From Patescibacteria group bacterium (lineage in GTDB: Bacteria; Patescibacteriota; Minisyncoccia; UBA6257; Colwellbacteraceae): a stretch of 64,000 nt of DNA. Positions 1 to 64,000 of this stretch are shown in pieces (within the stretch, counting starts at the first letter, position 1; each line of letters starts with the position of its first letter). The stretch covers positions 2,546 to 66,545 of the forward strand of contig JAMCRD010000006.1 of NCBI GenBank assembly GCA_023380475.1. Reading direction: 5' to 3'. The notes beneath the pieces were generated by a model. The model was not told the DNA's origin and ran no database searches. It saw nothing but the letters and a program-made list of their open reading frames with translations. A program made the position numbers and the translations under genes.

Positions 1-156
1 AATCCACGCTGTGATACTGTTCCCAGATGGCAACCGCCCTTACGGAGATAGATATATGGCGAACCTGCCATTCGACTATCTCAAACCAAGTACGGCACCC
101 CTGCCTTGGAAATTGCTATGGTAATAGCCAAACCATATCGCCTAGCCGCCAGCAAG

Positions 157-756
157 CTATAAAGATCCGTTGCGCCTAGCCATACGGCGGTAAATTCTGA
201 ACATCACGAACAAAACCACGGCGGTGGCAACGACCGCTGCCAGCAAGGTAAAGATATCAGAGGCGTTGCTCCAGTATATACCGAGGATATAACCGACGAA
301 CAAAATGACGGTCGGCTCAATGACGTCACCGATAATGTCCGGGATTATAAAACTCAACAGAGGCACACCGACAAAACCCGCCAAGAGGTTAACCACTGAA
401 CTCAATGAGCCGGCAAAACGGGAAGAAAAAACAGTGCCAGCTGCATCATGACGCAGCTCCTCTTCGAACTGCACAAAAAAACGCGACTGGTCTATTTTCA
501 GCTTGCGGATGATTGTTGCACCGTACCTCCTGGTCAATAGGTAATCCGCCAAATCGCCCAATACATTGCTCGAAACAGCCACAGCCAACGACTCCCATAT
601 ATTAAAATAGCCCTGGCTGGAGAAGGCTCCTACCGCCAGGAGGGTGGCGCTCATCGGTAACGGCAAGATCATTGCCGCGCCAAAATTGAACACAAAGATA
701 GCTGCATATCTGTAGACGAGGACGTATGACAAAATTGAGCTTAGCAACGAACCCAT
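157..756 (-). CDS. DedA/SNARE-associated (TVP38) family membrane protein
   Basis: 199-aa ORF with multi-pass hydrophobic profile and DedA-like core motifs; family recalled from memory, not searched. Confidence 0.55.
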   Translation of the reverse strand: MGSLLSSILSYVLVYRYAAIFVFNFGAAMILPLPMSATLLAVGAFSSQGYFNIWESLAVAVSSNVLGDLADYLLTRRYGATIIRKLKIDQSRFFVQFEEELRHDAAGTVFSSRFAGSLSSVVNLLAGFVGVPLLSFIIPDIIGDVIEPTVILFVGYILGIYWSNASDIFTLLAAVVATAVVLFVMFRIYRRMARRNGSL

Positions 757-760
757 CTGG

Positions 761-1186
761 CTACTGTACCGGATTGGCCTGTTTTATAAGATAGTCACGA
801 ACCGCCGAACTAACCTCCGCAACAGATGTAGCTGTGCTGGTATGGCTCGCCTTGGCGTAGGCATACACCGACATCTGAGGATATCTCGAATCGGAAACAG
901 ACAAGCTCGTTTTTAGATAATCTTCGGGTAGTTTGAACAGTCTATTAATGTAGTCGAAGGTCATCCAGGAAGTTATCAGGCTGACGTCATCTGCCGTCAG
1001 CGAGCCATGTGATCTGAGAAAATCAGAAACTTCAACCCTCTGCTGATCAATAAACTCGAGCCGTTTCAGATGTACTATCGCAATCGCGAAGAAAACCACC
1101 AGCACTACCAAAGCTATACTCAAAAGGATCACTGCGCATTTGAGATAAGCCCTCGATCTGTCACCATGCGGTTGGTCCATATGCAA
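761..1186 (-). CDS. hypothetical membrane-anchored protein
   Basis: 141-aa ORF with a single N-terminal TM helix; 4 bp upstream of DedA-like gene on the same strand. Confidence 0.4.
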   Translation of the reverse strand: MHMDQPHGDRSRAYLKCAVILLSIALVVLVVFFAIAIVHLKRLEFIDQQRVEVSDFLRSHGSLTADDVSLITSWMTFDYINRLFKLPEDYLKTSLSVSDSRYPQMSVYAYAKASHTSTATSVAEVSSAVRDYLIKQANPVQ

Positions 1187-1286
1187 TAAGTATACCTCTG
1201 GCTGGGACTATCGGGTGCATACACCAGCATCTTTAACAAGAAAGAATTGTATTGTTATAATCGTCATGCTAGGTTGTTTCAGCGCC

Positions 1287-1361
1287 GCTTCCGTCGTTCA
1301 ATGGATAGGACACAAGATTGCGGATCTTGTAATCGAGGTTCGACTCCTCGCGGAAGCACCA
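1287..1361 (+). tRNA. tRNA-Arg, anticodon read as GCG
   Basis: Hand-folded cloverleaf: acceptor GCTTCCG/CGGAAGC, D stem GTTC/GGAC, anticodon stem CAAGA/TCTTG with loop TTGCGGA, T arm CGAGG-TTCGACT-CCTCG, encoded CCA. Confidence 0.55.
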
Positions 1362-1381
1362 TTAATTGAGAAACGGCTGGT

Positions 1382-2503
1382 TTGACCCCCTTTCTGGACG
1401 TACCTCCAGATGTCATAATTAATGTTATGAAAATGTTTAATAAGTTATTTTACGCGATCACGGGCGTGTTGTTGTCGATCGCGATGGCGCCGATTGCCTC
1501 GGCTCATGAAGTATATGTGCTTTCACCCAGTTCAATAGCCAAAGCTGTAAACACACCGTCATTCAGCCTGCTAGGCGTCATATCCCAGAACTTGCACGAA
1601 TTCGTATTCTGGGCGTTCATCGGCATCTTAATAGTCTTCTGCGTCCTCATGATATCAACTTCGCACTTACTCGAACGCAAACTCGATCCGCTTCTGGTAA
1701 AAATTAAGAGGTATGCTCCATTTATTGCGCGATTTACGATCGGCATCTCTTTCCTGGCTTGCGCCTATTATCAGGCGACCTTTGGTCCAGAACTGCCTCT
1801 TTCATCCACATTCGGGTCGATCTCAGGACTAATCGCGGTAGTTTTTGCAGCTTTGGGAGTACTGGCTATAGTCGGCTTGTTGGTTCGACCGGCGGCTTTT
1901 ACTGCCCTTGTTATATTTGGAGCTACTATTTGGGTTCATGGTGTCTACATGCTGACCTACGTCAACTATCTCGGCGAAATCATCGTTCTTCTTATACTCG
2001 GCGCCCACAGCTTTAGCCTAGATACGTATTTCGCCACTAGACGAACCAGGAAAAGAAACGATGACCAGGCATCGCCTACCTGGTTATCAAAAGCAAAAAA
2101 CTATCTGGCGCCGCGCAGCTTCGCTATCCTACGCGTTCTTTTCGGGACAGCTCTGGTCTATGCCTCAGCTTATGCCAAGATCATCCACAACAACCTAGCC
2201 CTCTTTACCGTTGAGCGATACCACCTCGATAAAATATTGGGTTTCGAACCACACTTTCTTGTCCTAGGGGCAGCCCTTGTTGAACTTACAATAGGGCTGT
2301 TCTTCGTCCTTGGATTCGAGATACGTTTCACATCTACCTTTTTGTTATTCTGGCTTACCCTCTCGTTAATCTTCTTTGGAGAAATAGTCTGGCCTCATCT
2401 GATCCTAATCGGCATCCCTATAGCCTATATTTTCTACGGTTACGATCGATACTCTCTAGAAGGGTGGCTCTTTAAAAAGAGCAAGCTTGAGCCGATACTT
2501 TAA
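1382..2503 (+). CDS. multi-pass integral membrane protein with N-terminal signal-like segment
   Basis: 373-aa ORF with about 9 hydrophobic helices; start may instead be the internal Met at 1427 (MKMFNKL...IASA|HEV). Confidence 0.5.
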   Translation: MTPFLDVPPDVIINVMKMFNKLFYAITGVLLSIAMAPIASAHEVYVLSPSSIAKAVNTPSFSLLGVISQNLHEFVFWAFIGILIVFCVLMISTSHLLERKLDPLLVKIKRYAPFIARFTIGISFLACAYYQATFGPELPLSSTFGSISGLIAVVFAALGVLAIVGLLVRPAAFTALVIFGATIWVHGVYMLTYVNYLGEIIVLLILGAHSFSLDTYFATRRTRKRNDDQASPTWLSKAKNYLAPRSFAILRVLFGTALVYASAYAKIIHNNLALFTVERYHLDKILGFEPHFLVLGAALVELTIGLFFVLGFEIRFTSTFLLFWLTLSLIFFGEIVWPHLILIGIPIAYIFYGYDRYSLEGWLFKKSKLEPIL

Positions 2504-2511
2504 TAGGAGCC

Positions 2512-2682
2512 ATGCCCAAATCCGATATTAAAATTCCAATTATCATAGCCATAGCACTACTGGTATTGATCGGCGGTTATTTTTACTATGCGGCATCAAC
2601 CAAGAAATCTGCCGGATCGTTCCACGGGCCAACTAGTGCGCCGCATGTAGTCGGGCCACATACCTTGCCCCCGACAAATTAG
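2512..2682 (+). CDS. small membrane protein (56 aa), not in supplied ORF track
   Basis: AGGAG at 2506-2510 followed by ATG 2512; one TM helix (IPIIIAIALLVLIGGYFYY); starts 9 nt after stop of upstream membrane protein gene. Confidence 0.35.
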   Translation: MPKSDIKIPIIIAIALLVLIGGYFYYAASTKKSAGSFHGPTSAPHVVGPHTLPPTN

Positions 2683-2745
2683 TTGATATTTGCTGGGTGA
2701 AAAGTAGAATCTTTATAGCTGATTCGGTGAATCGACGCCACAGCA

Positions 2746-2819
2746 GCGGGTATCGTATAGCGGCATTATGTCGCCCTTCCAAGGCGAAGATACGGGTTCG
2801 ACTCCCGTTACCCGCTCCA
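2746..2819 (+). tRNA. tRNA-Gly(TCC)
   Basis: Acceptor GCGGGTA/TACCCGC, anticodon stem TCGCC/GGCGA with loop CTTCCAA, T loop GGTTCGACTCC, CCA encoded. Confidence 0.75.
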
Positions 2820-3076
2820 ATCATCTGGAGAACTAAATAGAAGCCACTATCGCGCGATCGTGGCTTCTATTGACTCCAAATCAAAAAATGGTATTCTCCA
2901 CCGTGCAGCATACGTCTCCAACCATCGGTATTCTGGAACAAGGGGCGAAGCACAGCACCATGATGTAAAACCAGAAGGTGATACCTCATGCGAGAGCAAA
3001 CTTTAAGACGTTAATTTTCTGCATGCTATGTGATTTATATTACACGACTTTTGATTCAACAAATTTATTTTGAACC

Positions 3077-4306
3077 TTACTCTGTCTGCAAATTATTGCT
3101 ACTAAACTTTTTCTCGAAGACCATCAACACAACCACAGCCACGAAGGCTGCTGCTGCCCCTAGATAGAAGGGCGCCGACGGCCCGACCCGATCCCACAAT
3201 AGTCCCGCCAGGAAGCTAGCGACAAGAGCCGCAACACCAGAAGTCATGCCATATATGCCGAACGCTCTGCCGCGATAGTCTGCGCTGACCATGTCAGCCA
3301 ACAGGGCCTTTGCCACACCCACATCGATTGCATAATAGATGCCATACAAACCGTAGAGCAGCCAGATCATATAGGCTTGTGAAGCAAGAGCGAATCCGAG
3401 ATACACCAATCCGTACACAACCCAGCCTATAATGATGGTGGGGATACGTCCTATCTTGTCGGAAAGCGATCCTACGGGGACGGCAAACAGGGCATATATA
3501 AAATTGAATAGAGCTATGACCAGTGGGATGGCAAGCAATGTAATACCAAGATTCCTAGCACGGAGGATGAGAAATGCGTCAGATGAACTACCAAGGGTGA
3601 AAATAATGACTATTGCCATAAACAGATAGAATGACTGAGGGAGAGCCGATCTACCTTTCGCCGTTACGATCCGCTGCGGAGCTGGCTGGTTGTGGCCGAT
3701 TTCTCTGACCTTCGTCACCAGAATCAGCAAGGTGAAGAAAAGCGGGACAGCGGTAAATATAAGGATATAGCGATACAACTGTGCGCTGCCGCTAAGGAGA
3801 TACAATAGGCCGAATAATATGAGCGGCCCGGCGACCGATCCGAATGTGTCGAGCATACGCACTATGCCGAAACTCTTGCCCCGTGTCTCTTTTTCAGATG
3901 AACCAGCGATAAGAACGTCTTTAGGTGGGTCTTTTATGCCCTTACCGGCGCCGTCCAAGAACCGCAGACCAAAAATCGAGGCGCTGGAGGTGAAAAACGC
4001 AAGGAGCGGACGGCTTACCATCGAAAAGAGGTAGCCGATGAATATTATTGGCTTGCGTCTTTTAAACTTATCAGATAAGAGTCCGGATATAACGCTGAAT
4101 ATGTAACTGCCGGCGTCAACCAAGCCTTCGGCGATACCGACAAACGTCTTATCAAAACCAAGGACGGTGGTGTAGTAAATCGGGATGATCGGCGTGAAGA
4201 TGTCCTGGCTTATCCCACCGAACAGGCTAAGCAAGCCGATGAAGAAAGGGTTTTTGTTTTTAGGCTTGGAGCTGGGATTCGCCTGCGCTGCAGGCTGGTT
4301 CTCCAT
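3077..4306 (-). CDS. MFS transporter
   Basis: 409 aa, 12 predicted TM helices; MFS-like motif region around GLLSDKFKRRKP between TM2 and TM3. Confidence 0.75.
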   Translation of the reverse strand: MENQPAAQANPSSKPKNKNPFFIGLLSLFGGISQDIFTPIIPIYYTTVLGFDKTFVGIAEGLVDAGSYIFSVISGLLSDKFKRRKPIIFIGYLFSMVSRPLLAFFTSSASIFGLRFLDGAGKGIKDPPKDVLIAGSSEKETRGKSFGIVRMLDTFGSVAGPLILFGLLYLLSGSAQLYRYILIFTAVPLFFTLLILVTKVREIGHNQPAPQRIVTAKGRSALPQSFYLFMAIVIIFTLGSSSDAFLILRARNLGITLLAIPLVIALFNFIYALFAVPVGSLSDKIGRIPTIIIGWVVYGLVYLGFALASQAYMIWLLYGLYGIYYAIDVGVAKALLADMVSADYRGRAFGIYGMTSGVAALVASFLAGLLWDRVGPSAPFYLGAAAAFVAVVVLMVFEKKFSSNNLQTE

Positions 4307-4566
4307 GTCTTTAGGTTATCCACAATACAGAGAATTGAAAAGACCGTCGGGTGTAGTAACATTTAGGCAGGACTAGTGTTATTAAAAAGTAATCAAAAAA
4401 GCGTGAACCAATTTCGGTTCACAATTGCCAAACACTAATCTTAAATTAGTTAACACCTGCTTCTTCTTTTAAAATAAATACTACTCCTAAAAGAGCATTC
4501 TTCGGAATGCTCTTTCTTATTCTCGCTAAGTTTATTTTTAGCCGATTATCTGCTAGAATCACCGTA

Positions 4567-4743
4567 ATGAAGCTAACGGTTGGTATGGCCATTATTGCTG
4601 CCGTTCTAGGAACGGCTTTCTATTTATACACAGCTTTGACTACCCAAACCTCTACCCGCTATGCCCAAGCTAAGGACGATACATCCAACCCAGGTGCTTC
4701 CGGCCCAGCCGTGCCGCAAGCTTCTCAATATCAAGGTCTCTAA
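4567..4743 (+). CDS. small hypothetical membrane protein
   Basis: Track ORF 4507-4743 trimmed to internal ATG (MKLTVGM...) because the annotated start lies inside a hairpin; single TM helix; immediately upstream of sigma factor gene. Confidence 0.25.
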   Translation: MKLTVGMAIIAAVLGTAFYLYTALTTQTSTRYAQAKDDTSNPGASGPAVPQASQYQGL

Positions 4744-4782
4744 GCCAATCGCGTAACCGACGGCCAGTCGGTTCCGTTCTAC

Positions 4783-5319
4783 ATGTTAGAGGGCGAGCAA
4801 AAACTGGTGGAAAGGGCAAAGAGTGGTGATTCCTCCGCCTTTGGCCTGCTATATGATTACTACTTGCCCAGAATCTACCGGTTCGTCCTTATAAAAGTAG
4901 GCCAGCGTGAGGTGGCGGAGGACATCACTCATCTAGCATTTTTAAAAGCTTGGGAGAATATAGATCGTTACTTCTACCGCGGCTACTCCTTCGGGAGTTG
5001 GCTATATAAGGTGGCAAGGAACACGCTAACCGATCACTATCGTGATCGCAATAGTTCTACCCAAGTACATCTCGACGATATTTTCATCGAGCCAGAGTCA
5101 GACAAACCCCGACCCGGCGAAAACATCGATATAAAGTTAGAGAGCGAAAGGATTATGGCAGCTCTCTTAAAACTTTCAGCGTTGGAACAGGATGTAGTGA
5201 TAATGAGATTAGTGGATGACCTACCAACCAAAGAAGTTGCGGAAGCCGTAGGTAAGAGCGAGGGTGCTATCAAATTGATACAGCACCGCGCCATAAAAAA
5301 GTTAAAAGAGCTTTTGTAA
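4783..5319 (+). CDS. ECF-type RNA polymerase sigma-70 family factor
   Basis: 178 aa; region 2 (YYLPRIYRFV...HLAFLKAWEN) and region 4 HTH (DLPTKEVAEAVGKSEGAIKLIQHRAIKKLKELL). Confidence 0.8.
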   Translation: MLEGEQKLVERAKSGDSSAFGLLYDYYLPRIYRFVLIKVGQREVAEDITHLAFLKAWENIDRYFYRGYSFGSWLYKVARNTLTDHYRDRNSSTQVHLDDIFIEPESDKPRPGENIDIKLESERIMAALLKLSALEQDVVIMRLVDDLPTKEVAEAVGKSEGAIKLIQHRAIKKLKELL

Positions 5320-5321
5320 AA

Positions 5322-5837
5322 ATGAGTCCGGAAGATAAATTAATCACACAATTGAACAATCTCAGAAGGATCAACCCTTCGGAAGATTTTGCTAGCAAGT
5401 TGAGAATTGAACTCCTTTCCACGCCGCGGACGGAAAGGAAGCACTTTTGGAAACTTACCGGCTTCAGGCTGTCTATCAAAGAGAGCTTGGGTTTTGCTGC
5501 TTCAGTTGCAGTAGTAGCAGCCTTAATACTGGCTTTTATAGACCTGACCCCTCAAACAGCTAGCCCGCTAATTGGTACCAACATTCCAGGAGCAGAGAGT
5601 ACAAATATGCTAAATGCCGCAAATGCTGCAGTCAGCGACATAAATATCCACCTCGATGAAGTTAACTCGTTTAGTGCTGCAGCCAAGCAAACCAGCAAAG
5701 CCCTGTCGGACATCAATCCATCCGCAGTAAATACCGGATCGCTTAACAGCGAGAATAACAGCATTAATGCCTCGTCCACCGACAGCAACAGCGCTTCCCA
5801 GATAAACAGCATCCTCGACGAGGTATCGAACAATTAA
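5322..5837 (+). CDS. putative anti-sigma factor (single-pass membrane protein)
   Basis: Starts 3 nt after sigma factor stop; short cytoplasmic N-terminus, one TM (LGFAASVAVVAALILAFIDL), Ser/Asn-rich extracytoplasmic tail; assigned by architecture and position. Confidence 0.4.
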   Translation: MSPEDKLITQLNNLRRINPSEDFASKLRIELLSTPRTERKHFWKLTGFRLSIKESLGFAASVAVVAALILAFIDLTPQTASPLIGTNIPGAESTNMLNAANAAVSDINIHLDEVNSFSAAAKQTSKALSDINPSAVNTGSLNSENNSINASSTDSNSASQINSILDEVSNN

Positions 5838-5838
5838 G

Positions 5839-6711
5839 ATGAACAAGAAGGCTATAAAATATCTAACCGCCGCTGTGCTGATTACAGCCGCCGCAACCTC
5901 AGTTAGCGCGGCTCTAGCTGACACCAACTCGATTAATAACGGCATTACCTCGGTTCAGAACGAGGTTAACAATCTGATCAATATCCGCAGCAGTCAGTCT
6001 ATCTCCGATGGAACCAAGACAGCGCAGGAAATTGCTGCCCAGAAGAAAGTGTTAAAAGGAGTTATAGCTCTGTCTGATAATGAGATATCTACAGCTCAAG
6101 AGAAACTAAATAACCTGCCGACCTTCGATGAAAACAGTGAGGCATATGTGTTGCAGAGCAACTATCTAGCCGAGTTGGCTTCCTATAGCAAATATTTCGC
6201 AGCTGAAGGATTAATTATATCCAACGCAACAACCTCAGACCAACTGCAGGCTGTAGCTGCAGACATAAAAGCTTTCCGCAACTCGGGATACAACAGCGAG
6301 ATATACAATATGATCACGTTCACCCTGCTCTACTACGATGCCGACATAATATCGACAGCCAATAGCCGCCTGAACAGCATCGAGACGGACATAACGAGTC
6401 TCAGCCAACTTCTAGCTAACCAGTCAGCTTTGAACAGTGAATTGAACAAGGCAAGCGGCTTAATCAGCGAAGCTTCAGACCTGCACGACCAGGCCAGCGC
6501 GCTAATACTCCAAAATTCCTCATCCACTGCATCTACGACCGCTACCAGCAGCCTCACGATTGCAATCTCCGGCTCTGCGGCAACTACAACCTCAGCAACC
6601 AGCACGCCCGACCCAAGAAGCATCCTCGAAAAAAGCATCACCAACGTGAAGAACGCCTATCAAATATTCATAGACGTAGCGAACAGCATCAAAACCCAGC
6701 TTAATCCCTAA
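5839..6711 (+). CDS. secreted Ser/Thr/Asn-rich coiled-coil protein
   Basis: Signal peptide MNKKAIKYLTAAVLITAAATSVSAALA; low-complexity Ser/Thr-rich C-terminus; third gene of sigma operon. Confidence 0.5.
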   Translation: MNKKAIKYLTAAVLITAAATSVSAALADTNSINNGITSVQNEVNNLINIRSSQSISDGTKTAQEIAAQKKVLKGVIALSDNEISTAQEKLNNLPTFDENSEAYVLQSNYLAELASYSKYFAAEGLIISNATTSDQLQAVAADIKAFRNSGYNSEIYNMITFTLLYYDADIISTANSRLNSIETDITSLSQLLANQSALNSELNKASGLISEASDLHDQASALILQNSSSTASTTATSSLTIAISGSAATTTSATSTPDPRSILEKSITNVKNAYQIFIDVANSIKTQLNP

Positions 6712-6733
6712 CAACCTCTTATTTGATGATATT

Positions 6734-6758
6734 AAATCCCGCCGAGCTGGCGGGATTT
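6734..6758. terminator. bidirectional hairpin between convergent genes
   Basis: AAATCCCGCC-gagct-GGCGGGATTT with A/T-rich flanks on both sides; lies between stop of 5839-6711 (+) and stop of hup (-). Confidence 0.4.
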
Positions 6759-6785
6759 AATATCGATTGAAAGTACTGTTCCAGA

Positions 6786-7061
6786 CTAGGCCACTGCTTC
6801 CTTGAGTAGTTTGCCAGCCCTAAACTTCGGGGCAGTCTTAGCTGGGATCTGTATCTTCTCTCCAGTCTTCGGGTTAATGCCCATTCGAGCTGCGCGCTTC
6901 GATACGCGAAATACCCCAAAACCAGCGATAGCTACCTCTTCGCCGCGAGCAAGGGACTTAACGATAGTTTCAAAGACAGCTTCTACCGTCATTTCAGCCT
7001 GCTTCTTGGTTTCAAGCCCAGCTGCTTTCATTACCGCTTCCACTAATTCAGGTTTTTTCAT
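6786..7061 (-). CDS. hup: DNA-binding protein HU
   Basis: 91-aa product from internal ATG (MKKPELVEAV...AGFGVFRVSKRAARMGINPKTGEKIQIPAKTAPKFRAGK) matching HU/IHF family; track ORF has 17-aa upstream extension. Confidence 0.85.
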   Translation of the reverse strand: MKKPELVEAVMKAAGLETKKQAEMTVEAVFETIVKSLARGEEVAIAGFGVFRVSKRAARMGINPKTGEKIQIPAKTAPKFRAGKLLKEAVA

Positions 7062-7162
7062 ATAAGTTTTCTTTGCTTTTCTTCGACCTTTGCTTTTGTT
7101 TGCCCCGAGCAAAAGGATTGACTAACCTACTAGGCTCCCCTGCTCGAAAACTCTAGGAATAT

Positions 7163-7191
7163 TCTAGCAAGTTAGGGCCCGGGACTCAATT
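7163..7191 (-). promoter_or_regulatory. candidate sigma-70 promoter for hup
   Basis: On minus strand TTGAGT-17 nt-TAGAAT; would give a 5' UTR of about 95 nt. Confidence 0.3.
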
Positions 7192-7257
7192 CACAAAAGT
7201 ACAACCAAAGAATTATGTCAACTGGAGGAAGCGCTAGGGTAAAAAGAGATGCGATAG

Positions 7258-7302
7258 TAAAAAGAGACCCCAACCTCTCTAAAAGGAGAGGATGGGGCCA
7301 GT
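7258..7302 (-). terminator. rho-independent terminator downstream of rny
   Basis: Minus-strand RNA CCCCAUCCUCUCC-UUUU-AGAGAGGUUGGGG followed by UCUCUUUUUA. Confidence 0.5.
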
Positions 7303-7455
7303 CCTGACTAGTGGTCTGTGGGCGTATGCATCAGTTCTGATGCTTTAGTAAGGTTTTCTCGAGGAGTTGCCGAGCCGAAACCAAGCAATCCGGTGAGGGA
7401 AACCTAAAGCCCACAGGCCACCGATCAGGCGAGATATATCCTAGCTTAGAGCGGG

Positions 7456-8958
7456 TTAGCGTGCAAACTCCACCGCCCGCATTTCCCGGATCACATTAAC
7501 CTTTATCTCTCCGGGATATTTAATATCTGATTCTATCCGGTTGGCGATATCGCGAGCCAGCTGTAGCGCTCGGAAGTCATCAACCTGCTCGGGAACGACG
7601 AATACCCTCAGCTCCCGTCCGGCGGAGATGGCGTAAGCGTTCTTAACGCCTGGGAAGGAAGCTGCTATCCTTTCCAGATCTTCCAGACGCTTGATGTAAT
7701 TTTCCATCGTACCGCGGCGCGCTCCTGGTCGAGCCGCTGAAAGGACGTCGGCTGCACCGACAATGAATGCTTCCGGCGTCTCAAAAGGATAGTCTTCATG
7801 ATGCGATTCCATAGCCTTTATAACCGCCTCATCGACACCGTATTTCTTAAGGATTTTGCGACCCAGTTCGACGTGCGTACCCTGCACCTCATGATCTATA
7901 GCCTTACCTATGTCATGCAGCAGCGCCCCCCGCTTGGCAATATCAACGTTAGCCCCGAGTTCGGAAGCAATCATGCCAGAGATATGAGCCATTTCCACGG
8001 AATGAGTCAGCACGTTCTGGCCAAAGCTACTACGGAAGTTCAGCCGACCTAGTAAATGGATTATCTCTTTAGGCAGATCGAAAACACCCACTTCATAAGC
8101 CGCTTGTTCACCAATCTCGTACATCCGCTTCTCCATCTCAGCCTTAGCTTCCTCAACTTTCTCTTCGATCTTAGCCGGCTGGATGCGGCCGTCCTTGATC
8201 AGTTTTTCCAATGCCAGCTTGGTAATTTCGCGGCGCAGCGGATCGAAGGACGAAATAATCAGTGTTTCTGGATTCTCGTCCACGATTAGCTCGGTGCCGG
8301 TCAGACGTTCCAAAGTCCTTATGTTACGCCCCTCCCGGCCGATGATCTTACCCTTAAGATCCTCTGAGGGAAGAGTAAACGAAGAAGTGGTAAGTTCGGA
8401 GACACTGGATCGGGAATAACGCTGAATGGCGCTGGTTATGATGCCAACACTCTGTTTCTCCACCTCTTCCCTACCTTCACGCAGTATTTTTTGGCTCAGT
8501 TTGGCTAAGTCGTTGCTATATGAGTCTTCTACTTCCTTGAACAGCCGATTCTTAGCTTCGTCCGGTGTAAGCCCGGCGATCTTTGACAACTCGGTCTCCA
8601 GCGATGCTCTGCTTTTCTCAACGTCGGCCGATTTTACTTCCAGATCTTTAAGACCTTGATCAAGCTTTGCCTTGTCGCCATTGAGGATTTCTTCCCGCTT
8701 GGCCAAGCGATCCTCGGCTTTGTCTAGAGATGTTTTGCGTTCCTTTTCTTCATGCTGGGCTTCGTCCAGCAAAGTGACAGCCTTCTTTTTGGCCTGCAGG
8801 ATTATATCCTGGGCCTCGTTCTCGATTTTGAGAGATTGCTCTTTGATGCGCCGTTCGAGGGAACTAGCACGCCGTGTGCCTATTAGTTCTCGAATAGCGT
8901 AACCGATAGCGAGCCCCAGAACTAAAAGACCCGCCAATACAATTGGTTCGTAATTCAT
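7456..8958 (-). CDS. rny: ribonuclease Y
   Basis: 500 aa: N-terminal TM, long coiled coil, KH domain, HD domain (HSVEMAHISGMIASELG...LLHDIGKA). Confidence 0.9.
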   Translation of the reverse strand: MNYEPIVLAGLLVLGLAIGYAIRELIGTRRASSLERRIKEQSLKIENEAQDIILQAKKKAVTLLDEAQHEEKERKTSLDKAEDRLAKREEILNGDKAKLDQGLKDLEVKSADVEKSRASLETELSKIAGLTPDEAKNRLFKEVEDSYSNDLAKLSQKILREGREEVEKQSVGIITSAIQRYSRSSVSELTTSSFTLPSEDLKGKIIGREGRNIRTLERLTGTELIVDENPETLIISSFDPLRREITKLALEKLIKDGRIQPAKIEEKVEEAKAEMEKRMYEIGEQAAYEVGVFDLPKEIIHLLGRLNFRSSFGQNVLTHSVEMAHISGMIASELGANVDIAKRGALLHDIGKAIDHEVQGTHVELGRKILKKYGVDEAVIKAMESHHEDYPFETPEAFIVGAADVLSAARPGARRGTMENYIKRLEDLERIAASFPGVKNAYAISAGRELRVFVVPEQVDDFRALQLARDIANRIESDIKYPGEIKVNVIREMRAVEFAR

Positions 8959-9053
8959 TTAAAATTGTTTGGAATTGGTTTTTCATTTACGATCCTACCT
9001 ATCTTAGGTCTTGGGTAGGTCTATTGTCAAAACCATATACTTACTTCAATCAG

Positions 9054-9779
9054 TTAGTAGAGCGTCCAGCTAGAGAATGCCATTACCAAGAGCGATGACA
9101 AGGTAAGTAAAGTAACGTTCCTAAGCAGCAGTTTCGTCGAAAACCGGCCGTCCAGCTGGTTGAGATAGGTATTGATCGCAGCACAGCTAAACAGCGCGAA
9201 GATGACAGCGCCGGCCACGAAACCGATCGGCAACAAAGTAAGCACAGCCAGAAGTTCAAGAGACAGCAGGCTCATCACGCCAGATACTAAGAGCAGCCTG
9301 TTGCCCCGCAGGACGCTGACTTTATTATAAAACTCGCGGAATAGAGCGAAGAGCAAGATAAAACCAATGATTTCGCTTAATATCGAAAGATCACTAGCAA
9401 TAATTATTGCTCCGTAGGATGCAAGCAGTAGTAGGTGCATAAAGGTGTACCATCCCTTCCTTTCAATTAGCTCTAAATTTTTGACCCCCCACAAGATAGC
9501 GAAAGCTAGACCCATCAGGCCGGCTATCAGGAAACGGTCCAGGGGCAGAGGGGGCAAGAGGAATGGCAGCAGAATTAAAGCTATAAACGACGCGCCGAAT
9601 GTAATTGACCTCAGCGTTGGCTGCAGATACATCGTCAGCGCCACTGCGATGAAAGCCAGGCCTGCCCAGAAGCTCCCTGGATTAAAAGCTAAGAGAAGGA
9701 CCAGTAACCCGTAGACTAATCCCCTAAACGTTAACCTTGATATCGGACTTGTCCGAAGTGATATGAACTTTGCTCCCAT
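9054..9779 (-). CDS. hypothetical multi-pass membrane protein
   Basis: 241 aa with about 7 TM helices; annotated start overlaps clpB 3' end by 56 nt, so true start uncertain. Confidence 0.4.
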
Positions 9780-12375
9780 CTTTTATAGTTCCGCCGATTA
9801 TCTGGTCAGCCAGCTTGTCGAGCACCGCTCTTTGTATGAGCCGCTTGATCGGACGTGCGCCGTAATGCGGATCAAAACCATGCTCGACGATATAGTTTTT
9901 GGCAGCGGCATCAACCGTGATCGTAATTCCTTTTTCTTTAAGGCGGTCGACGACTTCCTTAAGTTGGATATCGACGATCTCCTGCACGCTTTTCTTAGTC
10001 AAAGGCTTGAAGATTATTATTTCATCTAGGCGGTTTAAAAACTCAGGACGGAAATTGTTGCGGACCGCTTCATTGATCTTAGATTCATATTCCTCTTCCT
10101 TGCGCTCGGCCTCAGTCTTATCTGAAGACGAGAAACCAACGCGAGCGTAATCCCGGAAGAATTCACCACCGACATTGGAGGTCATGACAATGATGCAATT
10201 CCTGAAATTGACTGTCTTGCCTTTGCTGTCAGTAAGCCGACCGTTATCCAAGACCTGCAGTAAAATATTAAACACATCGGGGTGGGCTTTTTCGATTTCG
10301 TCGAACAAGATAAGGCTGTAAGGGCGGTGACGGATAGTCTCAGTAAGTTGGCCACCTTCCTCATGCCCGACGTAGCCGGGCGGCGAACCGATAATTTTTG
10401 AGACAGCATGGCGTTCCATATACTCTGACATATCAACCCTGATGAGAGCCTTCTCGTCACTGAACATGAATTGTGCCAGGGCTCTGGCCAGTTCAGTTTT
10501 ACCCACACCCGTAGGGCCGAGAAACATAAACGATGCCAGAGGGCGATCGACAGGAGCCAGGCCCGCTCTAGCTCGACGCAAGGCTGAGGCTACGCTTCTT
10601 ACAGCGCTGTCTTGTCCGACTACTCGTTGGCGCAACACTTCTTCAATGCGACGTAGCTTGTCAGCCTCAGACTCCAAAATATTCTCCATGGGTATGTTGG
10701 TCCACCGGGCTATAACCTTAGCTACATCTTCTTTATCAACCGCGCCTTTAAGGAACCCGACATCACCACTCGGTCTCTTCTTGCCCTTGCGCGCTGCACC
10801 CGAGGAACATTTTTTTTCATAAGTCTCGTAATCTTTTATAGCTGCGGGTAGTTCGCCGTAAATTATCTTAGCTACGCGTTCTAGATTCCCTTCCCGCTCG
10901 GCAACCTCACGCTCGCGCTTCAGGTTCTCAACTTTTTCCCTAAGAGCGTTTAACTTTTCGAATACCATCTTCTCGGCCTGCCAGCCAGCACTCAGCTCCC
11001 GATCTTCTTTCTTGATAATTTCCAGCCGCTTACCTATTTCCGCGACACGTTTCTTGGATTTCTCACTGGTTTCCTTGCCGATGGCGGCACGCTCAACTTC
11101 CAATGAAGATATCTCCCGGCGGAGATTGCCTATATCCGGCGGGACGCTCTCCATTTCAAGCCGGCGCATCGCTGCCGCCTCGTCAATCACATCCACCGCC
11201 TTATCAGGCAGAAAACGGTCTGAGATATATCGAGCCGAGAGGTTGACTGCTGAAACTAGCGCCTCATCGCTTATCCTAAGGCCGTGATGTATTTCGTATT
11301 TCTCCTTCAGCCCGCGCAGAATAGTGATACTGTCATCAATGGACGGTTCCTCGACCATCACTGGTTGGAAACGCCGCTCCAACGCCGAGTCTTTCTCGAT
11401 ATAGCGCTGATACTCTCGTACCGTAGTGGCGCCGACGGCGTGCAGCTCTCCTCGGGCCAGAGCCGGTTTAAGAAGGTTGGAGGCGTCGATAGCCCCTTCG
11501 GCTGCACCAGCGCCGACGATCATATGAATCTCATCGATAAACAGTATTATCTTGCCGGCGGAGTTCTGAACCTCTTTAATGAACGCCTTAAGGCGATCCT
11601 CAAATTCCCCGCGGAATTTCGTACCGGCAATAAGCGACCCGAGATCGAGCATTATTATTTCCTTGCCCTTGAGAGATTCAGGCACGTCGCCAGCAATTAT
11701 TTTCTGAGCCAAACCCTCCACGATAGCCGTCTTGCCGACGCCCGGCTCGCCGATAAGACAAGGGTTGTTTTTAGTGCGGCGCGAGAGGACCTGAATTACT
11801 CGGCGCAACTCCTCCTCGCGGCCGATCACCGGATCCAGCTTTCCCTGCAGGGCTTTTTCAGTGAGGTTTACCGCGTATTTTTCTAATATCTGAAACTTAG
11901 TCTCGGGCGATTCGTCGGTTACCCTGGAACTCCCGCGCAACTTGGCTAGAGCCCGCAGCGCACTGTCACGCTGCACACCGTACTGTTCCAAGATGGATCT
12001 GGCTGGGGAATTTACCTCCAAAATGCCCAACAGGATATGCTCGCAGGATATGAACTCATCATGGCTGGCTTGGGCGATGCGTCCGGCCCGCTCGACAATA
12101 GCCATTACCTCCTGCGAGAGATACAGCTGGCCAACAGCATTGGCCGAGAAAATTTTAGGGAGCTTCCTTAGTTCAGCTTCGATGTTCTGCTCAAGCTCCT
12201 GAATGTTTACCCCAACTTCTGCCAATATAGGCTGGACCAATGAGGTGGGGTCGCTGATTAAGGCTGATAGAAGATGGAGGGCTCTGAACTCACCGTGATT
12301 TTGGGCGGCTGCCAGATCCTGGGCATTCTGCAAAGCTTCCTGAGCCTTGATTGTGAAACGGTTAAAAGAGTTCAT
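9724..12375 (-). CDS. clpB: ATP-dependent chaperone ClpB
   Basis: 883 aa; Clp N domain, two AAA+ modules with Walker A GEPGVGKT and GPTGVGKT, long middle coiled coil. Confidence 0.9.
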
Positions 12376-12447
12376 TTTATTACCTTTATTATACAGGCCA
12401 CGGCAAGCCGACGTAAAAGAAGCGATGGCCAGACGGAAGCGAGTTTA

Positions 12448-13698
12448 CTAGGATGAAGGATACTTGGCAAGGGTTACTTTGACAGTCAGTACGTTCTTGC
12501 CCCGCTGTACTTGGAGCGTTACTGTATCTCCCACGTTGTGGCTTTCTATTAGAGCCGACAGGGTATTATTCTGATCGTCTATGCTGATGCCGTTCACCGA
12601 GATAATAACGTCACCCAGTTGCAGGCCGGCTTTCTGAGCCGGGGAGTTAGACATCACCGCCGGATCGCCATTGGCATCACCTTCAATTAAAGCACCGTGG
12701 TCCACCGCAAGATTATCCGCCGTGACTAGAGCTGGTGTTACTGGTACATACCTCACTCCAAGATACGGCGTTTCTATCGTACCTGTGGCTAAAACTGAGG
12801 CTATGTCTTTTTTAGCGTCATTAATCGGGATAGCAAAACCAACACTCTGGGCACCGGTATCAACTGCAGTATCAATACCTATCACCTGACCTTTCAAATT
12901 GAGTAATGGCCCACCCGAGTTGCCGGGGTTAATAGCCGAAGTGGTTTGGATAACATTGGTCAACGTTTCGCTGCTTGAAGTCATCTGGTCGCCAGCCGTG
13001 ATGGTGCGCGATAGACCCGAAATCGTACCAACCGAAACGGTGTTCCTGTATTCGCCCAGGGCGTTGCCGATGGCTATAGACGTTTCACCAAGCTGAACAC
13101 TGTTGGAATCGCCCAAGTTCACAGGGGTAAGATTAGTAGCATTTATCTTGATGATAGCTATATCTTGGGTAGGATCTTCGGCCACGACTTTGGCGGCATA
13201 TTTCTTACCGTCGTTAGTGAGAACTGTGTACTGAGCTGAAGAGTCTTCAACAACATGCTTGTTGGTCAAAATGTAGCCGTCAGAAGAGATGACAAAACCG
13301 CTGCCGCTGCCAACCTGCTGCAAAGACGTACCATTTTGACAGTTGGTGTAATACTGAGATCCGCCGCCGAATAAATTTTGAAACTGCGGCGGAAGATCGG
13401 CAAACGGGTTGTAGGGACACTGCTCGATAACCGGCAGGTTCTTCGATATCACCACCGAGACTACGCTTGGCGTCAAATCTTTGGCTACACTTATAACTGC
13501 CTGTTCATAGTCTGTATTCGCACTATAGGGCGTCGAACTGGATGTATTGTTGTTATTGTTTAACTTACTCACGCCAGCTGGCAGCAAACTGTTCAAGCCA
13601 CCGGGGGCAATAACTGCAATCGTTATCGCGCCACCGACTAGAACGCCTACTAAACCAGATACGAAAACGCTAAGCAAGATTTTTTTGTCCATATTCAT
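12448..13698 (-). CDS. htrA: HtrA/DegP-family serine protease with PDZ domain
   Basis: 416 aa; N-terminal TM anchor, trypsin-like catalytic motifs (TNKHVV, GNSGGPLLNLKGQVIGI), C-terminal PDZ. Confidence 0.85.
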   Translation of the reverse strand: MNMDKKILLSVFVSGLVGVLVGGAITIAVIAPGGLNSLLPAGVSKLNNNNNTSSSTPYSANTDYEQAVISVAKDLTPSVVSVVISKNLPVIEQCPYNPFADLPPQFQNLFGGGSQYYTNCQNGTSLQQVGSGSGFVISSDGYILTNKHVVEDSSAQYTVLTNDGKKYAAKVVAEDPTQDIAIIKINATNLTPVNLGDSNSVQLGETSIAIGNALGEYRNTVSVGTISGLSRTITAGDQMTSSSETLTNVIQTTSAINPGNSGGPLLNLKGQVIGIDTAVDTGAQSVGFAIPINDAKKDIASVLATGTIETPYLGVRYVPVTPALVTADNLAVDHGALIEGDANGDPAVMSNSPAQKAGLQLGDVIISVNGISIDDQNNTLSALIESHNVGDTVTLQVQRGKNVLTVKVTLAKYPSS

Positions 13699-13702
13699 TA
13701 TT

Positions 13703-14887
13703 TCAGAGTAATTTTATTATCCGCCCGACCGCGGCGTCAATCTGATCTTCAGTCGTGGGCCGACCCAAGGAAAATCGCAAACTAGCTCCCGACCTTTCCT
13801 CACCGAAACCCAAGGCTCTCAATACATAAGAAGAACGGTTGGATCTCATAGTACAAGCCGATCCTGCCGAAACAGCCACGCCAGCCAAATCAAACTTAAC
13901 TAGCAGTTCATCGACATCGTGGCCTGGAAAGTAAATGTGCAGGTTATTGGGTAGACGGCCGGACGATAAGTCCGGACCGTTAAGCTCCAACTCTGGATGG
14001 GACCTTGTCAGCCCTGTCCACAGACGGTCACGCAGGGCGGCGATGCGGCGGCTCTCGGCTTCTTTATTCTGGCAAACCAAGTTTGCAGCCTTGGCCAGAC
14101 CTACTATCGCCGGAACATTCTCCGTAGCCGCACGCAGACCAAACTCTTGACTACCCCCGGTTATTATGCCGGAGACATACCTCACACTGTCCTCTTTTAG
14201 ATACAAAACCCCGCAGCCCTTTGGTGCGTAGAACTTCTGGCCAGATATGGTCAACATATCAACGCCGAGAGTCGCAACGTCCATATCTAAAAACTGGAAG
14301 GCTTGGGCGGCATCGGTGTGGAACAAGGGATAGGGCGATTTTATCTCCTTGCGATAAGCTCTGACCGTCTCGGCGACTTTTTCAATCGGCTGGACGGCAC
14401 CGACTACATTCGAGCCATAGATAATCGAAACCAATACCGTCCTAGGATTCAAGGCCTTGGCCAGCGATGCTAAATCGACTACTCCATCTTTGGATACCGG
14501 CAGCTGCACAACTTCAACCGTTTCGCCATTCAGGTCGAGAACTGTATCTCTGACCGATTCGTGTTCAATGGACGTCGTGATAACGCGATAGGGAGGCTGC
14601 GGAACGCTGCCCTTAACCCTCTTTGCCATCAACTTGCTAATTACTCCCCTCATGGCCAGATTGTTCGCTTCAGTAGCCGAGCCAGTAAAGATAACTTCAT
14701 GAAATTTGGCTCCCAATATACCAGCCACGACCTCCCGGGCATCGTCGATAGCCGCCATAGCCTCGCGGCCAAAGGAATGCAGCGAACCAGGGTTGCCAAA
14801 TTTTTCACCAAAGTACGGCGAGATACTTTTCAGCACCTCAGGGTCGACGGGAGTCGAAGCGGCGTAATCCAAATAGATTTTATCCAT
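13703..14887 (-). CDS. cysteine desulfurase (class V aminotransferase, IscS/NifS-like)
   Basis: Trimmed to internal ATG (MDKIYLDYAASTPVD...); PLP-lysine region TISGQKFYAPKGCGVLY; C-terminal SLGRPTTEDQID motif; track N-terminal 42 aa judged spurious. Confidence 0.8.
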   Translation of the reverse strand: MDKIYLDYAASTPVDPEVLKSISPYFGEKFGNPGSLHSFGREAMAAIDDAREVVAGILGAKFHEVIFTGSATEANNLAMRGVISKLMAKRVKGSVPQPPYRVITTSIEHESVRDTVLDLNGETVEVVQLPVSKDGVVDLASLAKALNPRTVLVSIIYGSNVVGAVQPIEKVAETVRAYRKEIKSPYPLFHTDAAQAFQFLDMDVATLGVDMLTISGQKFYAPKGCGVLYLKEDSVRYVSGIITGGSQEFGLRAATENVPAIVGLAKAANLVCQNKEAESRRIAALRDRLWTGLTRSHPELELNGPDLSSGRLPNNLHIYFPGHDVDELLVKFDLAGVAVSAGSACTMRSNRSSYVLRALGFGEERSGASLRFSLGRPTTEDQIDAAVGRIIKLL

Positions 14888-14891
14888 CTCA

Positions 14892-15467
14892 CTAAAACAG
14901 GGTATTCGAGTCTTCGGGGCAAGCCAGACGAACCGGATCCAGATCAACCCGTACCATTTCTCCCGTTGCCCTGTCCGGCATAAGCAGGTAATTCTGACGT
15001 TTAGCCAGATCATAGAGGTCGCGGGTTATAGCCACGTCGTTCAGGCAATATCTTTCCAGCGAGGCCCAGTCACCCTGTTCATAGAACGTTATCGCCTCCA
15101 GCGCGTGATTGGTTTTGCCTATACCTAGATTAGCTTTGGCCAACAAATCCAGACTTATCCGATGGCCAGTAGTCATCTCAATCTCATCCAGCAGGTCGAG
15201 AACCGGGATAGCCTTGAGATTGAATTCGAAATACTTTTCCAGTACTGGGATGTCAAACCTGGTTATCGAGAACCCGACTATACGACTGGCATTTTTAAGT
15301 CTGTCCTCCAACTGTCCTATCTCTCCTTCTCGAAAGCTGAGCAACTTTTTTTCAAGATACGAATAAACTCCGACGAAGGATGCATCTAATTTGCGTAGAT
15401 TGGCCTTGCCGCCGACATCAGCGAAAGTATTTTTGGTTTCGATATCTATAACCAGTTCGTCTTTCAT
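14892..15467 (-). CDS. DEDDy-type 3'-5' exonuclease domain protein
   Basis: Exo I LVIDIETKN, Exo II SITRFDIPVL, Exo III YCLNDVAITRDLY motifs; start placed at Met17 of track ORF to avoid overlap with upstream gene. Confidence 0.5.
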   Translation of the reverse strand: MKDELVIDIETKNTFADVGGKANLRKLDASFVGVYSYLEKKLLSFREGEIGQLEDRLKNASRIVGFSITRFDIPVLEKYFEFNLKAIPVLDLLDEIEMTTGHRISLDLLAKANLGIGKTNHALEAITFYEQGDWASLERYCLNDVAITRDLYDLAKRQNYLLMPDRATGEMVRVDLDPVRLACPEDSNTLF

Positions 15468-15477
15468 AGTCCAGTTG

Positions 15478-15972
15478 TCAGGCAACATGCCGGTCGGCGA
15501 CCGAAGAAGCAGCATAACTGTCCGGCTTGGTTCTAGCCTCGAAGTTATGAGCGCGGATCATGCCCAGCAGTTCCTGAATAATGACTTTTGTTTCGCCCTT
15601 CTCGCCAACATCAACATGGATCTCAAATCCAAATCTAGGAGCATCCATCACTCTAAGAAATTCCAGTATGTCTCGAGCGACATCCAAAGACATTACTACC
15701 TCACGAGTGATGCGGCTGCGCAAGCTGTAAAAATTATCCAGTTCTGTCCGACGCCAAAAATATCTGCCGCCGTTGCCGATGCGATGAACAACAATCGCCG
15801 TGACAAAATCGGCTTTCGTTTTGTCATAAAGCAACGAATCGGTTCCAATAATCACCTTATAACTCCTATCAGGATCGGCCTTCATAAAGGCTATGATTTC
15901 TCGAGCAACTTCTTTGGGGCTAAACAGCGCACCGAAGGCTCCACAAAACTTGTCACTGCTGGCTTTAGACAT
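15478..15972 (-). CDS. DUF458/YkuK-like predicted RNase H-fold protein
   Basis: 164 aa; IIGTDSLLY...FVTAIVVHRIGNGGRYFW resembles YkuK family as recalled; not searched. Confidence 0.4.
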   Translation of the reverse strand: MSKASSDKFCGAFGALFSPKEVAREIIAFMKADPDRSYKVIIGTDSLLYDKTKADFVTAIVVHRIGNGGRYFWRRTELDNFYSLRSRITREVVMSLDVARDILEFLRVMDAPRFGFEIHVDVGEKGETKVIIQELLGMIRAHNFEARTKPDSYAASSVADRHVA

Positions 15973-16071
15973 AAGCGTAACTAGACATTAGATAGTCAGC
16001 GCAGCCTTGTCAACGCGAGTTACCGTACACTTTCACTATGGTGTCCTTCCTGTTAAAGTTAATGTTGATTA

Positions 16072-18111
16072 ATGGCTAAAAAGAACCGCTCCAAGGACAA
16101 AAATCGTGAAGTCCAGGATCCCAAACTGCACCCCGAAACTAAAAACAGCGTTCTCGCTGTTGTCTTCATCGGCATAGCAGCCATCCTCGTCCTAGGCGGT
16201 CTAGGAGAGGCCGGGCCAGCTGGACAGTACATTCACATTTTCCTTAATGAGTTTTTGGGGTGGGGGTACTACCTTATCCCAACCATCCTGATAATAATCT
16301 CAGCCAACTTCTTCGTAAGGGGCGAGCGACACAAACTGGTCGGGGTAACTGTCGTGGGCGGCATCCTGTTTGTTCTGTCCGGACTGGGGATAATGGACAT
16401 CATCTCGCCCAACTCCAGCGGTTTGATCGGCAGCATTGTCGGTGACCTGCAAGTGCCCTTCGGCTACTGGGCAGCTTTAGTAATAAATGTGACGATAATG
16501 ATTGTTTCCGTCCTGGTGACGCTAAACCGTCCGCTCAGACTGGCCATTAAAAAAGCTGAGGAGGCAAAAGCTGTTAAACCAGAAGAAACGCCCAAGATTA
16601 TCATCCCTCAAGCCCCCGAAGAGAAAACCGCGCCTGTCATCCCCGAGGCTGGAAACGGCAAAAAAGGCTCCAAGGAGGAGACCATGAAGTTGCCCAAGGC
16701 TCCGGTATACAAGAGCAAGAGCTATGTCCCCCCGCCGCTCAATCTACTAATGTCGACCAGCGAGAAACCAACAGTAGGTGATCTGCGAGCCAACGCCAAT
16801 ATAATAAAGAGGACTCTGGAGAGTTTCGGCATAGCCGTAGAGATGGGCGAAATAACCATCGGGCCGAAAGTGACCCGCTATACCCTGAAGCCGGCCGAGG
16901 GAGTGAAGCTATCGAGAATCACAGCCTTGAGTCAGGACCTGTCTCTAGCTCTAGCAGCACATCCTATACGCATCGAGGCACCTATCCCCGGCAAGTCGCT
17001 GGTAGGAGTAGAAATACCGAATAAAGTAGCCAGCATCGTCAGACTGGGAAGCATTCTTGGCTATCCAGAATTCGCTAACTCCAGTTTGTTGAACTTCCCA
17101 CTGGGCCGAGACGTATCCGGCGATCCAATTTTCGCCAATCTGGCCAAGATGCCTCACATCCTAGTGGCCGGCGCGACTGGCAGCGGCAAATCAGTCTTTG
17201 TTCATTCTCTTATAATCTCGCTCCTGTACAAAAACTCACCCGAAACCCTGAGATTAATCTTGATAGACCCCAAGAGAGTTGAGTTATCAATATACGAAGG
17301 ATTGCCCCACTTGGCTACGCCGGTGATAACCGAGGGTAAGAAAGCGGTCGCAGCACTCCGCTTTGCCGTGGAGGAGATGGAGCGACGCTATGAAACCCTA
17401 CTGAATGCCGGCAATAGAGATATTGATGGCTACAACAGCAAGCGCAAAGAAGATCTCATGCCTTATTTCGTCATCGTCATCGATGAGCTGGCCGACCTCA
17501 TGGCGGCATTCGGCCGCGAAGTCGAGGGACACATCGTGCGGTTAGCCCAGATGGCCAGGGCCACCGGTATTCACTTAGTGGTATCCACCCAGCGCCCGTC
17601 AGTTGAGGTTATAACCGGCTTGATCAAAGCCAACATAACTTCCCGCGTTGCCCTGCAGGTGGCCAGCCAAGTTGATTCGCGAACAATCCTCGACACCTCG
17701 GGAGCAGAAAAACTCTTGGGGGGAGGAGACATGCTCTTCATATCCGGAGAACTATCCAAACCGAAACGCATTCAAGGGGCATTCGTGACCGAGGACGAAG
17801 CCGAGAAAGTTATAGACTTCATAAAGAAATCTAATGCTGCGCCAGGCGAAAACGACTTCGCGGAAAAAGTCGAGGATGTGGTCAATCGTACTACGGAGGC
17901 CGGCGAGGAAGGCGATGACGACGAGCTGTATGACGAGGCCGTAGAAATAGTAAGAAACGCCAAGAAAGCCTCGGCTTCCCTACTCCAGCGGAGGCTTAAA
18001 GTCGGCTATGCTCGGGCAGCCAGGCTTCTTGATATAATGGAAGCGCGCGGAGTCGTAGGCCCCGGCGAAGGAGCCAAACCGCGCGAAGTTTACCAAGACA
18101 GCGATGAATGA
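16072..18111 (+). CDS. ftsK: DNA translocase FtsK/SpoIIIE
   Basis: 679 aa; N-terminal TM helices, linker, motor domain with Walker A GATGSGKS and Walker B VIVIDELADL, C-terminal gamma winged helix. Confidence 0.9.
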   Translation: MAKKNRSKDKNREVQDPKLHPETKNSVLAVVFIGIAAILVLGGLGEAGPAGQYIHIFLNEFLGWGYYLIPTILIIISANFFVRGERHKLVGVTVVGGILFVLSGLGIMDIISPNSSGLIGSIVGDLQVPFGYWAALVINVTIMIVSVLVTLNRPLRLAIKKAEEAKAVKPEETPKIIIPQAPEEKTAPVIPEAGNGKKGSKEETMKLPKAPVYKSKSYVPPPLNLLMSTSEKPTVGDLRANANIIKRTLESFGIAVEMGEITIGPKVTRYTLKPAEGVKLSRITALSQDLSLALAAHPIRIEAPIPGKSLVGVEIPNKVASIVRLGSILGYPEFANSSLLNFPLGRDVSGDPIFANLAKMPHILVAGATGSGKSVFVHSLIISLLYKNSPETLRLILIDPKRVELSIYEGLPHLATPVITEGKKAVAALRFAVEEMERRYETLLNAGNRDIDGYNSKRKEDLMPYFVIVIDELADLMAAFGREVEGHIVRLAQMARATGIHLVVSTQRPSVEVITGLIKANITSRVALQVASQVDSRTILDTSGAEKLLGGGDMLFISGELSKPKRIQGAFVTEDEAEKVIDFIKKSNAAPGENDFAEKVEDVVNRTTEAGEEGDDDELYDEAVEIVRNAKKASASLLQRRLKVGYARAARLLDIMEARGVVGPGEGAKPREVYQDSDE

Positions 18112-18802
18112 GAAAAAGGATTTACCGGAGTTGCTTAAAGAGTTAAGCGCAGCGCGAGGACTTAATGTAGAAAAATTGGCCGAAGCCTCCAATATACCGG
18201 CTCGTTTTGTAAGTTCGCTGCTGGAAGGTAACTACGAAGAGCTCCCCTCCAAACCGTATATCCGGGGCTACATTATAAAACTAGCCAAAGTGCTGGATAC
18301 CGACCCAGACATCCTGCTAGAAAGCTATGAATCTTCTTCCGAAGATCTACGTAGCTCAGGGGTAACCGACCGACTGCCAGCTAACCGCTTTGCTTTGAAA
18401 CCAATCAATCGCGGTTTGCTCATCGCCATCGTAGTTGTCATGATCGTAGCCGGCGTCGTCATCTTCAGATTCAACGACATAATCGGCAAGCCGGAAATAC
18501 AGGCTAATGTCCCGAGCATCACTTCGAGTCAGACTGTCAACGTGACCGGCGAGGTCAAGCCGGGCGACACTTTGACCATAAATGGCCAGGTTGTTTACCC
18601 GGCCGGCAACGGCACCTTTGAACAAAACGTATCATTGAGTCCTGGGTTAAATACGCTACAATTTACCGTGAAGCGGTTCCTGGGCGGCGAAACGGTTCTG
18701 ACTAAGCAGGTATTTTACCAATCAGCACAGTCGACAGCGGCGGCGCCACCCTTATCATCTTCATCAACTCCAGCAACATCAACCACTACAACAAAACAAT
18801 AA
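18104..18802 (+). CDS. RodZ-like HTH domain membrane protein
   Basis: N-terminal XRE-like HTH followed by [18 protein letters not shown] (RodZ-type), one TM, extracytoplasmic Thr-rich tail; overlaps ftsK stop by 8 nt. Confidence 0.55.
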
Positions 18803-18804
18803 CA

Positions 18805-19851
18805 ATGAAAGCTAAGAAAGAAGACAAATCCAAAAAGGAAAGCGGAGCCAAAGATCTGGAGAATTTGCTGTCGTCGCTCAAAGAAAAATACGGCGAAGGA
18901 GCCATTATGAAACTGGGCGACGTAAGCCGATCCAACGTCGATGTGATACCCACCGGCTCTTTCTCATTGGATTTGGCTCTGGGGGTAGGCGGGCTGCCGC
19001 GCGGCAGGATAATCGAGATATTCGGACCAGAGGCCGGCGGTAAAACAACGCTCGCCCTGAATGTTGTCGCCCAAGCTCAAAAGCAAGGCGGCAAGGCGGC
19101 TTTCATCGACGCTGAACATGCTATGGATCCCGACTATGCTCGCAAGCTGGGTGTGAACGTGAATGAACTCCTTATCTCCCAGCCAGACAGCGGCGAGGAA
19201 GCACTAAATATTTTGGAGAGCTTGGTCCGTTCCGGGATGATTTCGGTGGTGGTAGTTGATTCTGTGGCGGCTCTTACACCCCAAGCCGAACTGGAAGGCG
19301 AAATGGGCGAACAACACGTTGGACGCCAAGCAAGAATGATGGGTCAAGCCTTACGCAAGCTAACCGCCGTTGCGGCCAAGAGCAAAACTATGATCATTTT
19401 CATAAATCAAATAAGGATGAAAATAGGGGTTATGTTCGGTAACCCAGAAACGACTCCCGGCGGACGGGCGTTACCTTTCGCGGCGTCGGTGCGGATAGAC
19501 ATAAGAAAGATAGCTCAGGTCAAGAAAGGAGAGAATGTTGTCGGCAACAGAGTTAGAGCCAAGGTTGTTAAAAATAAAGTGGCTCCGCCGTTCAAGTCTG
19601 CCGAATTCGACATCATGTTCAACGAAGGCATATCCTACGAAGCTGATGTCTTGAACGCAGCGGTCAACGCTGGTGTCGTCAAAAAATCAGGTTCCAGTTT
19701 TACCTTCAGCGGCGAGCGACTGGGGGTTGGCTTTGACAATGCTCGCTTGCGTCTTAAGGAGGACAAAAAACTTTTGAAAGAGATAGCCGCAGCCACTATA
19801 AAAGTCAGAGATTCTTCAGAAGAAGCTGAACGAGTCGAAGTTACTGAGTAG
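18805..19851 (+). CDS. recA: recombinase RecA
   Basis: 348 aa; Walker [21 protein letters not shown]1/L2 loop regions, characteristic RecA architecture. Confidence 0.95.
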
Positions 19852-20674
19852 CTCTAGCGGTCAACTTAAAGAAGTTATTAAACAGCTCTGCAATTAATAT
19901 CGGGCCGGTACCGCCAGGTGTCGGGGTGTAAAAAGCTAGGCGCTTCCTGTCCTCATCAGTAAGCTGATCGGATGCAAAGTCACCAATGAGTTTGCCAGCG
20001 GTATTACGCCCGTAGCCGAAATCGATAAGTCCCGCCCCATCCTTAAGCATGGCTGGTTTGACCGTTCCGGCGGCGCCTGACCCGCAGATAACTAGGTCGG
20101 CCGCCTGAAGCGGCGAATAATCCCCACCGGTATCAACAACAGATAAGTTACCAACTTTCCCCAACAGCCATAGGCTGGCCGGCTTGCCTATCAACAACCC
20201 TGGTCCAACTACCGCCACACTCTTGCCGGCAAGGTTGAAATCAACAGCTTTGAGAACCTCCTCAATTGTGGCTACGGCTGGTGGGAGAACCAAGTTGCGG
20301 CCGGCATAGTAGGCGCCTAAGGCGCGTTCCCCCAACACATCGACATCCTTCTCGCGGGGAACAGCGTTCAAGACATAGTAGGGATTCGCCTTATTTGGCA
20401 ACGGCAGCTGGACTAAAAGGCCACCAACCGAATTTTGCAAAGCGATATGGCCGACTTCATGACGCAGTTTGTCCTGCGACCAATCTCCTGATAGATTGTA
20501 TCTTTTAAAACGCACACCGAGTTGTCGCCCCACTTTCTCTTTCTCTCTCAAGAAATTTTGGGAATCGGTATCGTCTCCCACTAAAACAGCCGCCAATATC
20601 TTGCCGGGAGGAGGGAGTTTTTTGAGCTGAGCGATCAGCTCCTGAGCAATCTTTTTACCGGGAATTTCCTGCAT
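19841..20674 (-). CDS. folD: bifunctional methylenetetrahydrofolate dehydrogenase/cyclohydrolase
   Basis: 277 aa; THF DH/cyclohydrolase motifs ([20 protein letters not shown]); converges on recA with 11-nt overlap. Confidence 0.85.
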
Positions 20675-21900
20675 AGCTTTGAAACTTCTTTATCCACGCC
20701 TTTCACGCCTCTTAGACCATTAACAACCAGCCCGGCCAAAATCGCCATATCCTTTTCGCGCATACCCCTAGCAGTTACGGTCGGTGTGCCAATCCTCAAA
20801 CCAGAAGGACGAAAGGCTGATTTATCCTTTGGGATAGTGTTACGGTTAGCAATTATACCCAAACCTTCAAGACGTTTCTCGGCGGTTAGTCCATCCAATC
20901 CTAGGCCAGTCACGTCGGCTAAAATCAGATGGGTATCAGTCCCACCTGAGACCAGTCTCAAGCCATCGGCCTGCAGTGCCGTGGCGAGAGCCTTAGCGTT
21001 GGACACCACTTGCTTTATGTACTTCTTGAACTCAGGCTGGCTGTCTTCAAAGAAGGCGACTGCCTTGGCAGCGATGGCGTTATCGTGCGGCCCGCCCTGC
21101 AGGCCGGGGAAAACGGCCTGATCTATTTTGTCACCGAGATTGTATCTGCAAAACAGTACTGCTCCCCGTGGACCGCGCAGTGTCTTGTGAGTGGTGGTCA
21201 TGACGACATCAGCATAAGGGAAAGGTGAAGGATGCTCGCCGGTAGCCACCAAGCCAGCTATATGTGATATATCAGCCAAGTGATAGGCACCTATCCTTTT
21301 AGCAATAACACCTATGCGCTTGAAATCTATCTTCCGCGGATAAGCTGTGAAACCGGAGATTATAATTTTGGGTTTCTTCTCCACGGCTATCTTTTCTAGG
21401 GCATCGTAGTTAATGCGCTCTGTCTTTGGATCAATGGTGTAGTGTTCCGCTTTCCAGAACATGCCCGAAGCCGAGACGCTGTGGCCGTGAGTCAAATGGC
21501 CGCCGGACGACAGGCCAAGCCCCAAAAGAGTGTCGCCTGGATTCAGCAGGGCGGTGTATACAGCCAAGTTAGCCGGAGAACCGGAATAAGGCTGGACATT
21601 GACATGCCAGTTCTTAGGGTTCAATCTGAACAGCTTAATCGCCCGGTCCTGAGTCAGTTTTTCAAGCTTATCCACGTAGACATTCCCGGGATAGTAACGC
21701 CTGCCCGGATATCCTTCGGAATATTTATTGACAAACACGCTAGCCAAAGCTTTTCTCACAGCCGGCGACGCTATGTTCTCGGAAGCGATGAGGTCTATCG
21801 TGTCCTCTTGTCGCCTTGTCTCAAGCTCAGTCAGATGCCTTATCTCCCCGTCTTCCTTCATTACATGTTTAGTGTACGGCCAACCTCCTCCGACGAGCAA
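20635..21900 (-). CDS. glyA: serine hydroxymethyltransferase
   Basis: LIASENIASPAVRKAL, YSEGYPGRRYY, PLP-lysine TTTHKTLRGPRG; start may be internal Met at 21861; 40-nt overlap with folD start. Confidence 0.9.
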   Translation of the reverse strand: MLVGGGWPYTKHVMKEDGEIRHLTELETRRQEDTIDLIASENIASPAVRKALASVFVNKYSEGYPGRRYYPGNVYVDKLEKLTQDRAIKLFRLNPKNWHVNVQPYSGSPANLAVYTALLNPGDTLLGLGLSSGGHLTHGHSVSASGMFWKAEHYTIDPKTERINYDALEKIAVEKKPKIIISGFTAYPRKIDFKRIGVIAKRIGAYHLADISHIAGLVATGEHPSPFPYADVVMTTTHKTLRGPRGAVLFCRYNLGDKIDQAVFPGLQGGPHDNAIAAKAVAFFEDSQPEFKKYIKQVVSNAKALATALQADGLRLVSGGTDTHLILADVTGLGLDGLTAEKRLEGLGIIANRNTIPKDKSAFRPSGLRIGTPTVTARGMREKDMAILAGLVVNGLRGVKGVDKEVSKLCRKFPVKRLLRS

Positions 21901-21920
21901 ACTAGTCGGGGTAGGAGCTA

Positions 21921-22595
21921 TTACCCGTTGGCCGGAAGGTGTATAGCGTTATCGGCTGTGAATTCACCCACTCTTGATCGCTCCAAATCAGCGAGGTAGG
22001 CGCCTGTGCCCAAACGCCGGCCAAGATCTCTAGCTAGAGCACGAATATAAGCGCCGGGACCCGTCACAATCCTTAAGGTAACGTACGGCCACGCATAGCT
22101 GATAACATCTATTTTCTTTATTTCTATTTGGCGAGGTTTTATTTCAAATTTCTCGCCACGGCGGGCACGTCTATAGGCCGCTTGGCCGTGTATTTTCACA
22201 GCGCTGACTTGAGGAGGAGTTTGTTGGATCACGCCGACAAACGAGGACAAAGCTTTGGTTACCGTATCCGTACTAGGCCGTAGATCCGGGCCTACTGCTT
22301 TCTTTGTCCCTTCCTCGTCATCAGTTGTACTTTCATAGCCCAATTTTACCTTGGCCAAGTACTCTTTCTCCTCGGCTACAGCCTTAGATAGGCTCTTGGT
22401 GGATTGGGACCCTATGCCAACAACCAGAATACCCGAAGCGAGAGGGTCAAGTGTGCCAGCGTGGCCGACGCGGCTAACGCCGGTAAGCCTGCGGATCTGA
22501 TTCAAAAAGATATGGGAGGTTGGTCCCTTTGGTTTCCAAAATGCGAATATGCCACCGGCGCGAAGTCGGTCTATGTCTATCGCCAGATGATTCAT
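21921..22595 (-). CDS. truB: tRNA pseudouridine(55) synthase TruB (short form, no PUA)
   Basis: 224 aa; catalytic motif GHAGTLDPLASGILVVGIG. Confidence 0.85.
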   Translation of the reverse strand: MNHLAIDIDRLRAGGIFAFWKPKGPTSHIFLNQIRRLTGVSRVGHAGTLDPLASGILVVGIGSQSTKSLSKAVAEEKEYLAKVKLGYESTTDDEEGTKKAVGPDLRPSTDTVTKALSSFVGVIQQTPPQVSAVKIHGQAAYRRARRGEKFEIKPRQIEIKKIDVISYAWPYVTLRIVTGPGAYIRALARDLGRRLGTGAYLADLERSRVGEFTADNAIHLPANG

Positions 22596-22598
22596 ATA

Positions 22599-22814
22599 TC
22601 ACTGATTGGTTGAAGAACTGATCGGCGGACCGCCAAGCTCGTTCAGCTGCTGCAATTCGTTGGTTGTCTTCTGATTATTCTCGATACGCTTGATCAGCGA
22701 GAGATAAAGGACGAAATACCAAACCAGGAAGCCGAGGATTAGAATGACTGCACTAGCTAACACAATGGATAGTATCCGCCTCCAATTTATCTCCCAAGAG
22801 AAAAATTTTCTCAT
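22599..22814 (-). CDS. small membrane protein, possibly FtsB/DivIC-like
   Basis: 71 aa; one TM then short coiled coil; FtsB/DivIC assignment is a guess from architecture only. Confidence 0.3.
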   Translation of the reverse strand: MRKFFSWEINWRRILSIVLASAVILILGFLVWYFVLYLSLIKRIENNQKTTNELQQLNELGGPPISSSTNQ

Positions 22815-22918
22815 CGCTTTTTAAGCCCTGTCTGGCTTAATTTAAAATATCAGCCATTCAGGTGTACCTCAACTAAGTATACTCTAAATACGTCGGCAAG
22901 AGCGCCGCACTAAGTATC

Positions 22919-23401
22919 TTACCGTCCAATTTTATTAAGGATAGTCCTTGCTGTCTCTTCCGGACTCTGCCTCGAGTTATCGATAACTTCACCGAAATCG
23001 GGCTTATTAAGCCCGATTTTATAGTGGTATTCGACCCTTTTCCGCTCGTCCTCCCTCAACTCTCTGCCACCGCGGTTCTTCAGAGCTTCACTAAGTTTTG
23101 GCGCTAAGGTAAAAGTATATACCGCTGCACCCAAATCTCCGATGTTGCTCATAATGTAATCGTAATTATTCCGGGACAATGGGTAAGGAACAATCACCTC
23201 GAGCCCCCTCAGCGAGAAATTTCTTATAAGAGAGACTGCATTCTCCAAGTTTAGCGGCACAGCTAGGTCTATAGGCATCCACCCCACCATTTCCCGGAGG
23301 GCATCTACTTCCAATAGTGCAGCGTTAGGCAGTTTTTGAGCCAAAATCTTGGCCACCGTGCTCTTGCCAGTGTTAATAGGACCACTGATGAGGATAATCA
23401 T
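22919..23401 (-). CDS. P-loop NTPase/kinase-like protein
   Basis: 160 aa; Walker A ISGPINTGKST at N-terminus, small nucleotide-kinase-like size. Confidence 0.5.
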   Translation of the reverse strand: MIILISGPINTGKSTVAKILAQKLPNAALLEVDALREMVGWMPIDLAVPLNLENAVSLIRNFSLRGLEVIVPYPLSRNNYDYIMSNIGDLGAAVYTFTLAPKLSEALKNRGGRELREDERKRVEYHYKIGLNKPDFGEVIDNSRQSPEETARTILNKIGR

Positions 23402-23425
23402 TTTACACGGGAAGTTAGATCATAT

Positions 23426-23500
23426 TGGGGTGTCCAGAGGGAATCGAACCCTCATAGCCGCCTCCACAGGGCGGAGCTTTACCATTAAGCTATGGACACC
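23426..23500 (-). tRNA. tRNA-His(GTG)
   Basis: Minus-strand cloverleaf with encoded G-1 pairing to discriminator C73, anticodon loop CTGTGGA, T loop GGTTCGATTCC, CCA encoded. Confidence 0.8.
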
Positions 23501-23595
23501 ATCCGGAAAGGAGCTTACGCTTACTGCCCGCAAGCGGTCAATCCAGCTTCAAACCAATAATATCTGCACGTAAATAATATATAATTAGTTAACCT

Positions 23596-24231
23596 ATGAA
23601 AATACTTTCCACGACTTCTCTATCTATCCCAGACGTCAAAACAATCAAGTTCGAGCGCTTTATTGACGGTAGGGGGTTCTTCACCGAGCCATATAGAAAA
23701 AGTGACTTTGATAGCGACCTCGACCTCAAATTGTTTGGAGCCACCGGATTTGTACAGATGAATGAGAGTTTTTCCAATAAAAATGTGTGTCGTGGATTAC
23801 ACTTTCAGTGGAATCCGTTCATGGGAAAATTAGTACGCACGCTTTACGGACATATGATTGATATAATTCTAGACATAAGGAAAAACTCACCGACATTCGG
23901 CAAGGTCATTGCCTACGATATGCCGACAAGCACATCCGACACATCCAACGAATGGATCTGGGTTCCTCCAGGGTTTGCTCACGGCAACTATTTTGTAGAA
24001 AGTTCCAGAATAGAATATTTATGTTCCGGCGAGTACAGTCCCAACTGCGAGGCGGTTATTTCTCCCCTGTCTAAAGATCTTGATCTATCTTTATGCACCG
24101 ACGAAGCAAAGAGCTTACTGCAAGGAGCTATCCCATTGGCCATAATGAGCGATAAAGACAAAGGAGGTTTATCGCTGACTGAATGGGTAAGAGATCAGCG
24201 CTCTGATAATTTCATTTACGGTCGTTGCTAA
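23596..24231 (+). CDS. rmlC: dTDP-4-dehydrorhamnose 3,5-epimerase (RmlC-like cupin)
   Basis: FIDGRGFFTE, RGLHFQ, KLVRTLYGHMIDIILDIRKNSPTFGKV, PPGFAHG motifs; about 30-aa C-terminal extension. Confidence 0.8.
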   Translation: MKILSTTSLSIPDVKTIKFERFIDGRGFFTEPYRKSDFDSDLDLKLFGATGFVQMNESFSNKNVCRGLHFQWNPFMGKLVRTLYGHMIDIILDIRKNSPTFGKVIAYDMPTSTSDTSNEWIWVPPGFAHGNYFVESSRIEYLCSGEYSPNCEAVISPLSKDLDLSLCTDEAKSLLQGAIPLAIMSDKDKGGLSLTEWVRDQRSDNFIYGRC

Positions 24232-24246
24232 AACTTATTACAAGCA

Positions 24247-24975
24247 ATGGAAAAAACGAAACAGAAAAATATATTGTTCACTGGAGGCAACGGCCTTTTG
24301 GGCAGCGAGTTCCATAAAATACTACCCCATGCTTTATATCCGAGTAGAAAAGAGTTTGATGTCTCGAACATAAAACAAATGAGCAAATACTTAGGAAGCA
24401 AAGCGGTTAAAACAATAATCCACGCTGCTGCATTTACATCGCCGCCAAAAGTAGAAGCAGATCCAGAAGAGGCTATCACCACAAACATCTTGGGAACAGC
24501 GAACGTGGTGAGGCTTTGTCTGAAACGCAAGATAAAATTGGTCTATATTTCAACGGACTACGTTTTCAAGGGAGATAAAGGAAATTACAAGGAGGTAGAT
24601 CCTGTTTATCCGGTAAACAAGTATGCTTGGTCTAAATTGGGAGGCGAATGCGCTGTAAGAATGTACGACAACTCTGTAATAATCCGGACCACCTTCGGCC
24701 CAAACGTATTTCCTTACGAGAAAGCTTTTGCAGATCAGTGGACGAGCAGAGAATCCGTATCGGTTATCGCTGGCATGATACTTAAGGTAGTCAAATCCGG
24801 TTATACCGGCATAATTCACGTCGGCGGTAAAAGAAAAACCGTATATGATTATGCCAAGAGATTAAGTCCAGAGAAACACATAGGTAAACTTTATATAAGA
24901 GAAGTTTCGTTCTCTGTGCCAGCCGACACATCTTTGGATACAAAACTTTTTAGAAACGTTATCCATGATCGATAA
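24247..24975 (+). CDS. dTDP-4-dehydrorhamnose reductase-like (RmlD-like SDR)
   Basis: 242 aa; Rossmann GGNGLLGS, short RmlD-like SDR without extended substrate domain. Confidence 0.55.
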   Translation: MEKTKQKNILFTGGNGLLGSEFHKILPHALYPSRKEFDVSNIKQMSKYLGSKAVKTIIHAAAFTSPPKVEADPEEAITTNILGTANVVRLCLKRKIKLVYISTDYVFKGDKGNYKEVDPVYPVNKYAWSKLGGECAVRMYDNSVIIRTTFGPNVFPYEKAFADQWTSRESVSVIAGMILKVVKSGYTGIIHVGGKRKTVYDYAKRLSPEKHIGKLYIREVSFSVPADTSLDTKLFRNVIHDR

Positions 24976-25954
24976 GCTAAGAATTATGGTTGGAGGTGGC
25001 GCTGGGTATATAGGAAGCATATTAGTCCCGGAGCTATTGAGGCTGGGTCACAAAGTGACAGTTGTGGATTTGCTATGGTTCGGCAACCACTTACCTTCCG
25101 ATACTAAGATCATACAAAAGGATCTGTTCCATCTAGAAAAATCAGATCTAACCAATATAGATATATTTATATTCTTAGCCGGCCTTTCTAACGATCCAAT
25201 GGCAGAATTCAGCCCAGCTAAGAATTTCATATACAATGCGGCGCTACCAGCTTACTTAGCTTTTATAGCCAAACAGGCGGGGGTTAAACGTTACATATAC
25301 GCTTCATCGTGCTCTGTTTATGGTTACACTGATAACAGTTTATATGACGAAACTGCGCCAACCATATCCAGTTATCCCTACGGCATATCGAAGCTGCAAG
25401 GAGAAAAGGGGGTGTTTCAACTACAAGACAAGGACTTTTCTGTAATAGCCCTCAGACAAGGAACTGTAGGTGGCTATAGCCCTAGGATGCGTTTTGATCT
25501 GATAGTTAACACAATGTTTAAGACTGCTATAAAAGACGGGAAGATAACGATAAACAATCCCGCGATATGGAGACCGCTCTGCGACGTAAGAGACACGGCC
25601 GCAGCTTACGTTAAGGCGATACAACTGGATAGCCAAACTTCAGATGTCTTCAATATAGCATTGAGTAACTTCACTGTCGGTGAGATAGGAGAGGCTATTA
25701 AGAAGAAAATTGAAGAACTAACAAAAAAAAGTGTATTGATCGATGTAAAAAATGTTCAAGATTACCGCAACTATAAAGTATCTACAGACAAAGCTGCAAC
25801 AAAACTCGGATTCAAGGCGTCATTCTCAATAGCTGACACTATAGAGGAATTGTTTAGGCACATTGATCAATACCAAGATTTCGAAAAAGACGAGTTTTAC
25901 AACATACGTACCTTTAAGAAGATAGAGGGCGGGGGAGAACGCCAATACATCTAA
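24965..25954 (+). CDS. NAD-dependent epimerase/dehydratase
   Basis: 329 aa; GGGAGYIGS Rossmann, YxxxK (YGISK) catalytic motif. Confidence 0.7.
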   Translation: MIDKLRIMVGGGAGYIGSILVPELLRLGHKVTVVDLLWFGNHLPSDTKIIQKDLFHLEKSDLTNIDIFIFLAGLSNDPMAEFSPAKNFIYNAALPAYLAFIAKQAGVKRYIYASSCSVYGYTDNSLYDETAPTISSYPYGISKLQGEKGVFQLQDKDFSVIALRQGTVGGYSPRMRFDLIVNTMFKTAIKDGKITINNPAIWRPLCDVRDTAAAYVKAIQLDSQTSDVFNIALSNFTVGEIGEAIKKKIEELTKKSVLIDVKNVQDYRNYKVSTDKAATKLGFKASFSIADTIEELFRHIDQYQDFEKDEFYNIRTFKKIEGGGERQYI

Positions 25955-25987
25955 ATAGGCACCATACTAATCTCTTGTATGGTGCCG

Positions 25988-26062
25988 CGGGAGGGAATCG
26001 GACCCCCGACGCCAGCCTCTTCAGGGCTGCGCTCTACCACTGAGCTACCGCGGCGATAACAA
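25988..26062 (-). tRNA. tRNA-Phe(GAA)
   Basis: Minus strand: acceptor GCCGCGG/CCGCGGC, D arm GCTCAGTGGTAGAGC, anticodon loop CTGAAGA, CCA encoded. Confidence 0.8.
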
Positions 26063-26130
26063 AGACATGCTACACAAGATCAATCCATTCTTCAATGAAG
26101 GAGAGCAGATTGCTACATAGACAATAACTA

Positions 26131-27687
26131 TTATAGACTTGTAAAGTTCAACGGACTGCCCCCGTAGTTCAATGGATAGAACAGATCCGTCCTAAGGATA
26201 AAATAGGAGTTCGATTCTCTTCGGGGGCACCAAGTGAGAAATTGCAAATCCCCAGAAGTCGCCGCAGACGGCTGGGCGGCCAGTTCGTATTGTAATTTCG
26301 GGGCAAACGAGAATTCGCGGTTTCGCAAAATATGGTTCGAGCCGATGTTTTTGAGAAATGTTGTCATTGCAATTCCGTTATTCTCTTGAAGCAGTTTTGA
26401 GGCCTGATTGAGTGATAGAACGAACTCTCTCGCTGGTTCGAGCCACGACAGCCCTTTGTCCGCGAAATCGGATATTTTCTCCTGCAATCCGATTTTCCGA
26501 GAAAGCAGCTGTTCCTTCTTCGCGGCGTATTCGGTCTGGAACAGGGCGTCGGCAAGATAGGCATCGAGGAGTTTGGACAGCTTCGCCTCCACGCGGGCAA
26601 CTTCGTTTTTCAGAGTATCAATCTGCGCTCGCGCCTCCTCCCTTGCCTTGTCCCGTTCCGCCTCTAAGAGAGCTAACGCTTTCTCGGTATCATCGTCCGA
26701 CAAAGAAATTTTTTGCAGGAACGATTGTATATGCTCCGTCACTATCTCCTCGCGGAGATAGTGCTTTTCTTGGCACACGCCGCCTTTCTTTGTGCAACGA
26801 TAATAAGCATGGCCTTTCTGCATTTCGGCGGTGATGGAGCTTCCGCACGAGGCGCATTTCATAAGGCCGAGAAAAGCGAAATCATGCCGCTTCGTCTCAA
26901 TCGTCTTGCCGCGCTTTGCGCGCACCTCTTGGCAGAGGTCAAAAAGTTTCTTCGGGACAAGAGGTTCGTGGCGTCCCTCGTACAGTTCTCCGCGATACCG
27001 CATAAGGCCGTAATAGAAGGGGTTGGTTAAAATCTTCTGGATATTGCTAAGCGCAATCTCCTTGCCGAGGTTGCCTTTCAATCCTTGCTCTCGGCACCAA
27101 TCTACGAGGTCATGGAGCGTATAGCTTCCTATGGCGTAAAGCGCGAACAGCTTGCGGACAAGCGGGGCTTTCACGGGGTCAACATCAATCCCTCGCGTCC
27201 TCGGGTTGTTCAAGTAGCCAATCGGTGCCCAGCTCGGCCATACGCCGTTCCGTATCTTCTGCCGCAAGCCACGCTTTACGTTCTCCCGCAGGTTGTCCAC
27301 GAAGTATTTTGACTGCCCGAAGGCAATGTTGAGCATAAAGAGGCCTTGTGGTGTCGGCTCAAACCAGAACGTAGGGAACTTGAGGGACTTAATCAGGCCT
27401 CGGTCAATCATGTGGATGACCCGCCCGCCGTCCACGGAATTGCGGGCGAGGCGATCTGGGTGCCACGAGAGGATGCCCTGTGCCTTGCCGCGTTCCACGA
27501 ATGACAACATTTCAGCGAACTTAATACGGCCGGGTTCTTTGGCGGTCTTTGCCTCCTCAAAGGAAGCGACAATTTCAAGTTTTTCTTTGGCGGCAAATTC
27601 CCGAAGCTCCACCAGTTGAGCTTCTATGGACAGCACCTGCCCGTCGTCTTCTTCCGTTGATTTGCGAGCGTAGATTATGTATTTCAT
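26131..27687 (-). CDS. large serine recombinase (resolvase catalytic domain, recombinase domain, zinc ribbon, coiled coil)
   Basis: N-terminal YARKST..Q catalytic serine motif and ILSWHPDRLARN; CASCGS...CTKKGGVC zinc ribbon; coiled-coil region; last 28 codons are antisense of tRNA-Arg, so true stop is likely upstream. Confidence 0.85.
   Translation of the reverse strand: MKYIIYARKSTEEDDGQVLSIEAQLVELREFAAKEKLEIVASFEEAKTAKEPGRIKFAEMLSFVERGKAQGILSWHPDRLARNSVDGGRVIHMIDRGLIKSLKFPTFWFEPTPQGLFMLNIAFGQSKYFVDNLRENVKRGLRQKIRNGVWPSWAPIGYLNNPRTRGIDVDPVKAPLVRKLFALYAIGSYTLHDLVDWCREQGLKGNLGKEIALSNIQKILTNPFYYGLMRYRGELYEGRHEPLVPKKLFDLCQEVRAKRGKTIETKRHDFAFLGLMKCASCGSSITAEMQKGHAYYRCTKKGGVCQEKHYLREEIVTEHIQSFLQKISLSDDDTEKALALLEAERDKAREEARAQIDTLKNEVARVEAKLSKLLDAYLADALFQTEYAAKKEQLLSRKIGLQEKISDFADKGLSWLEPAREFVLSLNQASKLLQENNGIAMTTFLKNIGSNHILRNREFSFAPKLQYELAAQPSAATSGDLQFLTWCPRRESNSYFILRTDLFYPLNYGGSPLNFTSL
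26148..26222 (+). tRNA. tRNA-Arg(CCT)
   Basis: Acceptor GCCCCCG/CGGGGGC, anticodon loop GTCCTAA (stem has one G-A mismatch), T loop AGTTCGATTCT, CCA encoded; its last 6 nt (GCACCA) begin repeat X. Confidence 0.65.
26217..26315. repeat. inverted repeat X (99 bp), left copy
   Basis: Exact reverse complement of 27714-27812; spans tRNA-Arg 3' end and encodes residues RNREF...LTWC of recombinase ORF. Confidence 0.9.
26316..26339. repeat. inverted repeat Y (24 bp), left copy
   Basis: Exact reverse complement of 27923-27946; contiguous with X on the left, but separated from X' by Z on the right. Confidence 0.8.
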
Positions 27688-27691
27688 CGTG

Positions 27692-27711
27692 TTAAAAATT
27701 TTCTTTTCCCA
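27692..27711. repeat. 20-bp inverted repeat, left copy (ttaaaaattttcttttccca)
   Basis: Exact reverse complement of 27947-27966; forms the leader 4 nt upstream of the recombinase start codon. Confidence 0.85.
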
Positions 27712-27713
27712 GT

Positions 27714-27812
27714 CGAAACCGCGAATTCTCGTTTGCCCCGAAATTACAATACGAACTGGCCGCCCAGCCGTCTGCGGCGACTTCTGGGGATTTGCAATTT
27801 CTCACTTGGTGC
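27714..27812. repeat. inverted repeat X' (99 bp), right copy
   Basis: Exact reverse complement of 26217-26315; in-frame on + strand it re-encodes the same 33-aa peptide. Confidence 0.9.
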
Positions 27813-27897
27813 AGGACAATTGAGATAGCTCGAACGGTTTTTGACACCCCCACCGAGGCTAAATCTGAAACGCCCGACGTGGCGGAGCCGCACCGAT
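27809..27897. repeat. inverted repeat Z (89 bp)
   Basis: Reverse complement of 28659-28747 with one mismatch; overlaps X' by 4 nt (GTGC). Confidence 0.85.
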
Positions 27898-27922
27898 AAA
27901 GACCGCCAAAGAACCCGTTCCT

Positions 27923-27946
27923 AACATCGGCTCGAACCATATTTTG
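27923..27946. repeat. inverted repeat Y' (24 bp)
   Basis: Exact reverse complement of 26316-26339. Confidence 0.8.
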
Positions 27947-27966
27947 TGGGAAAAGAAAATTTTTAA
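27947..27966. repeat. 20-bp inverted repeat, right copy (tgggaaaagaaaatttttaa)
   Basis: Forms the leader 4 nt upstream of ATG 27971 of the small AT-rich gene; identical to the recombinase leader. Confidence 0.85.
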
Positions 27967-27970
27967 TCAT

Positions 27971-28141
27971 ATGAAAAAAGCATTATTAATTATTTGTGAG
28001 TTTATAGCGACGGTAGTTATTTTCTTATTGATTTATAAATTTTTTAATTTATCAACAGCTTTACCAATATGGATTGTAATCGTCATCATTTTGATAAAAA
28101 CGACAATTAGCCACGACGGTAAAGACAAAGACGGGGCATAG
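27971..28141 (+). CDS. small two-TM membrane protein (56 aa)
   Basis: ATG at 27971 (track ORF begins at a TTG inside Y'); very AT-rich coding sequence unlike the surrounding genome. Confidence 0.4.
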   Translation: MKKALLIICEFIATVVIFLLIYKFFNLSTALPIWIVIVIILIKTTISHDGKDKDGA

Positions 28142-28203
28142 GATTTTGAATATTGGTCAATCTGTTCCGCACCAATAAAGACACAAAGAAATAATTTTTA
28201 ACC

Positions 28204-28626
28204 ATGAAAAGATTAAAAAGTTTACTAGTGGTTTGGCTAGAAATTTTGGTCGGCGGCCTGATTTTAATTTTTGTGCCAGACATCAGATGGTTTCTGTTTT
28301 ATCTTTTAGTGATTGTTCTTATGACTTCGGTTATGCGAGCGGATTATCTGCGAAAGGTCGTCAGGGTGTTCCAAGTGGAGAATGGGGTTAATCTCGCTAG
28401 CATAGCCAAGAAACTCAACATATCGGAAGCAGAGATTCAGAAGTCCAGAGATGACCTTAGCGACAGCTTGCTGGACGACCAAAGAAAATCTTTGCATAAG
28501 GATATGGAAGAGCTTGGAATTTCCAGCCCCGAACGCTTTTACAGAAATCCAGTGGACGGCCTATCAGATACCGAAAGGGGTAAGAAATTCATGGATAAAG
28601 TTTTTAAGGACTTCGGGGATAACTAA
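28204..28626 (+). CDS. membrane protein with HTH-like segment
   Basis: 140 aa; two N-terminal TM helices, then VNLASIAKKLNISEAEIQKS resembling a helix-turn-helix; AT-rich. Confidence 0.4.
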   Translation: MKRLKSLLVVWLEILVGGLILIFVPDIRWFLFYLLVIVLMTSVMRADYLRKVVRVFQVENGVNLASIAKKLNISEAEIQKSRDDLSDSLLDDQRKSLHKDMEELGISSPERFYRNPVDGLSDTERGKKFMDKVFKDFGDN

Positions 28627-28658
28627 AATTTGCCGCCAAAGAAAAACTTGAAATTGTC

Positions 28659-28747
28659 ATCGGTGCGGCTCCGCCGCGTCGGGCGTTTCAGATTTAGCCT
28701 CGGTGGGGGTGTCAAAAACCGTTCGAGCTATCTCAATTGTCCTGCAC
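28659..28747. repeat. inverted repeat Z' (89 bp)
   Basis: Reverse complement of 27809-27897 with one mismatch; begins 33 nt after stop of 28204-28626. Confidence 0.85.
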
Positions 28748-28782
28748 TACTAATAATCTGCTAATTGAGCATATTATTAGTA
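28748..28782. repeat. 10-bp perfect palindrome TACTAATAAT/ATTATTAGTA with 15-nt spacer
   Basis: Seen directly; sits between Z' and tRNA-Arg(TCT). Confidence 0.6.
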
Positions 28783-28786
28783 GACC

Positions 28787-28858
28787 GTCCCCATAGTTCA
28801 ACGGATAGAACATCTCCCTTCTAAGGAGATGATTGAGGTTCGATTCCTCATGGGGACA
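28787..28858 (+). tRNA. tRNA-Arg(TCT)
   Basis: Acceptor GTCCCCA/TGGGGAC, anticodon stem TCTCC/GGAGA with loop CTTCTAA, T loop GGTTCGATTCC. Confidence 0.8.
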
Positions 28859-28859
28859 C

Positions 28860-28930
28860 CGGGCTGTAGTGTAATGGTAGCACGAGTCTTTTGGGAAGAT
28901 TTAGTCCGAGTTCGAATCTCGGCAGCCCGA
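28860..28930 (+). tRNA. tRNA-Pro(TGG)
   Basis: Acceptor CGGGCTG/CAGCCCG, anticodon loop TTTGGGA with G37, T loop AGTTCGAATCT; starts 2 nt after tRNA-Arg. Confidence 0.75.
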
Positions 28931-28954
28931 CAAAATAAAGTAGACCCATCTAGG

Positions 28955-28990
28955 TTAATAAAAGCCCACCTTTATCTATTTGGTGGGCTT
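28955..28990 (-). terminator. rho-independent terminator of the Cys-rich protein gene
   Basis: Minus-strand hairpin AAGCCCACC-loop-GGTGGGCTT followed by UUUUAUUAA. Confidence 0.5.
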
Positions 28991-28995
28991 ACTGC

Positions 28996-29331
28996 CTATG
29001 CTTCTTGAACGCCGTGAATGTCGGCTGACCTTTCGAGTATAACCCCAGGCAATTTCTTTGAGGTAATTACAGTCTTGGTCTGACCTTCACTAGACGTTAA
29101 CACTTCGCCTTTTAGCCCCAGATATATACCTTCTGCACAGCCCCAGCAAAACAGATCGCCGCAATCATAACCCTGAGCACCCCTATGTTGAGTGTGGTAG
29201 CTAAAACGGTTCCCTGACCTGCTGGTGTGGTAGCTGCACATGTTGATACCACAACCGCTGCACCTATCGAGGGCCCTATTATCACAACCCTTAACCTGGC
29301 ATTTGCCGTCTCTTGGCTCTGGAAGTGACAT
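28996..29331 (-). CDS. cysteine-rich small protein (zinc-ribbon-like)
   Basis: 111 aa with 12 Cys in CxxC-rich clusters (CQVKGC, CSGCGINMC, CGDLFCWGC). Confidence 0.4.
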   Translation of the reverse strand: MSLPEPRDGKCQVKGCDNRALDRCSGCGINMCSYHTSRSGNRFSYHTQHRGAQGYDCGDLFCWGCAEGIYLGLKGEVLTSSEGQTKTVITSKKLPGVILERSADIHGVQEA

Positions 29332-29445
29332 ATGCGATATGTATTTAAAAAAACAGGAAGATTGCCCGTGAAGGCAACCCGCTCAATTTTTCTTGAACTG
29401 GATTACCTCGACTAGTAATCTTACCTAGAAAATACTATAAAATTG

Positions 29446-30075
29446 CTATTTTGTCAATGAGTCAAATTGATTCATCAACGATAAATACTGCTTATTTAGG
29501 GAGTTTACCGATTGCGCATCGCTATTCAGTTGATCGACTATCTTGTTTAATTCTGCATTAAGAGATGCGGTGCTGGTAGCTCCGCCAGTCTGACTTATGT
29601 ACCCCACCTTAAGCTGATCCAGCAACTTGTATATTAGATCGCTGTAATCAACTAGATTTTCTATTATCTGGTACTCCTTGCCTATTGCTTGGACTCCGAT
29701 TTGTTCCGCTGATTCCGGTCTTATTTGATACAGGTCGTTGGCCATCGTGCCAAGTTGGGTCGACAGGATTGAAGCGTTATCACGCTCCTGGTTATTGCTA
29801 TTTATTTCCTGGATTGCGATATCCAGGGCTTTGTTGTAATCACCGGCGTTGTAGGCCGTACTTATATCGTTAAGGTTAGTGATTGAGGTGTCCGCTAAGC
29901 TGACGATGGCGTCGGAGGTTTGTGCAGCCTGAGCCCTGGTAGTTGTGAACTCCTTAGGCACGTAAGGCATACTGTTGTTTAGCGCCTCTGCGCCGTAAAT
30001 TATCCCTATCACTAACAAGATGGCTAAAACCAGTATTATTACTGCGTTCCATCGAGCCGAAGAGCTGTAATACAT
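29446..30075 (-). CDS. membrane-anchored coiled-coil protein
   Basis: 209 aa; N-terminal TM (AVIILVLAILLVIGIIYG), remainder helical and Asn/Gln/Ser-rich. Confidence 0.4.
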   Translation of the reverse strand: MYYSSSARWNAVIILVLAILLVIGIIYGAEALNNSMPYVPKEFTTTRAQAAQTSDAIVSLADTSITNLNDISTAYNAGDYNKALDIAIQEINSNNQERDNASILSTQLGTMANDLYQIRPESAEQIGVQAIGKEYQIIENLVDYSDLIYKLLDQLKVGYISQTGGATSTASLNAELNKIVDQLNSDAQSVNSLNKQYLSLMNQFDSLTK

Positions 30076-30263
30076 CTAAACGGTTATACCCTATTTCTTA
30101 GCGATACACAATTATGTACCTACGACTGGTAAATTCCTATATAGTTTGAACCACTATCGGTATAGAACATAGGCATGTACAGTGGTACATCTACAAAAGG
30201 AAAATACTCGGGCTACGCAGGAAAAGAAAAAAACTACAGAGAGATTGCTAAGGCGCTTGATGG

Positions 30264-30674
30264 TTGACTAAACGTAATATTGCAAGAGTCAAAGCCAGAG
30301 AAGATTTTGATCTATCATATACTCCGCTATTCGCCGTGGGTTTAGCAATATATTGGGGAGAGGGCGACAGCAAGCCAAAGAATCCTTTGAGAATATCCAA
30401 CACAGACCCACGGATGATAAAGTTGTACGTCAGGTTTCTCAGAGAAATTATGAAAGTCCCTGACGATAAAATCCGCCTAGGCCTCATACTGTATCCAGAC
30501 CTCGATGATAGAGCAAGTAAGAATTACTGGTCTAAGATAACTAACTTGAAATCAACAATTTTTGTCAAATCTCAGTTTTCAAAGGGCGTCATCCTACAAA
30601 AAACTGCGCCACGGCGTGTGTATGGTTATAGTAAGTGGGTACGAGTACAAGGAGAGGGTTCTAGAATGGATTGA
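30264..30674 (+). CDS. hypothetical protein
   Basis: 136-aa ORF with no recognised family; contains LAIYWGEGDS segment loosely reminiscent of a LAGLIDADG motif. Confidence 0.3.
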   Translation: MTKRNIARVKAREDFDLSYTPLFAVGLAIYWGEGDSKPKNPLRISNTDPRMIKLYVRFLREIMKVPDDKIRLGLILYPDLDDRASKNYWSKITNLKSTIFVKSQFSKGVILQKTAPRRVYGYSKWVRVQGEGSRMD

Positions 30675-30709
30675 TATTTTGTCAAAACGACTTACAATAA
30701 TGTGAGATC

Positions 30710-30780
30710 GCGGGTATCGTATAGCGGTATTACATCTGGTTGCCAATCAGATGACAGGGGTTCGACTCCCCTTACCCGCT
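30710..30780 (+). tRNA. tRNA-Gly(GCC)
   Basis: Acceptor GCGGGTA/TACCCGC, anticodon stem TCTGG/TCAGA with loop TTGCCAA, T loop GGTTCGACTCC; no encoded CCA. Confidence 0.75.
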
Positions 30781-32262
30781 CAAGGTTATTTCTTCTTCAA
30801 CGCCTATATTTTTTATAAAGTCCGCGTCGTGAGATATAACTATCAGCGCGCCTCTGAAATTAGATAGAGCGCTTTCAATTTTTTCGATACTGTCTAGATC
30901 TAAATTATTGGTCGGTTCATCTAAGACAAGGAGTTGCGGCGGTTTTTCTCCAGATAAGATACATGCCAGTGCGGCACGCATCTTTTCCCCGCCGCTTAGT
31001 ACATCGACTTTCTTTATAATATCGCTGTCTCTAAACAAAAATCTGGCGAGCCACTTCCTGGATGCTTCGTTATCAAGCCCAGATATGCGCTCCATGTTGT
31101 TTAGAAGGGTCGCATCCCTAGATAGCCTTACAACATCCTGATCAAGATATGCCACTCTATCTATACCAAGCACGACCCTACCTACCACTGGATTTATTTC
31201 TTTCAAAATTATCTTTACCAGCGTGGTTTTCCCTGAACCGTTCGGCCCGCTTATGGACACCCTTACCGGGCCATAAAGATCAAGATTAAACTTTCTCAAT
31301 ATAGGCTTCGTACCGTAAGAGAAACTCACGTCTTTCAGTGTCGAAACAAGTTTGCCGCTAGGGACTTCTGTTCCGGAAATATCCACTTTTATGCTATTTT
31401 CCGGCGGGATCCTGGCCACAGCTTCCTCCAATGCACGTTTGGCATTGTTCACTCTAATAATATGAGTTAGGTGCAGTTTGGAACTCGTTTTCTCGCTGGT
31501 TTCTTTCATATGACCAAGCTCCAATCTGGACATCCCCAACTTGCCCTTCACCGCCCGTCCACGTCTAACCCTAACTCGCTGTCTTTCCAACATAGCTTCA
31601 GCCTGTTGCTCAGCGAGCTTAAACTTTTCACGCTTTACGGTTACATCCCTAGCAGCTGCTGCGCTCTCCGAATTCTTAATCTCTCTGTATGCAGAGTAGT
31701 TGCCACCGTAAAGCCTTAACCCATTTTCTGATAATTCAAGAATTCTATCCACTAAATTGAGCAGCTGTCGGTCGTGACTAACTACCAGCACGCCGCCACG
31801 CCAGTTCTCTACCAATTTGTAGATCACCTCGCGCGAAGCGCGATCCAGATTGTTGGTAGGCTCATCCAGTATTAGGAACTTCGGTTGCGATGCTATCAGG
31901 CTAGCCAGGACGACTTTCACTCTTTCACCGCCACTTAGGTTCCCAAGTGCGCGATTGGGTTCGATGTGTTTTATACCGAGTTCGGGGAACTTCCCCAAAC
32001 CATTTGCGCCAGCTACATCCAACACCTTCCTCGAAAGATCAACGTGCATATCTTGCGGCAGATAAGCTGTGCGAACCAACCTCTCGATCTTGCCTCTACT
32101 GGGTTCGATTTCGCCGACAAGCAACTTCAGAAAAGTAGTTTTACCCACACCGTTCTTGCCGACCAGGCCTGTTTTCTCACTGTCAAAGCTTGCAGTTATA
32201 TCTCTAAGGATGTAACCCGAACCCGCATCGAATGATATGTTTTTAGCTACTATGTCTGCCAT
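30772..32262 (-). CDS. ABC-F family ATPase (tandem ABC domains, no TM domain)
   Basis: Two Walker A sites (GKNGVGKTT, GPNGSGKTT), two signature motifs (LSGGERVK, LSGGEKMR), charged linker between them. Confidence 0.8.
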   Translation of the reverse strand: MADIVAKNISFDAGSGYILRDITASFDSEKTGLVGKNGVGKTTFLKLLVGEIEPSRGKIERLVRTAYLPQDMHVDLSRKVLDVAGANGLGKFPELGIKHIEPNRALGNLSGGERVKVVLASLIASQPKFLILDEPTNNLDRASREVIYKLVENWRGGVLVVSHDRQLLNLVDRILELSENGLRLYGGNYSAYREIKNSESAAAARDVTVKREKFKLAEQQAEAMLERQRVRVRRGRAVKGKLGMSRLELGHMKETSEKTSSKLHLTHIIRVNNAKRALEEAVARIPPENSIKVDISGTEVPSGKLVSTLKDVSFSYGTKPILRKFNLDLYGPVRVSISGPNGSGKTTLVKIILKEINPVVGRVVLGIDRVAYLDQDVVRLSRDATLLNNMERISGLDNEASRKWLARFLFRDSDIIKKVDVLSGGEKMRAALACILSGEKPPQLLVLDEPTNNLDLDSIEKIESALSNFRGALIVISHDADFIKNIGVEEEITLSG

Positions 32263-32367
32263 TGCTACGGATAAATTGTACGCCGGGTAAGATAGGAGGT
32301 CGATTAGCAGTAATTTACGGGGTTATGTTTTTGGGATATCCTAAGCTGATCGCGTTTTACTCTCCCC

Positions 32368-33852
32368 ATGTGGCAAAAGATAAAGTCCTTCCTTGTTGAG
32401 AACAGAACCACGAAACAGACTGTGGCCAAAAACACTGTCTGGCTTTCTATATCTAATTTTGGCGGCCGTCTTCTCAAGGCGGTTATCGTTATATACGGCG
32501 CGCGAGTTTTAAGCACTGCCGGCTATGGTGTGTTTTCATACGCTGTCACTCTGGCTGGTTTCTTCACGCTGTTCGTTGATCCCGGCATAAACGCTATTTT
32601 GGTACGTGAAGGGTCCAAAGCTTCGCCCGAGGAACGCCAATCTCTGTTCGCAACAACCTTGATCATGAAGGCTGTAGTCCTCGCGTTAAGCGTTGTTGTA
32701 ATCCTAACCGTAGCTCCTTTGTTTTCGATCCTCCCGGGCGCCAAGGCATTGATTCCGTTTATCGCCCTGATAATCGTTTTCGATAGTTCACGTGAGTTCC
32801 TGGCTTCCTTCTTCCGGGCAGGAGAGAAAATGCAGTGGGATGCCGCGTCTTTCTTGATAGAAAACCTTGGCATCGTGGTCTTTGGGTTCATATTCTTAGC
32901 CATCTCTGCCACCCCGCTTTCTTTCACCAAGTCGTACGTCTTAGGTACAGCAGTTGGTGCGCTTGCGGCAGCATGGCTCCTCCGGAGAAATTTCACCAAC
33001 ATACTAGCTGGAGCCTCCGTAAGAAAGATGATCGACATCATAAAGGTAGCGTGGCCGTTCGCCGTGACCAGCGCGCTGGGTATACTTCTTACGAATACCG
33101 ACATTCTTATTATCAGCTGGATGCGGAATGCATCTGACGTGGGTATCTACTCTGCAGCCATACGCATAATCCAGGTGCTGTACATTGTCCCAACCATAAT
33201 TCAATTCAGCACACTGCCCCTCTTGTCCCGCTTAGCCAAACGTGACCCCGATAAGTTCCGCATAGCATTTGAAAGGATAACGTCCTCCATCTTCCTGGTT
33301 TCTATACCTCTCTCCGTCGGCGGCATTATCTTAAGCAATGGGATCATGGGTTTGATATTCGGTCCGGCCTACGCTGGGGGAGGAACCGCTTTTGCAATCC
33401 TGATGCTCGGTTTATCGTTTGACTACACCGCCTGTGTAATAGCCAATGGCATTTTTGCTCACAACCATCAAAAGAGTCTGATTGTATCCTCGGCTATAGG
33501 CGGCTTCGGCAATGTTCTACTCGATCTGCTACTCATCCCGCCATTGGGCATAGTTGGATCATCTATAGCCACACTTCTCGCCCAAATCCTAAGCAATTCC
33601 TACCTCTGGTACGCCATGGGCAAACTAAATAGTTTTCACGTCCTACCTAAGCTTAAAAGGATAGTCGCTGCCAGCTTAGTAATGGCTGCGGTGACATGGT
33701 TGCTGGCGACCTTGCAGGTCAATATCATAGGGAACATAGTCGTTTCCGGAATTGTCTATTCCCTCATGCTGCTGCTGACCAAAGAGCCCCTAGTTAAGGA
33801 GATTAAAGAACTAAGTGGGTTCGCTAATCCCTCCGAGGGAAGCTCTGTCTAG
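32368..33852 (+). CDS. polysaccharide flippase (Wzx/PST family)
   Basis: 494 aa with about 12-14 TM helices; oligosaccharide-flippase-like N-terminus; heads a glycan cluster. Confidence 0.7.
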   Translation: MWQKIKSFLVENRTTKQTVAKNTVWLSISNFGGRLLKAVIVIYGARVLSTAGYGVFSYAVTLAGFFTLFVDPGINAILVREGSKASPEERQSLFATTLIMKAVVLALSVVVILTVAPLFSILPGAKALIPFIALIIVFDSSREFLASFFRAGEKMQWDAASFLIENLGIVVFGFIFLAISATPLSFTKSYVLGTAVGALAAAWLLRRNFTNILAGASVRKMIDIIKVAWPFAVTSALGILLTNTDILIISWMRNASDVGIYSAAIRIIQVLYIVPTIIQFSTLPLLSRLAKRDPDKFRIAFERITSSIFLVSIPLSVGGIILSNGIMGLIFGPAYAGGGTAFAILMLGLSFDYTACVIANGIFAHNHQKSLIVSSAIGGFGNVLLDLLLIPPLGIVGSSIATLLAQILSNSYLWYAMGKLNSFHVLPKLKRIVAASLVMAAVTWLLATLQVNIIGNIVVSGIVYSLMLLLTKEPLVKEIKELSGFANPSEGSSV

Positions 33853-35069
33853 ACCGTCCTGGTTATTGCCTCAAACAACTTCCTGAACCGTTCTTGAGAT
33901 AGCTTGTCGGTGTAGCTGGCTGTCACCAGTTCTCTTCCCTTCTCGCTTACTTGGCGGGCATAGGCAGCATCGCTCAATAAGCGGTCTATAGAGTCGACCC
34001 AGCCGACGACGTCATTCACGTCCTTCACTACAATGTTACGACCTTCTTCAACGCCCTCTATTCCAGCTACGCCTAATGGTGTCGTGATGACAGGTATACC
34101 TATGGCCATAGCCTCCAGTATTTTAGTCGGTGTTCCAGCGCCGAAACGTAGCGGAGCAACGAACACGGCTCCAGCAGCAATCACAGTATATGGGTCATCG
34201 ACAAAGCCAGTAAAAGTTACATCCTCGCCGTCCACGAATTTCAGGCTGCCCCTATCGCCGATGACCACCAGCTTCAGCGACGGGTTCCCCTTCTTTATGT
34301 TCGGCCATAATCCTTCCAAGAAAAACCTTACAGCATCGGTGTTAGGTGGGTACTTTAGGTTGCCCATAAAAACCAGTGAATTATTTCCTCGCTTCCAGTG
34401 GTAATTGAGTACTTTAGAATCTATGCCGTGCTTTATATTCTCAAAAGTAAAGTTGTTGCTGAAACCGGTTCGGCTATAGTTGTCCAGAATGTAACGCTTG
34501 TCCCTGGCTGAGGTCACGTTGAAATATTCGAACTCGCTGAGCAATCTGACCTCGTAGTTCTTTATTCTACTTTCTTCGATTGAATATATCGCCCTCCAAA
34601 ATGGGGAGGCAAACCTTTTGCCGTCTTTGTAGTTCAGGGATATTGCGTCGTTAAAGTCCAGAACAATCTTATCCCTACAGACCTTGCTTATCTTTTCAGC
34701 GTACTTGCCTAACCTTATCGTATGAACATATATGGCGTCGTACTGCTCAGCATGGTCCGATAACCATTTTTTGACCTCTCTGAAGTAATAGTAGCCAGTT
34801 TGCATAGGCTTGTTGGAAAAAACAGAAACTAGTGCCCGGAGATAAAACTTCCACTTAGCGTATCGGAACAAGTAAAGCCTGCCGAAGTTATTCCTTAAGT
34901 AACTTGTCTGCGACTCCTTAACGTTGTCATCGGTAACTATGCAAAACTCCAGATCAAATTCTGGTTCCAGCCCCTGGATAATATTATTGAGTATCTTGAA
35001 ACGTGTCCCGTCCACCGGTGGGTATGGCAGGCGCGTCAGAAGAACCAAGATTTTTTTCTTACTGTTCAT
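33849..35069 (-). CDS. glycosyltransferase family 4 (GT-B)
   Basis: EAMAIGIPVITTPLGVAGIEG..EGRNIVV C-terminal GT1/GT4 motif; start set at internal Met (MNSKKKILVLL). Confidence 0.75.
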   Translation of the reverse strand: MNSKKKILVLLTRLPYPPVDGTRFKILNNIIQGLEPEFDLEFCIVTDDNVKESQTSYLRNNFGRLYLFRYAKWKFYLRALVSVFSNKPMQTGYYYFREVKKWLSDHAEQYDAIYVHTIRLGKYAEKISKVCRDKIVLDFNDAISLNYKDGKRFASPFWRAIYSIEESRIKNYEVRLLSEFEYFNVTSARDKRYILDNYSRTGFSNNFTFENIKHGIDSKVLNYHWKRGNNSLVFMGNLKYPPNTDAVRFFLEGLWPNIKKGNPSLKLVVIGDRGSLKFVDGEDVTFTGFVDDPYTVIAAGAVFVAPLRFGAGTPTKILEAMAIGIPVITTPLGVAGIEGVEEGRNIVVKDVNDVVGWVDSIDRLLSDAAYARQVSEKGRELVTASYTDKLSQERFRKLFEAITRTV

Positions 35070-35967
35070 GGCTTGCTTCAGACAACCCCTCATAACCGCC
35101 TTTGAGCCAGGAAAAGATATTGCTAACTTTATTCCCACCTTTGACTATTTGATAAACCCTGAAAGGGGTATAGGCGAAAGTGAATAACAGTACCCCATAT
35201 ATCAGCCATCCAAAAGAAAAGTTCTTCTTTATAAACAAAAAATACGACTTGGCGAGATGGTATAACACATATGGGCTAGTCCTCGTTTCCTCTATATCCT
35301 TAATATCATGGAAAACGGATGCGCCAGGAACATATATCACATTAAACCCGGCTTTCTCAGCGTTAAAGCAAAAATCTAAATCCTCGGCATAGAAGAAGAA
35401 CCTTTCATCAAACAGACCTATCTTTTCAAACACTTCCTTTTTAATAAGCATTGCGCATCCGCTCAAAAAATCGACTTTCCTGGAACGGCCACCGTTGTCC
35501 AAAACCTTGTTCTTATCGAACGAAACTACGCCCATCTTTGCTTTCCGGAAATATCCTCCCCCTTGCCATACCTTTTGTCTGTTGTGAGCATAAAATATCC
35601 GGGGACCGGCAATACCATTGCGCTTATCTGCGTTAATAGCATCCATTAGCTTACCCAATGTGTTTGCCTCGATCTCAGCATCATTATTTACAAGGAACAC
35701 ATATTCCGCACCTTCTTTGAGGGCCTTTCGTATGCCGACATTTACGCCAGCAGCAAATCCTAAATTCCTACCGTTGAAAATGAAATCTGTTTCCGGAAAC
35801 TCTCTCCTTAATCTTTCCCCAGATCCATCGACTGAACCATTATCTACTACGACGACCGAGACATCCTCAGAGCTTACCGAACGGAGCGAAAGGAGACATA
35901 TTTTTACAGCTGCATAACTATTCCAGTTAATGGTGATGATGGTTATGTGTTTATTACTGATTCTCAT
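35059..35967 (-). CDS. glycosyltransferase family 2
   Basis: ITIITINWNS...VVVVDNGSVDGS and DxD-containing GT-A fold; start set at internal Met (MRISNKH). Confidence 0.7.
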   Translation of the reverse strand: MRISNKHITIITINWNSYAAVKICLLSLRSVSSEDVSVVVVDNGSVDGSGERLRREFPETDFIFNGRNLGFAAGVNVGIRKALKEGAEYVFLVNNDAEIEANTLGKLMDAINADKRNGIAGPRIFYAHNRQKVWQGGGYFRKAKMGVVSFDKNKVLDNGGRSRKVDFLSGCAMLIKKEVFEKIGLFDERFFFYAEDLDFCFNAEKAGFNVIYVPGASVFHDIKDIEETRTSPYVLYHLAKSYFLFIKKNFSFGWLIYGVLLFTFAYTPFRVYQIVKGGNKVSNIFSWLKGGYEGLSEASHEQ

Positions 35968-36784
35968 AGAAAGCCTTTGGATGCCGGACATTAATTCTCT
36001 TAACGAGGACAGCCCCGTTGCGGCGAGAATTATGGTCCCCCACTTCAACAAGTTCTTCCTTTTTATCCTTCTCAGCTAGTCTCAAATCGGCCGCCTTGAA
36101 ACCATTGAGGTAATGGTAGTGAAACACATGAATATCATCCAAGACAACGATCTTTACACCCAAAATTAGTTCGGCAATAACTTTGAGCAATGGAGTGAGA
36201 AACTTAGAAAAATAAATATAGCGAAGGCCTATGGGTATGTTAATGCCAAGAACCCTTTTTACCAACTTCGGGTGCATCTTATCCTCTCTGTATGAGAACC
36301 AAGAAAAGGACTCATTATTCGGGAATAGATTATGGTGGTAGTTTGGGTACCAGACCCTATCATCCCCAGCATTAACCCTTATCCAATCGGGCTTCTTCCA
36401 GAAATGAAGCGTTGAGAAGAAACAAACAATGTTATCGGAGTCCATTCTCTTAATGAAATCAACGAATGTATCCTCGACACATTCATCGGCATCGATACAA
36501 AGAATGTAATCACCATCGCTCATCCTCATCATGAGTGTCCTTCGACGCGGCTCATCCCACCCCTTGTTATAGATAGAACCATTCTCCTGAGGCCATATGT
36601 ACAACTTGATCCTCGGATCATGGAGCGAAACAACATACTCAATCGTACCGTCGGTCGACCCACCGTCCAAGATAACAATCTCATCGCAAAATTCGAAGAG
36701 ATTTCTAATCGCGATGGGTATGTTATGGATTTCATTCAGCACCATAAGATTTCCGCTTATTCTTATCTTTTTGTGAGTAGCCAT
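35954..36784 (-). CDS. glycosyltransferase family 2-like
   Basis: ILDGGSTDGT and CIDADE motifs; start set at internal Met (MATHKK). Confidence 0.55.
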   Translation of the reverse strand: MATHKKIRISGNLMVLNEIHNIPIAIRNLFEFCDEIVILDGGSTDGTIEYVVSLHDPRIKLYIWPQENGSIYNKGWDEPRRRTLMMRMSDGDYILCIDADECVEDTFVDFIKRMDSDNIVCFFSTLHFWKKPDWIRVNAGDDRVWYPNYHHNLFPNNESFSWFSYREDKMHPKLVKRVLGINIPIGLRYIYFSKFLTPLLKVIAELILGVKIVVLDDIHVFHYHYLNGFKAADLRLAEKDKKEELVEVGDHNSRRNGAVLVKRINVRHPKAFYENQ

Positions 36785-36792
36785 TTTGATGT

Positions 36793-37500
36793 TCACTTTT
36801 TCTTTAGTATGAAGGCTAATTCGGCACAATATTCCGGAAAAGCTTTCCCTATCTCATACAGAGCATCACAATATCCATCAGGAAGCTCCTCCATCTTATG
36901 ATTAGGAAGTGTCTTTAAAAGTAGACCGCCAGTCTTGACTTTTAAAAACCCCGCCTTAGTCACTACACTACTTAGCCTTTCCGAATCGAAGTACCTCTTA
37001 TGTCCGATCTTCTTATCAATGGGACCCAGATCGTAAATGGTTTTTATGAAACCCATTTCTTTCCCAATAAAACGATGTATAGATTTGGCGTTGGGGACAA
37101 TAACCAAAAGCCGCCCCCCCTTAGAGAGAAGGCTCTTCGCCTTCCTCAAAAAAATTAACGGGTTATCTACGTGCTCAAGGATGTCTATGGCTATTATGAG
37201 ATCAAATCGGCGGTTCAGTCTCATATTTTCGACTTTCGAAAGTACAAACTCAAATTTTTTATTATTAAATTTTTTCCTGCTCCGCTTAAGATATTTCTCA
37301 TCAAAATCTACCAATACAATCTTTTTGGCTTTTTCCACTATCCGAGAGCAGTGGGATAGGTCAATAATTACATCGCCAGTACCAGCACCTAAATCTAATA
37401 TGGAATCGATTTTCCTGTGCCCCAAGAAGTCATTAATAAAGAATGCCCTATATCTACTCATCTTGGCATTAAAACCCAGTGCGTACTGATTCTTTGGCAT
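36793..37500 (-). CDS. class I SAM-dependent methyltransferase
   Basis: ILDLGAGTGDVIIDL motif I and downstream motifs; 235 aa. Confidence 0.7.
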   Translation of the reverse strand: MPKNQYALGFNAKMSRYRAFFINDFLGHRKIDSILDLGAGTGDVIIDLSHCSRIVEKAKKIVLVDFDEKYLKRSRKKFNNKKFEFVLSKVENMRLNRRFDLIIAIDILEHVDNPLIFLRKAKSLLSKGGRLLVIVPNAKSIHRFIGKEMGFIKTIYDLGPIDKKIGHKRYFDSERLSSVVTKAGFLKVKTGGLLLKTLPNHKMEELPDGYCDALYEIGKAFPEYCAELAFILKKK

Positions 37501-37501
37501 C

Positions 37502-38509
37502 TTAGTAAAAGAGCTTACTCCAAAGCTCCCTATCGATTTTCAAATTCTTCTTATACCAATCAAATTCCTTCTTGACGCCATCCGCTATCCAGATCTTTGG
37601 TCTCCAGCCCAATTCTCTCCAGGCTTTTGTATTATCCTGACAAAGATAAAGAAGGTTCCCAGGCAATCTAATTCTACCGTCATTAAGTATCTTTGAGGGT
37701 TTGCCTTCTTTTACATCTTCATATAACACCCTACATCCACTTATTTTCGCTACCATGTGAGCGAGTTCCGAAATAGTCGTTTTTTGAGATGAGGAAACAT
37801 TAAAGATGTGGCTTCCGGGCTTAAGTTCTTTCGACAACAGAATCGCATGAAGCCGAACAACATCTTCCACGTTGCAATAATCACGGACCTCGCTACCTTC
37901 CCCGAAAACTACAATCTTCCTCCTTATTATGCTGTTTTTTATAAAAAGTGTTAAAACCCTCCCGAACCATTCGCGGATACCGTAGATGATTGAGTACCTT
38001 AAACCGATGAAAGGAATCCTAAGTTGATCGGAATAAATTTTTGCCAAAAGCTCGGTGGAATACTTAGAAACGCCGTATATCCAATGCGGATCTATTGGGT
38101 CATCCTCGCTCTGGAGTTCCGATTTAGCCTGACCGTAAACAGCCGCCGATGAAGCATAAATAAAAAGCTTCAGCTTGGGACATTTTTTAGCAAACTCCAT
38201 CATATTCGTCGTACCTATTAAATTAGAGGTTATATCCTCCTGTGGGAAATCTATACATCTAGTGATCTCAAGTTGTGCCGCATGATGATTTATAACGTCG
38301 ATATCGGTCGGAAGTTTGGATATAAAATTTTCGTCGAGAATGTCCCCAAAAATAAACTGGATGTGTTTATCTTTCAATCGGCGGTAAATGTTTTCTATTC
38401 TACCGCTCCTGAAGTTATCCACAACGATAACTTCATGTCCCTGTTTCACGTACATATCAAGAATATTACTGCCAATAAAACCAGCACCTCCCGTAAGTAG
38501 AATCTTCAT
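37502..38509 (-). CDS. NAD-dependent sugar epimerase/dehydratase
   Basis: MKILLTGGAGFIGSN Rossmann; YGVSK catalytic YxxxK. Confidence 0.75.
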   Translation of the reverse strand: MKILLTGGAGFIGSNILDMYVKQGHEVIVVDNFRSGRIENIYRRLKDKHIQFIFGDILDENFISKLPTDIDVINHHAAQLEITRCIDFPQEDITSNLIGTTNMMEFAKKCPKLKLFIYASSAAVYGQAKSELQSEDDPIDPHWIYGVSKYSTELLAKIYSDQLRIPFIGLRYSIIYGIREWFGRVLTLFIKNSIIRRKIVVFGEGSEVRDYCNVEDVVRLHAILLSKELKPGSHIFNVSSSQKTTISELAHMVAKISGCRVLYEDVKEGKPSKILNDGRIRLPGNLLYLCQDNTKAWRELGWRPKIWIADGVKKEFDWYKKNLKIDRELWSKLFY

Positions 38510-39072
38510 ACTTTTATAAATTTGACGTGGCTTCTTCTAGCGGATTCTTCGTCGTCGTTTGAATTTCCAATGAACGCAACATCTTTTTTGCTCATCTGCC
38601 AGAATCTTATAATTCTGTCTATATCTAGGCCCGTAGGCTTCGGTTCTAGACAATTCTCTTTGAAAATAACGATGCTCGGTTTTTTGACAAGGAACTTATC
38701 AATAAAATTTAAAACGCATCTTTTAGTGTTCATCGAATATATCGCAAACTTTATATCATTTTTATTTACGACATCTAAGAGTGTTTTATTCACATTGTAA
38801 TTCTCCGTTCTAGTTTCAAAATCTGAGATGATGCCCACAAGCTTGTTAAATATTCCTTGGCCATAGTTACTCCTAATATAGAATAGCTGCTGATTCAAGG
38901 GAGAGAATTTCAAAACCTCCCCGACCTCGGAAAAAAAATATTCTGAAAGTTCTTTCTTTAGGACACTCCAATCTACTCCTAGGTTCACCAGAGTGCCATC
39001 CAAGTCGAAAATAAATGCCTTATGTCTTAAGAGTTTATCGGGGTCAAATTTGTTCGCCGGTCCATTCATCAT
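38506..39072 (-). CDS. HAD-family hydrolase
   Basis: FIFDLDGTLV motif I near N-terminus; later GNSNDD motif. Confidence 0.6.
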   Translation of the reverse strand: MMNGPANKFDPDKLLRHKAFIFDLDGTLVNLGVDWSVLKKELSEYFFSEVGEVLKFSPLNQQLFYIRSNYGQGIFNKLVGIISDFETRTENYNVNKTLLDVVNKNDIKFAIYSMNTKRCVLNFIDKFLVKKPSIVIFKENCLEPKPTGLDIDRIIRFWQMSKKDVAFIGNSNDDEESARRSHVKFIKV

Positions 39073-40114
39073 CTTTTATTAATTTATACCCCATATCAAT
39101 CATTCTAACCCAATACCAATCAGGTGGTACATTGTCGAACTGCTTCAGTTTGCTGTTGACTTCCTCACCCAATCCAATCTTGGTGTAATAATACGGCATA
39201 TTCGCTCCGGCTTTACTAAAAAAGAAGCTTGTGGTGAAAAATCTACCGACGTTTATTTCTATCAATTTTATTTTTCCGTTTTTGTCCGTTTTCATATCGG
39301 CACAAAATATCCCAGAAGCCTTCGGATCAATCACCTTCACGGCCTTGTAGACCAGTTGATTGATTTCCTCGTTCTGGACCGTCCTGGCCACAGAGGGGCT
39401 AGAAGATTGCCCACTTGGAGTTAAATTGCCGAAAATGTATTCTATCCTCTCCCGCGCTTGTGACATTATTAATTCTCCATTCAACCACAAACTCTGAAAG
39501 GCGTATTCTCTACCAGGCAAAAATTCGCTGACCATGAAATCGCCGTAGCCCAGTCCTTTCATCTCCTTCCAATAGTCTATCCACATCTTGGCGTGTTCGA
39601 GTTTTTTGACCGGCAATGCAGCACGAGACCCCGCGCCGCGAATAGCTCTCACCCACACCTTTTCATTGGTTCTGAATAGGTTTTGGAGAGCTGCTTCGAG
39701 ATCTTTTTCTGACCTAAGATAAAAGGCGTCCGGAACCGCTATGTCATGAGTTTTCAAGAGGCTATTGAACTGCATCTTGTTTTGGCAAATTTCAACCGTC
39801 TCTGGATCGGGCAGAAACGTTCTTGCCCTTATCCTACTCTTGTTTTTAGATAAGAAATTAACCTCAACGTCCGGTTGGGAATGCACAAAATCTATTTTTT
39901 CCTTTTCGATTAATTTATTTAACTTATCAATATAATTCGGGTCGTCTACCCCTGGTATGATGTACCTCTTATCAACATGAGCAAGCTCAATATGGTATCG
40001 GCTCATGTCGGCTCCGACTATATAAAATCTTTCATCCTTCGGATTACTTCTTAGCGATTCTATAAAATTATATGCCGCCGAACCGCCGGCGCCTGTGACC
40101 AATATTCTTTTCAT
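39044..40114 (-). CDS. ATP-grasp domain protein
   Basis: 356 aa; pre-ATP-grasp Rossmann (ILVTGAGGSAAYNF), ATP-grasp-like central region; family assignment is moderate. Confidence 0.5.
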   Translation of the reverse strand: MKRILVTGAGGSAAYNFIESLRSNPKDERFYIVGADMSRYHIELAHVDKRYIIPGVDDPNYIDKLNKLIEKEKIDFVHSQPDVEVNFLSKNKSRIRARTFLPDPETVEICQNKMQFNSLLKTHDIAVPDAFYLRSEKDLEAALQNLFRTNEKVWVRAIRGAGSRAALPVKKLEHAKMWIDYWKEMKGLGYGDFMVSEFLPGREYAFQSLWLNGELIMSQARERIEYIFGNLTPSGQSSSPSVARTVQNEEINQLVYKAVKVIDPKASGIFCADMKTDKNGKIKLIEINVGRFFTTSFFFSKAGANMPYYYTKIGLGEEVNSKLKQFDNVPPDWYWVRMIDMGYKLIKDDEWTGEQI

Positions 40115-40130
40115 ACTATGTGTTGCAATT

Positions 40131-41090
40131 TCAGCTCAGCGCTGTTTTTAAAGCCTCGATAGCGAATCGAGAATCACATTTCTTATTATTAGTGACGCAA
40201 TCTATAAAGTACAGAATCTCCTCTTTCAGCGGCTCCTTTGTCGCGACCGTTATATTCATGACATCGGGCTCTGAAAAATGCAGAATATAGTCAGAAAAAT
40301 CTCCCTTGGTCTCTTTAAACTTATCATAATTACTCTTGAAAAAGCTTATTTGCTGACTAATATAATCCATCTCCAGATAACCTTCCGATCCCGTAATACT
40401 TAGCTTCCTAATTTTCACCGGCGTGATCCAGTTTGCTTGGACAAACGCAGAGGCATTGTTGTACTTCAGAAAGAATTCAACCGAATCATCTCGTCGGACA
40501 ATGTGATTCCTCTGCCTATTTACATACACCTCGACCGGTAGTCGCTCAAGTAAATAATTAACGATATCTATATCATGTATTGCCAAATCAACAGCGATAT
40601 CCGCGTCTTTTATCTGGGGAGGGAAACCACCAACCCTCCTTGCAATAATATTAATGATGTTCCCGAGCTCTCCCTTGTCGACCATGTTTTTAATCTTCAA
40701 CACTGCTGGATTAAATCTTTCGATATGACCAACAAGAAACTTCGCGCCAGTCGCTTCAGCCGCTTTCAACAAATCCTCGGCCGCTTTTAAGTCCATAGTT
40801 ATGGGTTTTTCAAGCAATACGTTTATACCACGGTTCAAACATTCTTTTGCGACCTCATGGTGTAACACAGTAGGGACACACACCGAGACCACAAGCGGCT
40901 TTTCGGCATCCAGCATCTGCTTATAATTCACATAGCCCATCGAGTTAAATCTTTTTGCAGACTCGTCGACGACAGCGGGGTTGGTATCTGCAAGCGCGAC
41001 TAATTCAACACCGGGAATTTCTGAGTACACACGAGCGTGATTCCTGCCCATATTGCCAACCCCTATCACTGCACACTTTATTTTCTTCAT
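40131..41090 (-). CDS. Gfo/Idh/MocA family oxidoreductase (sugar-nucleotide dehydrogenase-like)
   Basis: CAVIGVGNMGRNHARVY N-terminal Rossmann and EKP motif typical of the family. Confidence 0.8.
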   Translation of the reverse strand: MKKIKCAVIGVGNMGRNHARVYSEIPGVELVALADTNPAVVDESAKRFNSMGYVNYKQMLDAEKPLVVSVCVPTVLHHEVAKECLNRGINVLLEKPITMDLKAAEDLLKAAEATGAKFLVGHIERFNPAVLKIKNMVDKGELGNIINIIARRVGGFPPQIKDADIAVDLAIHDIDIVNYLLERLPVEVYVNRQRNHIVRRDDSVEFFLKYNNASAFVQANWITPVKIRKLSITGSEGYLEMDYISQQISFFKSNYDKFKETKGDFSDYILHFSEPDVMNITVATKEPLKEEILYFIDCVTNNKKCDSRFAIEALKTALS

Positions 41091-41092
41091 GG

Positions 41093-42190
41093 CTAAATTC
41101 CCTTTATAGTATCTACTATATACTTTATGTCCTGCTCGCTTACTGATGGATTCACCGGCAAGGAAAGGACTTCCTTGCTGATCTTTTCTGAAATCGGGAA
41201 ATCGCCATCTTTATACCCCAAACGCATAAAATGTGGGTGAAGATGAAGGGGTTTTGGATAGAAAACAGCGTTACCTATCCCTCTTCCGGTAAGGTATTGA
41301 GAAAGTTCGTCTCTCTTAATCTTGAACTGATCGGTCACCCTGATCGTATATTGGTGAAAGACATGACTAAAACCATCCTTAACGCTGGGAACCTTAATAC
41401 CCTTGATACCAGCCAGTCCCTCAGAAAGGGCCCTCGCGTTTTTTTGCCTAATTTCATTAAAACCTTTCAATTTTTTAAGTTGTTCGATCCCCATAGCTGC
41501 TTCTATATCGGTCATCCTGTAGTTAAACCCCAAATCATAATACTCATAATGGGTTTTCTCTGACTGCCCGTGGTGTCTGAATCGCTTGACGCTATCTGCG
41601 ATGTTTTCATCATCTGTAACAACCATCCCCCCTTCACCCGTTGTCATATTCTTCGTCGCATAGAAAGAAAAGCATCCCGCACTACCAAATATTCCCGCTC
41701 TTTTCCCCTTATATTCCGCACCATGAGATTGGCAGGCGTCCTCCACTATCCTGAGATTTTTCCTGTGTGCGATTTCACCGATCCCATCCACGTTATAAAT
41801 CTGTCCATAGAGATCAACGGGTAAAATTGCCTTTGTATCGCCGGTCAATTTTTCCTCTATTTTATCTGCATCTATGTTGAAGTCAATCTCATTGACATCC
41901 ACAAAAACTGGTCTCGCACCCTGCATCAGTATGGCATTGGCGGTCGCGACAAAGGTGAATGGCGTTGTAACGACTTCGTCTCCTTTTTTTATACCGCATG
42001 CGTAGAGTGCACAGTGAAGCGCGGCGGTACCACTATTCACCGCAATCGCGTATTTCACCCCACAAAACTCGGCAAAGTCTTTCTCGAATTCCGCAACCAC
42101 CGGACCTTGAGCTATCTTACCTGAGGATAGTACTTTCTCAACTTCGTCAATTTCTTCCCCGCCAATCAATGGTTTTGAGATGTTTATCAT
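41093..42190 (-). CDS. DegT/DnrJ/EryC1/StrS-family PLP-dependent sugar aminotransferase
   Basis: 365 aa; AIAVNSGTAALH, FSFYATKNMTTGEGG (PLP lysine region). Confidence 0.85.
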   Translation of the reverse strand: MINISKPLIGGEEIDEVEKVLSSGKIAQGPVVAEFEKDFAEFCGVKYAIAVNSGTAALHCALYACGIKKGDEVVTTPFTFVATANAILMQGARPVFVDVNEIDFNIDADKIEEKLTGDTKAILPVDLYGQIYNVDGIGEIAHRKNLRIVEDACQSHGAEYKGKRAGIFGSAGCFSFYATKNMTTGEGGMVVTDDENIADSVKRFRHHGQSEKTHYEYYDLGFNYRMTDIEAAMGIEQLKKLKGFNEIRQKNARALSEGLAGIKGIKVPSVKDGFSHVFHQYTIRVTDQFKIKRDELSQYLTGRGIGNAVFYPKPLHLHPHFMRLGYKDGDFPISEKISKEVLSLPVNPSVSEQDIKYIVDTIKGI

Positions 42191-42486
42191 GCCACATTAT
42201 TATAATCCACATTGTTCATGACTAGAACGCACCATACAGTTAACGCCTAGAGGTAACTCTTGTGGCGGCAAGGGGTGACGGTATTCACTGCAGTCATGAA
42301 AAACCAATCAACCTTCTATGGCAAGGAGTTCGGACTCAGATGGTATCACCCGGTTGAGCGGGATTATCAGACGGTCAAGGAAATGCGCCGAGTCTTCGGC
42401 CCACCCAGGAAGACATATCGCATATGTTATGAACGGGTACACTAACTTATAAAATTAACAATATTAGGTTATAATCAGCACTAACT

Positions 42487-43164
42487 ATGTCGGATGTATA
42501 CAAGAAAGTACTTATCTGGACGGTACTTACTATAGCCGTTTTAGCAACAATCACATTGGTCATACTCGGCGTAATGCAACCGGCATCTTCAACTAATCAG
42601 GATTTTGCGGCTACTACAGCTCCCGCGATAACTTCGACAGATCACGTCGAAGGTAGTTCAAACGCTAAGGTGTCAGTGATCGAATACGGAGATTTCCAAT
42701 GCCCAGCCTGCGGAGATTTTTATCCGATTGTTAAACAAATGATCACAAACTACGACAGTAAAATAAAGTTTGCATTTAGAAATTTCCCACTGCCGCAGCA
42801 CCCCGACGCCCAAATAGCGGCTCAAGCCGCAGAAGCGGCTGGCCTGCAAGGGGAGTATTGGCAGATGAATAATCTGCTGTACGAAAAACAAAATGAATGG
42901 ACGATAGCGTCACCATCAATCGTAGTAAGTCAATTCTTCGACAGCTACGCTTCATCATTAGGATTAAATGTTAATAAATTTAACGTCGACATAAATTCGA
43001 CTGAAGTGCTCAACAAGATAAAGGATGATGTTGCCGGAGCAAACTCCGCGGCCGTAAACCATACGCCGACTTTTTTCATAAACCTGAAACAGATCCCCAA
43101 CCCAGACAGCTATGGCCAATTCAAATCAACCATTGATCAAGCCTTATCGGCCGCGGGGGCTTAG
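42487..43164 (+). CDS. DsbA-like thiol:disulfide oxidoreductase, membrane-anchored
   Basis: N-terminal TM; thioredoxin-fold CPAC active site (GDFQCPACGDFYP). Confidence 0.7.
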   Translation: MSDVYKKVLIWTVLTIAVLATITLVILGVMQPASSTNQDFAATTAPAITSTDHVEGSSNAKVSVIEYGDFQCPACGDFYPIVKQMITNYDSKIKFAFRNFPLPQHPDAQIAAQAAEAAGLQGEYWQMNNLLYEKQNEWTIASPSIVVSQFFDSYASSLGLNVNKFNVDINSTEVLNKIKDDVAGANSAAVNHTPTFFINLKQIPNPDSYGQFKSTIDQALSAAGA

Positions 43165-43588
43165 TTTATTGCTCTTGTTAATCGTCGCCCTGAGTTTTCT
43201 GGGGTTTGCTGACGCGACTTATCTCACCGCGGATCACTACCTAAGACTACCCCTGCCGTGCACCACCGCTGGGGGATGTGAAACTGTTTTAACTAGCCGC
43301 TACGCCATGGTAGGGCCAATCCCCCTGGCGGCCATCGGCATCTTGTACTATCTAGCCATACTATTCTTGGCCATGCTGGCCTACACATCTAATCGCGGGC
43401 AGCCGAGAGCCGTAAAACTGGTCCTAGGGATAGTCGTTGCCGGCCTGGTTGCTTCTTTGTTTCTGTTTTATCTGCAGGTATTCGTCATCCACTCTCTGTG
43501 CACGTATTGTCTTGGTTCAGCCATGACTACTTTCATATTGGCTGTGTTAAGCGTCCTGGCACATAGATTATCGGTAAGATATAGTTAA
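43112..43588 (+). CDS. vitamin K epoxide reductase (VKOR)/DsbB-like membrane protein
   Basis: Four or five TM helices with loop cysteines (CTTAGGC) and TM CxxC (CTYC); annotated start overlaps DsbA-like gene by 53 nt, so start uncertain. Confidence 0.65.
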   Translation: MANSNQPLIKPYRPRGLSLLLLLIVALSFLGFADATYLTADHYLRLPLPCTTAGGCETVLTSRYAMVGPIPLAAIGILYYLAILFLAMLAYTSNRGQPRAVKLVLGIVVAGLVASLFLFYLQVFVIHSLCTYCLGSAMTTFILAVLSVLAHRLSVRYS

Positions 43589-43592
43589 ACCG

Positions 43593-44390
43593 ATGTCTGA
43601 CAACATCATCGAAGTTCGTGATTTGGTGAAAGATTTTGACGGCTTCCGAGCCGTCAATGACGTATCGTTTACCGTACCGGCTCGCCGGATATTTTCTTTT
43701 CTGGGACCGAATGGCGCCGGGAAAACCACTTCTATCAAGATACTGACGACGATGCTTCATCCGACCAGCGGGGTGGTCAGAGTAAATGGCTTCGACCCTG
43801 TCACCCAGCAAAATGAGGTGAGGCATTCCTTTGGGATAGTATTCCAAGATCCAAGTCTCGACGATGAATTGACCGCATATGAGAACATGGAGTTTCATGG
43901 CGTGCTTTATGGAATGGATAAGGCGACACGCCGAGCCAGGATAAAAGAACTGCTGGATTTCATGGAATTGTGGGATAGGAAAGACAACCTAGTCAAAGAA
44001 TTTTCGGGAGGGATGAAGCGGCGCTTGGAAATCGCCCGAGGCTTGTTACACCACCCGAAAATACTTTTTATGGACGAACCCACCCTCGGTCTAGACCCCC
44101 AAACCCGCAACCATATCTGGGGCTACATCCGCAACTTAAATAAAACTGAAGGGATCACGGTGTTTTTCACTACTCACTATATCGAAGAGGCCGAGCATGT
44201 GTCGGACACTGTCGCCATCATGGACCACGGCCGGATAATAACCCACGGTTCTCCTGATGAGCTCAAGAGACAGACTGGCGCCTCTTCTTTAGAAGAGGCC
44301 TTCCTGAAATTAACCGGCAGCGCCATAAGGGAAGAGGAGGCAAGCTCCACTGATAGAGCTAGGCAGCGCTATCACCGCATGCACCATTAA
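43593..44390 (+). CDS. ABC transporter ATP-binding protein
   Basis: Walker A GPNGAGKTT, signature FSGGMKRR, Walker B ILFMDEPT. Confidence 0.85.
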   Translation: MSDNIIEVRDLVKDFDGFRAVNDVSFTVPARRIFSFLGPNGAGKTTSIKILTTMLHPTSGVVRVNGFDPVTQQNEVRHSFGIVFQDPSLDDELTAYENMEFHGVLYGMDKATRRARIKELLDFMELWDRKDNLVKEFSGGMKRRLEIARGLLHHPKILFMDEPTLGLDPQTRNHIWGYIRNLNKTEGITVFFTTHYIEEAEHVSDTVAIMDHGRIITHGSPDELKRQTGASSLEEAFLKLTGSAIREEEASSTDRARQRYHRMHH

Positions 44391-44391
44391 G

Positions 44392-45144
44392 ATGAAAGTC
44401 ATATACATACTTTGGTTGAGGCAACTCAAAAGATACTTCCGTTCCAAAGCCAGACTGGTCGGCTCGCTTGGTCAGCCGTTGCTCTTCCTGGTAGCTTTAG
44501 GCTTCGGCTTCGGTCCTATTTTCCAGAAAGCTGGCGGTGGTAATTATATTCAGTTCCTGGCACCAGGAGTTGTGGCTATGGGTATACTGTTTACCGGCAT
44601 CTTCACGGGGGTGGATATAATTTGGGATAGGCAATTCGGCTTTCTAAAGGAGACTCTTGCCGCCCCAGTATCGCGTCTGCAGATAATGTTGGGACGAACC
44701 ATCGGCGGTGCAACGGTTGCTACCATTCAGGGAATAATCGTATTGCTGCTTACTTTTGCAGTTGGATTCAGGCTGGACGGCATGGGTTTCGCTTCGATAG
44801 TGCCAGCCGTGCTGCTCATGTTTGTGATAGCTCTGTTGTTCACAGCTCTGGGAACTGCTATAGCATCACTGCTGCAGGACGTGCAGGGCTTCCAACTGAT
44901 AATGAATTTTTTGGTCATGCCGACTTTCTTTCTATCGGGAGCCTTGTTCCCATTGGAGGGATTACCGAGGGTGATTTCCGATATCGCCAGCGCCGATCCT
45001 CTTACTTACGGTATAGATGGCTTGCGCGGAATACTAACCAACTCCGCTCACTTCAACATGTACACCGACGTACTTGTGTCGCTGATAGTAATGGTTGTAC
45101 TGGTCGCGATCGGCAGTTACCTGTTCACAAAGATAGAGATTTAA
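44392..45144 (+). CDS. ABC-2 family transporter permease
   Basis: 250 aa, 6 TM helices; starts 2 nt after ATPase gene. Confidence 0.7.
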   Translation: MKVIYILWLRQLKRYFRSKARLVGSLGQPLLFLVALGFGFGPIFQKAGGGNYIQFLAPGVVAMGILFTGIFTGVDIIWDRQFGFLKETLAAPVSRLQIMLGRTIGGATVATIQGIIVLLLTFAVGFRLDGMGFASIVPAVLLMFVIALLFTALGTAIASLLQDVQGFQLIMNFLVMPTFFLSGALFPLEGLPRVISDIASADPLTYGIDGLRGILTNSAHFNMYTDVLVSLIVMVVLVAIGSYLFTKIEI

Positions 45145-45146
45145 TT

Positions 45147-45221
45147 TGGCGGGGGCGCCAGGATTTGAACCTGGAAGTCAGGATTTGGAGTCCCGCAGTT
45201 TGCCGTTAAGCTTACACCCCC
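45147..45221 (-). tRNA. tRNA-Trp(CCA)
   Basis: Minus strand: acceptor GGGGGTG/CGCCCCC, anticodon loop CTCCAAA, T loop GGTTCAAATCC, CCA encoded. Confidence 0.7.
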
Positions 45222-45524
45222 TTAGGACCCTATCACTATTTGTTATTTCGGCGCATAAATCAAGCTCCGTTTATACGAAATCTTCTGGGTGTATCGACAA
45301 ACCGCAAGCTTTGGATTCAAATTACGGTTATCCCGCCAATTAATCGACGTCGCAAAAATTGACCTCGATGAGGCAGGGTAAAAGATTCATTGCCATATTG
45401 GCAAAAGGCGACAAACCCGCAAACACTATGAGCTATGTCGCTAAACGTTCTTTATAATCGCTTTCGATCCCCTTTGAGAATCTTTAAGAGGGTCACAGAG
45501 TCCGACTACGGCCGGATTTACAAT

Positions 45525-45558
45525 AGCGACGAAGTTCCAAACTTCGTCGCTTATTTTT
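45525..45558 (+). terminator. hairpin followed by T-tract
   Basis: AGCGACGAAGT-loop-ACTTCGTCGCT followed by TATTTTT. Confidence 0.35.
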
Positions 45559-45565
45559 GCTAAAA

Positions 45566-45594
45566 AAGAGGCTTTTTAGGCCCCATTGACAAAT
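45566..45594 (+). promoter_or_regulatory. sigma-70-like promoter (TTGACA-17-TCTAAT)
   Basis: Near-consensus -35, 17-nt spacer, TGnTCTAAT-like -10; no ORF of 60 aa or more downstream before a terminator. Confidence 0.4.
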
Positions 45595-45600
45595 ACCCTG

Positions 45601-45910
45601 TTATGTGTTCTAATGTAGGCACTGAATCGGCGCACGCCTTAAAGCCAAACACTAATAGCCGGAGGTAAGCTGATTCAGATGGGAAAAGGTTCTTTTATAT
45701 AAAGTGTCAGTAAAAAGGAGGCTACGAAAAACATTATGTAGCTTGTGTCGCTTTTGTCGACACTGCCTATAGACTGACCAATTGTGGTATATCACTCGCA
45801 TTACGATCGGCGGTTAAACCTCCGTCGATGCCAGTCCGATGAAACCGGATTGAATAATGTCAGTGATAGGAACGGCGGAGATTATCCACATCCCGCCGTT
45901 TTTTTGTCGG
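45601..45910 (+). ncRNA. candidate approximately 300-nt non-coding RNA of unknown family
   Basis: Bounded by the promoter above and terminator below; no long ORF; contains AAGGAGG followed by AUG-UAG start-stop; compared by eye against RNase P, tmRNA, SRP and 6S hallmarks with no match. Confidence 0.3.
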
Positions 45911-45915
45911 TATTA
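45881..45915 (+). terminator. rho-independent terminator
   Basis: ACGGCGG...CCGCCGT stem followed by TTTTTTT. Confidence 0.45.
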
Positions 45916-45921
45916 AACCTT

Positions 45922-45951
45922 TTGACAGAAGACATAAGCATGTCCTAATAT
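45922..45951 (+). promoter_or_regulatory. sigma-70-like promoter for arsR-family gene (TTGACA-18-TAATAT), near-leaderless
   Basis: -10 ends 9 nt before ATG 45961. Confidence 0.4.
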
Positions 45952-45960
45952 TTCCAGGCA

Positions 45961-46260
45961 ATGTCCGATCTATGTTCGGAGGTAAATAGTTTTGGCAAAG
46001 CTTTCAGTAATAGAACCCGCTATCGGATCATCGAAGCCTTACTAAGGGGTCGCAAGACTGTTGGCGAGCTGGTTAGGATAGTCAAACTGTCACAACCGGC
46101 GGTCTCTCAGCATCTCAAAGTACTTAAGTCGTATAAAATAGTCATCGACGAGCGGCGCGGCCAGGAAATTTTTTACACCGTAAACACCGAATATGTGTTG
46201 TATTTACTGAAATGCATGATCAGCGATATGAACAGGAGAAATAAGTCTAGAAATGGGTGA
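45961..46260 (+). CDS. ArsR/SmtB-family transcriptional regulator
   Basis: 99 aa; winged HTH with SQPAVSQHLKVLK recognition helix. Confidence 0.8.
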   Translation: MSDLCSEVNSFGKAFSNRTRYRIIEALLRGRKTVGELVRIVKLSQPAVSQHLKVLKSYKIVIDERRGQEIFYTVNTEYVLYLLKCMISDMNRRNKSRNG

Positions 46261-46828
46261 CCGCATAAAACTACGGGTGATACTGGGCAGCACGCGTCAA
46301 GGCAGGCTAGGCGACAAACTCGCCAAATGGATACATGACCTAGCCAAAGAAAGGGGCGATCTGGACGTAGAATTATTGGATCTGCGCGATTACCCTTTGC
46401 CGTTCTTGGGCGAGGAGGCGCGGTCGGCCAGTGAACCAGCTGACAAGTTGATAGCGGCTTGGGCCACGAAAGTAAGTGAGGCTGATGGTTTTATAATAGC
46501 AACTGCAGAATACAATCACGGCTACCCAGCTGTTTTAAAGAATGCACTGGACTCCATAAAAAATGAGTGGAGCAACAAGCCTGTAGCTTTTGTAAGCTGG
46601 GGTGGTGTATCCGGTGGGGCCAGAGCTGTCGAACAGTTAAGACAAGTTGTAGTTGAGCTACAGATGGTGCCGATAAGAAACGCTGTACATATACCGTTTG
46701 TGTGGAATCTGATGGACGACGACGGCTCCTTAAAGCCCGAGGCACTCAATGTACACCAAGAAGGTGCAAAGAACTTATTAGATCAACTGGTTTGGTGGGC
46801 CAAGATACTTAAAACCGCCCGGGTGTAA
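46253..46828 (+). CDS. NAD(P)H-dependent FMN reductase (flavodoxin-like fold)
   Basis: KLRVILGSTRQGRLGDKLAKW N-terminus, TAEYNHGYPAVLKNALD; overlaps arsR-family gene by 8 nt. Confidence 0.7.
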   Translation: MGDRIKLRVILGSTRQGRLGDKLAKWIHDLAKERGDLDVELLDLRDYPLPFLGEEARSASEPADKLIAAWATKVSEADGFIIATAEYNHGYPAVLKNALDSIKNEWSNKPVAFVSWGGVSGGARAVEQLRQVVVELQMVPIRNAVHIPFVWNLMDDDGSLKPEALNVHQEGAKNLLDQLVWWAKILKTARV

Positions 46829-46873
46829 AATAACGTCTGTGCCATAAAAACAGGCGGCTTTGAAACTCTGCTG

Positions 46874-47629
46874 ATGAAGCGCGAACACAATAAAACATAT
46901 ATCTACGGCAAGCACGCCCTAGACGAGGCTATAGGCAACAAGCCGGACATAATCAGAAAAGTTTTCCTGTCTTCAGATATTGCGGACACCAAACTCAGGA
47001 ACACTCTTAAGGGGCTGAACATCCCGGTAGCAACTATAAAGAGCAAGGAGGCCGCTAGGATGGTGGGGCGAGACACACCATATCAAGGCGTTATCGCCAT
47101 AGTCGATTTGTGGCGCAACCTCATAGATTTTTCAGAGTTTATAGCAGAATTGAAGCCGTCTAATGATACGGCACTCGTTATTCTGGACGAGTTAACTGAT
47201 CCGCAGAACGTCGGAGCAATAATACGTTCCGCGGCAGCCTTTGGAATCAGCGGTGTCTTGATACCATCACATAACCAGGCACCAATAACCGGCGCCGTGG
47301 TTAAAGCCTCGGCCGGCATGGCTTTTCGAATACCACTTGTCTTAATGGGTAATATCAATTACTCCATAAGCCACTTAAAAGAAATGGGCTTCAAGGCATA
47401 CGGTTTAGTGATGGACGGCACGCATAATCTGCATAAAGAAACTTTTGACGCGCCGGCACTGTTTGTAATAGGCAACGAGGGCAGTGGCATACGCGAGAAG
47501 ACACTAGAGCTTTGCGATGTACCACTGCGCGTACCAATGAATCCGAGATGTGAATCACTCAACGCCGCAGCCTCAGCCGCTGTTGTGTTATACCAATGGA
47601 GCGCTGAACACAGCAGAGCACTAAAGTAA
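46874..47629 (+). CDS. TrmH/SpoU-family RNA 2'-O-methyltransferase (RlmB-like)
   Basis: N-terminal L30e-like substrate domain plus SPOUT motifs (LDELTDPQNVGAIIRSAAAFG, IGNEGSGIRE, SLNAAASAAV). Confidence 0.8.
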   Translation: MKREHNKTYIYGKHALDEAIGNKPDIIRKVFLSSDIADTKLRNTLKGLNIPVATIKSKEAARMVGRDTPYQGVIAIVDLWRNLIDFSEFIAELKPSNDTALVILDELTDPQNVGAIIRSAAAFGISGVLIPSHNQAPITGAVVKASAGMAFRIPLVLMGNINYSISHLKEMGFKAYGLVMDGTHNLHKETFDAPALFVIGNEGSGIREKTLELCDVPLRVPMNPRCESLNAAASAAVVLYQWSAEHSRALK

Positions 47630-47644
47630 GAAACTAATCTCGAT

Positions 47645-48505
47645 ATGGAGAACATTAACCTTACAACTGAACCATGGGAGGATTACGAACTACTTGACTC
47701 GGGCGATAACCGCAAGCTGGAACGGTACGGCTCCGCGATCCTTATACGTCCCGAGACACAGGCTATATGGCGGCGGAAGCAGCCCGACCTTTGGTCCAAG
47801 GCAGTCGCCGAGTTTATCTGGTCTGATGGCAAAGGCGCATGGCACAAGAAAGATCGTATCGCAGAGAAATGGGCACTCAAGTGGAGAGATGTCAGTTTCA
47901 GCGTGAGGCTAACTTCGTTCAAGCACACTGGTCTGTTCCCGGAGCAGGCCCCAAACTGGGAGTGGATAGATAAAAGTATCCGCACGAAAGATAAACCGAA
48001 CGTGCTGAACTTGTTTGGTTATACTGGCCTAGCTAGTATCGTCGCCGCTAAAGCGGGTGCAACAGTCACCCACCTCGACGCATCCAGACAAAGCAATTCG
48101 TGGGCTAAGGAAAATGCCATCGCCTCAGATGTTACCAAAGGCATAAGGTACATTCTTGATGATGCTATGAAGTTCGTTAAGCGAGAAGGTCGCCGTGGAG
48201 TTTCCTATGATGGAGTAATATTGGATCCTCCGGCTTTTGGCCGCGGTCCTAAAGGAGAAGTGTGGCGGATAGAGGAAGATTTACCCAAGTTGATGGACGA
48301 CCTCAAGGTGATTTTCTCCCACAAACCAGGATCGTTCCTGCTCTTGAACGGATATGCGGCAGGTTACACTCCCTTGTCTTTCGAACAATTAATTGACAGC
48401 TGCTTCGGCTCATCCACTGGTGAATTTGGTGAGCTGCGTTTGAAAGAGACGGATTCTAGTAGGTCTATATCGGAGGGTATTTATGTGCGCTTAGTAAGGA
48501 ACTAG
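47645..48505 (+). CDS. class I SAM-dependent methyltransferase (RlmI/YccW-like, no PUA domain)
   Basis: LNLFGYTGLASIVAA motif I, ILDPPAFGRG motif IV. Confidence 0.5.
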   Translation: MENINLTTEPWEDYELLDSGDNRKLERYGSAILIRPETQAIWRRKQPDLWSKAVAEFIWSDGKGAWHKKDRIAEKWALKWRDVSFSVRLTSFKHTGLFPEQAPNWEWIDKSIRTKDKPNVLNLFGYTGLASIVAAKAGATVTHLDASRQSNSWAKENAIASDVTKGIRYILDDAMKFVKREGRRGVSYDGVILDPPAFGRGPKGEVWRIEEDLPKLMDDLKVIFSHKPGSFLLLNGYAAGYTPLSFEQLIDSCFGSSTGEFGELRLKETDSSRSISEGIYVRLVRN

Positions 48506-48526
48506 CCCCACAGAAAGACCAGCCCA

Positions 48527-49708
48527 CTAATTGATCAGGAACTTGAAAAACCGGTGTTTTCCGATCTTCAAGAGGTCGCCGTTGTGTATCGTTATAGTTA
48601 TCGGTTGGGGTTGCAGTTTTTTATTGATCTCAATGGCGCCTTGTCCAATCAACCTCCTTGCTTCGCTTTTGCTCGCCACAGACCCAGACAACACTATTAC
48701 ATCAACCAAATAATTAACATATGTCCCGTTTACGTTATTCGATTTTATTTTTACTATTTGGGCATCGTCCGGTATCTCTTTTTGTGAAAACGTTCTAATG
48801 AAATTTTCTCTGGCCTTCACTGCTTTTACTTCGGAGTGGTAGGTTTTGACGATTTCTAAAGCGAGCGCAATTTTTGCATCCCGCGGATTATCTACGGCGG
48901 GAGGAGTAACGTTGGTAAGGAGGGTAAAATATTTTCCGATTAAGGTATCGGGTATGGACATTATTTTCCCAAACATATCGTCTGGCGTATCGTTGATACC
49001 GATATAGTTTCCAAAGCTCTTGCTCATTTTCCTTACACCGTCCGTCCCTTCAATGAGCGGCACCGTTAGAATGTCCTGGGGTGGCAAACCCATTCTTTCC
49101 ATGAGGGTGCGCCCGGTTAGCAAGTTAAATTTCTGATCAGTACCACCGATTTCCACATCGGATTTTATAACCACTGAATCGTAACCCTGTAAAATAGGGT
49201 AAAGCATTTCGTGCACCCGAAGCGATTTGCCACCTTCCAAGCGTTTCTTGAAATCCTCCCTTTCTAATATCTGCTGAACGCTTACCAGCGAAAGAAGTTT
49301 TGCCAACGTTCCTCCATTCAATTTTCTTAACCACTTGCTGTTATATACAATTTCTGCTTTTTTAAGATTCACTACTTTCCCCGCCTGTTCCAGATAGTGT
49401 TTCATGTTTAGCTTTACCTCCTTTTCGGTGAGGGACTTCCGTTCGGCTGACTGTCCCGAAGGATCGCCGATTTGAGCAGTAAAATCTCCGATGATGAGCA
49501 CAGCTTTGTGCCCTAGGTTTTGGAACTCGCGGAGTTTCAATAATGGTACAGTGTGGCCTAAGTGGATATCTGGTTTTGTCGGATCAATACCGAATTTCAC
49601 GCGCAACTTCTTATCTGAGCGCAAGGCCCTTTCTAGATGACCGCGGTCGATAATTTCTTCAACGCCGCGATTAAGCATCCTGTTAATTGCCACCTCCTTG
49701 TTTTCCAT
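48527..49708 (-). CDS. tyrS: tyrosine--tRNA ligase
   Basis: Class I HLGH (DIHLGHTVPL) and KMSKS (KMSKSFGN) motifs; C-terminal S4-like RNA-binding domain. Confidence 0.9.
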   Translation of the reverse strand: MENKEVAINRMLNRGVEEIIDRGHLERALRSDKKLRVKFGIDPTKPDIHLGHTVPLLKLREFQNLGHKAVLIIGDFTAQIGDPSGQSAERKSLTEKEVKLNMKHYLEQAGKVVNLKKAEIVYNSKWLRKLNGGTLAKLLSLVSVQQILEREDFKKRLEGGKSLRVHEMLYPILQGYDSVVIKSDVEIGGTDQKFNLLTGRTLMERMGLPPQDILTVPLIEGTDGVRKMSKSFGNYIGINDTPDDMFGKIMSIPDTLIGKYFTLLTNVTPPAVDNPRDAKIALALEIVKTYHSEVKAVKARENFIRTFSQKEIPDDAQIVKIKSNNVNGTYVNYLVDVIVLSGSVASKSEARRLIGQGAIEINKKLQPQPITITIHNGDLLKIGKHRFFKFLIN

Positions 49709-49736
49709 ATCGCTTCAATTCTAACAGGATTGGGGC

Positions 49737-49772
49737 ACAAAAAAAACGCCCCTTGCGGGGCGTTCCTTTTAT
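49737..49772 (-). terminator. rho-independent terminator after clpP
   Basis: Minus-strand RNA AACGCCCC-GCAA-GGGGCGUU followed by UUUUUUUGU. Confidence 0.6.
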
Positions 49773-50401
49773 TTCCTTGTTTTGATCACCTCATCAATAA
49801 CACCATATTCCTTAGCTTCTTCAGCTGAAAGCCAGAAATTGCGATCGGTGTCTTTGGTCACCTGCGCCAGCGGCTTGCTGGTATGTTTAGCCAAAATCTC
49901 GTTAACTTTCTCCTTTATCCGCATTATCTGCCTAGCTTCAATTTCTATATCGCTGGCCTGCCCTTCAACGCCACCCATAACCTGATGCAGGAGTATTTCC
50001 GAGTTAGGCAAGGCGGAACGCTTGCCCTTCTTGCCAGCGGCTAAAAGAAATGCAGACATAGAAGCTGCCATCCCAACACAAGTCGTGCGGACATCCGGCT
50101 TCACGTACTGCATGGTGTCATATATGGCTAGGCCGGCGGTTACCATCCCACCCGGCGAATTTATGTACAACTCAATGTCCTTCTTCGGATCCTGGCTTTC
50201 CAGGAAAAGCATCTGAGCTATAACGGCATTGGCCACCTGATCGTTTATCGGGCCGCTAAGGAAAATAATTCTGTCCTTAAGCAGGCGCGAGTAAATGTCG
50301 TAAGCCCGTTCACCGTATGCCGATTTTTCAATGACTGTCGGGATTAAGTACTGCGATTGTTCCTCTTCGCCGAACAACGGCTTGTTAGATTTGTTCATCA
50401 T
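49769..50401 (-). CDS. clpP: ATP-dependent Clp protease proteolytic subunit
   Basis: 210 aa; catalytic Ser region [14 protein letters not shown] and His region; typical ClpP size. Confidence 0.9.
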
Positions 50402-50431
50402 CTCGCTGATTATAGTACGAATATTTTGAGA

Positions 50432-52393
50432 CTAGTGCAAGAACTTAACAATCAAGAGAGCGATGATGTTGACTACCTTAATCAGTGGGTTGATAGCCGG
50501 GCCAGCAGTGTCTTTGTAGGGGTCGCCCACCGTATCCCCTGTCACAGCCGCCTTGTGTGCTTCAGAGCCCTTGCCTCCAAAGTGGCCACCTTCAATGTAT
50601 TTCTTAGCGTTATCCCAGGCAGCCCCACCAGCTGTCATCGACAATGCCATAAACAGGCCGCCGACAATTACGCCGGTCAAAAGGCCGCCCAATGCTTCGG
50701 CTCCTAGGATAAACCCGACCAGCAATACCCCTACTATCGGTATGAGCGCAGGGATAATCATCTCTTTGATTGCCGCTTTAGTGACGATATCGACTGCCCG
50801 GCCATATTCCGGTTTGGCCGTGCCAGCCATCAAACCCTTAATCTCGCGGAACTGGCGACGAATTTCATCAACCACAGCTCCGGCCGCTCGGCCGACTGAA
50901 CGCAGAATCAAAGCTCCGAAGAAGTAGACCATGGCAGCACCAAGCACTAGTCCCACGATGACACGCGGATCGCTCAAGCTGAATAAAACATTCTTGGTTT
51001 CGCCGGCGTAGCCTGAAAACAGAACTACAGCCGCCAGGCCTGCCGAGGCGATAGCGTATCCCTTGGTTACCGCCTTGGTGGTATTGCCCACAGCATCAAG
51101 TGAGTCGGTAATTTCACGCACCTGCTCCGGCTGTTTGGTCATTTCAGCAATGCCGCCGGCATTATCCGTGATTGGTCCAAAGGAGTCGATAGAAACGATG
51201 ATACCGGCGACGGAGAGCATCGCCACTGAGGCAATGGCCACACCATACATGCCAGCCAAAGCAAAACTACCCAATATACCCAACACAATTACAATAGCCG
51301 GCAGTAAGGTGGATTCCATGCCAACCGATAAGCCGATGATAACGTTCGTGCCGTGGCCGAACTTAGAAGCCTCAGCGACCGACTGTACTGGACGAAATCT
51401 CTTCGCGGTGTAGTAGTCAGTGATTACAACCATCAAACCCGTAACGGCCAGTCCAATAAGCGCTGACAAGAATATGTTCAAGTAGCTGGCACCAAAGACA
51501 TAACTGGAGACGAAATAGAAACCTATAGCGGCTAAGATGAGTGAAGCTACCAATCCTTTATAGAGCGCCCCCATTATCGAGTTGTTATCACTGAGGCGCA
51601 CAAAGAACGTCCCTAAAATCGAGGCAATTATCGAAACACCACCCAAGAGCAGTGGGAAGGTAATTGAACCAGACAATCCCAATGTCAGTGAGCCCAACAA
51701 AATGCCTGCAGTCAGAGTAACGGCATAAGTTTCGAAGAGATCGGCGGCCATGCCGGCGCAGTCACCAACATTATCGCCCACATTGTCGGCAATCACTCCC
51801 GGATTGCGTGGGTCATCTTCAGGTATCCCAGCTTCTACCTTGCCAACTAAATCCGTACCAACGTCGGCTGCCTTAGTATAAATACCGCCACCCAAGCGGG
51901 CGAAGATTGAGATAAGGCTGGCGCCGAAACCTAAACCAACCAGCGTCTGGATGTTGCCGTTAAACACAAGGTAAGCGCCAGAAACGACCAACAGTCCCAA
52001 CGCTGTAACCAGGAGACCGGTCACAGATCCGGCGCGGAAAGCCAGCGAAAGAGCTGGAAACAGCCCTCTTTTAGCTGCCTCGGTAGTCTTAGAGTTGGAA
52101 CGCACCGCAACGTTCATGCCGATATAACCCGTAAGGGCTGAGGTCGCCCCGCCGACCAAAAAAGCTATAGCTGTCGGCCAGCCTAGGGTCAACCAAATCA
52201 CTGCAGCCAGCACTATCGCCACCGCGGCGACAGCTTTGTACTGGCGATTTAGATAGGCCATCGATCCCTCATGGATCGCCTTAGAAATCTCAACCATATC
52301 AGCGCTGCCTGATGGTTGTCGCTTTAGCCACACTGCAAGGGCCACGCTGTATATTATGGCCAAGGCAATCGGAACAAAGATTATATATAACAT
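50432..52393 (-). CDS. hppA: membrane-bound proton-translocating pyrophosphatase
   Basis: 653 aa, about 15 TM helices; signature [22 protein letters not shown] and [20 protein letters not shown]. Confidence 0.9.
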
Positions 52394-52417
52394 TCGTTAG
52401 TTATTTTTGGTTTGTAT

Positions 52418-53683
52418 TTAATCGTCGTCGTCTTCTTTATGGTAAATTGGTCTAACTCCCCCTTCCACCGTGGAATTGCCGGCCGGGTCACCTTCTGGAT
52501 GCTCTTCATTTTCCAGATCGACTGCGGCGGCTACGCCTCCTTCCTGAACTTCGTTGGGCTTGGACAACGGACGGACATCTATCTTCCACCCAGTAAGTTT
52601 GGCTGCCAGACGTACATTCTGGCCGCCCTTGCCAATAGCCAGACTCAGCTGGTCGTCTTGGACCATAACCCGGGCTTCCCGGTCGCTCAACAGCTCGACG
52701 GCCTTAACGTCCGCAGGAGCCAGGGCATTGGCTATAAGTTCATCGGCTTTCTCCGACCACTGGACTATATCTATTTTCTCCGAACCCAGCTCATTGGTAA
52801 CCGTCATGACCCTTGTACCACGCTGGCCTACACAGGAGCCAACTGCATCGATGCCAGGAGCATTGGAAGCGACGGCAATCTTTGTCCTCGAGCCGGCTTC
52901 TCTAGCTATGACTTTCACCGCCACTGTGCCATCAGCTATTTCCGGCACCTCTGACTCAAAAAGTTTGACCACAAAATTCGGGTTGTTCCTGGACAACAGA
53001 ATGTTTGGGACGCGGCTCTTCGGATCGTCGGACACGGCTAGAATGTAGAAACGCATCCTCTCGCCGACCGTGTAGTGCTCGCCGGATACAGTCTCGCCTC
53101 GCGGCATCATGGCTTGGGCACGACCCAAGTCGACGTTAACGCTACCCCGATCAAAACGCTGGACGATGCCGCTTATAATTTGTCCTTCCTTGCCCTTATA
53201 CTCACTGATAACCGACTCGCGTTCGGCTTGGCGGAGCATCTGGATGATGCGCTGCTTGGCAGCCTGAGTGGCAATCCTCCCGAATTCAGATGACGGCGGT
53301 AAGGGGAATTCCAACTCATCGCCAACTTTGGCGTCGGGTTTGACTTGCTTAGCCTCATCAAGCAGCAGATGCCGCTCGGGGTTAAAGCGCGGCAAGCGCG
53401 GTTCCTCACCCTCCTCGGCTGCGACTGCCGCAATAGCTTCTTCCTCTTCAGCTCCTTCGGCCATATTCACAGTTGTCTCATCAACAACTTCTTTGATGCG
53501 GGTAAAAGTTACGTCCCCTGTTTTTGGATCGAGTTTCGCTCTGATAATGGCGCCTTTGTCACCCTCCTCTTTTTTATAAGCGGCGGCTAAAGCTCCTTCT
53601 ATGGCCTCGTAGACTTTAGCCACATCGATGCCTTTATCTTTGGCTATCTGCTCCGCTGCTTGGATTACTGATTTTAGATTCAT
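52418..53683 (-). CDS. nusA: transcription termination/antitermination factor NusA
   Basis: N-terminal NusA domain, S1 domain, two KH domains (GKGGQNVRLAAKLTG). Confidence 0.9.
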   Translation of the reverse strand: MNLKSVIQAAEQIAKDKGIDVAKVYEAIEGALAAAYKKEEGDKGAIIRAKLDPKTGDVTFTRIKEVVDETTVNMAEGAEEEEAIAAVAAEEGEEPRLPRFNPERHLLLDEAKQVKPDAKVGDELEFPLPPSSEFGRIATQAAKQRIIQMLRQAERESVISEYKGKEGQIISGIVQRFDRGSVNVDLGRAQAMMPRGETVSGEHYTVGERMRFYILAVSDDPKSRVPNILLSRNNPNFVVKLFESEVPEIADGTVAVKVIAREAGSRTKIAVASNAPGIDAVGSCVGQRGTRVMTVTNELGSEKIDIVQWSEKADELIANALAPADVKAVELLSDREARVMVQDDQLSLAIGKGGQNVRLAAKLTGWKIDVRPLSKPNEVQEGGVAAAVDLENEEHPEGDPAGNSTVEGGVRPIYHKEDDDD

Positions 53684-53787
53684 TTTTTATTTATTTTTCC
53701 GGGCCTTTATGACGAAAGGCCCGTATTTAACGGACCTTCCATATCAAACCTATTATATAACCTCGATACTGGATATCAAGCCTGACC

Positions 53788-55068
53788 CTATAGATGCTGG
53801 TCGGCAGCGATTATCCCTTGATAAGAAGTGCTGACTACCAGATAACCCTTGAACCAGCCGTACTCCAGCGCTGCCCCCTTCTTGCTGAAAGCTAGGTACC
53901 TGACCGGCGTACTGTCAGGCAGAGACCCGTTACTGAAAGATCCCGAAGCGGTCCCCGGCGATGACTGGAAGAATGAAGGGGCGCTGGCCTCAATAACCGG
54001 GTCTAAAGTTGAAGTGGCTGTGGCTAGATTGGCCCCTGAGGTCAGCTTAAAGATGTAACCCGGCCAGGCACCAGACTTATTGTAGTAAACAAAACCAGTC
54101 ACATCCTGGTCGAACGTGCTAGCTAAGAAACTCTGCGCAGCGTTCGGCAGAATAGTGCCCAAGACGGACTGCGCGGAGACGGGCGTGCTGCTGGTAGTAC
54201 TTAAACTCGCGGCATTAACAAAAACCAGTTCCTCAAACGTCCCAGCCGCTGCGGAGCTAGCTGTTGAAGAAGCTATATCAGCTTGCAAGGCCGCTAGGCT
54301 AAGCGGTGTCGACAAAGTAACAGTGGTCGAAGCAGAGGCTGGAGATTTTAAGAAGCTCTGATGGATAAGCGTAACGGCTGTGGAAGTCGGAGCGGCAGTG
54401 GATGTCGTAGTTGTGGTAGCAACTGGAGCCGGAGTAGGTACCGCTGCCGGCGCTGCCGGGGCAGAAGAGCTTTGCAAACTAGGCAGAACGAAGAATTGTA
54501 TAACTACCCACGCCAATATCAACACGACTAAGACGCCGACCAATATCCAAATCTTGTGGCCTGATTTCTTGGGGCCGACAACCTTAACTTTTGGGGCCAC
54601 GGGCGATGTAACCGACGGCGGCACTTGAGAGGCTGCTGGGCCGATGGGTTTATTAAACAGTTCTTCTGGCTTGAAAGTTTGTGGTGTTACACCCATACCA
54701 CCAGAGGACCGCATCGATTCAAGATCGCTCTGCATTGTACGAATGCCTATTTCTGGCGGAGGAGGTGGGGGGACACTACCGGCAACTGGAGGAGGCGGAG
54801 TACTTGGCATAACCGGAGGTGGAGTTGGAATTGGAGGAGGTGTCGGTGTTGGGGGTGGTGTCGGTGTTGGAATAGGAGTTGGTGCAGGAATAGGTGTTGG
54901 GGCCAGAGGAGGCGTCGGCGGGATAGACCGTGGACTGGGAATGGGTTCCTGAGCCGGCGTAAAGTTCGGCACCAAAGGCGGATTAGGATTGTTTTGCTCG
55001 CCCCCATTCGCATTGCCCGGAAAAGGTGCTGGAGACGGCACACCTCCTAGGTTTTTATTTTCATCCAT
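53788..55068 (-). CDS. proline/threonine-rich single-pass membrane protein
   Basis: Cytoplasmic N-terminus with (P-T-P-x) repeats, one TM (IWILVGVLVVLILAWVVIQFFVL), Ser/Thr/Ala-rich exterior domain. Confidence 0.5.
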   Translation of the reverse strand: MDENKNLGGVPSPAPFPGNANGGEQNNPNPPLVPNFTPAQEPIPSPRSIPPTPPLAPTPIPAPTPIPTPTPPPTPTPPPIPTPPPVMPSTPPPPVAGSVPPPPPPEIGIRTMQSDLESMRSSGGMGVTPQTFKPEELFNKPIGPAASQVPPSVTSPVAPKVKVVGPKKSGHKIWILVGVLVVLILAWVVIQFFVLPSLQSSSAPAAPAAVPTPAPVATTTTTSTAAPTSTAVTLIHQSFLKSPASASTTVTLSTPLSLAALQADIASSTASSAAAGTFEELVFVNAASLSTTSSTPVSAQSVLGTILPNAAQSFLASTFDQDVTGFVYYNKSGAWPGYIFKLTSGANLATATSTLDPVIEASAPSFFQSSPGTASGSFSNGSLPDSTPVRYLAFSKKGAALEYGWFKGYLVVSTSYQGIIAADQHL

Positions 55069-55128
55069 GCCTAAAGTATAGCACTTAACGTGCTGTTAAA
55101 TTATCAAACAAGTTGTGGATTAAACCAG

Positions 55129-57249
55129 CTAGCTACGATTGTCTGGAGATTCACCCAGCTGCTTTATAGATAAACCGATTTTGCCGTTTTCGATTTTGAT
55201 TACCTTAGCCCGCACATGGTCGCCGAGTTTCAACACGTCGCTGACATTCTTAACAAACCCGTTCTTTATTTCAGAGACATGAACCATACCGTCCCTACCT
55301 CCACCCAAATCGACTATGGCTCCAAAATCCAGCAGACGTATTACATCGCCTTCAACTATCTCTCCCACTTTGAACTCACGCATCATAGATCTTATTTCGG
55401 CAACTGCCTTTTCAGCGGCTTCGGGTAGAACTGATGACACAAATACCTTGCCGTCCTGCTCTATATCTATAGCGGTAACGCCAGTTGAAGCAATAAGCCC
55501 ATTTATAACTTTACCGCCAGGGCCGACCAATTCGCCGATTCTGGATGGGTCTATTTCTACTGTGAGTACACGTGGCGCCAGCCTAGACAACTCGGGCCTA
55601 GGCCTACTCAGAACTTTGTCGGTCACATCAAGTATCTCCAGTCGTGCTTTCCTGGCCTGCCCTAAAGCATCCTGCAATATTTGCAGGCTAACGCCGTAGA
55701 CTTTTATGTCCATCTGCAAGGCATTAACTCCTTCGCGGGTACCAGCAACTTTAAAATCCATGTCGCCATGATGATCCTCCGGCCCTTGGATGTCGGTGAG
55801 TACTTTGTAATTGCCCTTCTCATCGCTCATAAGACCCATGGCTATGCCTGCGGCCGGCTTCTTGATAGGAACTCCGGCATCCATCAGAGCCAGACTCGAA
55901 GCACAAACTGTAGCCATTGAGGAAGAGCCGTTGGACGAAAGTATTTCTGACACCACTCTAATTGTGTAGGGGAAATTCTCCTTTGGCGGGATCAGAGGAC
56001 GTATCGCTTTTTCGGCTAGCTTGCCATGGCCAATCTCGCGGCGGCCAGGGGCGCCGACGCGTCCGGTTTCGCCGACCGAAAAAGGCGGGAAGTTGTAGTG
56101 GAGCATAAACCGCCGCTTGGTCGATCCTTCCATAGACTCGACCAGTTGTTCGGAACCTGGTGGCGCGATAGTTACCGCAGCGAGGGCTTGGGTATTACCG
56201 CGAATAAATACAGCTGAACCATGAGTGCGATGCAGCACGCCAACCTCGGCATATAAGTCTCTAATTTGATCCAAGTGTCTGCCATCCGGACGCTGGCCGG
56301 CCGTCAGGACTTTTTGGTGCACCAGCTCATTAATCTCTTCGTCCAAAAGATGTGCCGCCGATTCAAAGTCCTTGTCAGCATATCCTTTGTCCTCCAGATA
56401 CTTAGACATGTCGGCTGTGAGATCACGCAGGTTTTGATCGCGTTTGGTTTTGTCATGCTCGTAGACCGCACCTTCGAGTTTAGGTTTCAAAAAACCCAGG
56501 ACGTCGGCTTTAAGTTTATTATCCGGTTCCCATAGCTTAACTGTTTCTTTCTCTTGGCCAATCTCCTTGATTATTTTCTGCTGGAAGGTGTTGAGCTTGT
56601 CGATCTCCTCCACCGCGATGCCAAAAGCTTTCATAATGTCGTTTTCCTGGGCATCATCGCCGGACAGTTCAATCATGTTGACGGCTTTATTGCCTGCTCC
56701 AGCGACGAAGGTTTCTAATTCGATCGGGTTATTGGCCAGTTCGCTGATCAGTGGATTGATTTTAAAGTCGCCCCCAATCTTAGCAACGCGCAAACCTGAT
56801 ACCGGACCGGCGAATGGTATATTCGATATACCTAGAGCAGTAGAAACGGCGGTCAAAGCGACTAAATCCGGATCATTTTCCTCGTCATACGAAACCACGG
56901 TAATCACCACCTGGATCTCGCGGCGGATGCGCTGATCAAATAACGGCCTTATCGCCCGATCGACAATCCGGCCAGAGAGAATTGATTCATCTGAAGGCCG
57001 CCCTTCGCGCCTGACAAAACGGCTGCCGATAATCTTGCCAGCAGCGTAAAAACGTTCCTCGTAGTCTACGGAAAGCGGCAAATAATCGACTCCCTTGTCT
57101 TCCTTACCCATGACCACCGTGGCTAAAATCGTCGTTTCGCCGTAATTAGCCATAACGGCACCGTTGGCTTGTTCGGCTAAGCGAGATACCTCAATGGTCA
57201 GTGGCCTACCAGCAACATCGATTGAAAAAGTTTTTCGATCAAGATTCAT
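55129..57249 (-). CDS. pnp: polyribonucleotide nucleotidyltransferase (PNPase)
   Basis: 706 aa; two RNase PH domains, KH and C-terminal S1 domain. Confidence 0.95.
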   Translation of the reverse strand: MNLDRKTFSIDVAGRPLTIEVSRLAEQANGAVMANYGETTILATVVMGKEDKGVDYLPLSVDYEERFYAAGKIIGSRFVRREGRPSDESILSGRIVDRAIRPLFDQRIRREIQVVITVVSYDEENDPDLVALTAVSTALGISNIPFAGPVSGLRVAKIGGDFKINPLISELANNPIELETFVAGAGNKAVNMIELSGDDAQENDIMKAFGIAVEEIDKLNTFQQKIIKEIGQEKETVKLWEPDNKLKADVLGFLKPKLEGAVYEHDKTKRDQNLRDLTADMSKYLEDKGYADKDFESAAHLLDEEINELVHQKVLTAGQRPDGRHLDQIRDLYAEVGVLHRTHGSAVFIRGNTQALAAVTIAPPGSEQLVESMEGSTKRRFMLHYNFPPFSVGETGRVGAPGRREIGHGKLAEKAIRPLIPPKENFPYTIRVVSEILSSNGSSSMATVCASSLALMDAGVPIKKPAAGIAMGLMSDEKGNYKVLTDIQGPEDHHGDMDFKVAGTREGVNALQMDIKVYGVSLQILQDALGQARKARLEILDVTDKVLSRPRPELSRLAPRVLTVEIDPSRIGELVGPGGKVINGLIASTGVTAIDIEQDGKVFVSSVLPEAAEKAVAEIRSMMREFKVGEIVEGDVIRLLDFGAIVDLGGGRDGMVHVSEIKNGFVKNVSDVLKLGDHVRAKVIKIENGKIGLSIKQLGESPDNRS

Positions 57250-57266
57250 TTATTTATATGAGTTTT

Positions 57267-57797
57267 CTAGGCGGGACGGCGGCTGCGGCGGAGAGACTTA
57301 AATATCACCCGTGGCATCTTCTCTATGTCATGAAAGGCGTCAGCTGATTCGCGTAATTTGGAGGAGGTGGTCCGTCCGAAGGCTGCAACCTCTACATTCC
57401 TTCCCAAACCCCACTTCAAATATTCCACCAATGGTACAAAATCGCCGTCGCCGGTGACCAATATAATCGCGTCCACCATGTCCGCCATTCTTATAGCATC
57501 AACTGCCATGCCAACATCCCAGTCAGCCTTCTTACTGCCGTCGGCCCAGACTTGAATATCTTTAGATCTGAGCTCGATGCCGGCCTTCTCCAGAGCCTCA
57601 AAGAAACTTTCCTCGCCAGTAGAGGGATCACTTTTGACAACGTAAGCTATGGCTCTCACCAGGCGACGATCGCCGGTAAGCTGCCGCATCAGCTCGGTAT
57701 AATTAACCCTGCCGCCATACAAATTCTTAGCAGAGTGATATAGATTCTGTATATCTATGAAAATTCCAAGACGCTGGTCTTTTTGGGGGGCCGCCAT
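57267..57797 (-). CDS. NYN/LabA-like domain protein (predicted nuclease)
   Basis: LGIFIDIQNLYHS...VGMAVDAIRMADMVDAIILVTGDGDFVPLVEYL matches LabA/NYN (DUF88) acidic-residue pattern; wedged between rpsO and pnp. Confidence 0.65.
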   Translation of the reverse strand: MAAPQKDQRLGIFIDIQNLYHSAKNLYGGRVNYTELMRQLTGDRRLVRAIAYVVKSDPSTGEESFFEALEKAGIELRSKDIQVWADGSKKADWDVGMAVDAIRMADMVDAIILVTGDGDFVPLVEYLKWGLGRNVEVAAFGRTTSSKLRESADAFHDIEKMPRVIFKSLRRSRRPA

Positions 57798-58070
57798 TTA
57801 TTTCAATCCGAGTTTCTTGGTAACAGCAGCGTAGGTTTTTGGGTTCCTATCTTCCAAATATTTAAGTAGTTTGCGTCGCTTGCTTACCATGCCCAAAAGA
57901 CCCCGACGAGAATGGTTGTCTTTGGGGTGTTTCTTTAAGTGAGCAGTCAATTCATCAATTTGCCGACTTAATAGCGCGATCTGTACTGCAGTCGAACCAG
58001 TATCGGCGTCGTGAGAACGGTGCTCGCCTATCACGTTTTGCTTCTGACGAGAAGTTAACATTCGGAGCAA
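57798..58070 (-). CDS. rpsO: 30S ribosomal protein S15
   Basis: 90 aa; DTGSTAVQIALLSRQIDELTAHLKKHPKDNHSRRGLL conserved S15 core. Confidence 0.9.
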   Translation of the reverse strand: MLRMLTSRQKQNVIGEHRSHDADTGSTAVQIALLSRQIDELTAHLKKHPKDNHSRRGLLGMVSKRRKLLKYLEDRNPKTYAAVTKKLGLK

Positions 58071-58115
58071 CTATATCAGCTTTTAGGCTGGCCGTCAAAG
58101 TTTTGTTGTCGTATA

Positions 58116-59024
58116 ATGCCGTTAATGGCGAAACTGGAAGAGCTATTGCACGAATACTTAGATTACTTATCCATCGAAAAAAACCGCTCCGCGCTCACGA
58201 GGCGGAGCTATGAACACTGCCTTAAAAAATTCATCGAATGCTCCGGAGCCAGGACAGTCGATGACCTCAGCGAAAAAACCATCCGCGATTTTCGAGTGAA
58301 GATATCCGATCCTGAATCTCATATGAAGAAGGGCACGCAAGCCTACTATGTAATAGTGCTGCGCAATTTCCTTAAGTATCTAATAAAAAGAGGGATCAAC
58401 GTCGTATCTCCTGAAGCAGTGGAGCTACCCAAGATCCCTATACGCCAGATCCAGGTGATGGAATATAGTGACCTGGAACGACTGCTCGACGCGCCAAAAG
58501 GGGAGAGCCTGAGAGTGGTGCGCGACCGAGCTATACTAGAATTATTATTCTCGACTGGACTCAGGATATCAGAGTTGTGTGCGCTTGATAGGTCTCTACC
58601 CATTGACCGCGGCGAATTTACTGTGCGCGGCAAGGGAGAAAAACTGCGTGTCGTATTCGTCTCCGACCGAGCCAAGAAAGCTTTGAAAGACTACATAAGC
58701 AAGAGAGCTGACGCAGAACCGGCGTTATTCATAAGCCTATCAAAGGGGTCAAAGCCCAAGGTTCTAGGCCGGGTTACACCCAGAGCAGTGCAGCGCCTAG
58801 TATCTTTCTATGCCCGTGCAGCCGGCATACCCAGACATGTGACTCCCCATCAATTGAGACACCAGTTTGCAACCGATCTGCTTATGAACGGGGCCGATAT
58901 ACGTTCGGTACAGGAATTATTGGGTCACGCGAATATTTCGACCACGCAGGTCTATACACACGTTACCAATAAAGAGCTAAAAGAGGTCCATCGCGCCTTT
59001 CACGCGCGACGGCGCAAGGAATGA
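58116..59024 (+). CDS. tyrosine site-specific recombinase XerC/XerD-like
   Basis: 302 aa; N-terminal SAM-like core-binding domain; catalytic R...HxxR...Y (HQLRHQFATD, LGHANISTTQVYTHV). Confidence 0.85.
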   Translation: MPLMAKLEELLHEYLDYLSIEKNRSALTRRSYEHCLKKFIECSGARTVDDLSEKTIRDFRVKISDPESHMKKGTQAYYVIVLRNFLKYLIKRGINVVSPEAVELPKIPIRQIQVMEYSDLERLLDAPKGESLRVVRDRAILELLFSTGLRISELCALDRSLPIDRGEFTVRGKGEKLRVVFVSDRAKKALKDYISKRADAEPALFISLSKGSKPKVLGRVTPRAVQRLVSFYARAAGIPRHVTPHQLRHQFATDLLMNGADIRSVQELLGHANISTTQVYTHVTNKELKEVHRAFHARRRKE

Positions 59025-59075
59025 ACAAACCGAAGAAATGCTGGTTGGGACAAGATCGGCGTATCGCCGCTGCAG

Positions 59076-59106
59076 GATATAATTAGGTATAAGATATAAT
59101 TAGGTA
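59076..59106. repeat. tandem direct repeat 2 x GATATAATTAGGTA
   Basis: Seen directly in the xer-to-59136 intergenic region; 17-bp period. Confidence 0.5.
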
Positions 59107-59135
59107 AAGGTCGATATCGTAAAAACAAAACTATA

Positions 59136-59687
59136 ATGAGGAAATACCAGATACCTTTGGCAATAATATCTGTAGTTGCTATCACGGCCTTTGCTGTTGT
59201 AGGCAGTGGTATCGCTTCCGCCGACGATAACGGCAACGGCGTCGGCAGCGTAGTGAGAAATTCAGCTGCGAATGTGGTAGGCGAAACAGTGAGCGCCTCG
59301 GAGACGGAAGGCAATGGCAACTCCAATTTAGGGCTCGGCGGCAGTTCCTTAGAGATAGGAGGCAGTGGCAACGTGACATTAAACGGTGGCAAGTTAACCG
59401 CCGTTTCTGGAGACAATTTGGCTGTAAGTGTTTTTGGTCTTAGTGTAAACGTTTCGTTGGCATCCACTACCAACTATGTAGGTGCAACGACTAGTTCCGC
59501 AGTCACTTCTGCCAATGTCGGTGATACGATTGATCTGACTGGTGCAATTGATAGCTCGACTGGCGTTATAACAGCACGGACGTTCCGGGATGAGACGCTT
59601 CAGCAACAGAACGTGGCGAGTATCCAAGCGCAGATCCAGAAGTTACTACAACTGTTACAGCAATTGCGAACTCAAGCTGGGATGTAG
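59136..59687 (+). CDS. secreted Gly/Ser/Asn-rich protein
   Basis: Signal peptide (MRKYQIPLAIISVVAITAFAVVGSGIASA); repetitive G/S/N/V-rich body; Gln-rich C-terminus. Confidence 0.5.
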   Translation: MRKYQIPLAIISVVAITAFAVVGSGIASADDNGNGVGSVVRNSAANVVGETVSASETEGNGNSNLGLGGSSLEIGGSGNVTLNGGKLTAVSGDNLAVSVFGLSVNVSLASTTNYVGATTSSAVTSANVGDTIDLTGAIDSSTGVITARTFRDETLQQQNVASIQAQIQKLLQLLQQLRTQAGM

Positions 59688-59721
59688 GCCGATTGGAGAA
59701 AAGAAGGTCAGCTTATCAAAG

Positions 59722-59750
59722 AACCGTCTCTTATGAGACGGTTTTTTGAT
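59722..59750 (+). terminator. rho-independent terminator
   Basis: AACCGTCTC-TTAT-GAGACGGTT followed by TTTTGATT. Confidence 0.6.
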
Positions 59751-59754
59751 TCTA

Positions 59755-59836
59755 GTGAGCGAGGTGGGACTCGAACCCACAACCCTTACGGGACAGCGTC
59801 CTAAGCGCTGCGCGTATGCCGATTCCGCCACTCGCC
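59755..59836 (-). tRNA. tRNA-Leu(TAG), type II with long variable arm
   Basis: Minus strand: acceptor GGGCGAG/CTCGCTC, anticodon stem CAGCG/CGCTG with loop CTTAGGA, variable hairpin CCCGTAAGGG, T loop GGTTCGAGTCC. Confidence 0.8.
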
Positions 59837-60530
59837 CTAAAATTGTGCTGCTTTATTGTATTTCCGCTCCAGGTAATACTCAATATTTGGATAGTAAATA
59901 AATCTTATAAGTTTAATGGAGTCGTTTTTTTGCATAAACTAGACTGTTTGCCCTAACTCCTTTTTGGATCCATCCGCAAAAAGTCGGCGAAATATTCATT
60001 TGGTATTTTTAGTGATTTAATCGTCTTTGATTTAGCCTGCGTTAAACCAATTAAGTTGAGAAACTCATAAAAGTTTTTATCTCCAAATTGTACATAGAAG
60101 TATTTCTTTTCTCCGTTTTTTCTCTTGCCTTACACCCCATACTATTTTTTATACCGAGGCATTTCTTAAAAGCAATTACTATCTGCTCGTCTCTTGATGT
60201 GATATTAATATGCCTACCATCTTTCGACAGATTGCCATCAGTCGCTATAAGTCCTATAGCATAGGCAAATCCAGGAGATTATTGGATTTTTACTCTACTC
60301 AATCGTTTCGTTTTTACATTATACTAAGCCACTTAGTGTATGCCATTTCATGGCTTGCGCTACCCTGGGGGTGATTCCAAACTATTGAACCATTACGATA
60401 GGTTGATAAATAGACTATTTTATTGTCTTATGTAGGCACGGACAAACGTCGATTGTTCGTTAAAAAGAACACAACAACGGTGCCAGATAAGTCAAAAACA
60501 TGACTTAAACTTGGTATCCGTAAAAAATGT

Positions 60531-61196
60531 ATGCGAAAAGCATTACAGTCAGCGCGAAGAGTAGTACAATCATTCCTCAAGGCTCTATTTCCAGGGTTCA
60601 CAGATAAACGCTTCTGGGGATCTGTTAAGATCACGTACATCTTTGTGTATCTTCCCATCGGCATCCTACTGGTGTTGCTGAATGGATTTTTCTCAGCCAT
60701 ATTTCTGATTTATGCCGCAGTCGGTGTTGCGACAATTTTGGTGGGCGCTAGGTTAAGTTGCACAGACGAGACAATCAAAACATCCCGCTCTCAGGAAACG
60801 ACGAAGTGGGTGATAGCAATCCTTATTGCACTAGCGATACTTGGTTCCGTAAGAGGAGCATTCTCATTCGTCTGCGAGAACGTACAGGCAAATGCGTATC
60901 CTGAAGGGATAACCTTAGGATGGAATCGCAACTGCGTATCATTTGAACTCAACGGCGGCGAAATGTCGCCTTGGATATATGCTCCACTGCATTCATACTA
61001 TATCTTCACGTCATACGATCATAAGCCATTCACGGTATTCTACGGCGATGGATCCCATTATCACCTTGGAGTAAATCAGAACCTTGATTTTGGCACCAGC
61101 ACATCCGACCACTTCAGATTTATGCCTGACGGAAACGGCACGGAGATCGTGATAGCACTGACAAGCGCGTCGACGCTGACAAATACCCCGAACTGA
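60531..61196 (+). CDS. hypothetical membrane protein
   Basis: 221 aa; two or three TM helices then a soluble domain; overlapping minus-strand ORF 60428-60700 considered spurious. Confidence 0.4.
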   Translation: MRKALQSARRVVQSFLKALFPGFTDKRFWGSVKITYIFVYLPIGILLVLLNGFFSAIFLIYAAVGVATILVGARLSCTDETIKTSRSQETTKWVIAILIALAILGSVRGAFSFVCENVQANAYPEGITLGWNRNCVSFELNGGEMSPWIYAPLHSYYIFTSYDHKPFTVFYGDGSHYHLGVNQNLDFGTSTSDHFRFMPDGNGTEIVIALTSASTLTNTPN

Positions 61197-61223
61197 TCGG
61201 GGTATTTATTTTCAGCGACATTT

Positions 61224-61262
61224 AAAGCCACCGGTTGCGGTGGCTTTAAATTGATTATTTTT
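61224..61262 (+). terminator. hairpin followed by T-tract
   Basis: AAAGCCACCG-GTTG-CGGTGGCTTT then AAATTGATTATTTTTTATT. Confidence 0.4.
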
Positions 61263-61269
61263 TATTGCT

Positions 61270-61623
61270 CTACAGAATGCTGCCGACTAAGGTCGGTATG
61301 CTGTAGGCCAGAACGGCGACTATTATGGCAATAATGCCGTACATCAATCTGTTTTTAGCCTCCTTAATCTTCTCTTCATTACCAGCTGCGGTTAAGTACA
61401 CAAATGCAGCCCACAAGAAGAAAAACATAGCAATTATAAAGAAGAGCGAGTAGGCGTAACCCAGTAAGGTATTCAAAATACCAGTAACACCCGAATACCC
61501 ATTAATGTTCACTGGCTGAGGGGTCTGAGTATTAGGATAGTATATGGTCTGGGCCAAGGCCGCCGGCATTGCCGCTACACTTGAAATTATTGACGCAACT
61601 ATTACTCCCAGTTTCTTGTTCAT
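61270..61623 (-). CDS. TrbC/VirB2-like pilin family protein
   Basis: 117 aa; signal peptide ...AMPAALA|QT, then two hydrophobic helices separated by a short charged loop (TAAGNEEKIKEAKNR), the classic VirB2 topology. Confidence 0.55.
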   Translation of the reverse strand: MNKKLGVIVASIISSVAAMPAALAQTIYYPNTQTPQPVNINGYSGVTGILNTLLGYAYSLFFIIAMFFFLWAAFVYLTAAGNEEKIKEAKNRLMYGIIAIIVAVLAYSIPTLVGSIL

Positions 61624-61689
61624 AATCTATAAACGCGGTTTCGACCTTTTATAAGATTCAATCCTTCGACACTAATCTTAATTTGCCAA

Positions 61690-61719
61690 AGTATAACACA
61701 ATTGGGAGCCTGTGTCCAA
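61690..61719 (-). promoter_or_regulatory. sigma-70-like promoter for pilin gene (TTGGAC-18-TGTTATACT)
   Basis: Minus-strand -35 TTGGAC and extended -10 TGtTATACT about 60 nt upstream of ATG 61623. Confidence 0.45.
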
Positions 61720-61762
61720 AAAACAGTTACGCATCAGTGTTGCGACGCACAAACCTGCAATC

Positions 61763-62110
61763 TTATTTTGGGCCCAAAGTAGTTTGTATAACGGAAACCA
61801 ATCCGGCAGCGATCAAAACCAGAGCGTAACCGGCTATGGCCCATAGCACAGTCTTGCGTCCGACAGCAAAATTATCCGGATTGCCTCCGGCGGTGAGCAT
61901 TCTGAACGCTCCGTATAAGACCATTATGATGGCTACCGTAGGGGCAATATACGTCACAAAGTAGTTTGTAATGACATTGACCAACTGGCCGAAGTTGTTT
62001 ATGCCGCTCCCCGCGAGCGGGTTGGAAATCGGCAATGCGCCTTGCGATCCGCCGGGACTACCAGTCCCAGCTTGCGCGTAAACCTTACTTATCAAAAATT
62101 GCATTGTCAT
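61763..62110 (-). CDS. TrbC/VirB2-like pilin family protein (paralog 2)
   Basis: 115 aa; signal-like N-terminus, two TM helices flanking a TAGGNPDNFAVGRK loop. Confidence 0.5.
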   Translation of the reverse strand: MTMQFLISKVYAQAGTGSPGGSQGALPISNPLAGSGINNFGQLVNVITNYFVTYIAPTVAIIMVLYGAFRMLTAGGNPDNFAVGRKTVLWAIAGYALVLIAAGLVSVIQTTLGPK

Positions 62111-62111
62111 T

Positions 62112-62471
62112 TCAAGAACAACTTAGTGCGCTCCAGGGTGCCACCGAGACATTGGCACCAACAATGTTCAGCACGGTGTTTATAATCAGCCATGCACCAA
62201 AGACTATTATAACACCTACCAAGGCTGCGATTATAGCGTCCCGTCCAGTTTTAAGCTTATCCGGTTCGCCGCCGCCAGTCATTATCACAAAGCCTCCATA
62301 GACTATGACGATTGTGGCAATCGGTACGGATATAGTGAGAGCGAAATTCAATACGTTCTGAAATAGTTGCAACAGGCCACACCAACTGTTGGTGTCCTGT
62401 GGGACCAAGGGCCCCCAGAAGCCTATTGTCAGCGCCAACTTCTTACTCTGATGGACCACGTCTTTATTCAT
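62112..62471 (-). CDS. TrbC/VirB2-like pilin family protein (paralog 3)
   Basis: 119 aa; two TM helices flanking a TGGGEPDKLKTGRD loop, paralogous to 61763-62110. Confidence 0.5.
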   Translation of the reverse strand: MNKDVVHQSKKLALTIGFWGPLVPQDTNSWCGLLQLFQNVLNFALTISVPIATIVIVYGGFVIMTGGGEPDKLKTGRDAIIAALVGVIIVFGAWLIINTVLNIVGANVSVAPWSALSCS

Positions 62472-62474
62472 TGT

Positions 62475-63776
62475 TTACTGTCCGGTCCCCAAGCTGTTAA
62501 CTGACGTCTCGGCGACTTGCAACGCTCGGTTCACCGACGCAGATTTATTCAGCACTGATTCTATCATATTGCTAAATATAGTAGAAACGGCATCCGAATC
62601 CGGCTGCACCCAGTCTTCGGCCGTCAAAGCCTGGGAAGCGTATGGCCCAAGGGTGGCGTTGCTTTGATACTGGGCGATAAGCGATCGCAGTGCCGGTGGC
62701 CGGCCGCTTGATGCGGCATAGCTGTCGGCCACACTCTGGTTGGTTGTGACGAAGTTTATGAAATCCCAAGCCTCGGTCGGATACTGGCTCTCCCTCGATA
62801 CCGCCAGCCCCCAATAGTCGGGGTAATTGACTTGGCTGCTTAGACTGAACTGAGGCATAGCTGAAACGCCCAAGTTTATATTTGGATTCTGGGATTTGAT
62901 CTGTGGTATCTGTGAAGCATAACCAAGGAACATCGCACTCTTGCCACTGGCGAAAGAATTTAAGGCAGATCCAGTCGGGTCATACCACGTGTAGTATGTA
63001 CCGCCAGGCACAGCAAACTTGGTGTAAAAAGATAGAGCCGCCTGCCCTTGTTGGCTCGCGAATGTTGCCTGCCCCGTGTTGGGGTCTAGCATCTGCGTAC
63101 CCTCCTGCAAGAAAAGAAGGTTGAGGATGTCAGTCGCGTTAGCCATGCTATTTAACGTACCACCTAAAGCCACTGCCGGTCGGGTAATTATGCCGTAAGT
63201 TTCCTTTCGCGTCTGAAGCACAACTTTTTCAAACTGGCTCCAAGTCGCGGGCGGTACAGCTATGCCGCTTTGATTAAAAATATCACGATTATAAATAAGA
63301 GCCAGCGTATCTATTGATAGAGGCATAGCATAAATATGGCCTCCGTTCACAAAGTCGTTGGTAGCTACTTGGGGGAAAATACTCTCAAAGGTGCTGGCAC
63401 TGATAAGAGAACTCGGGGCCGGTACCACAATATTGTTGTGCTTAGGCAACCAAGAGTTATTAAACATGAAGATATCAGGGCCTTGGCCGGCCGCTAAAGC
63501 GTTTATTAACTTTGACTCGTAGCTAGCCTGATCAAGTTGAGTGTAACTGACGGAGATATTGGGATAGGTTTTCTCAAAAGCCTGAACACTTGGGCCCCAA
63601 ACACTCCCATTATCACCAACGCCCCAGACTGTAAGACTGGCTGATGGACCGCTGCGGCGCAGTCCCGGGATAACACCCAAAAAGACCAGCAGGAAAAACA
63701 AGACAACAAAACCGATTATGCCTATGATTATTTTCTGCTGTTTAGTAAACATCAGCAGTATTGTAACGCTGACCAC
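62475..63776 (-). CDS. ABC transporter extracellular solute-binding protein (family 1, sugar-type)
   Basis: 433 aa; N-terminal TM/signal anchor; MalE-like SBP core; start may be internal Met (MFTKQQK). Confidence 0.7.
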   Translation of the reverse strand: MVSVTILLMFTKQQKIIIGIIGFVVLFFLLVFLGVIPGLRRSGPSASLTVWGVGDNGSVWGPSVQAFEKTYPNISVSYTQLDQASYESKLINALAAGQGPDIFMFNNSWLPKHNNIVVPAPSSLISASTFESIFPQVATNDFVNGGHIYAMPLSIDTLALIYNRDIFNQSGIAVPPATWSQFEKVVLQTRKETYGIITRPAVALGGTLNSMANATDILNLLFLQEGTQMLDPNTGQATFASQQGQAALSFYTKFAVPGGTYYTWYDPTGSALNSFASGKSAMFLGYASQIPQIKSQNPNINLGVSAMPQFSLSSQVNYPDYWGLAVSRESQYPTEAWDFINFVTTNQSVADSYAASSGRPPALRSLIAQYQSNATLGPYASQALTAEDWVQPDSDAVSTIFSNMIESVLNKSASVNRALQVAETSVNSLGTGQ

Positions 63777-63779
63777 ACC

Positions 63780-64000
63780 TTAAATACAGGTGGTGCCGGC
63801 TATCGAATCGCCCGCCGCAACTTTCATAATCCTCACACCCTGGGCGGCGCGTCCTGTTTCTCTTATTGTCGCCAGTTTGGTACGGATAATCTGTCCACGT
63901 GAAGAAGCAGCGAATAATTCCATCTCTTCGGTGACAATGTGTGCTGAGACAACCGCCCCCGTCTTGGGATTAACTTTAGCGGTTAGTATCCCCTGACCAC
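63780..64000 (-). CDS. gyrA: DNA gyrase subunit A, C-terminal fragment (gene continues beyond window)
   Basis: Minus-strand translation ...SRGQIIRTKLATIRETGRAAQGVRIMKVAAGDSIAGTTCI* matches a GyrA/ParC C-terminal beta-pinwheel blade; stop at 63780-63782. Confidence 0.55.
   Translation of the reverse strand, partial: GQGILTAKVNPKTGAVVSAHIVTEEMELFAASSRGQIIRTKLATIRETGRAAQGVRIMKVAAGDSIAGTTCI

Follow-up and report, generated by a model that had tools for sequence, protein, structure and literature searches.

The region described here lies between two pairs of tRNA genes in a 64-kb stretch of DNA, the whole of which is referred to as the window. To the left are tRNA-Phe (nt 25980–26054, minus strand) and tRNA-Arg(CCT) (nt 26158–26232, plus strand), and to the right tRNA-Arg(TCT) (nt 28787–28860) and tRNA-Pro (nt 28860–28931), both on the plus strand. 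All four are placed as in the initial annotation, and an Rfam search of nt 25900–29000 at E ≤ 1 matched nothing besides them. As that annotation had also described, the interval carries a 518-codon recombinase gene and an AT-rich cassette of two genes. The recombinase ORF (nt 26131–27687, minus strand) has Resolvase, Recombinase and Zn_ribbon_recom domains. The catalytic domain (PF00239, E = 5e-21, residues 4–150) includes the YxRxS serine motif (IIYARKSTEEDD, Ser10), and is followed C-terminally by PF07508 (E = 1e-15) and a zinc beta-ribbon (PF13408, E = 1e-7). This is an integrase-type architecture with all three domains of the large serine recombinases (LSR), the class to which the protein had been assigned, and A118 integrase and SprA/YokA are matched weakly in the PDB (E about 1e-4). 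The search returned more than 7,500 homologues; the best 120 listed are 69–91% identical, and the named ones among these are mostly from Patescibacteria. The family-conserved part of the gene is nt 26227–27687 (487 codons, ending ...TWC), and the last ~31 codons of the ORF are only read-through across the antisense tRNA. In the homologues, C-terminal conservation likewise stops at ...WC (TGGTGC, which is GCACCA on the other strand); what follows are diverged antisense-tRNA translations. On the plus strand, cargo ORF1 (nt 27971–28141, 56 aa, hydrophobic) and ORF2 (nt 28204–28626, 140 aa, with a hydrophobic N-terminal stretch identified by eye) belong to no Pfam family, and the exact ORF2 protein is on record from the two assemblies of the source organism only.

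Seven pairs of inverted repeats link these genes. The four sets recognised initially (99, 89, 24 and 20 bp) are all present, but three further pairs (32, 30 and 14 nt) and the contiguity of the pieces had been missed. The longest pair, a/a' (99 nt, 100% identical; nt 26227–26325 and 27714–27812), opens at the GCACCA of tRNA-Arg(CCT), as had been noted, and the minus strand of arm a encodes recombinase codons 455–487 (RNREFSFAPKLQYELAAQPSAATSGDLQFLTWC). Pair j/j' (89 nt, 99%; nt 27809–27897 and 28659–28747) brackets the cargo. Pair f/f' (32 nt, 100%) joins recombinase nt 89–120 (nt 27568–27599) to the downstream boundary of the cargo slot (nt 28627–28658, plus strand), and pair h/h' (30 nt, 87%) joins the start codon and 5' leader of the recombinase (nt 27682–27711) to the leader and start of cargo ORF1 (nt 27947–27976). 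Segment b (nt 26326–26349, recombinase nt 1339–1362) is repeated at nt 27923–27946 (24 nt, 100%), and segment d (nt 27531–27550, recombinase nt 138–157) at nt 27898–27917 (20 nt, 100%). Both arms of the seventh pair, E1'/E1 (14 nt, 100%), lie inside the recombinase gene (nt 26355–26368 and 27500–27513; recombinase nt about 1320–1333 and about 175–188). Since the pieces adjoin one another, nt 26227–28747 is a mosaic, and the whole of nt 27714–27976 is a patchwork of reverse-complement pieces. The seven sequences (A, J, F, H, B, D and E1) are different and unrelated, CCGCCAAAGAA being common to F and D only, and the arms do not occur again within the 64-kb window. The view that such repeats are not expected by chance is borne out: over 100 shuffles of nt 25000–30000, perfect inverted repeats at their longest averaged 12.9 nt and never exceeded 18, against 99 nt observed.

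Attachment sites at the tRNA gene

The best reading of nt 26227–28747 (2,521 bp) is a large-serine-recombinase integrative element with an unusual layout. Its recombinase module is bracketed by the 99-bp A arms, which represent the P' arm of the attachment site and also the last 33 recombinase codons, while its cargo module, a single cassette, is bracketed by the 89-bp J arms, representing the P arm. The two modules meet head-to-head, so that the order is attL (tRNA/A), recombinase, inverted attP (A'/J), cargo, attR (J'/flank). The attL core, GCAC (nt 26227–26230), corresponds to positions 71–74 of tRNA-Arg(CCT), the integration target, whose T-arm, together with the acceptor 3' strand, supplies the B half of attL. 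The attR core (GCAC, nt 28744–28747) is the end of the terminal P arm, j'. The same 4 nt occur as GTGC at nt 27809–27812, where the internal inverted copy of the P' arm (a') overlaps the internal copy of the P arm (j), giving a complete attP (nt 27714–27897; J'-GCAC-A on the minus strand) between the divergent recombinase and cargo genes. The corresponding junction triplets (tRNA/core/A, J'/core/A and J'/core/flank) were seen locus by locus in related elements, with a common core of 4–8 nt at tRNA positions 71–74; the stretch shared by attL and attR is GCAC in the window and up to GTCCACCA in other loci. A 16-bp hairpin at nt 28747–28783 belongs to the original tRNA-to-tRNA spacer, on the B' side of the target, and lies outside the element.

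The T-loop motif of tRNA-Arg(CCT), GTTCG at nt 26209, is 18 nt ahead of the core, and arm j' has a T-loop-like GTTCGAGC at nt 28721, 23 nt ahead of the core. Across the family a GYTCV motif is found 23 nt from the core in 26/33 attP sites and 18 nt from it in 27/33 tRNA attL sites. Judged from sequence, the J arm is a mimic of the tRNA T-loop motif, displaced by 5 bp. In the 2013 model of Van Duyne and Rutherford, the attP half-site of large serine integrases is reportedly about 5 bp longer than the attB half-site. The 18 vs 23 nt spacing appears to be just the half-site offset which that rule leads one to expect for this class of enzyme. An antisense tRNA directly follows the recombinase gene in 72/93 copies, with at least 13 tRNA types represented (Arg, Gly, Ile, Leu, Tyr, Lys, Phe, Asn, Ala, Met, Val, Glu and Gln). 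The junction logic, the T-loop mimic and this recurrent neighbourhood all sustain the earlier suggestion of a tRNA-targeting integrative element.

The large serine integrases of phages and ICEs (phiC31, Bxb1, A118/LI, SPbeta SprA, TP901-1; also Ccr of SCCmec and TnpX/TndX) share with the element the three-domain protein, to which distant sequence matches (A118 integrase, SprA/YokA) were found, a short shared core, a recombinase gene beside the attachment site and an attP half-site longer than that of attB by the 5-bp shift. The differences are considerable. Insertion is into the very 3' end of tRNA genes of many kinds, a preference usually associated with tyrosine integrases and not with serine ones; the element is just 2.5 kb with a single cassette; its attP arms are 90–100 bp and each exists as a perfectly inverted pair; a complete inverted attP is retained within the integrated copy; and the P' arm is recombinase coding sequence, with no directionality factor evident in the element. 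Tyrosine-integrase tRNA islands and small integrative elements, including the tycheposons of Prochlorococcus, likewise insert at tRNA 3' ends and rebuild them (here the element supplies CCA), and have short direct repeats of the tRNA end at both borders and variable cargo, but they use another class of recombinase and lack long inverted arms, an internal attP and a cassette backbone derived from the recombinase.

Element family and module orientation

Of about 60 complete Patescibacteria loci, about 45 have the same layout, with features at fixed positions and recombinases that are 62–93% identical, and the repeat set J, F, H, B, D, A and E1 keeps its coordinates in independent assemblies. The A arms differ widely between elements and are about 100% identical within each; decaying copies with arms 81–93% identical also exist. 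Could the arrangement be a product of assembly, the contig being chimeric or folded back, or the de Bruijn graph misjoined at an inverted repeat? Lengths of 20, 32 and 99 nt do resemble k-1 or k of common assemblers, and a mis-join would also give perfect arm identity. However, well over 100 contigs share the architecture while differing in their arm sequences; they derive from MEGAHIT, SPAdes-style and other assemblies (by contig names) of NCBI genomes and of ENA and JGI metagenomes, and the two assemblies of the source organism agree base for base (100% identity to GCA_023476555.1 over 12,990 nt). We give this explanation practically no weight; an artefact or a one-off arrangement is ruled out by recurrence in independent data. 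The databases contain no close relative of the source genome. A literature search found no description of this layout, which had rightly been called non-standard, and the element is apparently an undescribed and very common mobile element of Patescibacteria.

The cargo varies across the family (HIT, methyltransferase, NAD(P)HX dehydratase, HTH, DUF218, bPH_2, SRPBCC, HNH), and for this reason the element has no conserved second gene. The backbone of the cargo module, d'-(5 nt)-b'-h' (nt 27898–27976, plus strand), consists of sense fragments of the recombinase gene (nt 138–157, nt 1339–1362 and the 5' leader). The backbone is a circularly permuted, internally deleted and inverted copy of the recombinase module, and it is because of this derivation that the short repeats exist. 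The cargo genes occupy the former place of recombinase codons 1–29; one locus (L049) still retains in its cargo slot an inverted copy of the recombinase 5' end (86% identical). MITE-like derivatives keep only transposon ends, much as the cargo module keeps terminal pieces of the recombinase module, but here the derivative is fused, inverted and circularly permuted beside its parent, carries a gene, and its retained pieces are identical to those of the parent. A recombination site between divergent genes is also known from Tn3 res.

Three loci depart from the common order: the relative orientation of the modules is reversed in L084, alternating modules form an array in L083, and in L070 the recombinase module lies between two tRNAs. 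These show that modules do recombine at the arms. A rival reading is that the recombinase flips repeat-bounded segments and so switches its own expression or that of the cargo, as in invertons and shufflons; for example, the promoter-bearing attP segment between h and h' might drive either gene. The initial annotation had offered a reading of this kind. Like the element, serine invertase systems (Hin, Gin, Cin, Pin/Min), the R64 shufflon and the Mpi invertons of Bacteroides combine a recombinase with short perfect inverted repeats bracketing segments. Repeats of 20–37 nt are of typical invertase-site length, h and h' lie directly upstream of both start codons and provide the same leader, and the segment between them contains a promoter-like site. 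Loci L083 and L084 show the other relative orientation, and the ends of many contigs fall close to f' and d', at residues 23–57 of the recombinase. These contig ends are, however, not exactly on repeat borders. Moreover, a recombinase normally recognises a single site type, and invertase and shufflon repeats share one site sequence, whereas the seven pairs here are seven unrelated sequences. Invertases are ~190 aa with a C-terminal helix-turn-helix, and Rci of the shufflon is a tyrosine recombinase, while the conserved protein of the element is an integrase-type serine enzyme of about 487 aa with recombinase and zinc-ribbon domains. Flipping at f, d, b or E1 would disrupt its gene. In invertase systems both orientations coexist, but in the assembled data the flipped state of the 27–30-nt h/h' pair was found at 0 of about 120 cargo starts, and the recombinase module was opposite in orientation to the tRNA in only 1/86 assembled copies. 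Judged from assembled copies, programmed inversion is very doubtful, though minority orientations may occur within a population; the integrative reading is retained below.

Complementarity between the arms

Exact complementarity is kept even where sequences have diverged. Both arms have changed together in 15/20 columns of D, 10/27 of B, 13/18 of E1 and 10/29 of F. The third-codon-position entropy of the recombinase gene collapses at the repeat arms, and the synonymous sites of segment f are almost frozen across the family. Conserved complementary runs, all of them fully nested, occur five times in the recombinase ORF itself (against two A-rich mirror-repeat controls), and three of these runs make up a tight junction. 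Folding z-scores are -3.57 for the window and -5.66 for locus L013, compared with -0.35 and -1.84 for two host genes. Most internal helices of the ORF show little covariation, two are weak in the window's own clade, and the complete pairing set is pseudoknotted, so that all pairings cannot form simultaneously. Single-strand folding, gene conversion and regulation are possibilities for the role of the internal attP and of this self-complementarity.

One conceivable history would be a single ancient inverted duplication by template switching, leaving complementarity without function, in which RecA gene conversion homogenises the long arms and the short pieces are kept by overlapping functions (coding sequence, shared leader). 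One founding event predicts the family-wide identity of repeat boundaries, and the cargo module can be shown to have degenerated from a recombinase-module copy. Decay of some copies and the lack of a G-T bias among arm mismatches (G-T 110, A-C 128, other 181) also fit. Yet the 20–27-nt non-coding copies follow synonymous changes of the coding copies in elements whose recombinases are only 62–75% identical to that of the window, which is too precise for drift, and at this length too short for efficient RecA conversion. E1 and E1' are both coding, and nevertheless co-vary and alter amino acids (ELPTFL vs AMTTFL). With the frozen synonymous sites and the excess folding stability added, historical accident is a rather unlikely explanation.

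The complementary segments might alternatively work at the RNA level. The leader (F, H, B, D, J', A) of read-through or circle-junction transcripts could pair with recombinase mRNA and block or destabilise it, in the manner of IS10 fold-back inhibition, keeping recombinase expression very low. The contiguous block H-B-D-J'-A is antisense to the mRNA 5' leader, codons 46–52 and 446–454 and the last 33 codons, no convincing recombinase promoter is seen in the usual orientation, and the helices inside the ORF are nested. But G-U-compatible mismatches are not in excess on either strand, the natural cargo mRNA has sense and not antisense copies, the full set is pseudoknotted, and ribosomes would unwind long-range helices in a translated ORF. 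We consider RNA-level control unlikely.

A sigma70-like site spans the attP core on the plus strand (TTGCAA, nt 27792–27797; 17-nt spacer; GACAAT, nt 27815–27820). Related loci passed the 9/12 threshold in 17/50 cases, the window copy scoring a sub-threshold 8/12; the match could equally be a recombinase-binding motif.

A proposed life cycle for the element

We think it probable that nt 26227–28747 is an integrated copy of a compact element family of Patescibacteria, inserted at a tRNA 3' end by a divergent LSR, with fixed orientation and with complementarity maintained by self-pairing and/or gene conversion. Integration would proceed by recombination of attP with attB by the LSR. Excision by enzymes of this class requires a directionality factor, and would release a 2.5-kb circle carrying two inverted attP sites. 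Orientation would be essentially fixed, which speaks against a phase switch. For the internal attP, a role as promoter/operator of the cargo is probable, as suggested by the consensus match, sub-threshold in the window. The exact complementarity may be kept because self-pairing in single-stranded form is required of the element or of its recombinase region, and/or by gene conversion. It would include the tight three-way-junction connectivity and the nested helices inside the recombinase ORF, and the pairing strand is more likely to be DNA than RNA.

Such a circle, predicted simply from attL x attR, would recall the yeast 2-micron plasmid (FLP/FRT) in having two long inverted repeats, each holding the recombinase target site, here separating a recombinase arc of 1,388 bp from a second arc of 761 bp. 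FLP is, however, a tyrosine recombinase, and the 2-micron plasmid replicates and never integrates, while the element has neither an origin nor partition genes. Among the family loci, where copies are integrated or in arrays throughout, no circular contig was recognised, and an empty target site was likewise not observed. A circle of two identical attP sites as intermediate should insert in either orientation, and that a single one is seen counts against it.

A more speculative proposal, to which we attach a small likelihood, is that the element passes part of its life as folded single-stranded DNA, e.g. after uptake by natural competence, the machinery for which some Patescibacteria, at least, are reported to have. 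The internal inverted attP would then act as a splint: the A' and J arms at the termini would anneal to the internal J'-A, rebuilding a duplex attP with a nick exactly at the crossover core, which would permit precise circularisation starting from any donor fragment. The other complementary segments would compact the strand, and mismatch correction in the intramolecular duplexes would keep even 20-nt segments identical. Inverted site halves could likewise pair within one strand in integron attC sites and the CTX-phi attP hairpin (XerCD), but those are substrates of tyrosine recombinases that exchange one strand pair, whereas in serine recombination all four strands of a duplex site are cut, and the single-stranded state of the element is our deduction. 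Should the proposal be correct, no serine-recombinase element before this one would have had a structured single-stranded stage ascribed to it.

Repeat layout, recombinase and family

The element lies between tRNA-Phe (25980–26054, minus strand) and tRNA-Arg(CCT) (26158–26232, plus strand) on one side and tRNA-Arg(TCT) (28787–28860, plus strand) and tRNA-Pro (28860–28931, plus strand) on the other, the setting between two tRNA pairs that the initial annotation had described; base 28860 is common to the last two genes. An inverted-repeat search recovered the four repeats already reported and added three further pairs (lower case denotes window copies, capitals the family-wide segments). The full set comprises a/a' (26227–26325/27714–27812; 99 nt, 100% identical), j/j' (27809–27897/28659–28747; 89 nt, 99%), f/f' (27568–27599/28627–28658; 32 nt, 100%), b/b' (26326–26349/27923–27946; 24 nt, 100%), d/d' (27531–27550/27898–27917; 20 nt, 100%), h/h' (27682–27711/27947–27976; 30 nt, 87%) and E1'/E1 (26355–26368/27500–27513; 14 nt, 100%). 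The view that such repeats do not arise by chance was borne out, as inverted repeats in shuffled sequence were about 13 nt long and never exceeded 18 nt. The segments are contiguous, and the plus strand reads tRNA, a, b, E1', E1, d, 17 nt, f, 82 nt, h, 2 nt and a', with further sequence on either side of E1', followed by j, d', 5 nt, b', h', ORF1, ORF2, f', j', a hairpin and tRNA. The 16-bp hairpin (CTACTAATAATCTGCT/AGCATATTATTAGTAG, 28747–28783) occupies the original spacer from the insertion point to tRNA-Arg(TCT). No further copies of the arms occur elsewhere in the 64-kb window.

The minus-strand ORF (26131–27687, 518 codons) carries Resolvase, Recombinase and Zn_ribbon_recom domains and continues antisense through the whole of tRNA-Arg(CCT). 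As first proposed, its product is a large serine recombinase, and it is of the integrase type; relatives in the PDB match at an E value of only about 1e-4. More than 7,500 homologues or clusters were found, the best 120 of these being 69–91% identical, and those with named hosts belong mostly to Patescibacteria. They share a C-terminal ending, ...F(P/L)xWC, beyond which they differ and read, for example, RQESNL... or GRDSNPH.... Such tails are antisense translations of tRNA T-arms, WC being encoded by TGGTGC, the complement of GCACCA. In about 10% of the top homologues, A' continues into J-type sequence and not into a tRNA.

The species-representative genome collection holds at least 550 copies of the element, and groundwater samples of the Hainich and JGI Ga02095xx/Ga02100xx sets contain it in abundance. 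Eighty loci from these genomes, together with contigs located via individual homologues, were compared and share one set of repeats at unchanged coordinates relative to the recombinase start: F' at nt 89–120 of the gene, D' at 138–157, E1 at 173–190, E1' at 1318–1335, B' at 1335–1361 and A' at 1361–1461. The canonical architecture (J, F, cargo, H, B, D, J', A, H', recombinase, antisense tRNA, in recombinase orientation) is present in about 45 of about 60 complete loci. An assembly artefact is ruled out by the identical layout in independent assemblies, since the contigs, judged by their names, come from differing assemblers and samples. A prophage origin was rejected, viral contigs being nearly devoid of the family. 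The window itself belongs to a metagenome-assembled Patescibacteria genome, and a second assembly of the same organism is identical to it over 13 kb. In this record (GCA_023476555.1, JAMCXC010000021.1; L085) the gene table lists only a 73-aa ORF where the recombinase ORF lies. As no database entry matches the protein exactly, the recombinase appears to have gone unannotated there. The flanking sugar epimerase gene (24965–25954) has its nearest homologues, at most 70% identical, in many unrelated phyla and may have been acquired horizontally. With no epimerase homologue above 70% identity, the organism appears to be without a near relative in the databases.

Attachment sites at tRNA 3' ends

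Each locus has three junctions with a common short core: tRNA|core|A, J'|core|A (internal, on the recombinase strand) and J'|core|flank, where A would be the P' arm and J the P arm. In the window these are GGGG-GCAC-CAAGTG (26223–26236), TGTCCT-GCAC-CAAGTG (reverse complement of 27803–27818) and TGTCCT-GCAC-TACTAA (28738–28753), which correspond exactly to the attL, attP and attR predicted for an attB of GGGG-GCAC-TACTAA. By this triplet the element spans 26227–28747 and provides the CCA of the tRNA. The predicted empty site in the host would be GGGGGCAC|TACTAATAATC, between tRNA-Arg(CCT) and tRNA-Arg(TCT). Insertion at tRNA positions 71–74 is established as far as the junctions record it: the core always occupies these positions, as GCAC, GAGC or CCAC, up to GTCCACCA, in agreement with the particular tRNA. 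The targets include tRNAs for Arg, Gly, Ile, Leu, Tyr, Lys, Phe, Asn, Ala, Met, Val, Glu and Gln. A palindromic central dinucleotide (GC) that would abolish site polarity was also considered; it fits the GCAC core of the window but not the GAGC, CCAC or GTCCACCA cores. An antisense tRNA lies directly 3' of the recombinase in 72 of the 93 copies with a visible 3' flank and, together with the attL/attP/attR junctions, upholds the earlier reading of a tRNA-targeting integrative element. The element works like others of that kind.

The J' arm contains a T-loop-like GTTCG(A/G), located 23 nt from the core in 26 of 33 attP sites (28721 in the window), and in 27 of 33 attL sites the genuine tRNA T-loop lies at a distance of 18 nt from it (26209 in the window). 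In the structural model of serine integrases by Rutherford and Van Duyne, one attP recognition motif is reportedly shifted 5 bp outward relative to attB. Because the 5-bp shift seen here fits that model, there is good evidence that the enzyme reads the tRNA T-arm and acceptor as a B half-site, which the J' arm would mimic. A sigma70-like site, directed at the cargo, lies across the internal attP core, at the same position and with a score of at least 9/12 in 17 of 50 loci; the window copy (TTGCAA, 17-nt spacer, GACAAT) scores 8/12, below the 9/12 scan rule. This site may equally be the P' recognition motif of the recombinase.

Cargo module and variant arrangements

Read in the cargo sense, the cargo module consists of J, D', B', H', cargo, F' and J', and the recombinase module of A, H', codons 1–29, F', 17 nt, D', E1, body, E1', B' and A'. 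Four pieces are common to both in the same circular order, so that the cargo module looks like a copy of the recombinase module in which the E1–E1' body was deleted, the A hairpin skipped and the first 29 codons replaced by cargo. In one locus (L049), 85 nt of the cargo slot still match the recombinase leader and the first 50 nt of the gene in inverted orientation, at 86% identity, which identifies the cargo module as a permuted, internally deleted and inverted derivative of the recombinase module. The cargo is highly variable (HIT, methyltransferase, NAD(P)HX dehydratase, HTH protein, DUF218, bPH_2, SRPBCC, HNH), with many small proteins that have hydrophobic N-terminal stretches, judged by eye, and no Pfam match. 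The borders of the slot are invariably H' and F'. A variable single-gene slot with the same two short borders suggests cassette exchange, analogous in outcome to integrons. The window and L002 have d'-b'-h'-ORF1 in frame, which raised the possibility of fusion proteins made by inversion; this was rejected because L009-type elements do not preserve the frame.

The initial annotation had also seen an inversion system in these repeats, and this part of it found no support in the assembled copies. Were the recombinase module to flip at its A arms as an on/off switch driven by tRNA read-through, a sense tRNA would lie upstream of the recombinase, and this was found in only 1 of 86 copies. An invertible promoter at h/h' would leave an H-flipped state, which was seen in none of about 120 copies (0 of 123 matches to the cargo-start/H sequence in the metagenome contigs searched). 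The features that define Hin/Gin-type invertase systems and shufflons were looked for and not found. Variant arrangements do occur: in L084 recombinase and cargo are on one strand, which turns the short repeats into direct repeats, L083 is an array of cargo-recombinase-cargo-recombinase, and in L070 (4800–6600) tRNA-Ala sequences in inverted orientation lie on both sides of the recombinase module, whose arms are only 81% identical. Recombination of the internal attP with another tRNA gene, with inversion of a stretch of chromosome, would be expected to yield the last. Even so, the standard orientation prevails.

In L083 (1–4377) and L084 (1–2567) the alternating modules are parted by full attP-type junctions, and L083 has a 275-nt inverted repeat (92%) composed of H-B-D-J'-A. 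Contig ends concentrate near F' and D', not precisely at repeat borders. Three metagenome contigs (L093, L203, L208) are recombinase-less derivatives. Their cargo start and H segment, which ends in CCCCCAAAATT, run directly into the distal ~65 nt of A' and from there into the antisense tRNA. The distal A' carries the same 11-mer as the H-segment end, and these contigs look like deletions between 11-nt direct repeats that left the cargo gene fixed beside the tRNA. Six loci (L098, L107, L119, L125, L134, L142) have a GC-rich hairpin of ~18 nt, CCTCCAGAGGCGGGCAGG or a variant, within segment B, which may be a tiny secondary insertion element. In L087 (4140–4955), A' joins a degenerate J-like sequence and not a tRNA, followed by a putative IS110-type transposase ORF; with arms 93% identical, this is a decaying copy.

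Self-complementarity and a possible life cycle

The arms, internal inverted attP and cassette slot are, on sequence comparison, conserved across the family. The A arms evolve as coding sequence for the last 33 recombinase codons and diverge greatly between elements, yet inside any one element the non-coding copy upstream matches the coding one at ~100% identity. In the short pieces, columns with at least two bases that are matched in both copies number 15/20 for D, 10/27 for B, 13/18 for E1 and 10/29 for F, with 4–10% mismatched cells. Both E1 and E1' are coding, and their co-variation alters amino acids (AMTTFL vs ELPTFL). Third-codon-position entropy, usually 1.2–1.5 bits, drops to 0.2–0.6 at F', nt 730–745, 973–985 and 1243–1255, and E1'–B' of the recombinase gene.

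Across 57 loci the gene contains five conserved antiparallel complementary runs (175–183:1325–1333, 289–297:1279–1287, 718–726:1253–1261, 735–749:972–986 and 988–1000:1238–1250). A mirror-repeat control gave two A-rich runs, both due to an A/T-rich motif, AAAGAAA(A/T)(A/T)TTTT, which recurs family-wide, in either orientation, at sites of the recombinase gene (nt 99–111, 735–749, 972–986; F' among them) and in the shared 5' leader H. The five runs nest perfectly, and the last three meet in a three-way junction whose linkers measure 7, 0 and 2 nt; the inter-module pairs (B, D, E1), (J, F, D) and (A, H, B) are equally tight, each closing a three-way junction. Folding of nt 700–1275 against shuffles gave z = -5.66 (L013) and -3.57 (window), and two host genes gave -0.35 and -1.84. 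RNAalifold recovered the helices of this region only in part and with few compensatory changes, so the internal helices are supported by conservation, connectivity and folding energy and not by covariation, of which they show little; two are weak in the clade of the window itself. The full set of pairings is pseudoknotted and cannot form simultaneously. Arm mismatches (110 G-T, 128 A-C, 181 other) lack a G-U bias on either strand, which disfavours ordinary selection for RNA structure; the spectrum is compatible with strict DNA complementarity or copying between arms. No known RNA family matched. Repeated protein-binding motifs were rejected as an account of the intragenic repeats, as the five arm pairs have five differing sequences, among which only CGAGCC recurs. 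Single-strand folding is thus supported as an observation, and any function of it is putative.

In the proposed cycle, integration would proceed by attP x attB, using only the attP adjoining the recombinase 3' end, and excision by attL x attR would yield a 2.5-kb circle carrying two inverted attP sites separated by arcs of 1,388 and 761 bp, a predicted layout that resembles 2-micron. The internal attP would serve as promoter/operator for the divergent genes. Recombination would keep the long arms identical, and pairing in single-stranded form the short pieces. It is also conceivable, though speculative and in our judgement improbable, that a single strand is transferred and that the internal attP splints its two termini into a nicked duplex attP; this would account for the presence of attP in inverted form, for the fact that the long repeats overlap at the core and for the homogenised 20-nt pieces.

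The claim that the configuration is non-standard stands, as no description of the layout was found in the literature searched. Nor was a description found there of serine integrases that target the 3' ends of tRNA genes and mimic the T-arm in attP, of perfect 90–100-bp arms in two copies, of an inverted attP kept within the element, of a cassette backbone built from recombinase-gene sequence, or of co-varying self-complementarity extending into the ORF. The standard serine-integrase cycle does not account for an internal inverted attP combined with co-varying, tightly connected complementary segments, some within the recombinase coding sequence, and there is a real chance that part of the life cycle is new. 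If confirmed, they would offer a concrete and testable clue to a novel step, for example folding as a single strand, self-splinting or some unusual form of regulation, and the matched, computationally defined attP/attB pairs would be of practical interest for genome-integration tools. The elements break short-read Patescibacteria assemblies and adjoin tRNA genes, which makes them relevant to the curation of metagenome-assembled genomes. Mobile elements of the candidate phyla radiation are little characterised; if confirmed, this would be a major and very abundant family among them, with recombinases that recognise a near-universal DNA feature, the tRNA T-arm and acceptor end.

Follow-up and report, generated by a model that had tools for sequence, protein, structure and literature searches.

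Nucleotides 26227-28747 of the window (the whole stretch of Patescibacteria DNA that was analysed, 64,000 nt) are well supported as an integrative element of ~2.5 kb that is driven by a large serine recombinase (LSR) and is inserted at the 3' end of tRNA-Arg(CCT). Its attachment site, attP, is placed by the sequence evidence, also with good support, inside the 3' end of the recombinase gene itself, with X as the P arm, GTGC as the core and Y as the P' arm. Integration at the tRNA 3' end thereby cuts the recombinase gene at the core, leaving residues 1-487 followed by a junk tail from the antisense tRNA, and displaces the last 28 codons (Y') to the opposite end of the element. One reversed duplicate of the last 61 codons (X' plus Y) lies a short way upstream of the recombinase gene. 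The split original and the reversed duplicate together account for two abutting pairs of inverted repeats, X/X' and Y/Y', so that the 99-bp repeat X/X' represents one half of the duplicated gene end. Inversion between X and X' would flip the 1.39-kb body of the recombinase gene and toggle the element between two states, O and O'. Taken as a whole, this latch explanation (a self-clipping LSR element with inversion onto a spare gene end) is the one we favour, as somewhat more likely than not. The features of the region are as follows.

26158-26232, plus strand: tRNA-Arg(CCT), the integration target (attB side; ARAGORN; Rfam tRNA, 59 bits); its last 6 nt, GCACCA (ARAGORN), lie inside arm X
26131-27687, minus strand: ORF of the large serine recombinase, 518 aa (Pfam Resolvase, Recombinase and Zn_ribbon_recom)
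26227-26325, minus strand: arm X, recombinase codons 455-487; putative P arm, joined to the tRNA at an attR-like junction
26326-26349, minus strand: segment b, codons 447-454 (NIGSNHIL), native partner of the patch at 27923-27946
27531-27550, minus strand: segment c, codons ~46-52, native partner of the patch at 27898-27917
27568-27599, minus strand: segment d, codons ~30-40, native partner of the patch at 28627-28658
27692-27711, minus strand: segment f, recombinase 5' leader just before the ATG, native partner of the patch at 27947-27966
27714-27812, plus strand (sense): arm X', reversed spare of codons 455-487
27809-27812, no strand: core overlap GTGC, common to X' and Y; presumed crossover region
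27809-27899, plus strand: arm Y and stop codon, spare of the native last 28 codons (RTIEIARTVFDTPTEAKSETPDVAEPHR, then stop), in frame with X'
27898-27966, plus strand: patch block, comprising the c copy (27898-27917), 5 nt, the b copy (27923-27946) and the f copy (27947-27966)
27971-28626, plus strand: cargo slot with two small ORFs (ORF calls)
27971-28141, plus strand: cargo ORF 1, a 56-aa membrane-like protein
28204-28626, plus strand: cargo ORF 2, 140 aa
28627-28658, plus strand: d copy patch, its first base directly after the cargo stop codon
28659-28747, minus strand: arm Y', the original last 28 codons of the recombinase gene, at an attL-like junction with the host flank
28747-28860, plus strand: host flank, a hairpin (28747-28783) and then tRNA-Arg(TCT) (28787-28860)

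The core recurs as GCAC both where the tRNA ends (26227-30) and at the far terminus of the element (28744-47), and the host flank is the sequence originally downstream of tRNA-Arg(CCT). An Rfam scan of nt 25800-29100 detected four tRNAs and no other match. A scan for promoters and terminators gave counts no higher than in shuffled controls, and none inside the element. The element is situated within a tRNA cluster, and a promoter-like site is present upstream of tRNA-Arg(CCT).

The initial annotation had described a perfect 99-bp inverted repeat with arms at 26217-26315 and 27714-27812. A repeat search and blastn confirmed the repeat (99 nt, 100% complementary, 1388 nt between the arms) and its right arm, but the left arm was misplaced by 10 nt and is correctly 26227-26325. 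On the minus strand, X encodes recombinase residues 455-487 (RNREF...LTWC), and the claim that these 33 residues are encoded a second time by X', in plus-strand sense, also held. X' begins 26 nt upstream of the recombinase ATG (27687), a distance previously given as 27 bp. Three features had been missed: the overlap of X with the last 6 nt of tRNA-Arg(CCT) (26158-26232); a second inverted repeat (27809-27897/28659-28747, 89 nt, 99%), of which the Y arm abuts X' with a 4-nt overlap, GTGC; and four additional exact reverse-complement patches of 20-32 nt. The annotation had also proposed that its reading would fail if X lay beyond the natural C-terminus and was merely a generic repeat, and this was checked and is not the case. 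X falls within conserved homology (N456, R457, F461, P463, K464, Y467, A471 and L481 are invariant in the homologue alignment), no further copies of X were found in the 64-kb window by blastn, and X is not a dispersed repeat. A chance origin of a perfect inverted repeat of 99 nt can be all but discounted. An assembly artefact is unlikely, because a comparable repeat (99-102 nt, spaced ~1390-1430 nt) recurs in independent assemblies produced by different assemblers and because a second public record of the source genome is 100% identical across 15 kb.

The recombinase fulfils the catalytic and the Recombinase plus zinc-ribbon (with inserted coiled coil) criteria of an LSR. It has a Resolvase domain (PF00239, E = 5e-21, residues 4-150) with the catalytic motif YARKST, which 26/26 aligned homologues share with S10 invariant, as well as PF07508 (Recombinase, residues 171-259) and PF13408 (zinc ribbon, residues 272-320); long helices are predicted for residues 331-447 by a structure model of low overall confidence. 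Distant matches to PDB sequences were to the C-terminal domain of A118 integrase and to SPbeta SprA. Matches to the curated NCBIfam equivalog models of the XisF and CcrA/B/C subfamilies were likewise distant and fell far short of the cut-offs (XisF, 75 bits versus 375; CcrB, 70 bits versus 900). An exact look-up of the 518-aa product returned no record, and the gene table for GCA_023476555.1 lacks a recombinase gene at this position. Gene callers miss the recombinase gene or misplace its end.

Alignment with relatives revealed that homology runs through X and stops at W486-C487, the WC being the reverse complement of the GCACCA end of the tRNA. Past this point the homologues have unrelated tails (ESNL/DSNP) specified by antisense tRNA, which were found in 110 of the 120 closest homologues. 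Residues 1-487 are genuine, and residues 488-518 are, in the present state, antisense tRNA read-through. Across the virtual junction X-core-Y the frame stays open and leads into a tail that is conserved (...WC SILELVRTHF..AAEPHR, then stop), and the stop codon lies 0-4 nt from the end of the Y repeat, a stop at the repeat end being seen in ~27 loci. Y (27813-27899, 28 codons plus stop) shows homology at the protein level across the family, which makes it the native C-terminus. The possibility that Y is a tRNA fragment was rejected, as it matches no tRNA model (Rfam). An AlphaFold2 model of a full-length relative, P0035, has a mean pLDDT of 58.8 (<50 in the tail), a quality that supports neither fold searches nor any verdict on what the tail does.

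Within Y, a TCGAAC-like motif (YCGRAC) is found at +18 from the core in 25/38 loci, and a TCGAA motif is found at +13 in the tRNA flank, also in 25/38 loci. The motif recognised by the zinc-ribbon domain of LSRs sits 5 bp nearer the centre in attB than in attP (PMC3783163), and the +18/+13 offset fits this shift, an inference again from sequence alone, without binding data. In LSRs the crossover takes place at a central dinucleotide, and excision by attL x attR needs a directionality factor; the crossover region could be narrowed only to the 4-8-nt overlap. At other loci the core overlap is 4-8 nt and covaries with the end of the flanking tRNA (GTCC, GCTC, GTGG, GGTAC). The predicted empty site would read tRNA-Arg(CCT)...GGGGGCAC joined to TACTAATAATCTGC; a search for it, and for same-site polymorphism, by way of the two host proteins that flank the element retrieved nothing but copies that were 100% identical and in an unchanged state. 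No candidate directionality factor is evident in the element, since the cargo differs in nearly every locus.

The same architecture is present at 38 distinct loci in independent Patescibacteria genomes, with recombinases that are 62-91% identical to that of the window, and more than 7,500 homologues (E < 1e-10) are spread across many Patescibacteria lineages. No prior description of the family was found in the searched literature. It is a very large and apparently undescribed family of small mobile elements (2.3-3.5 kb) of Patescibacteria (CPR bacteria). An antisense tRNA adjoins the same arm in 30/38 loci, and 17 tRNA species are represented. Recombinases at least 90% identical to each other occupy different tRNAs, which argues that the element has moved recently. 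The arms are 99-100% identical within a locus (median 99%) compared to 64-68% between loci (median 68%), a pattern of concerted evolution, and their near-perfect identity suggests that they often undergo homologous exchange or gene conversion. In about 30/38 loci the repeat has its inner boundary at 99-102 nt. In L096 the boundary creeps inward and the 5' end of the recombinase gene is lost, and L042 displays illegitimate joins at a GC-rich hairpin. The spare copy, X' plus Y, has been called as a small ORF ('hypothetical proteins') 526 times. An ATG is formed at the spare-copy junction in the main subfamily, while the window, L002, L006, L008 and others are without any start codon; a separate small gene is thus not universal, and this interpretation of the spare copy was rejected.

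The patches of the c-b-f block have the same order and positions in relatives, and the patches co-vary with their native partners, the segment b pair being present in 32/38 loci. In the patch block of the window (27898-27966), all copies are in plus-strand sense and directly 5' of the cargo. When elements are compared with one another, their homology ends precisely at the f and d patches. The cargo has very diverse functions across the family, and the cargo ORFs of the window gave no family match. One cassette per element is usual, and two are rare (L042). Three interpretations of the patches were rejected. As coding sequence fused to the cargo, the c-b-f patches are in frame in the window, but L005 has an in-frame stop. 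A single nested RNA fold is contradicted by pairings that cross one another, and conservative site-specific recombination by the duplication of sequence and by the absence, at the junctions, of the 17 nt between d and c.

In state O, the state of the window and of most loci, the recombinase would be truncated, with its transcription running towards the tRNA gene from the opposite direction. In state O', the body would be joined to X' plus Y and specify a full-length protein of 515 aa, and the gene would lie downstream of the tRNA promoter and co-oriented with it, followed by the cargo on the same strand. State O may be a locked, low-activity state made by the self-clipping insertion, with the spare copy offering a route back to a complete recombinase. 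The agent of inversion could be the recombinase itself or host homologous recombination, and neither is assigned.

The predicted inverted state was found in four loci (L083, L092, L095 and L097). These are one X/X' inversion apart from state O and carry a full-length gene co-oriented with the tRNA and cargo; in L095, a sense-oriented tRNA-like 3' end adjoins the X' equivalent. Only O and O' were seen, both states with a flipped cargo unit being absent (0/~43). O' is rare, accounting for about 1/7 of one 90% cluster and for less overall. No O/O' polymorphism was found at the same site or within a population, and both public copies of the source genome are in state O. The inversion put forward in the initial annotation was largely right. 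Its claim that the recombinase ORF would be regenerated on the opposite strand is supported, in that the sequence permits it. Its claim of a changed 3' continuation is likewise supported, and the new continuation is not arbitrary but is Y (27813-27899). The upstream context would also change as claimed, from convergent with the tRNA to downstream of the tRNA and co-oriented. The 'recent or ongoing exchange' between the arms is inferred only from their concerted evolution, and switching in the source organism or within one population has not been shown.

Several points weigh against the latch. It is possible that O' stems from a different integration route and not from inversion in place. Host-driven inversion should also flip the equally long and perfect Y/Y', and the absence of cargo-flipped states means that selection or a specific mechanism is needed. 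Recombination of attP with attR or attL is not carried out by canonical LSRs, no directionality factor is in evidence, and nothing indicates that activity depends on the 28-residue tail. With no promoter above chance detected inside the element, the expression logic is purely inferred, and the model leaves the four short patches unexplained.

The rival that survives best, although unlikely, is that X' plus Y is a second functional attP in the circular form, and that O and O' arise when different isomers of the circle integrate, with no switch in place. The repeat would then exist for the isomerisation of the circle or as a redundant site, and would have no part in reactivating an integrated copy. 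Over ~190 bp, X' plus Y does match the reconstructed attP exactly in inverted orientation. The L097 contig (2702 nt) runs exactly from core to core, as would be the case for a circle or for an element in several contexts, and the structures of O and O' equal those expected from integration of two isomers. Against this, free isomerisation between two equivalent sites predicts four arrangements and only two are observed (38+, 4, 0, 0), none of the contigs was found to be circular with overlapping ends, and LSRs do not normally recombine attP with attP (PMC3783163). State O also dominates even in recently moved copies, which argues that one site is preferentially used.

Insulation at the RNA level is very unlikely. 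According to this rival, the repeats and patches work in transcripts and not in DNA, and the recombinase is silenced: read-through from the tRNA promoter carries both partners, a 20-bp F/rcF stem sequesters the leaders of recombinase and cargo, and X/X' forms a 99-bp duplex, such that the recombinase is silent unless transcription starts in the central block. In its favour, each of the two leaders, that of the recombinase and that of the cargo, has its exact reverse complement in the sequence upstream of the other (27692-27711/27947-27966), the patches co-vary with their partners, and the tRNA cluster with its promoter-like site provides a suitable setting. However, the pairings cross one another and allow no nested fold, and the perfect identity at synonymous sites, without G-U or compensatory changes, points to copying and not to selection for pairing. 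The patches also become direct repeats in O' and are then unable to pair, and the idea rests on no transcript data.

There is similarly little to recommend a functionless relic, in which an ancestral complex duplication (e.g., by serial template switching) has hitch-hiked with an active element while gene conversion homogenised it. The mosaic of reverse-complement patches, 20-30 nt each, does resemble the products of template switching, and the boundary creep in L096 and the illegitimate joins in L042 are compatible with it. The inner boundary is nevertheless constant (99-102 nt in about 30/38 loci), the architecture is kept across recombinases that are only 62% identical, with the spare frame open and its stop at the repeat end, and neutral relics of such size should often vanish from small elements. 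An artefact or chance (a misassembled palindrome, a chimera of whole-genome amplification or a generic dispersed repeat) is practically ruled out, for although many related contigs terminate at the repeats, different studies and assemblers yielded the same architecture at 38 distinct loci, X is conserved coding sequence with no other copy in the window, and graph mis-joins are unlikely because the patch junctions are closer together than the 141-nt words of the assembler to which many of the contig names point (k141_...).

A bolder reading of the latch can be framed, which is less likely than not. It holds that the element is a self-contained two-state latch, in which a clipping insertion is followed by a spare-copy inversion that rebuilds the enzyme and places both it and a one-gene cargo slot under the tRNA promoter. 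DNA topology, in place of a separate directionality factor, would then specify both directionality and reactivation, and the co-varying 20-30-nt patches would mark a new means of building or exchanging cargo cassettes in reduced CPR genomes.

For bacteria whose genomes are very small, the family may constitute a major route of gene flow. It provides a bacterial, serine-recombinase counterpart to the placement of attP in the integrase's own gene, an arrangement described as confined to the tyrosine integrases of archaea (PMC8371274), and the counterpart has a built-in remedy in the form of a spare gene end. If the two states differ in activity, the element would exemplify LSR control without a directionality factor, an open topic, and would be a natural analogue of engineered recombinase latches. 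The recombinases are also candidate tools for genome engineering, as they are compact, target generic tRNA 3' ends and have attP/attB sites deducible from hundreds of loci.

Among known systems, SSV-type ('suicidal') integrases of archaeal viruses and plasmids (SSV1, pTN3, pT26-2) likewise carry attP in their own gene and target tRNAs, and integration fragments the gene (PMC8371274). They are tyrosine recombinases and exclusively archaeal (PMC8371274), and their genes are cut into two large parts, whereas the bacterial LSR of the window loses only its last 28 codons and its element carries a reversed spare gene end; no such spare copy is mentioned in the bearing passages of PMC8371274. The criterion of attP within the gene is met by the window element and that of a tyrosine fold is not, as only serine recombinase domains were found, and the resemblance is therefore one of function and not of membership. 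Mycobacteriophages BPs and Brujita, with their integration-dependent immunity, also have attP inside a gene, and integration alters the C-terminus of the product and hence its activity. The gene clipped in these phages is that of the repressor, the integrase is a tyrosine recombinase, and no inverted spare copy is known.

The phage LSRs (A118/LI, phiC31, Bxb1, SPbeta SprA) share with the window's recombinase the domain architecture, the 5-bp motif offset and a short core without long direct repeats at the element ends. In contrast to these systems, the window element is tiny, non-phage and without an evident directionality factor, its attP lies in a gene and has a reversed duplicate, and its target is the generic 3' end of many tRNAs instead of a single site. 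The Hin/Gin/Cin/Pin systems also combine a serine recombinase gene with a segment bounded by inverted repeats, the flipping of which changes the joined coding end or promoter. Hin/Gin-type enzymes are small invertases (~190 aa) that end in a C-terminal helix-turn-helix, act at 26-bp sites with the help of a Fis-dependent enhancer and switch genes other than their own, whereas the window LSR (487 aa, repeat arms 99 and 89 nt long) would invert the body of its own gene and so change its own C-terminus, although flipping has not been demonstrated. The inferred circle, with two unique segments between site-carrying inverted repeats, is reminiscent of the yeast 2-micron plasmid (FLP/FRT), and the slot for one variable gene of diverse function is reminiscent of integrons. 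Both of these use tyrosine recombinases and the window element a serine recombinase; unlike integrons, it has no tyrosine recombinase and no attC-like folded sites were identified, the cargo being bounded instead by the f and d copies. An interpretation of X/X' as the terminal inverted repeats of a minimal insertion sequence was rejected, as it is contradicted by Y/Y', by the continuity of the ORF and by the host junctions. In contrast to insertion sequences, the two ends of the element, X and Y', are unrelated to each other, and their inverted partners, X' and Y, are internal.

The ORF overlapping the repeat is a bona fide large serine recombinase (LSR) that lies outside every curated subfamily. 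A domain search returned Resolvase, Recombinase and Zn_ribbon_recom domains, and there are further matches to the A118 and SPbeta integrases, whose structures are solved. Its relation to XisF and Ccr is distant, with scores far under those family cut-offs. At E < 1e-10 it has more than 7,500 protein matches in the database, and the best 120 homologues (69–91% identical) have source names that are all Patescibacteria lineages. The exact 518-aa product is absent from a collection of 15 billion proteins. Members of the family are likely to be under-annotated; in the identical record GCA_023476555.1 (L099:8167–9723, equivalent to 26131–27687 of the window) the gene table lacks the recombinase and lists a 73-aa antisense ORF instead. 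The features of the locus are as follows.

26131–27687, minus strand: recombinase ORF, 518 aa
26158–26232, plus strand: tRNA-Arg(CCT), its final 6 nt (GCACCA) inside X
26227–26325, minus strand: arm X, coding for recombinase residues 455–487 (RNREF...LTWC)
27714–27812, plus strand: arm X', encoding residues 455–487 again
27809–27897 and 28659–28747: Y and Y', an inverted repeat of 89 nt with one mismatch
26326–26349 and 27923–27946: patch b, exact reverse complements
27531–27550 and 27898–27917: patch c, exact reverse complements
27568–27599 and 28627–28658: patch d, exact reverse complements
27692–27711 and 27947–27966: patch f, exact reverse complements

The X/X' repeat (repeat search and blastn of the window) is perfect over 99 nt with 1388 nt between its arms, and Y adjoins X' with a 4-nt overlap, GTGC, referred to here as the core. 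The patches, of 20–32 nt, tie the recombinase gene to the surroundings of two small plus-strand ORFs. No further copies of X, Y or the four patches occur in the 64-kb window. The initial annotation had placed the left arm at 26217–26315, which is 10 nt too low, but the rest of its description held. In a 26-member alignment the X-encoded stretch is homologous throughout (N456, R457, F461, P463, K464, Y467, A471 and L481 are invariant) and homology ends exactly at W486-C487, the TGG TGC codons of which are the reverse complement of the tRNA GCACCA end. Past WC, 110 of the 120 homologues carry unrelated tails (ESNL/DSNP type) such as a translated antisense tRNA typically gives. It follows that X is real, conserved protein-coding sequence and that its outer end is where it meets a tRNA gene. 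The possibility that X lies past the natural C-terminus as a generic repeat, which would have refuted the initial reading, is not borne out: X lies within the conserved homology, and there is a single X/X' pair in the window. The element sits in a tRNA cluster comprising tRNA-Phe (25980–26054, minus strand), tRNA-Arg(CCT) (26158–26232), tRNA-Arg(TCT) (28787–28860) and tRNA-Pro (28860–28931), the last two sharing one boundary base; the two tRNA-Arg genes are 74% identical. It is possible that transcription of the downstream tRNAs has to pass through the element.

When X is joined to Y' over the core, the reading frame remains open in the window and in about 27 of the 33 loci where this frame could be set. 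Past the core it encodes a conserved tail, (S/R)IL(E/K)(L/I)VRT.F...AAEPHR, with a stop codon 0–4 nt from the end of the Y repeat. Thus, Y is the true end of the recombinase gene and the crossover core lies inside the gene (attP-in-gene). Integration carries the 28 terminal codons off to the opposite end of the element (Y'). The X'+Y unit, which in the window translates to RNREF...LTWC RTIEIARTVFDTPTEAKSETPDVAEPHR followed by a stop, duplicates the final 61 codons in reverse and equals the reconstructed attP in reversed orientation. Gene callers annotate this spare copy as hypothetical proteins of 60–114 aa (P0121–P0240; 526 proteins; e.g., L005:4866–4970), and in the main subfamily an ATG arises exactly at the junction between CCCCAAAA and TGCGAAAT, a start that is missing from the window and several other loci. 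In 25 of 38 loci the Y arm carries a TCGAAC-like motif at +18 from the core, and in 25 of 38 the tRNA flank has one at +13, where it corresponds to the T-loop. In the A118-family integrase, the zinc-ribbon-domain motif is 5 bp further inward in attB than in attP (PMC3783163), and by analogy the offset seen here agrees with this LSR site rule, an inference from sequence alone without binding data. Recombinases at least 90% identical to one another were found at different tRNAs, so the element has been recently mobile.

The arrangement is widely conserved. Two relatives, L001 (91% identity) and L002 (82%), have a perfect 99-nt repeat, exactly 1388 nt between the arms and the same patches. A one-genome-per-species scan gave 80 loci, of which 37 distinct ones were fetched with enough flank and, with the window, make up a set of 38 (L002 and L003 count as one site). 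By self-comparison, all 38 share one layout and relative orientation. In the recombinase sense this reads host flank, Y' arm, d patch, cargo (antisense), f, b and c patches and Y arm, followed by X' arm, leader f, and recombinase (with d, c, b and the X arm in that order) against the antisense tRNA. In about 30 of the 38 the X repeat reaches 99–102 nt inward from the core, an antisense tRNA (17 species in all) adjoins the X arm in 30, and the Y/X' overlap of 4–8 nt varies in step with the flanking tRNA end and with the opening bases of Y'. Median arm identity is 99% (X) and 100% (Y) within loci and 68% and 64% between them. The patches, found in 24–32 of the 38 loci at the same positions, are about 99–100% identical to their own partner (the self-comparison detects only near-exact copies) and only 65–85% identical between loci. 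Because the layout recurs in 38 loci, with arms and patches far more alike within than between them, chance, artefact and a generic repeat are excluded as the source of the inverted repeat, and arms and patches evolve in concert.

Several irregular loci were also seen. At L016 (5706 onward) and L084–L091 (e.g., L084:4835–4900), the X arm is joined to diverged Y-like sequence without a tRNA, giving tails such as WCIYCTKLEP... and WCPLFENARTFFERN; this suggests that insertion took place beside an earlier element or that an attP-like pseudo-site was used. L006 has an extra 46-nt inverted repeat (98%; 1803–1848 and 6738–6783) around the whole element and its flanks, a single case.

Between elements that are 86–89% identical, the d and f patches mark exactly where homology breaks off, and they enclose unrelated DNA. 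This cargo is usually one ORF, of very diverse function across elements (SAM-dependent methyltransferases, HD-domain protein, NAD(P)HX dehydratase, short-chain dehydrogenase, DUF218, SRPBCC, HNH, metallophosphatase and secreted proteins). The patch order is a circular permutation of the gene order (f, d, c, b becoming c, b, f, cargo, d), and the cargo stands exactly where the recombinase has codons 1–29. An imperfect palindrome of 17 nt (27551–27567; in gene sense, GCTTCCTTTGAGGAGGC) separates d from c, and it is precisely this part that is absent where the patches meet Y and Y'; segments d and c have an 11-nt direct repeat, CCGCCAAAGAA, in common. Patches c, b and f of the window share a single reading frame with its first cargo ORF (27944–28141; the listed 65-aa ORF begins at a TTG within patch b), probably by coincidence, as the frame is not conserved and L005 has an in-frame stop. 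In L042:199–2502 the c-b-f-ORF-d cargo unit occurs twice in tandem, and a hybrid of distal Y-arm halves joins the two at a GC-rich hairpin, CGCCGCC-TGY-GGCGGCG, inside Y; the first cassette has its own promoter-like TTGACA-17-TATCTT and a terminator-like hairpin.

Two states of the element exist in nature. A 64-residue tail profile matched mostly small ORFs called on the spare copy; full-length recombinase genes are therefore rare. One, P0035, lies on contig L083, in the order leader, recombinase, X, core, Y, c, b, f, cargo (same strand), d and reversed Y. An AlphaFold2 model of P0035 was of too low confidence (mean pLDDT 58.8) to be informative. A metagenome scan found b-X-core-Y contiguity in seven loci. 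L092, L095 and L097 are arranged like L083, with the patches as direct repeats, and in L095 a sense-oriented tRNA-like 3' end directly adjoins the X' equivalent; L096 and L093 are degenerate derivatives, and L094 and L098 are short contigs of unresolved arrangement. In L096 (4364–5930, reverse-complement orientation) the X repeat has grown inward to 113 nt and now covers b plus a further 13 codons, the recombinase has lost about 210 nt from its 5' end, and the outer ~25 nt of the arms are unlike (TTGCAAG versus GTCAAAG type). L093:2290–2700 is a recombinase-less remnant (b-X-core-Y-c-b-f-cargo) preceded by unrelated sequence in a 71-nt inverted repeat with L093:887–957. The common state (O) and the alternative (O') differ by one inversion of the recombinase body over X/X': the recombinase is truncated and antisense to the tRNA in O, and full-length and sense in O', while in both the cargo points the same way as the target tRNA. 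Neither of the two possible arrangements with a flipped cargo unit was seen in ~43 loci. The initial suggestion that X/X' inversion places the recombinase on the other strand is thus matched by an existing arrangement at L083, L092, L095 and L097, but not in this genome, both available copies of which are identical and in state O (assemblies only, without read-level data).

On balance we lean, with no great confidence, towards a model in which the recombinase is toggled by an inversion for which X/X' serves as substrate; this is inferred, without read-level data. In state O the recombinase would be clipped, transcribed against the tRNA and, as we propose, locked; in O' it would be complete and downstream of the tRNA promoter, and the spare copy would make a self-clipping insertion reversible. 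A promoter scan could assign no promoters in the element. The near-perfect identity of the arms speaks for homologous exchange or gene conversion as the inversion agent, which has not been identified, and the missing Y/Y' flips speak for specificity or selection. Among the rivals, X'+Y, as a copy of the attP, could be a second attP offering alternative integration routes, but this appears unlikely. A functionless relic, its copies merely kept homogenised, and a role in insulation at the RNA level are both very improbable. An artefact is all but ruled out by the recurrence of the layout.

No prior description of this recombinase or element family was found in the literature searched. A Hin/Gin-type invertase was considered and rejected for the recombinase, as were an insertion sequence with terminal inverted repeats and an integron for the element. 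Self-disrupting recombinases are confined to archaea according to a 2021 review (PMC8371274). Functionally, the nearest known case is that of the SSV-type 'suicidal' integrases, which likewise have attP in their own gene and target tRNA genes; these, however, are tyrosine recombinases, whereas the enzyme described here is an LSR.

Follow-up and report, generated by a model that had tools for sequence, protein, structure and literature searches.

Organization of the locus

The locus lies in a 64,000-nt stretch of Patescibacteria DNA, hereafter called the window, and comprises a tRNA-Arg(CCT) gene, a gene for a large serine recombinase (LSR) on the reverse strand, a cargo of two small ORFs and a second tRNA-Arg gene, with several short sequence modules present in more than one copy (Table 1). 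The window matches a deposited MAG contig at 100% identity. The deposited record contains no call for the LSR ORF, which runs through the tRNA gene, a warning for annotation that recombinase ORFs overrunning a tRNA gene may be left uncalled. Comparison with Rfam revealed tRNAs as the only known RNA families, plus one spurious match below threshold. No known-family match was found for ORF1 or ORF2 in family profile searches, and a scan for promoters and terminators inside the element gave nothing exceeding chance.

Table 1. Features of the tRNA-Arg(CCT) locus (positions in the window; LSR nucleotides and codons are numbered within the LSR gene)
Feature	Position	Strand	Remarks
LSR ORF	26131..27687	-	518 aa as it stands; ORF list; Pfam
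tRNA-Arg(CCT)	26158..26232	+	target, attB left half (T); ARAGORN; Rfam tRNA 59 bits
GCAC at attL	26227..26230	+	tRNA-Arg(CCT) end/X; about tRNA positions 71-74; crossover predicted within
X	26227..26325	+	left element end, attP P' arm; antisense of LSR codons 455-487; inverted copy X' at 27714-27812
Y	26326..26349	+	adjoins X; antisense of LSR codons ~447-454 (KNIGSNHIL)
n1-g-n2 within LSR gene	27531..27599	-	LSR nt 88-157; n1' 27568-27599, g palindrome 27551-27567, n2' 27531-27550
U'	27692..27711	-	LSR 5' leader/translation-initiation region; repeated ahead of cargo
X'Z	27714..27897	+	intact attP-type junction, inverted relative to attL and attR; Z at 27809-27897; GTGC (GCAC on opposite strand) at 27809-27812, the 4-nt overlap of the X' and Z arms
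Cassette frame (n2, 5 nt, Y', U)	27898..27966	+	sense-strand copies of LSR segments
n2	27898..27917	+	sense-strand copy of LSR nt 137-156
Y'	27923..27946	+	sense-strand copy of LSR nt 1338-1361; separated from n2 by 5 nt
U	27947..27966	+	sense-strand copy of LSR nt -24..-5
Cargo	27971..28626	+	ORF1 and ORF2
ORF1	27971-28141	+	56 aa, hydrophobic
ORF2	28204-28626	+	140 aa, hydrophobic N-terminus
n1	28627..28658	+	copy of LSR nt 88-119, right end of cassette
Z'	28659..28747	+	right element end, attP P arm; GCAC at 28744-28747; Z'/flank = attR
Right flank	28748..28860	+	attB right half (F); hairpin 28747-28783; tRNA-Arg(TCT) 28787-28860

The inverted repeats X/X', Y/Y' and Z/Z' were recovered at the positions given in the original prediction. 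X and X' are 100% identical over 99 nt, Y pairs exactly with Y' over 24 nt, and Z and Z' match over 89 nt with a single mismatch (27880/28676); the last bases of tRNA-Arg(CCT), GCACCA, fall inside X. The right-hand order, which had been described as scrambled, is indeed not the reverse complement of X-Y, X' being followed by Z, a 20-nt module with 5 additional nt, and then Y'. In addition, repeat comparison within the window revealed three modules that had been overlooked, n1, n2 and U. The edges of Y, n1, n2 and U carry no GCAC; these modules copy segments of the LSR gene and serve as short blocks of homology for inversion or deletion, not as recombinase cores. Conservative site-specific recombination at the palindrome g was rejected as the source of the n1/Z' and Z/n2 joints, from both of which g (17 nt) is missing. 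A folded single strand or RNA in which all repeats pair was also rejected: the X, Y and U pairs cross (order 1-4, 2-5, 3-6), roughly 188 bp of stem separate Y'U from its partners, and no simple three-way junction results.

The recombinase gene and its attachment site

The conserved part of the LSR comprises 487 codons, from 27687 down to 26227, and the final 31 codons of the ORF are a read-through of the tRNA gene in antisense. The protein, with an N-terminus reading YARKST...Q, has an N-terminal resolvase catalytic domain (Resolvase, PF00239, 5e-21), a recombinase domain (Recombinase, PF07508, 1e-15) and a zinc ribbon (Zn_ribbon_recom, PF13408, 1e-7), as expected for an LSR. More than 7500 protein clusters are homologous at E<1e-30, and relatives are present in at least 550 species-representative genomes, the family being unusually conserved, with 63-93% amino acid identity across many CPR classes. 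Phage and plasmid collections contained no match above 31% identity. Weak sequence matches were to the A118 and SPbeta proteins, the NCBIfam XisF and CcrA/B/C profiles scored far under their cutoffs, and the IS607-type transposase profile NF033518 gave 23 bits against a cutoff of 110. The LSR belongs to a clade distinct from the known serine integrases, and as far as seen the family is confined to Patescibacteria.

Homology among all the relatives' proteins stops at ...FLTWC, and about 105 of the 110 homologous proteins either end in translated antisense tRNA or stop 1-2 aa past WC. Read in the LSR frame, X'Z encodes a natural C-terminus, RTIEIARTVF...AEPHR, followed by a TAA stop (27897-27899), and Z is the source of this tail of 28 aa. 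The Z-encoded tail (SILELVRTHF...AAEPHR) is conserved in relatives, about 85% of 56 loci keep the frame open across Z, and two proteins, P0005 and that of locus L167, read through X'-Z. With the final 33 conserved codons lying antisense in X and the natural tail encoded by Z, the predicted attP (Z'.X) falls within the 3'-terminal part of the LSR gene. Among the relatives, the LSR 3' end adjoins an antisense tRNA, with an overlap of about 5 nt, at about 20 tRNA species.

The GCAC core

GCAC had been proposed to mark every module boundary and to serve as the crossover core of a site-specific recombinase. We found it at tRNA/X, X'/Z and Z'/flank, where it joins the tRNA, X, Z' and flank half-sites (attL, inverted attP and attR) with the LSR gene lying between the repeats, and it is the only sequence common to these three att junctions. 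However, it is missing at X/Y, at the boundary of Z with the next module, at both edges of Y' and at the edges of n1, n2 and U, so that its presence at every boundary was overstated. Chance occurrence had been named as a possible refutation, and the tetramer count itself is not significant: the window contains 282 copies on both strands, fewer than the shuffle mean of 402, and 17 of them lie within the element. GCAC acquires significance from the comparison across relatives, not from tetramer frequency, since the T-core-X, Z'-core-X and Z'-core-F logic holds in all 38 of the 38 complete relatives. The core follows the 3' end of the target tRNA, reading GCAC(CA), CCAC(CA), GAGC and others, and the overlaps are mostly 4-6 nt. 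GCAC is, in short, the stretch common to the attachment site and the tRNA end.

The relation among attL, attR and attP, a swap of half-sites around a very short core with no long direct repeats, agrees with the att-site logic of characterised LSRs, in which attP x attB exchange takes place at sites having few central bases in common and no long flanking direct repeats. Among relatives the flank, which forms the right half of attB, showed no conservation, an unusual feature for LSR sites. Minimal overlaps did not converge on a single crossover dinucleotide (AC in L054, GC in L081 and GCA in L037, with L010 also discordant), a discordance that probably reflects later mutations.

Conservation, isomers and derivatives in relatives

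More than 60 relatives from independent assemblies (63-93% amino acid identity) have the identical module order at many tRNAs, representing about 20 species of tRNA; for example, the architecture is the same in L003, L004 and dozens of genome contigs. Some of the related sequences, L085-L094 and the Hain contigs, come from CPR-rich groundwater at sites such as Crystal Geyser and Hainich. This recurrence contradicts the original prediction that the order records several past events at this locus, and because the identical order recurs at other tRNAs, the arrangement is best regarded as inherited element architecture. Within an element the copies of X and Z are 99% (median) and 100% identical, respectively, compared with about 65% between elements. 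Similarly, n2 occurs in at least eight synonymous variants, with the cassette copy equal to the LSR copy in 33 of 34 elements.

The X-bounded segment has the orientation of the window in about 65 other loci and the opposite orientation in L167, L002 and L095, the two orientations coming from different elements and not from one population. L167 represents a flipped isomer with a full LSR; the corresponding isomer in the window would read tRNA-X-ACTGGGAAAAG. Six loci (L107, L112, L116, L130, L135 and L211) are n2-n2 deletion forms, and the n2-n2 and U-U deletions seen in relatives are those expected from direct repeats. At least 120 loci have a tRNA/X-U arrangement, most of them lacking an LSR, with attL and attR retained; 43 are clean single-gene cassettes, with 30 cargo families. 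Att-flanked units without a recombinase were observed in relatives, the window copy having its LSR, and the same is true of arrays: L058 contains three cassettes, and tandem Z'/X junctions occur, whereas the window has one frame with two small ORFs. Cargo genes across relatives include those for methyltransferases, a radical SAM enzyme, an SDR, an NAD(P)HX dehydratase, HNH and metallophosphatase proteins, and many unknown or secreted proteins. In some cases one cargo is present next to several tRNAs, in units that have an LSR and in units that lack it (L081/L125, 96%; L097/L208, 90%), and mobility of the element is suggested by this occurrence of the same cargo and element type at different tRNAs.

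Dozens of relatives from separate assemblies show the layout, with n1, n2 and U, at about 20 tRNAs, and the flipped isomer, recombinase-deletion derivatives and recombinase-less cassettes are also seen among them. The layout is therefore a conserved design of the element, not a local scrambling, and one common in Patescibacteria (CPR bacteria).

Proposed mechanism

We consider it likely, with a probability of roughly 85%, that 26231-28747 is one integrated copy of a mobile element of about 2.5 kb, in which the LSR, the only conserved gene, recombines attP with tRNA 3' ends, and which also carries an inverted spare attP and a cassette frame made of LSR copies. The LSR would catalyse exchange between attP (Z'.X), presumably on a circular intermediate, and the tRNA 3' end, with the crossover inside the few common bases, here GCAC, corresponding to the end of the acceptor stem, the discriminator base and the first C of CCA. 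Exchange would yield attL (tRNA/X, in which X restores ...CCA) and attR (Z'/flank), and integration would replace the LSR tail by antisense-tRNA read-through, the LSR ORF then continuing into the antisense tRNA. An empty attB would read ...TTCGGGGGCAC/TACTAATAATC; this exact tRNA-Arg/flank string was absent from JGI metagenomes, and no circular contig of the element was recognised.

The LSR segment is flanked by inverted X arms and the cargo by inverted Z arms because of the second, inverted attP (X'Z, 27714-27897). Either segment may flip, leaving the junction types unchanged. In the orientation of the window the frame copies and the LSR gene point in opposite directions, a stable arrangement, whereas in the flipped orientation the copies are direct repeats prone to deletion. 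Deletions between the n2 or U copies then remove the LSR and leave bare tRNA/X-U-gene-n1-Z' cassettes, presumably mobile in trans, although such cassettes could instead arise in situ by deletion without any movement in trans. Some upkeep of identity among the copies would also be needed. The mobile-element reading accounts neither for the duplication of 99 and 89 nt, compared with half-sites of about 25 nt, nor for the identity of the 20-nt modules.

Several other explanations were weighed against the integrated element. A local history, in which the recombinase reused GCAC and joined half-sites through successive inversions or integrations, would produce the T/X, Z'/X and Z'/F combinations, all of which are present, and the family does show the LSR segment in both orientations. 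It is nevertheless quite improbable, since the full module order is found at other tRNAs in elements of 63-93% identity, duplications cannot come from conservative site-specific recombination, and the core is absent at the Y, n1, n2 and U edges. An assembly artefact, that is, an inverted chimera (MDA) or a de Bruijn-graph mis-join that created the inverted modules, might be suspected from an X repeat of exactly 99 nt and 100% identity, 99 being a common k-mer size, and from the many related contigs that break within the element. There is hardly any chance of this, however: the layout is present in more than 60 contigs from several studies and assemblers (MEGAHIT k127/k141, SPAdes NODE contigs and older scaffolds), among which the X arms range from 97 to 106 nt and other modules from 20 to 130 nt, the sequence is identical in a second deposited contig, and relatives conserve the amino acid sequence of the Z tail. 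Equally little can be said for a pair of neighbouring terminal-inverted-repeat transposons, bounded by X and by Z, respectively, and mobilised by a cut-and-paste transposase. Long inverted repeats do bound each segment, but the element has no transposase besides the LSR, target-site duplications are absent, and the outer junctions obey att logic at a fixed tRNA position; nor did we see any unit bounded by X or by Z that stood alone outside tRNA genes and had target duplications.

Two further models were considered. In one, the LSR flips the X-bounded segment by tRNA/X x X'/Z recombination, as a programmed switch like Hin/Gin, toggling between tRNA-fused and Z-encoded tails and between stable and deletion-prone states. 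Consistent with such a switch, the half-sites are inverted, so that a flip recreates the same junction types, both orientations are seen, and the Z tail is conserved. We regard it as unlikely all the same, because LSRs are normally limited to attP x attB or, when a directionality factor is present, to attL x attR, because homologous recombination between perfect 99-nt repeats could flip the segment equally well, and because one orientation strongly dominates among LSR-bearing loci. In the other model, a single-stranded circle folds so that Z'X pairs with X'Z, giving a duplex attP of which only one strand is exchanged, as for CTX phage or integron attC. Although this predicts the observed tRNA/X...X'Z...Z'/flank structure exactly, as well as a fixed orientation, with the unexchanged arm left as the internal inverted attP, it is very improbable: serine recombinases cut both strands in concert, attL and attR are no different in the many cassettes without an internal inverted attP, and the orientation bias can be explained by LSR deletion in the other orientation.

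Comparison with known systems

The element resembles known serine integrases (phage A118, Bxb1, phiC31, SPbeta SprA and TnpX/TndX) in domain set and in attP x attB half-sites with few common central bases. It differs from them in being only about 2.5 kb, in having attP in the 3' coding end of its own recombinase, in its second, inverted attP, and in targeting the 3' ends of many tRNAs, the right half-site being unconserved. The SSV1-type integrases of archaeal fuselloviruses also have attP inside the integrase gene, and integration into a tRNA gene alters or partitions the ORF; these are tyrosine recombinases, however, whose gene is split in two, whereas the element exchanges only the C-terminal tail and keeps a spare copy of the 3' end. 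In Hin/Gin and the R64 shufflon, segments lie between inverted half-sites, and inversion recreates the same sites; hin lies inside its invertible segment, and the shufflon recombinase is the tyrosine recombinase Rci. The element shares with Hin/Gin the location of the recombinase gene inside an invertible segment, the inverted 99-nt X arms and the occurrence of both orientations (among different elements), but its recombinase is a 487-aa LSR and not a small serine invertase, one orientation predominates, and the sites are also used for integration. We know of no enhancer for this LSR.

The ssrA islands of Dehalococcoides use a CcrB-like serine integrase, DsiB, at the tmRNA 3' end and form tandem islands, in which att-flanked units without an integrase have been explained by accretion (PMC3146451). 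These islands are large, with a six-gene integration module, a 20-bp direct repeat and one site (PMC3146451). The similarity lies in a serine recombinase acting at the 3' end of a small structured RNA gene, while the present family has single-gene cassettes, an overlap of about 4 nt, many target tRNAs and an attP that is inverted and duplicated. Tycheposons of Prochlorococcus are cargo elements stacked at tRNA genes in streamlined genomes, a minority of them with LSRs; most have tyrosine recombinases, partial tRNA repeats at the flanks and replication modules, and they are much larger (10.1101/2020.12.28.424599). The element resembles them in tRNA-gene insertion and stacking, with the LSR as a feature of the minority only.

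Like integron cassettes, the cassettes of the relatives consist of diverse, mostly single, promoterless-looking genes in a constant short frame, arranged head-to-tail with recombination sites between units and a recombinase encoded at the platform; arrays of single-gene cassettes with intervening sites were found in relatives only. Unlike in integrons, the sole recombinase is a serine and not a tyrosine (IntI) enzyme, there is no sign of attC hairpins, the platforms are tRNA 3' ends and not a single attI, and the frame is built from fragments of the recombinase gene. We found no published description of the element family in the open-access literature, where absence is no proof.

Implications

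The family may tentatively be viewed as an integron-like gene-cassette system that is run by an LSR and specific to CPR bacteria, with the element of the window as an autonomous member, a proposal to which we give somewhat less than even odds. Single genes in the X-U-gene-n1-Z' frame would be stacked at tRNA 3' ends and moved in trans, and the recombinase would lie in an invertible segment whose flip leads to its loss. If true, this would amount to a self-limiting delivery, followed by fixation, of cargo in very small genomes. The serine integrase itself combines three unusual traits that are relevant to integrase engineering: its attP is placed at the end of its coding sequence, a spare attP is kept in inverted orientation, and many tRNA 3' ends are used while the right half-site is unconstrained. 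Patescibacteria have tiny genomes in which few mobile elements have been described, and the LSR family is very large. With hundreds of single-gene cassettes that it either carries or has left at tRNA genes, the element family may be a main route of gene gain in CPR bacteria.

Repeat modules and junctions

An unusual set of inverted repeats occupies the roughly 2.5 kb that separate tRNA-Arg(CCT) from a hairpin and the tRNA-Arg(TCT) behind it. According to the original prediction, the repeat modules are scrambled, GCAC marks every boundary, as expected of the crossover core of a site-specific recombinase, and the arrangement would record past events at this locus. When all repeat-module boundaries of the element were checked, GCAC was indeed found at tRNA/X, X'/Z and Z'/flank, because arms X' and Z have 4 nt in common (GTGC, 27809-27812), but "every boundary" was an overstatement, the remaining edges lacking the tetramer. 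GCAC is itself common, with 282 occurrences in the window, fewer than in shuffles, and 17 inside the element.

Features of the element and its surroundings (window coordinates)
Feature	Position	Strand	Remarks
Large serine recombinase (LSR) ORF	27687-26131	-	domains Resolvase, Recombinase, Zn_ribbon_recom
tRNA-Arg(CCT)	26158-26232	+	
tRNA-Arg(TCT)	28787-28860	+	preceded by hairpin
X / X'	26227-26325 / 27714-27812		inverted pair, 99 nt, 100% identity
Y / Y'	26326-26349 / 27923-27946		inverted pair, 24 nt
Z / Z'	27809-27897 / 28659-28747		inverted pair, 89 nt, one mismatch
n2	27531-27550 / 27898-27917		exact pair, not in the original prediction
n1	27568-27599 / 28627-28658		exact pair, not in the original prediction
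U	27692-27711 / 27947-27966		exact pair, not in the original prediction
Junction 1			tRNA...TTCGGGG / GCAC / CAAGTGAG (X)
Junction 2		-	...AATTGTCCT / GCAC / CAAGTGAG (Z' then X)
Junction 3			...AATTGTCCT / GCAC / TACTAATAATC (Z' then flank)

Judged from their sequences, the three junctions look like the attL, attP and attR of a serine integrase, in which attP would be Z'.X and attB the tRNA end joined to the flank. Among the relatives (80 genome loci retrieved of at least 550 found by the scan, plus several ENA and JGI contigs), the same three-junction logic was present in all 38 loci with complete X and Z pairs, bearing out the idea of a crossover core that joins half-sites. The core follows the 3' end of the target tRNA, being GCAC(CA) in most loci, CCAC(CA) at tRNA-Ala, and also GAGC, GCAG and GGAGC, with overlaps mostly of 4-6 nt. 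The targets comprise some 20 different tRNA species, and the LSR end and the tRNA 3' end overlap over about 5 nt; the first bases of X restore the ...CCA of the tRNA, and the tRNA side of the junction has a conserved T-arm and the flank side no conservation. Crossover would occur within the 4-nt core, which is as finely as it can be placed because minimal overlaps disagree on the dinucleotide.

In the complete elements L005, L006, L010, L036 and L078, junction J1 adjoins sequences without an ARAGORN tRNA call, and the targets may therefore not be tRNA genes exclusively. A near-perfect 16-nt hairpin (28747-28783; CTACTAATAATCTGCT / AGCATATTATTAGTAG) begins at the final base of the window's element; since it would have directly followed tRNA-Arg(CCT) before insertion, it is possibly a terminator or processing signal of that tRNA. 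Further to the right, tRNA-Arg(TCT) abuts tRNA-Pro(TGG) (28787-28931), base 28860 being common to both, and CCA is encoded in some of the window's tRNAs and not in others. A sub-threshold Rfam match to "Plastid-ycf2 5UTR", antisense to tRNA-Arg(TCT) (28787-28859, -), is almost certainly spurious (38 bits vs. gathering 65.7).

Conserved layout across relatives

In the LSR reading direction, typical relatives are arranged as flank' / Z n1' cargo' U' Y n2' Z'.X U LSR[... n1 g n2 ... Y' X'] / antisense tRNA, with module boundaries fixed in LSR coordinates at every locus (n1, 87-119; n2, 137-156; Y', 1334-1360; X', 1360-1460; U, -44 to -17). The order being the same in every typical relative, a record of past scrambling at this locus was not borne out. 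Because this layout recurs in contigs from different studies and assemblers, and the window is 100% identical to a deposited MAG contig over 20 kb, both an assembly artefact and a purely local history are excluded.

Within elements, the X arms share 99% (median) and the Z arms 100% identity, whereas both share only about 65% between elements; the 20-nt n2 occurs in at least eight synonymous variants, yet in 33 of 34 elements its non-coding and coding copies are the same. That copies match within elements and diverge between them suggests that some copying process keeps them identical, most likely template switching or gene conversion involving the inverted repeats, or else a renewal that draws repeatedly on sibling LSR copies.

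Separating n1 from n2 is a 17-nt spacer, g (27551-27567, LSR codons ~41-46). It is an imperfect palindrome, GCTTCC TTTGA GGAGGC, which is perfect in the relative L002 (GCTTCC TTTCA GGAAGC), and its position is the exact point where the Z-bounded unit breaks n1...n2 in the cassette frame. Many contigs of relatives (L028, L032, L033, L045, L053, L065, L070, L073 and L084) start within the LSR gene, somewhere from residue 23 to residue 57 (n1-g-n2), suggesting assembly breaks or real variation there.

The recombinase gene and its 3' end

The window's LSR ORF meets no stop until it has passed X and the entire antisense tRNA, giving a product of 518 aa. Homolog search revealed more than 7500 proteins (E<1e-30, 70-93% identity), and every one carrying a name belongs to Patescibacteria; no relative above 31% identity was found in phage and plasmid collections. 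The LSR forms a separate clade, with its best NCBIfam matches (XisF, CcrB/A/C) far under cutoff and only weak PDB matches (A118 and SPbeta). Homology ends exactly at ...FLTWC (residue 487), which is the outer X end and the GCAC position; beyond it, about 105 of 110 proteins continue as antisense-tRNA translations (...RESNS, QDSNLRPT, ELNSH...) or stop in 1-2 residues. In the LSR frame, X'Z (27714-27897) encodes RTIEIARTVFDTPTEAKSETPDVAEPHR, with a stop at the final Z base. This Z-encoded tail is conserved across the family (consensus SILELVRTHFAACGGEE.PPRKFGKAAEPHR), and some 85% of 56 loci have an open frame throughout Z. The tail is actually present in a few database proteins, among them the homolog P0005 and the protein of locus L167. 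X'Z therefore represents the LSR gene's natural 3' end, with the crossover point inside the gene.

In the deposited MAG record (L001, 8606-8827), the call fell on an opposite-strand ORF of 73 aa and not on the 518-aa recombinase ORF, probably because the latter runs through the tRNA gene. Y'-U-ORF1 (27923-28141) is in frame with the LSR frame of Y' (...NIGSNHILWEKKIFNHMKKALL...), and in several relatives the reading frame of the Z tail continues through n2, Y' and U (...AEPHRSKPQKNPEKNIGSNHILILGEENFLI).

Cargo, cassettes and derivatives

Between the Z arms, the cargo segment reads n2-Y'-U-gene(s)-n1, and the modules of the LSR gene follow the same circular order, U, n1, n2, Y'. The segment resembles an LSR gene in miniature, as if cargo had taken the place of the first 29 codons, catalytic serine included, and the body had been deleted. 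The window's cargo consists of two small hydrophobic ORFs with no match to domain or profile families; that of relatives is very diverse, including a radical SAM enzyme, NAD(P)HX dehydratase, methyltransferases, SDR, DUF218, metallophosphatase and HNH.

Scanning metagenomes for the junction expected of the flipped orientation alone (tRNA T-arm, CACCA, X, then U) yielded at least 120 loci. One among the matches listed, L167, is a complete flipped isomer (tRNA-like end / X-U-LSR-X'Z-n2-Y'-U-cargo-n1-Z' / flank), with an LSR of 547 aa including the Z tail and 102-nt X arms of 100% identity. Six others listed keep LSR residues 1-53 only, followed by Y'-U-cargo, as would be left by an n2-n2 deletion, while most lack any LSR (tRNA / X-U-gene-n1-Z' / flank), as would be expected of U-U deletion. 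At least 43 are clean cassettes of 630-1410 nt that follow the same core logic and carry at least 30 cargo families unrelated to one another; some directly adjoin another X, which indicates tandem cassettes. The same cargo was found at different tRNAs, with and without LSR (L081/L125, 96%; L097/L208, 90%; L074/L206, 80%). Further variants are consistent with exchange at these modules: L058 carries three cassettes linked via contiguous n1-g-n2-Y'-U, in L072 the LSR body is fused with U-cargo, and in L095 cargo segments lie to either side of an LSR in a complex array without a tRNA (1-4377; Z n1' cargo1' U' Y n2' Z'X U LSR Y' X'Z n2 Y' U cargo2 n1 Z'X Y n2' Z'). Nearly all LSR-bearing loci share the window's orientation, presumably because there the modules lie in inverted orientation to the LSR gene and exchange between them cannot delete it, whereas in the flipped orientation the LSR would be quickly lost.

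In a groundwater time series (JGI 33000250xx / 33000080xx samples), one element with metallophosphatase cargo occurs in at least 24 contigs (L085-L094); the LSR of this element terminates in a diverged tail resembling Z (PLFENARTFFERN), and no tRNA adjoins it.

Possible mechanism and related systems

The data are best explained, with a probability of about 0.85, by a tRNA-inserted LSR cassette element with attP inside the 3' end of the LSR gene and a conserved layout. The sequences themselves establish this architecture, the att-type junctions, the position of attP, the conservation, both isomers, the series of deletions, and cassettes both bare and in arrays. The LSR would recombine Z'X with the tRNA end via a 2.5-kb circle bearing two inverted attP copies, the X-bounded segment could then flip through the LSR or homologous recombination, deletion would occur at short direct repeats, and bare cassettes would be mobilised in trans. 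That the LSR itself catalyses the flip appears rather doubtful. An attP formed when a single strand folds back, as in CTX phage or attC, would predict the same layout, but it is at odds with serine-recombinase chemistry and with cassettes that exist without inverted attP, making it very improbable.

Functionally, the closest systems to this LSR element include integron cassettes and SSV1-type integrases, the latter having attP inside the integrase gene. Also among them are the Dehalococcoides ssrA islands, which have a CcrB-like serine integrase, tandem islands at a tmRNA gene, and accretion (PMC3146451), and tycheposons, cargo elements stacked at tRNA genes (10.1101/2020.12.28.424599). None of these unites a minimal LSR element with an attP in the coding end of the recombinase itself, an extra attP in inverted orientation, cassette frames derived from the recombinase and a wide choice of tRNA targets. 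No description of this family was found in the open-access literature, and the layout is the standard one in a large and apparently undescribed family of LSR cassette elements that target tRNA genes in CPR bacteria.
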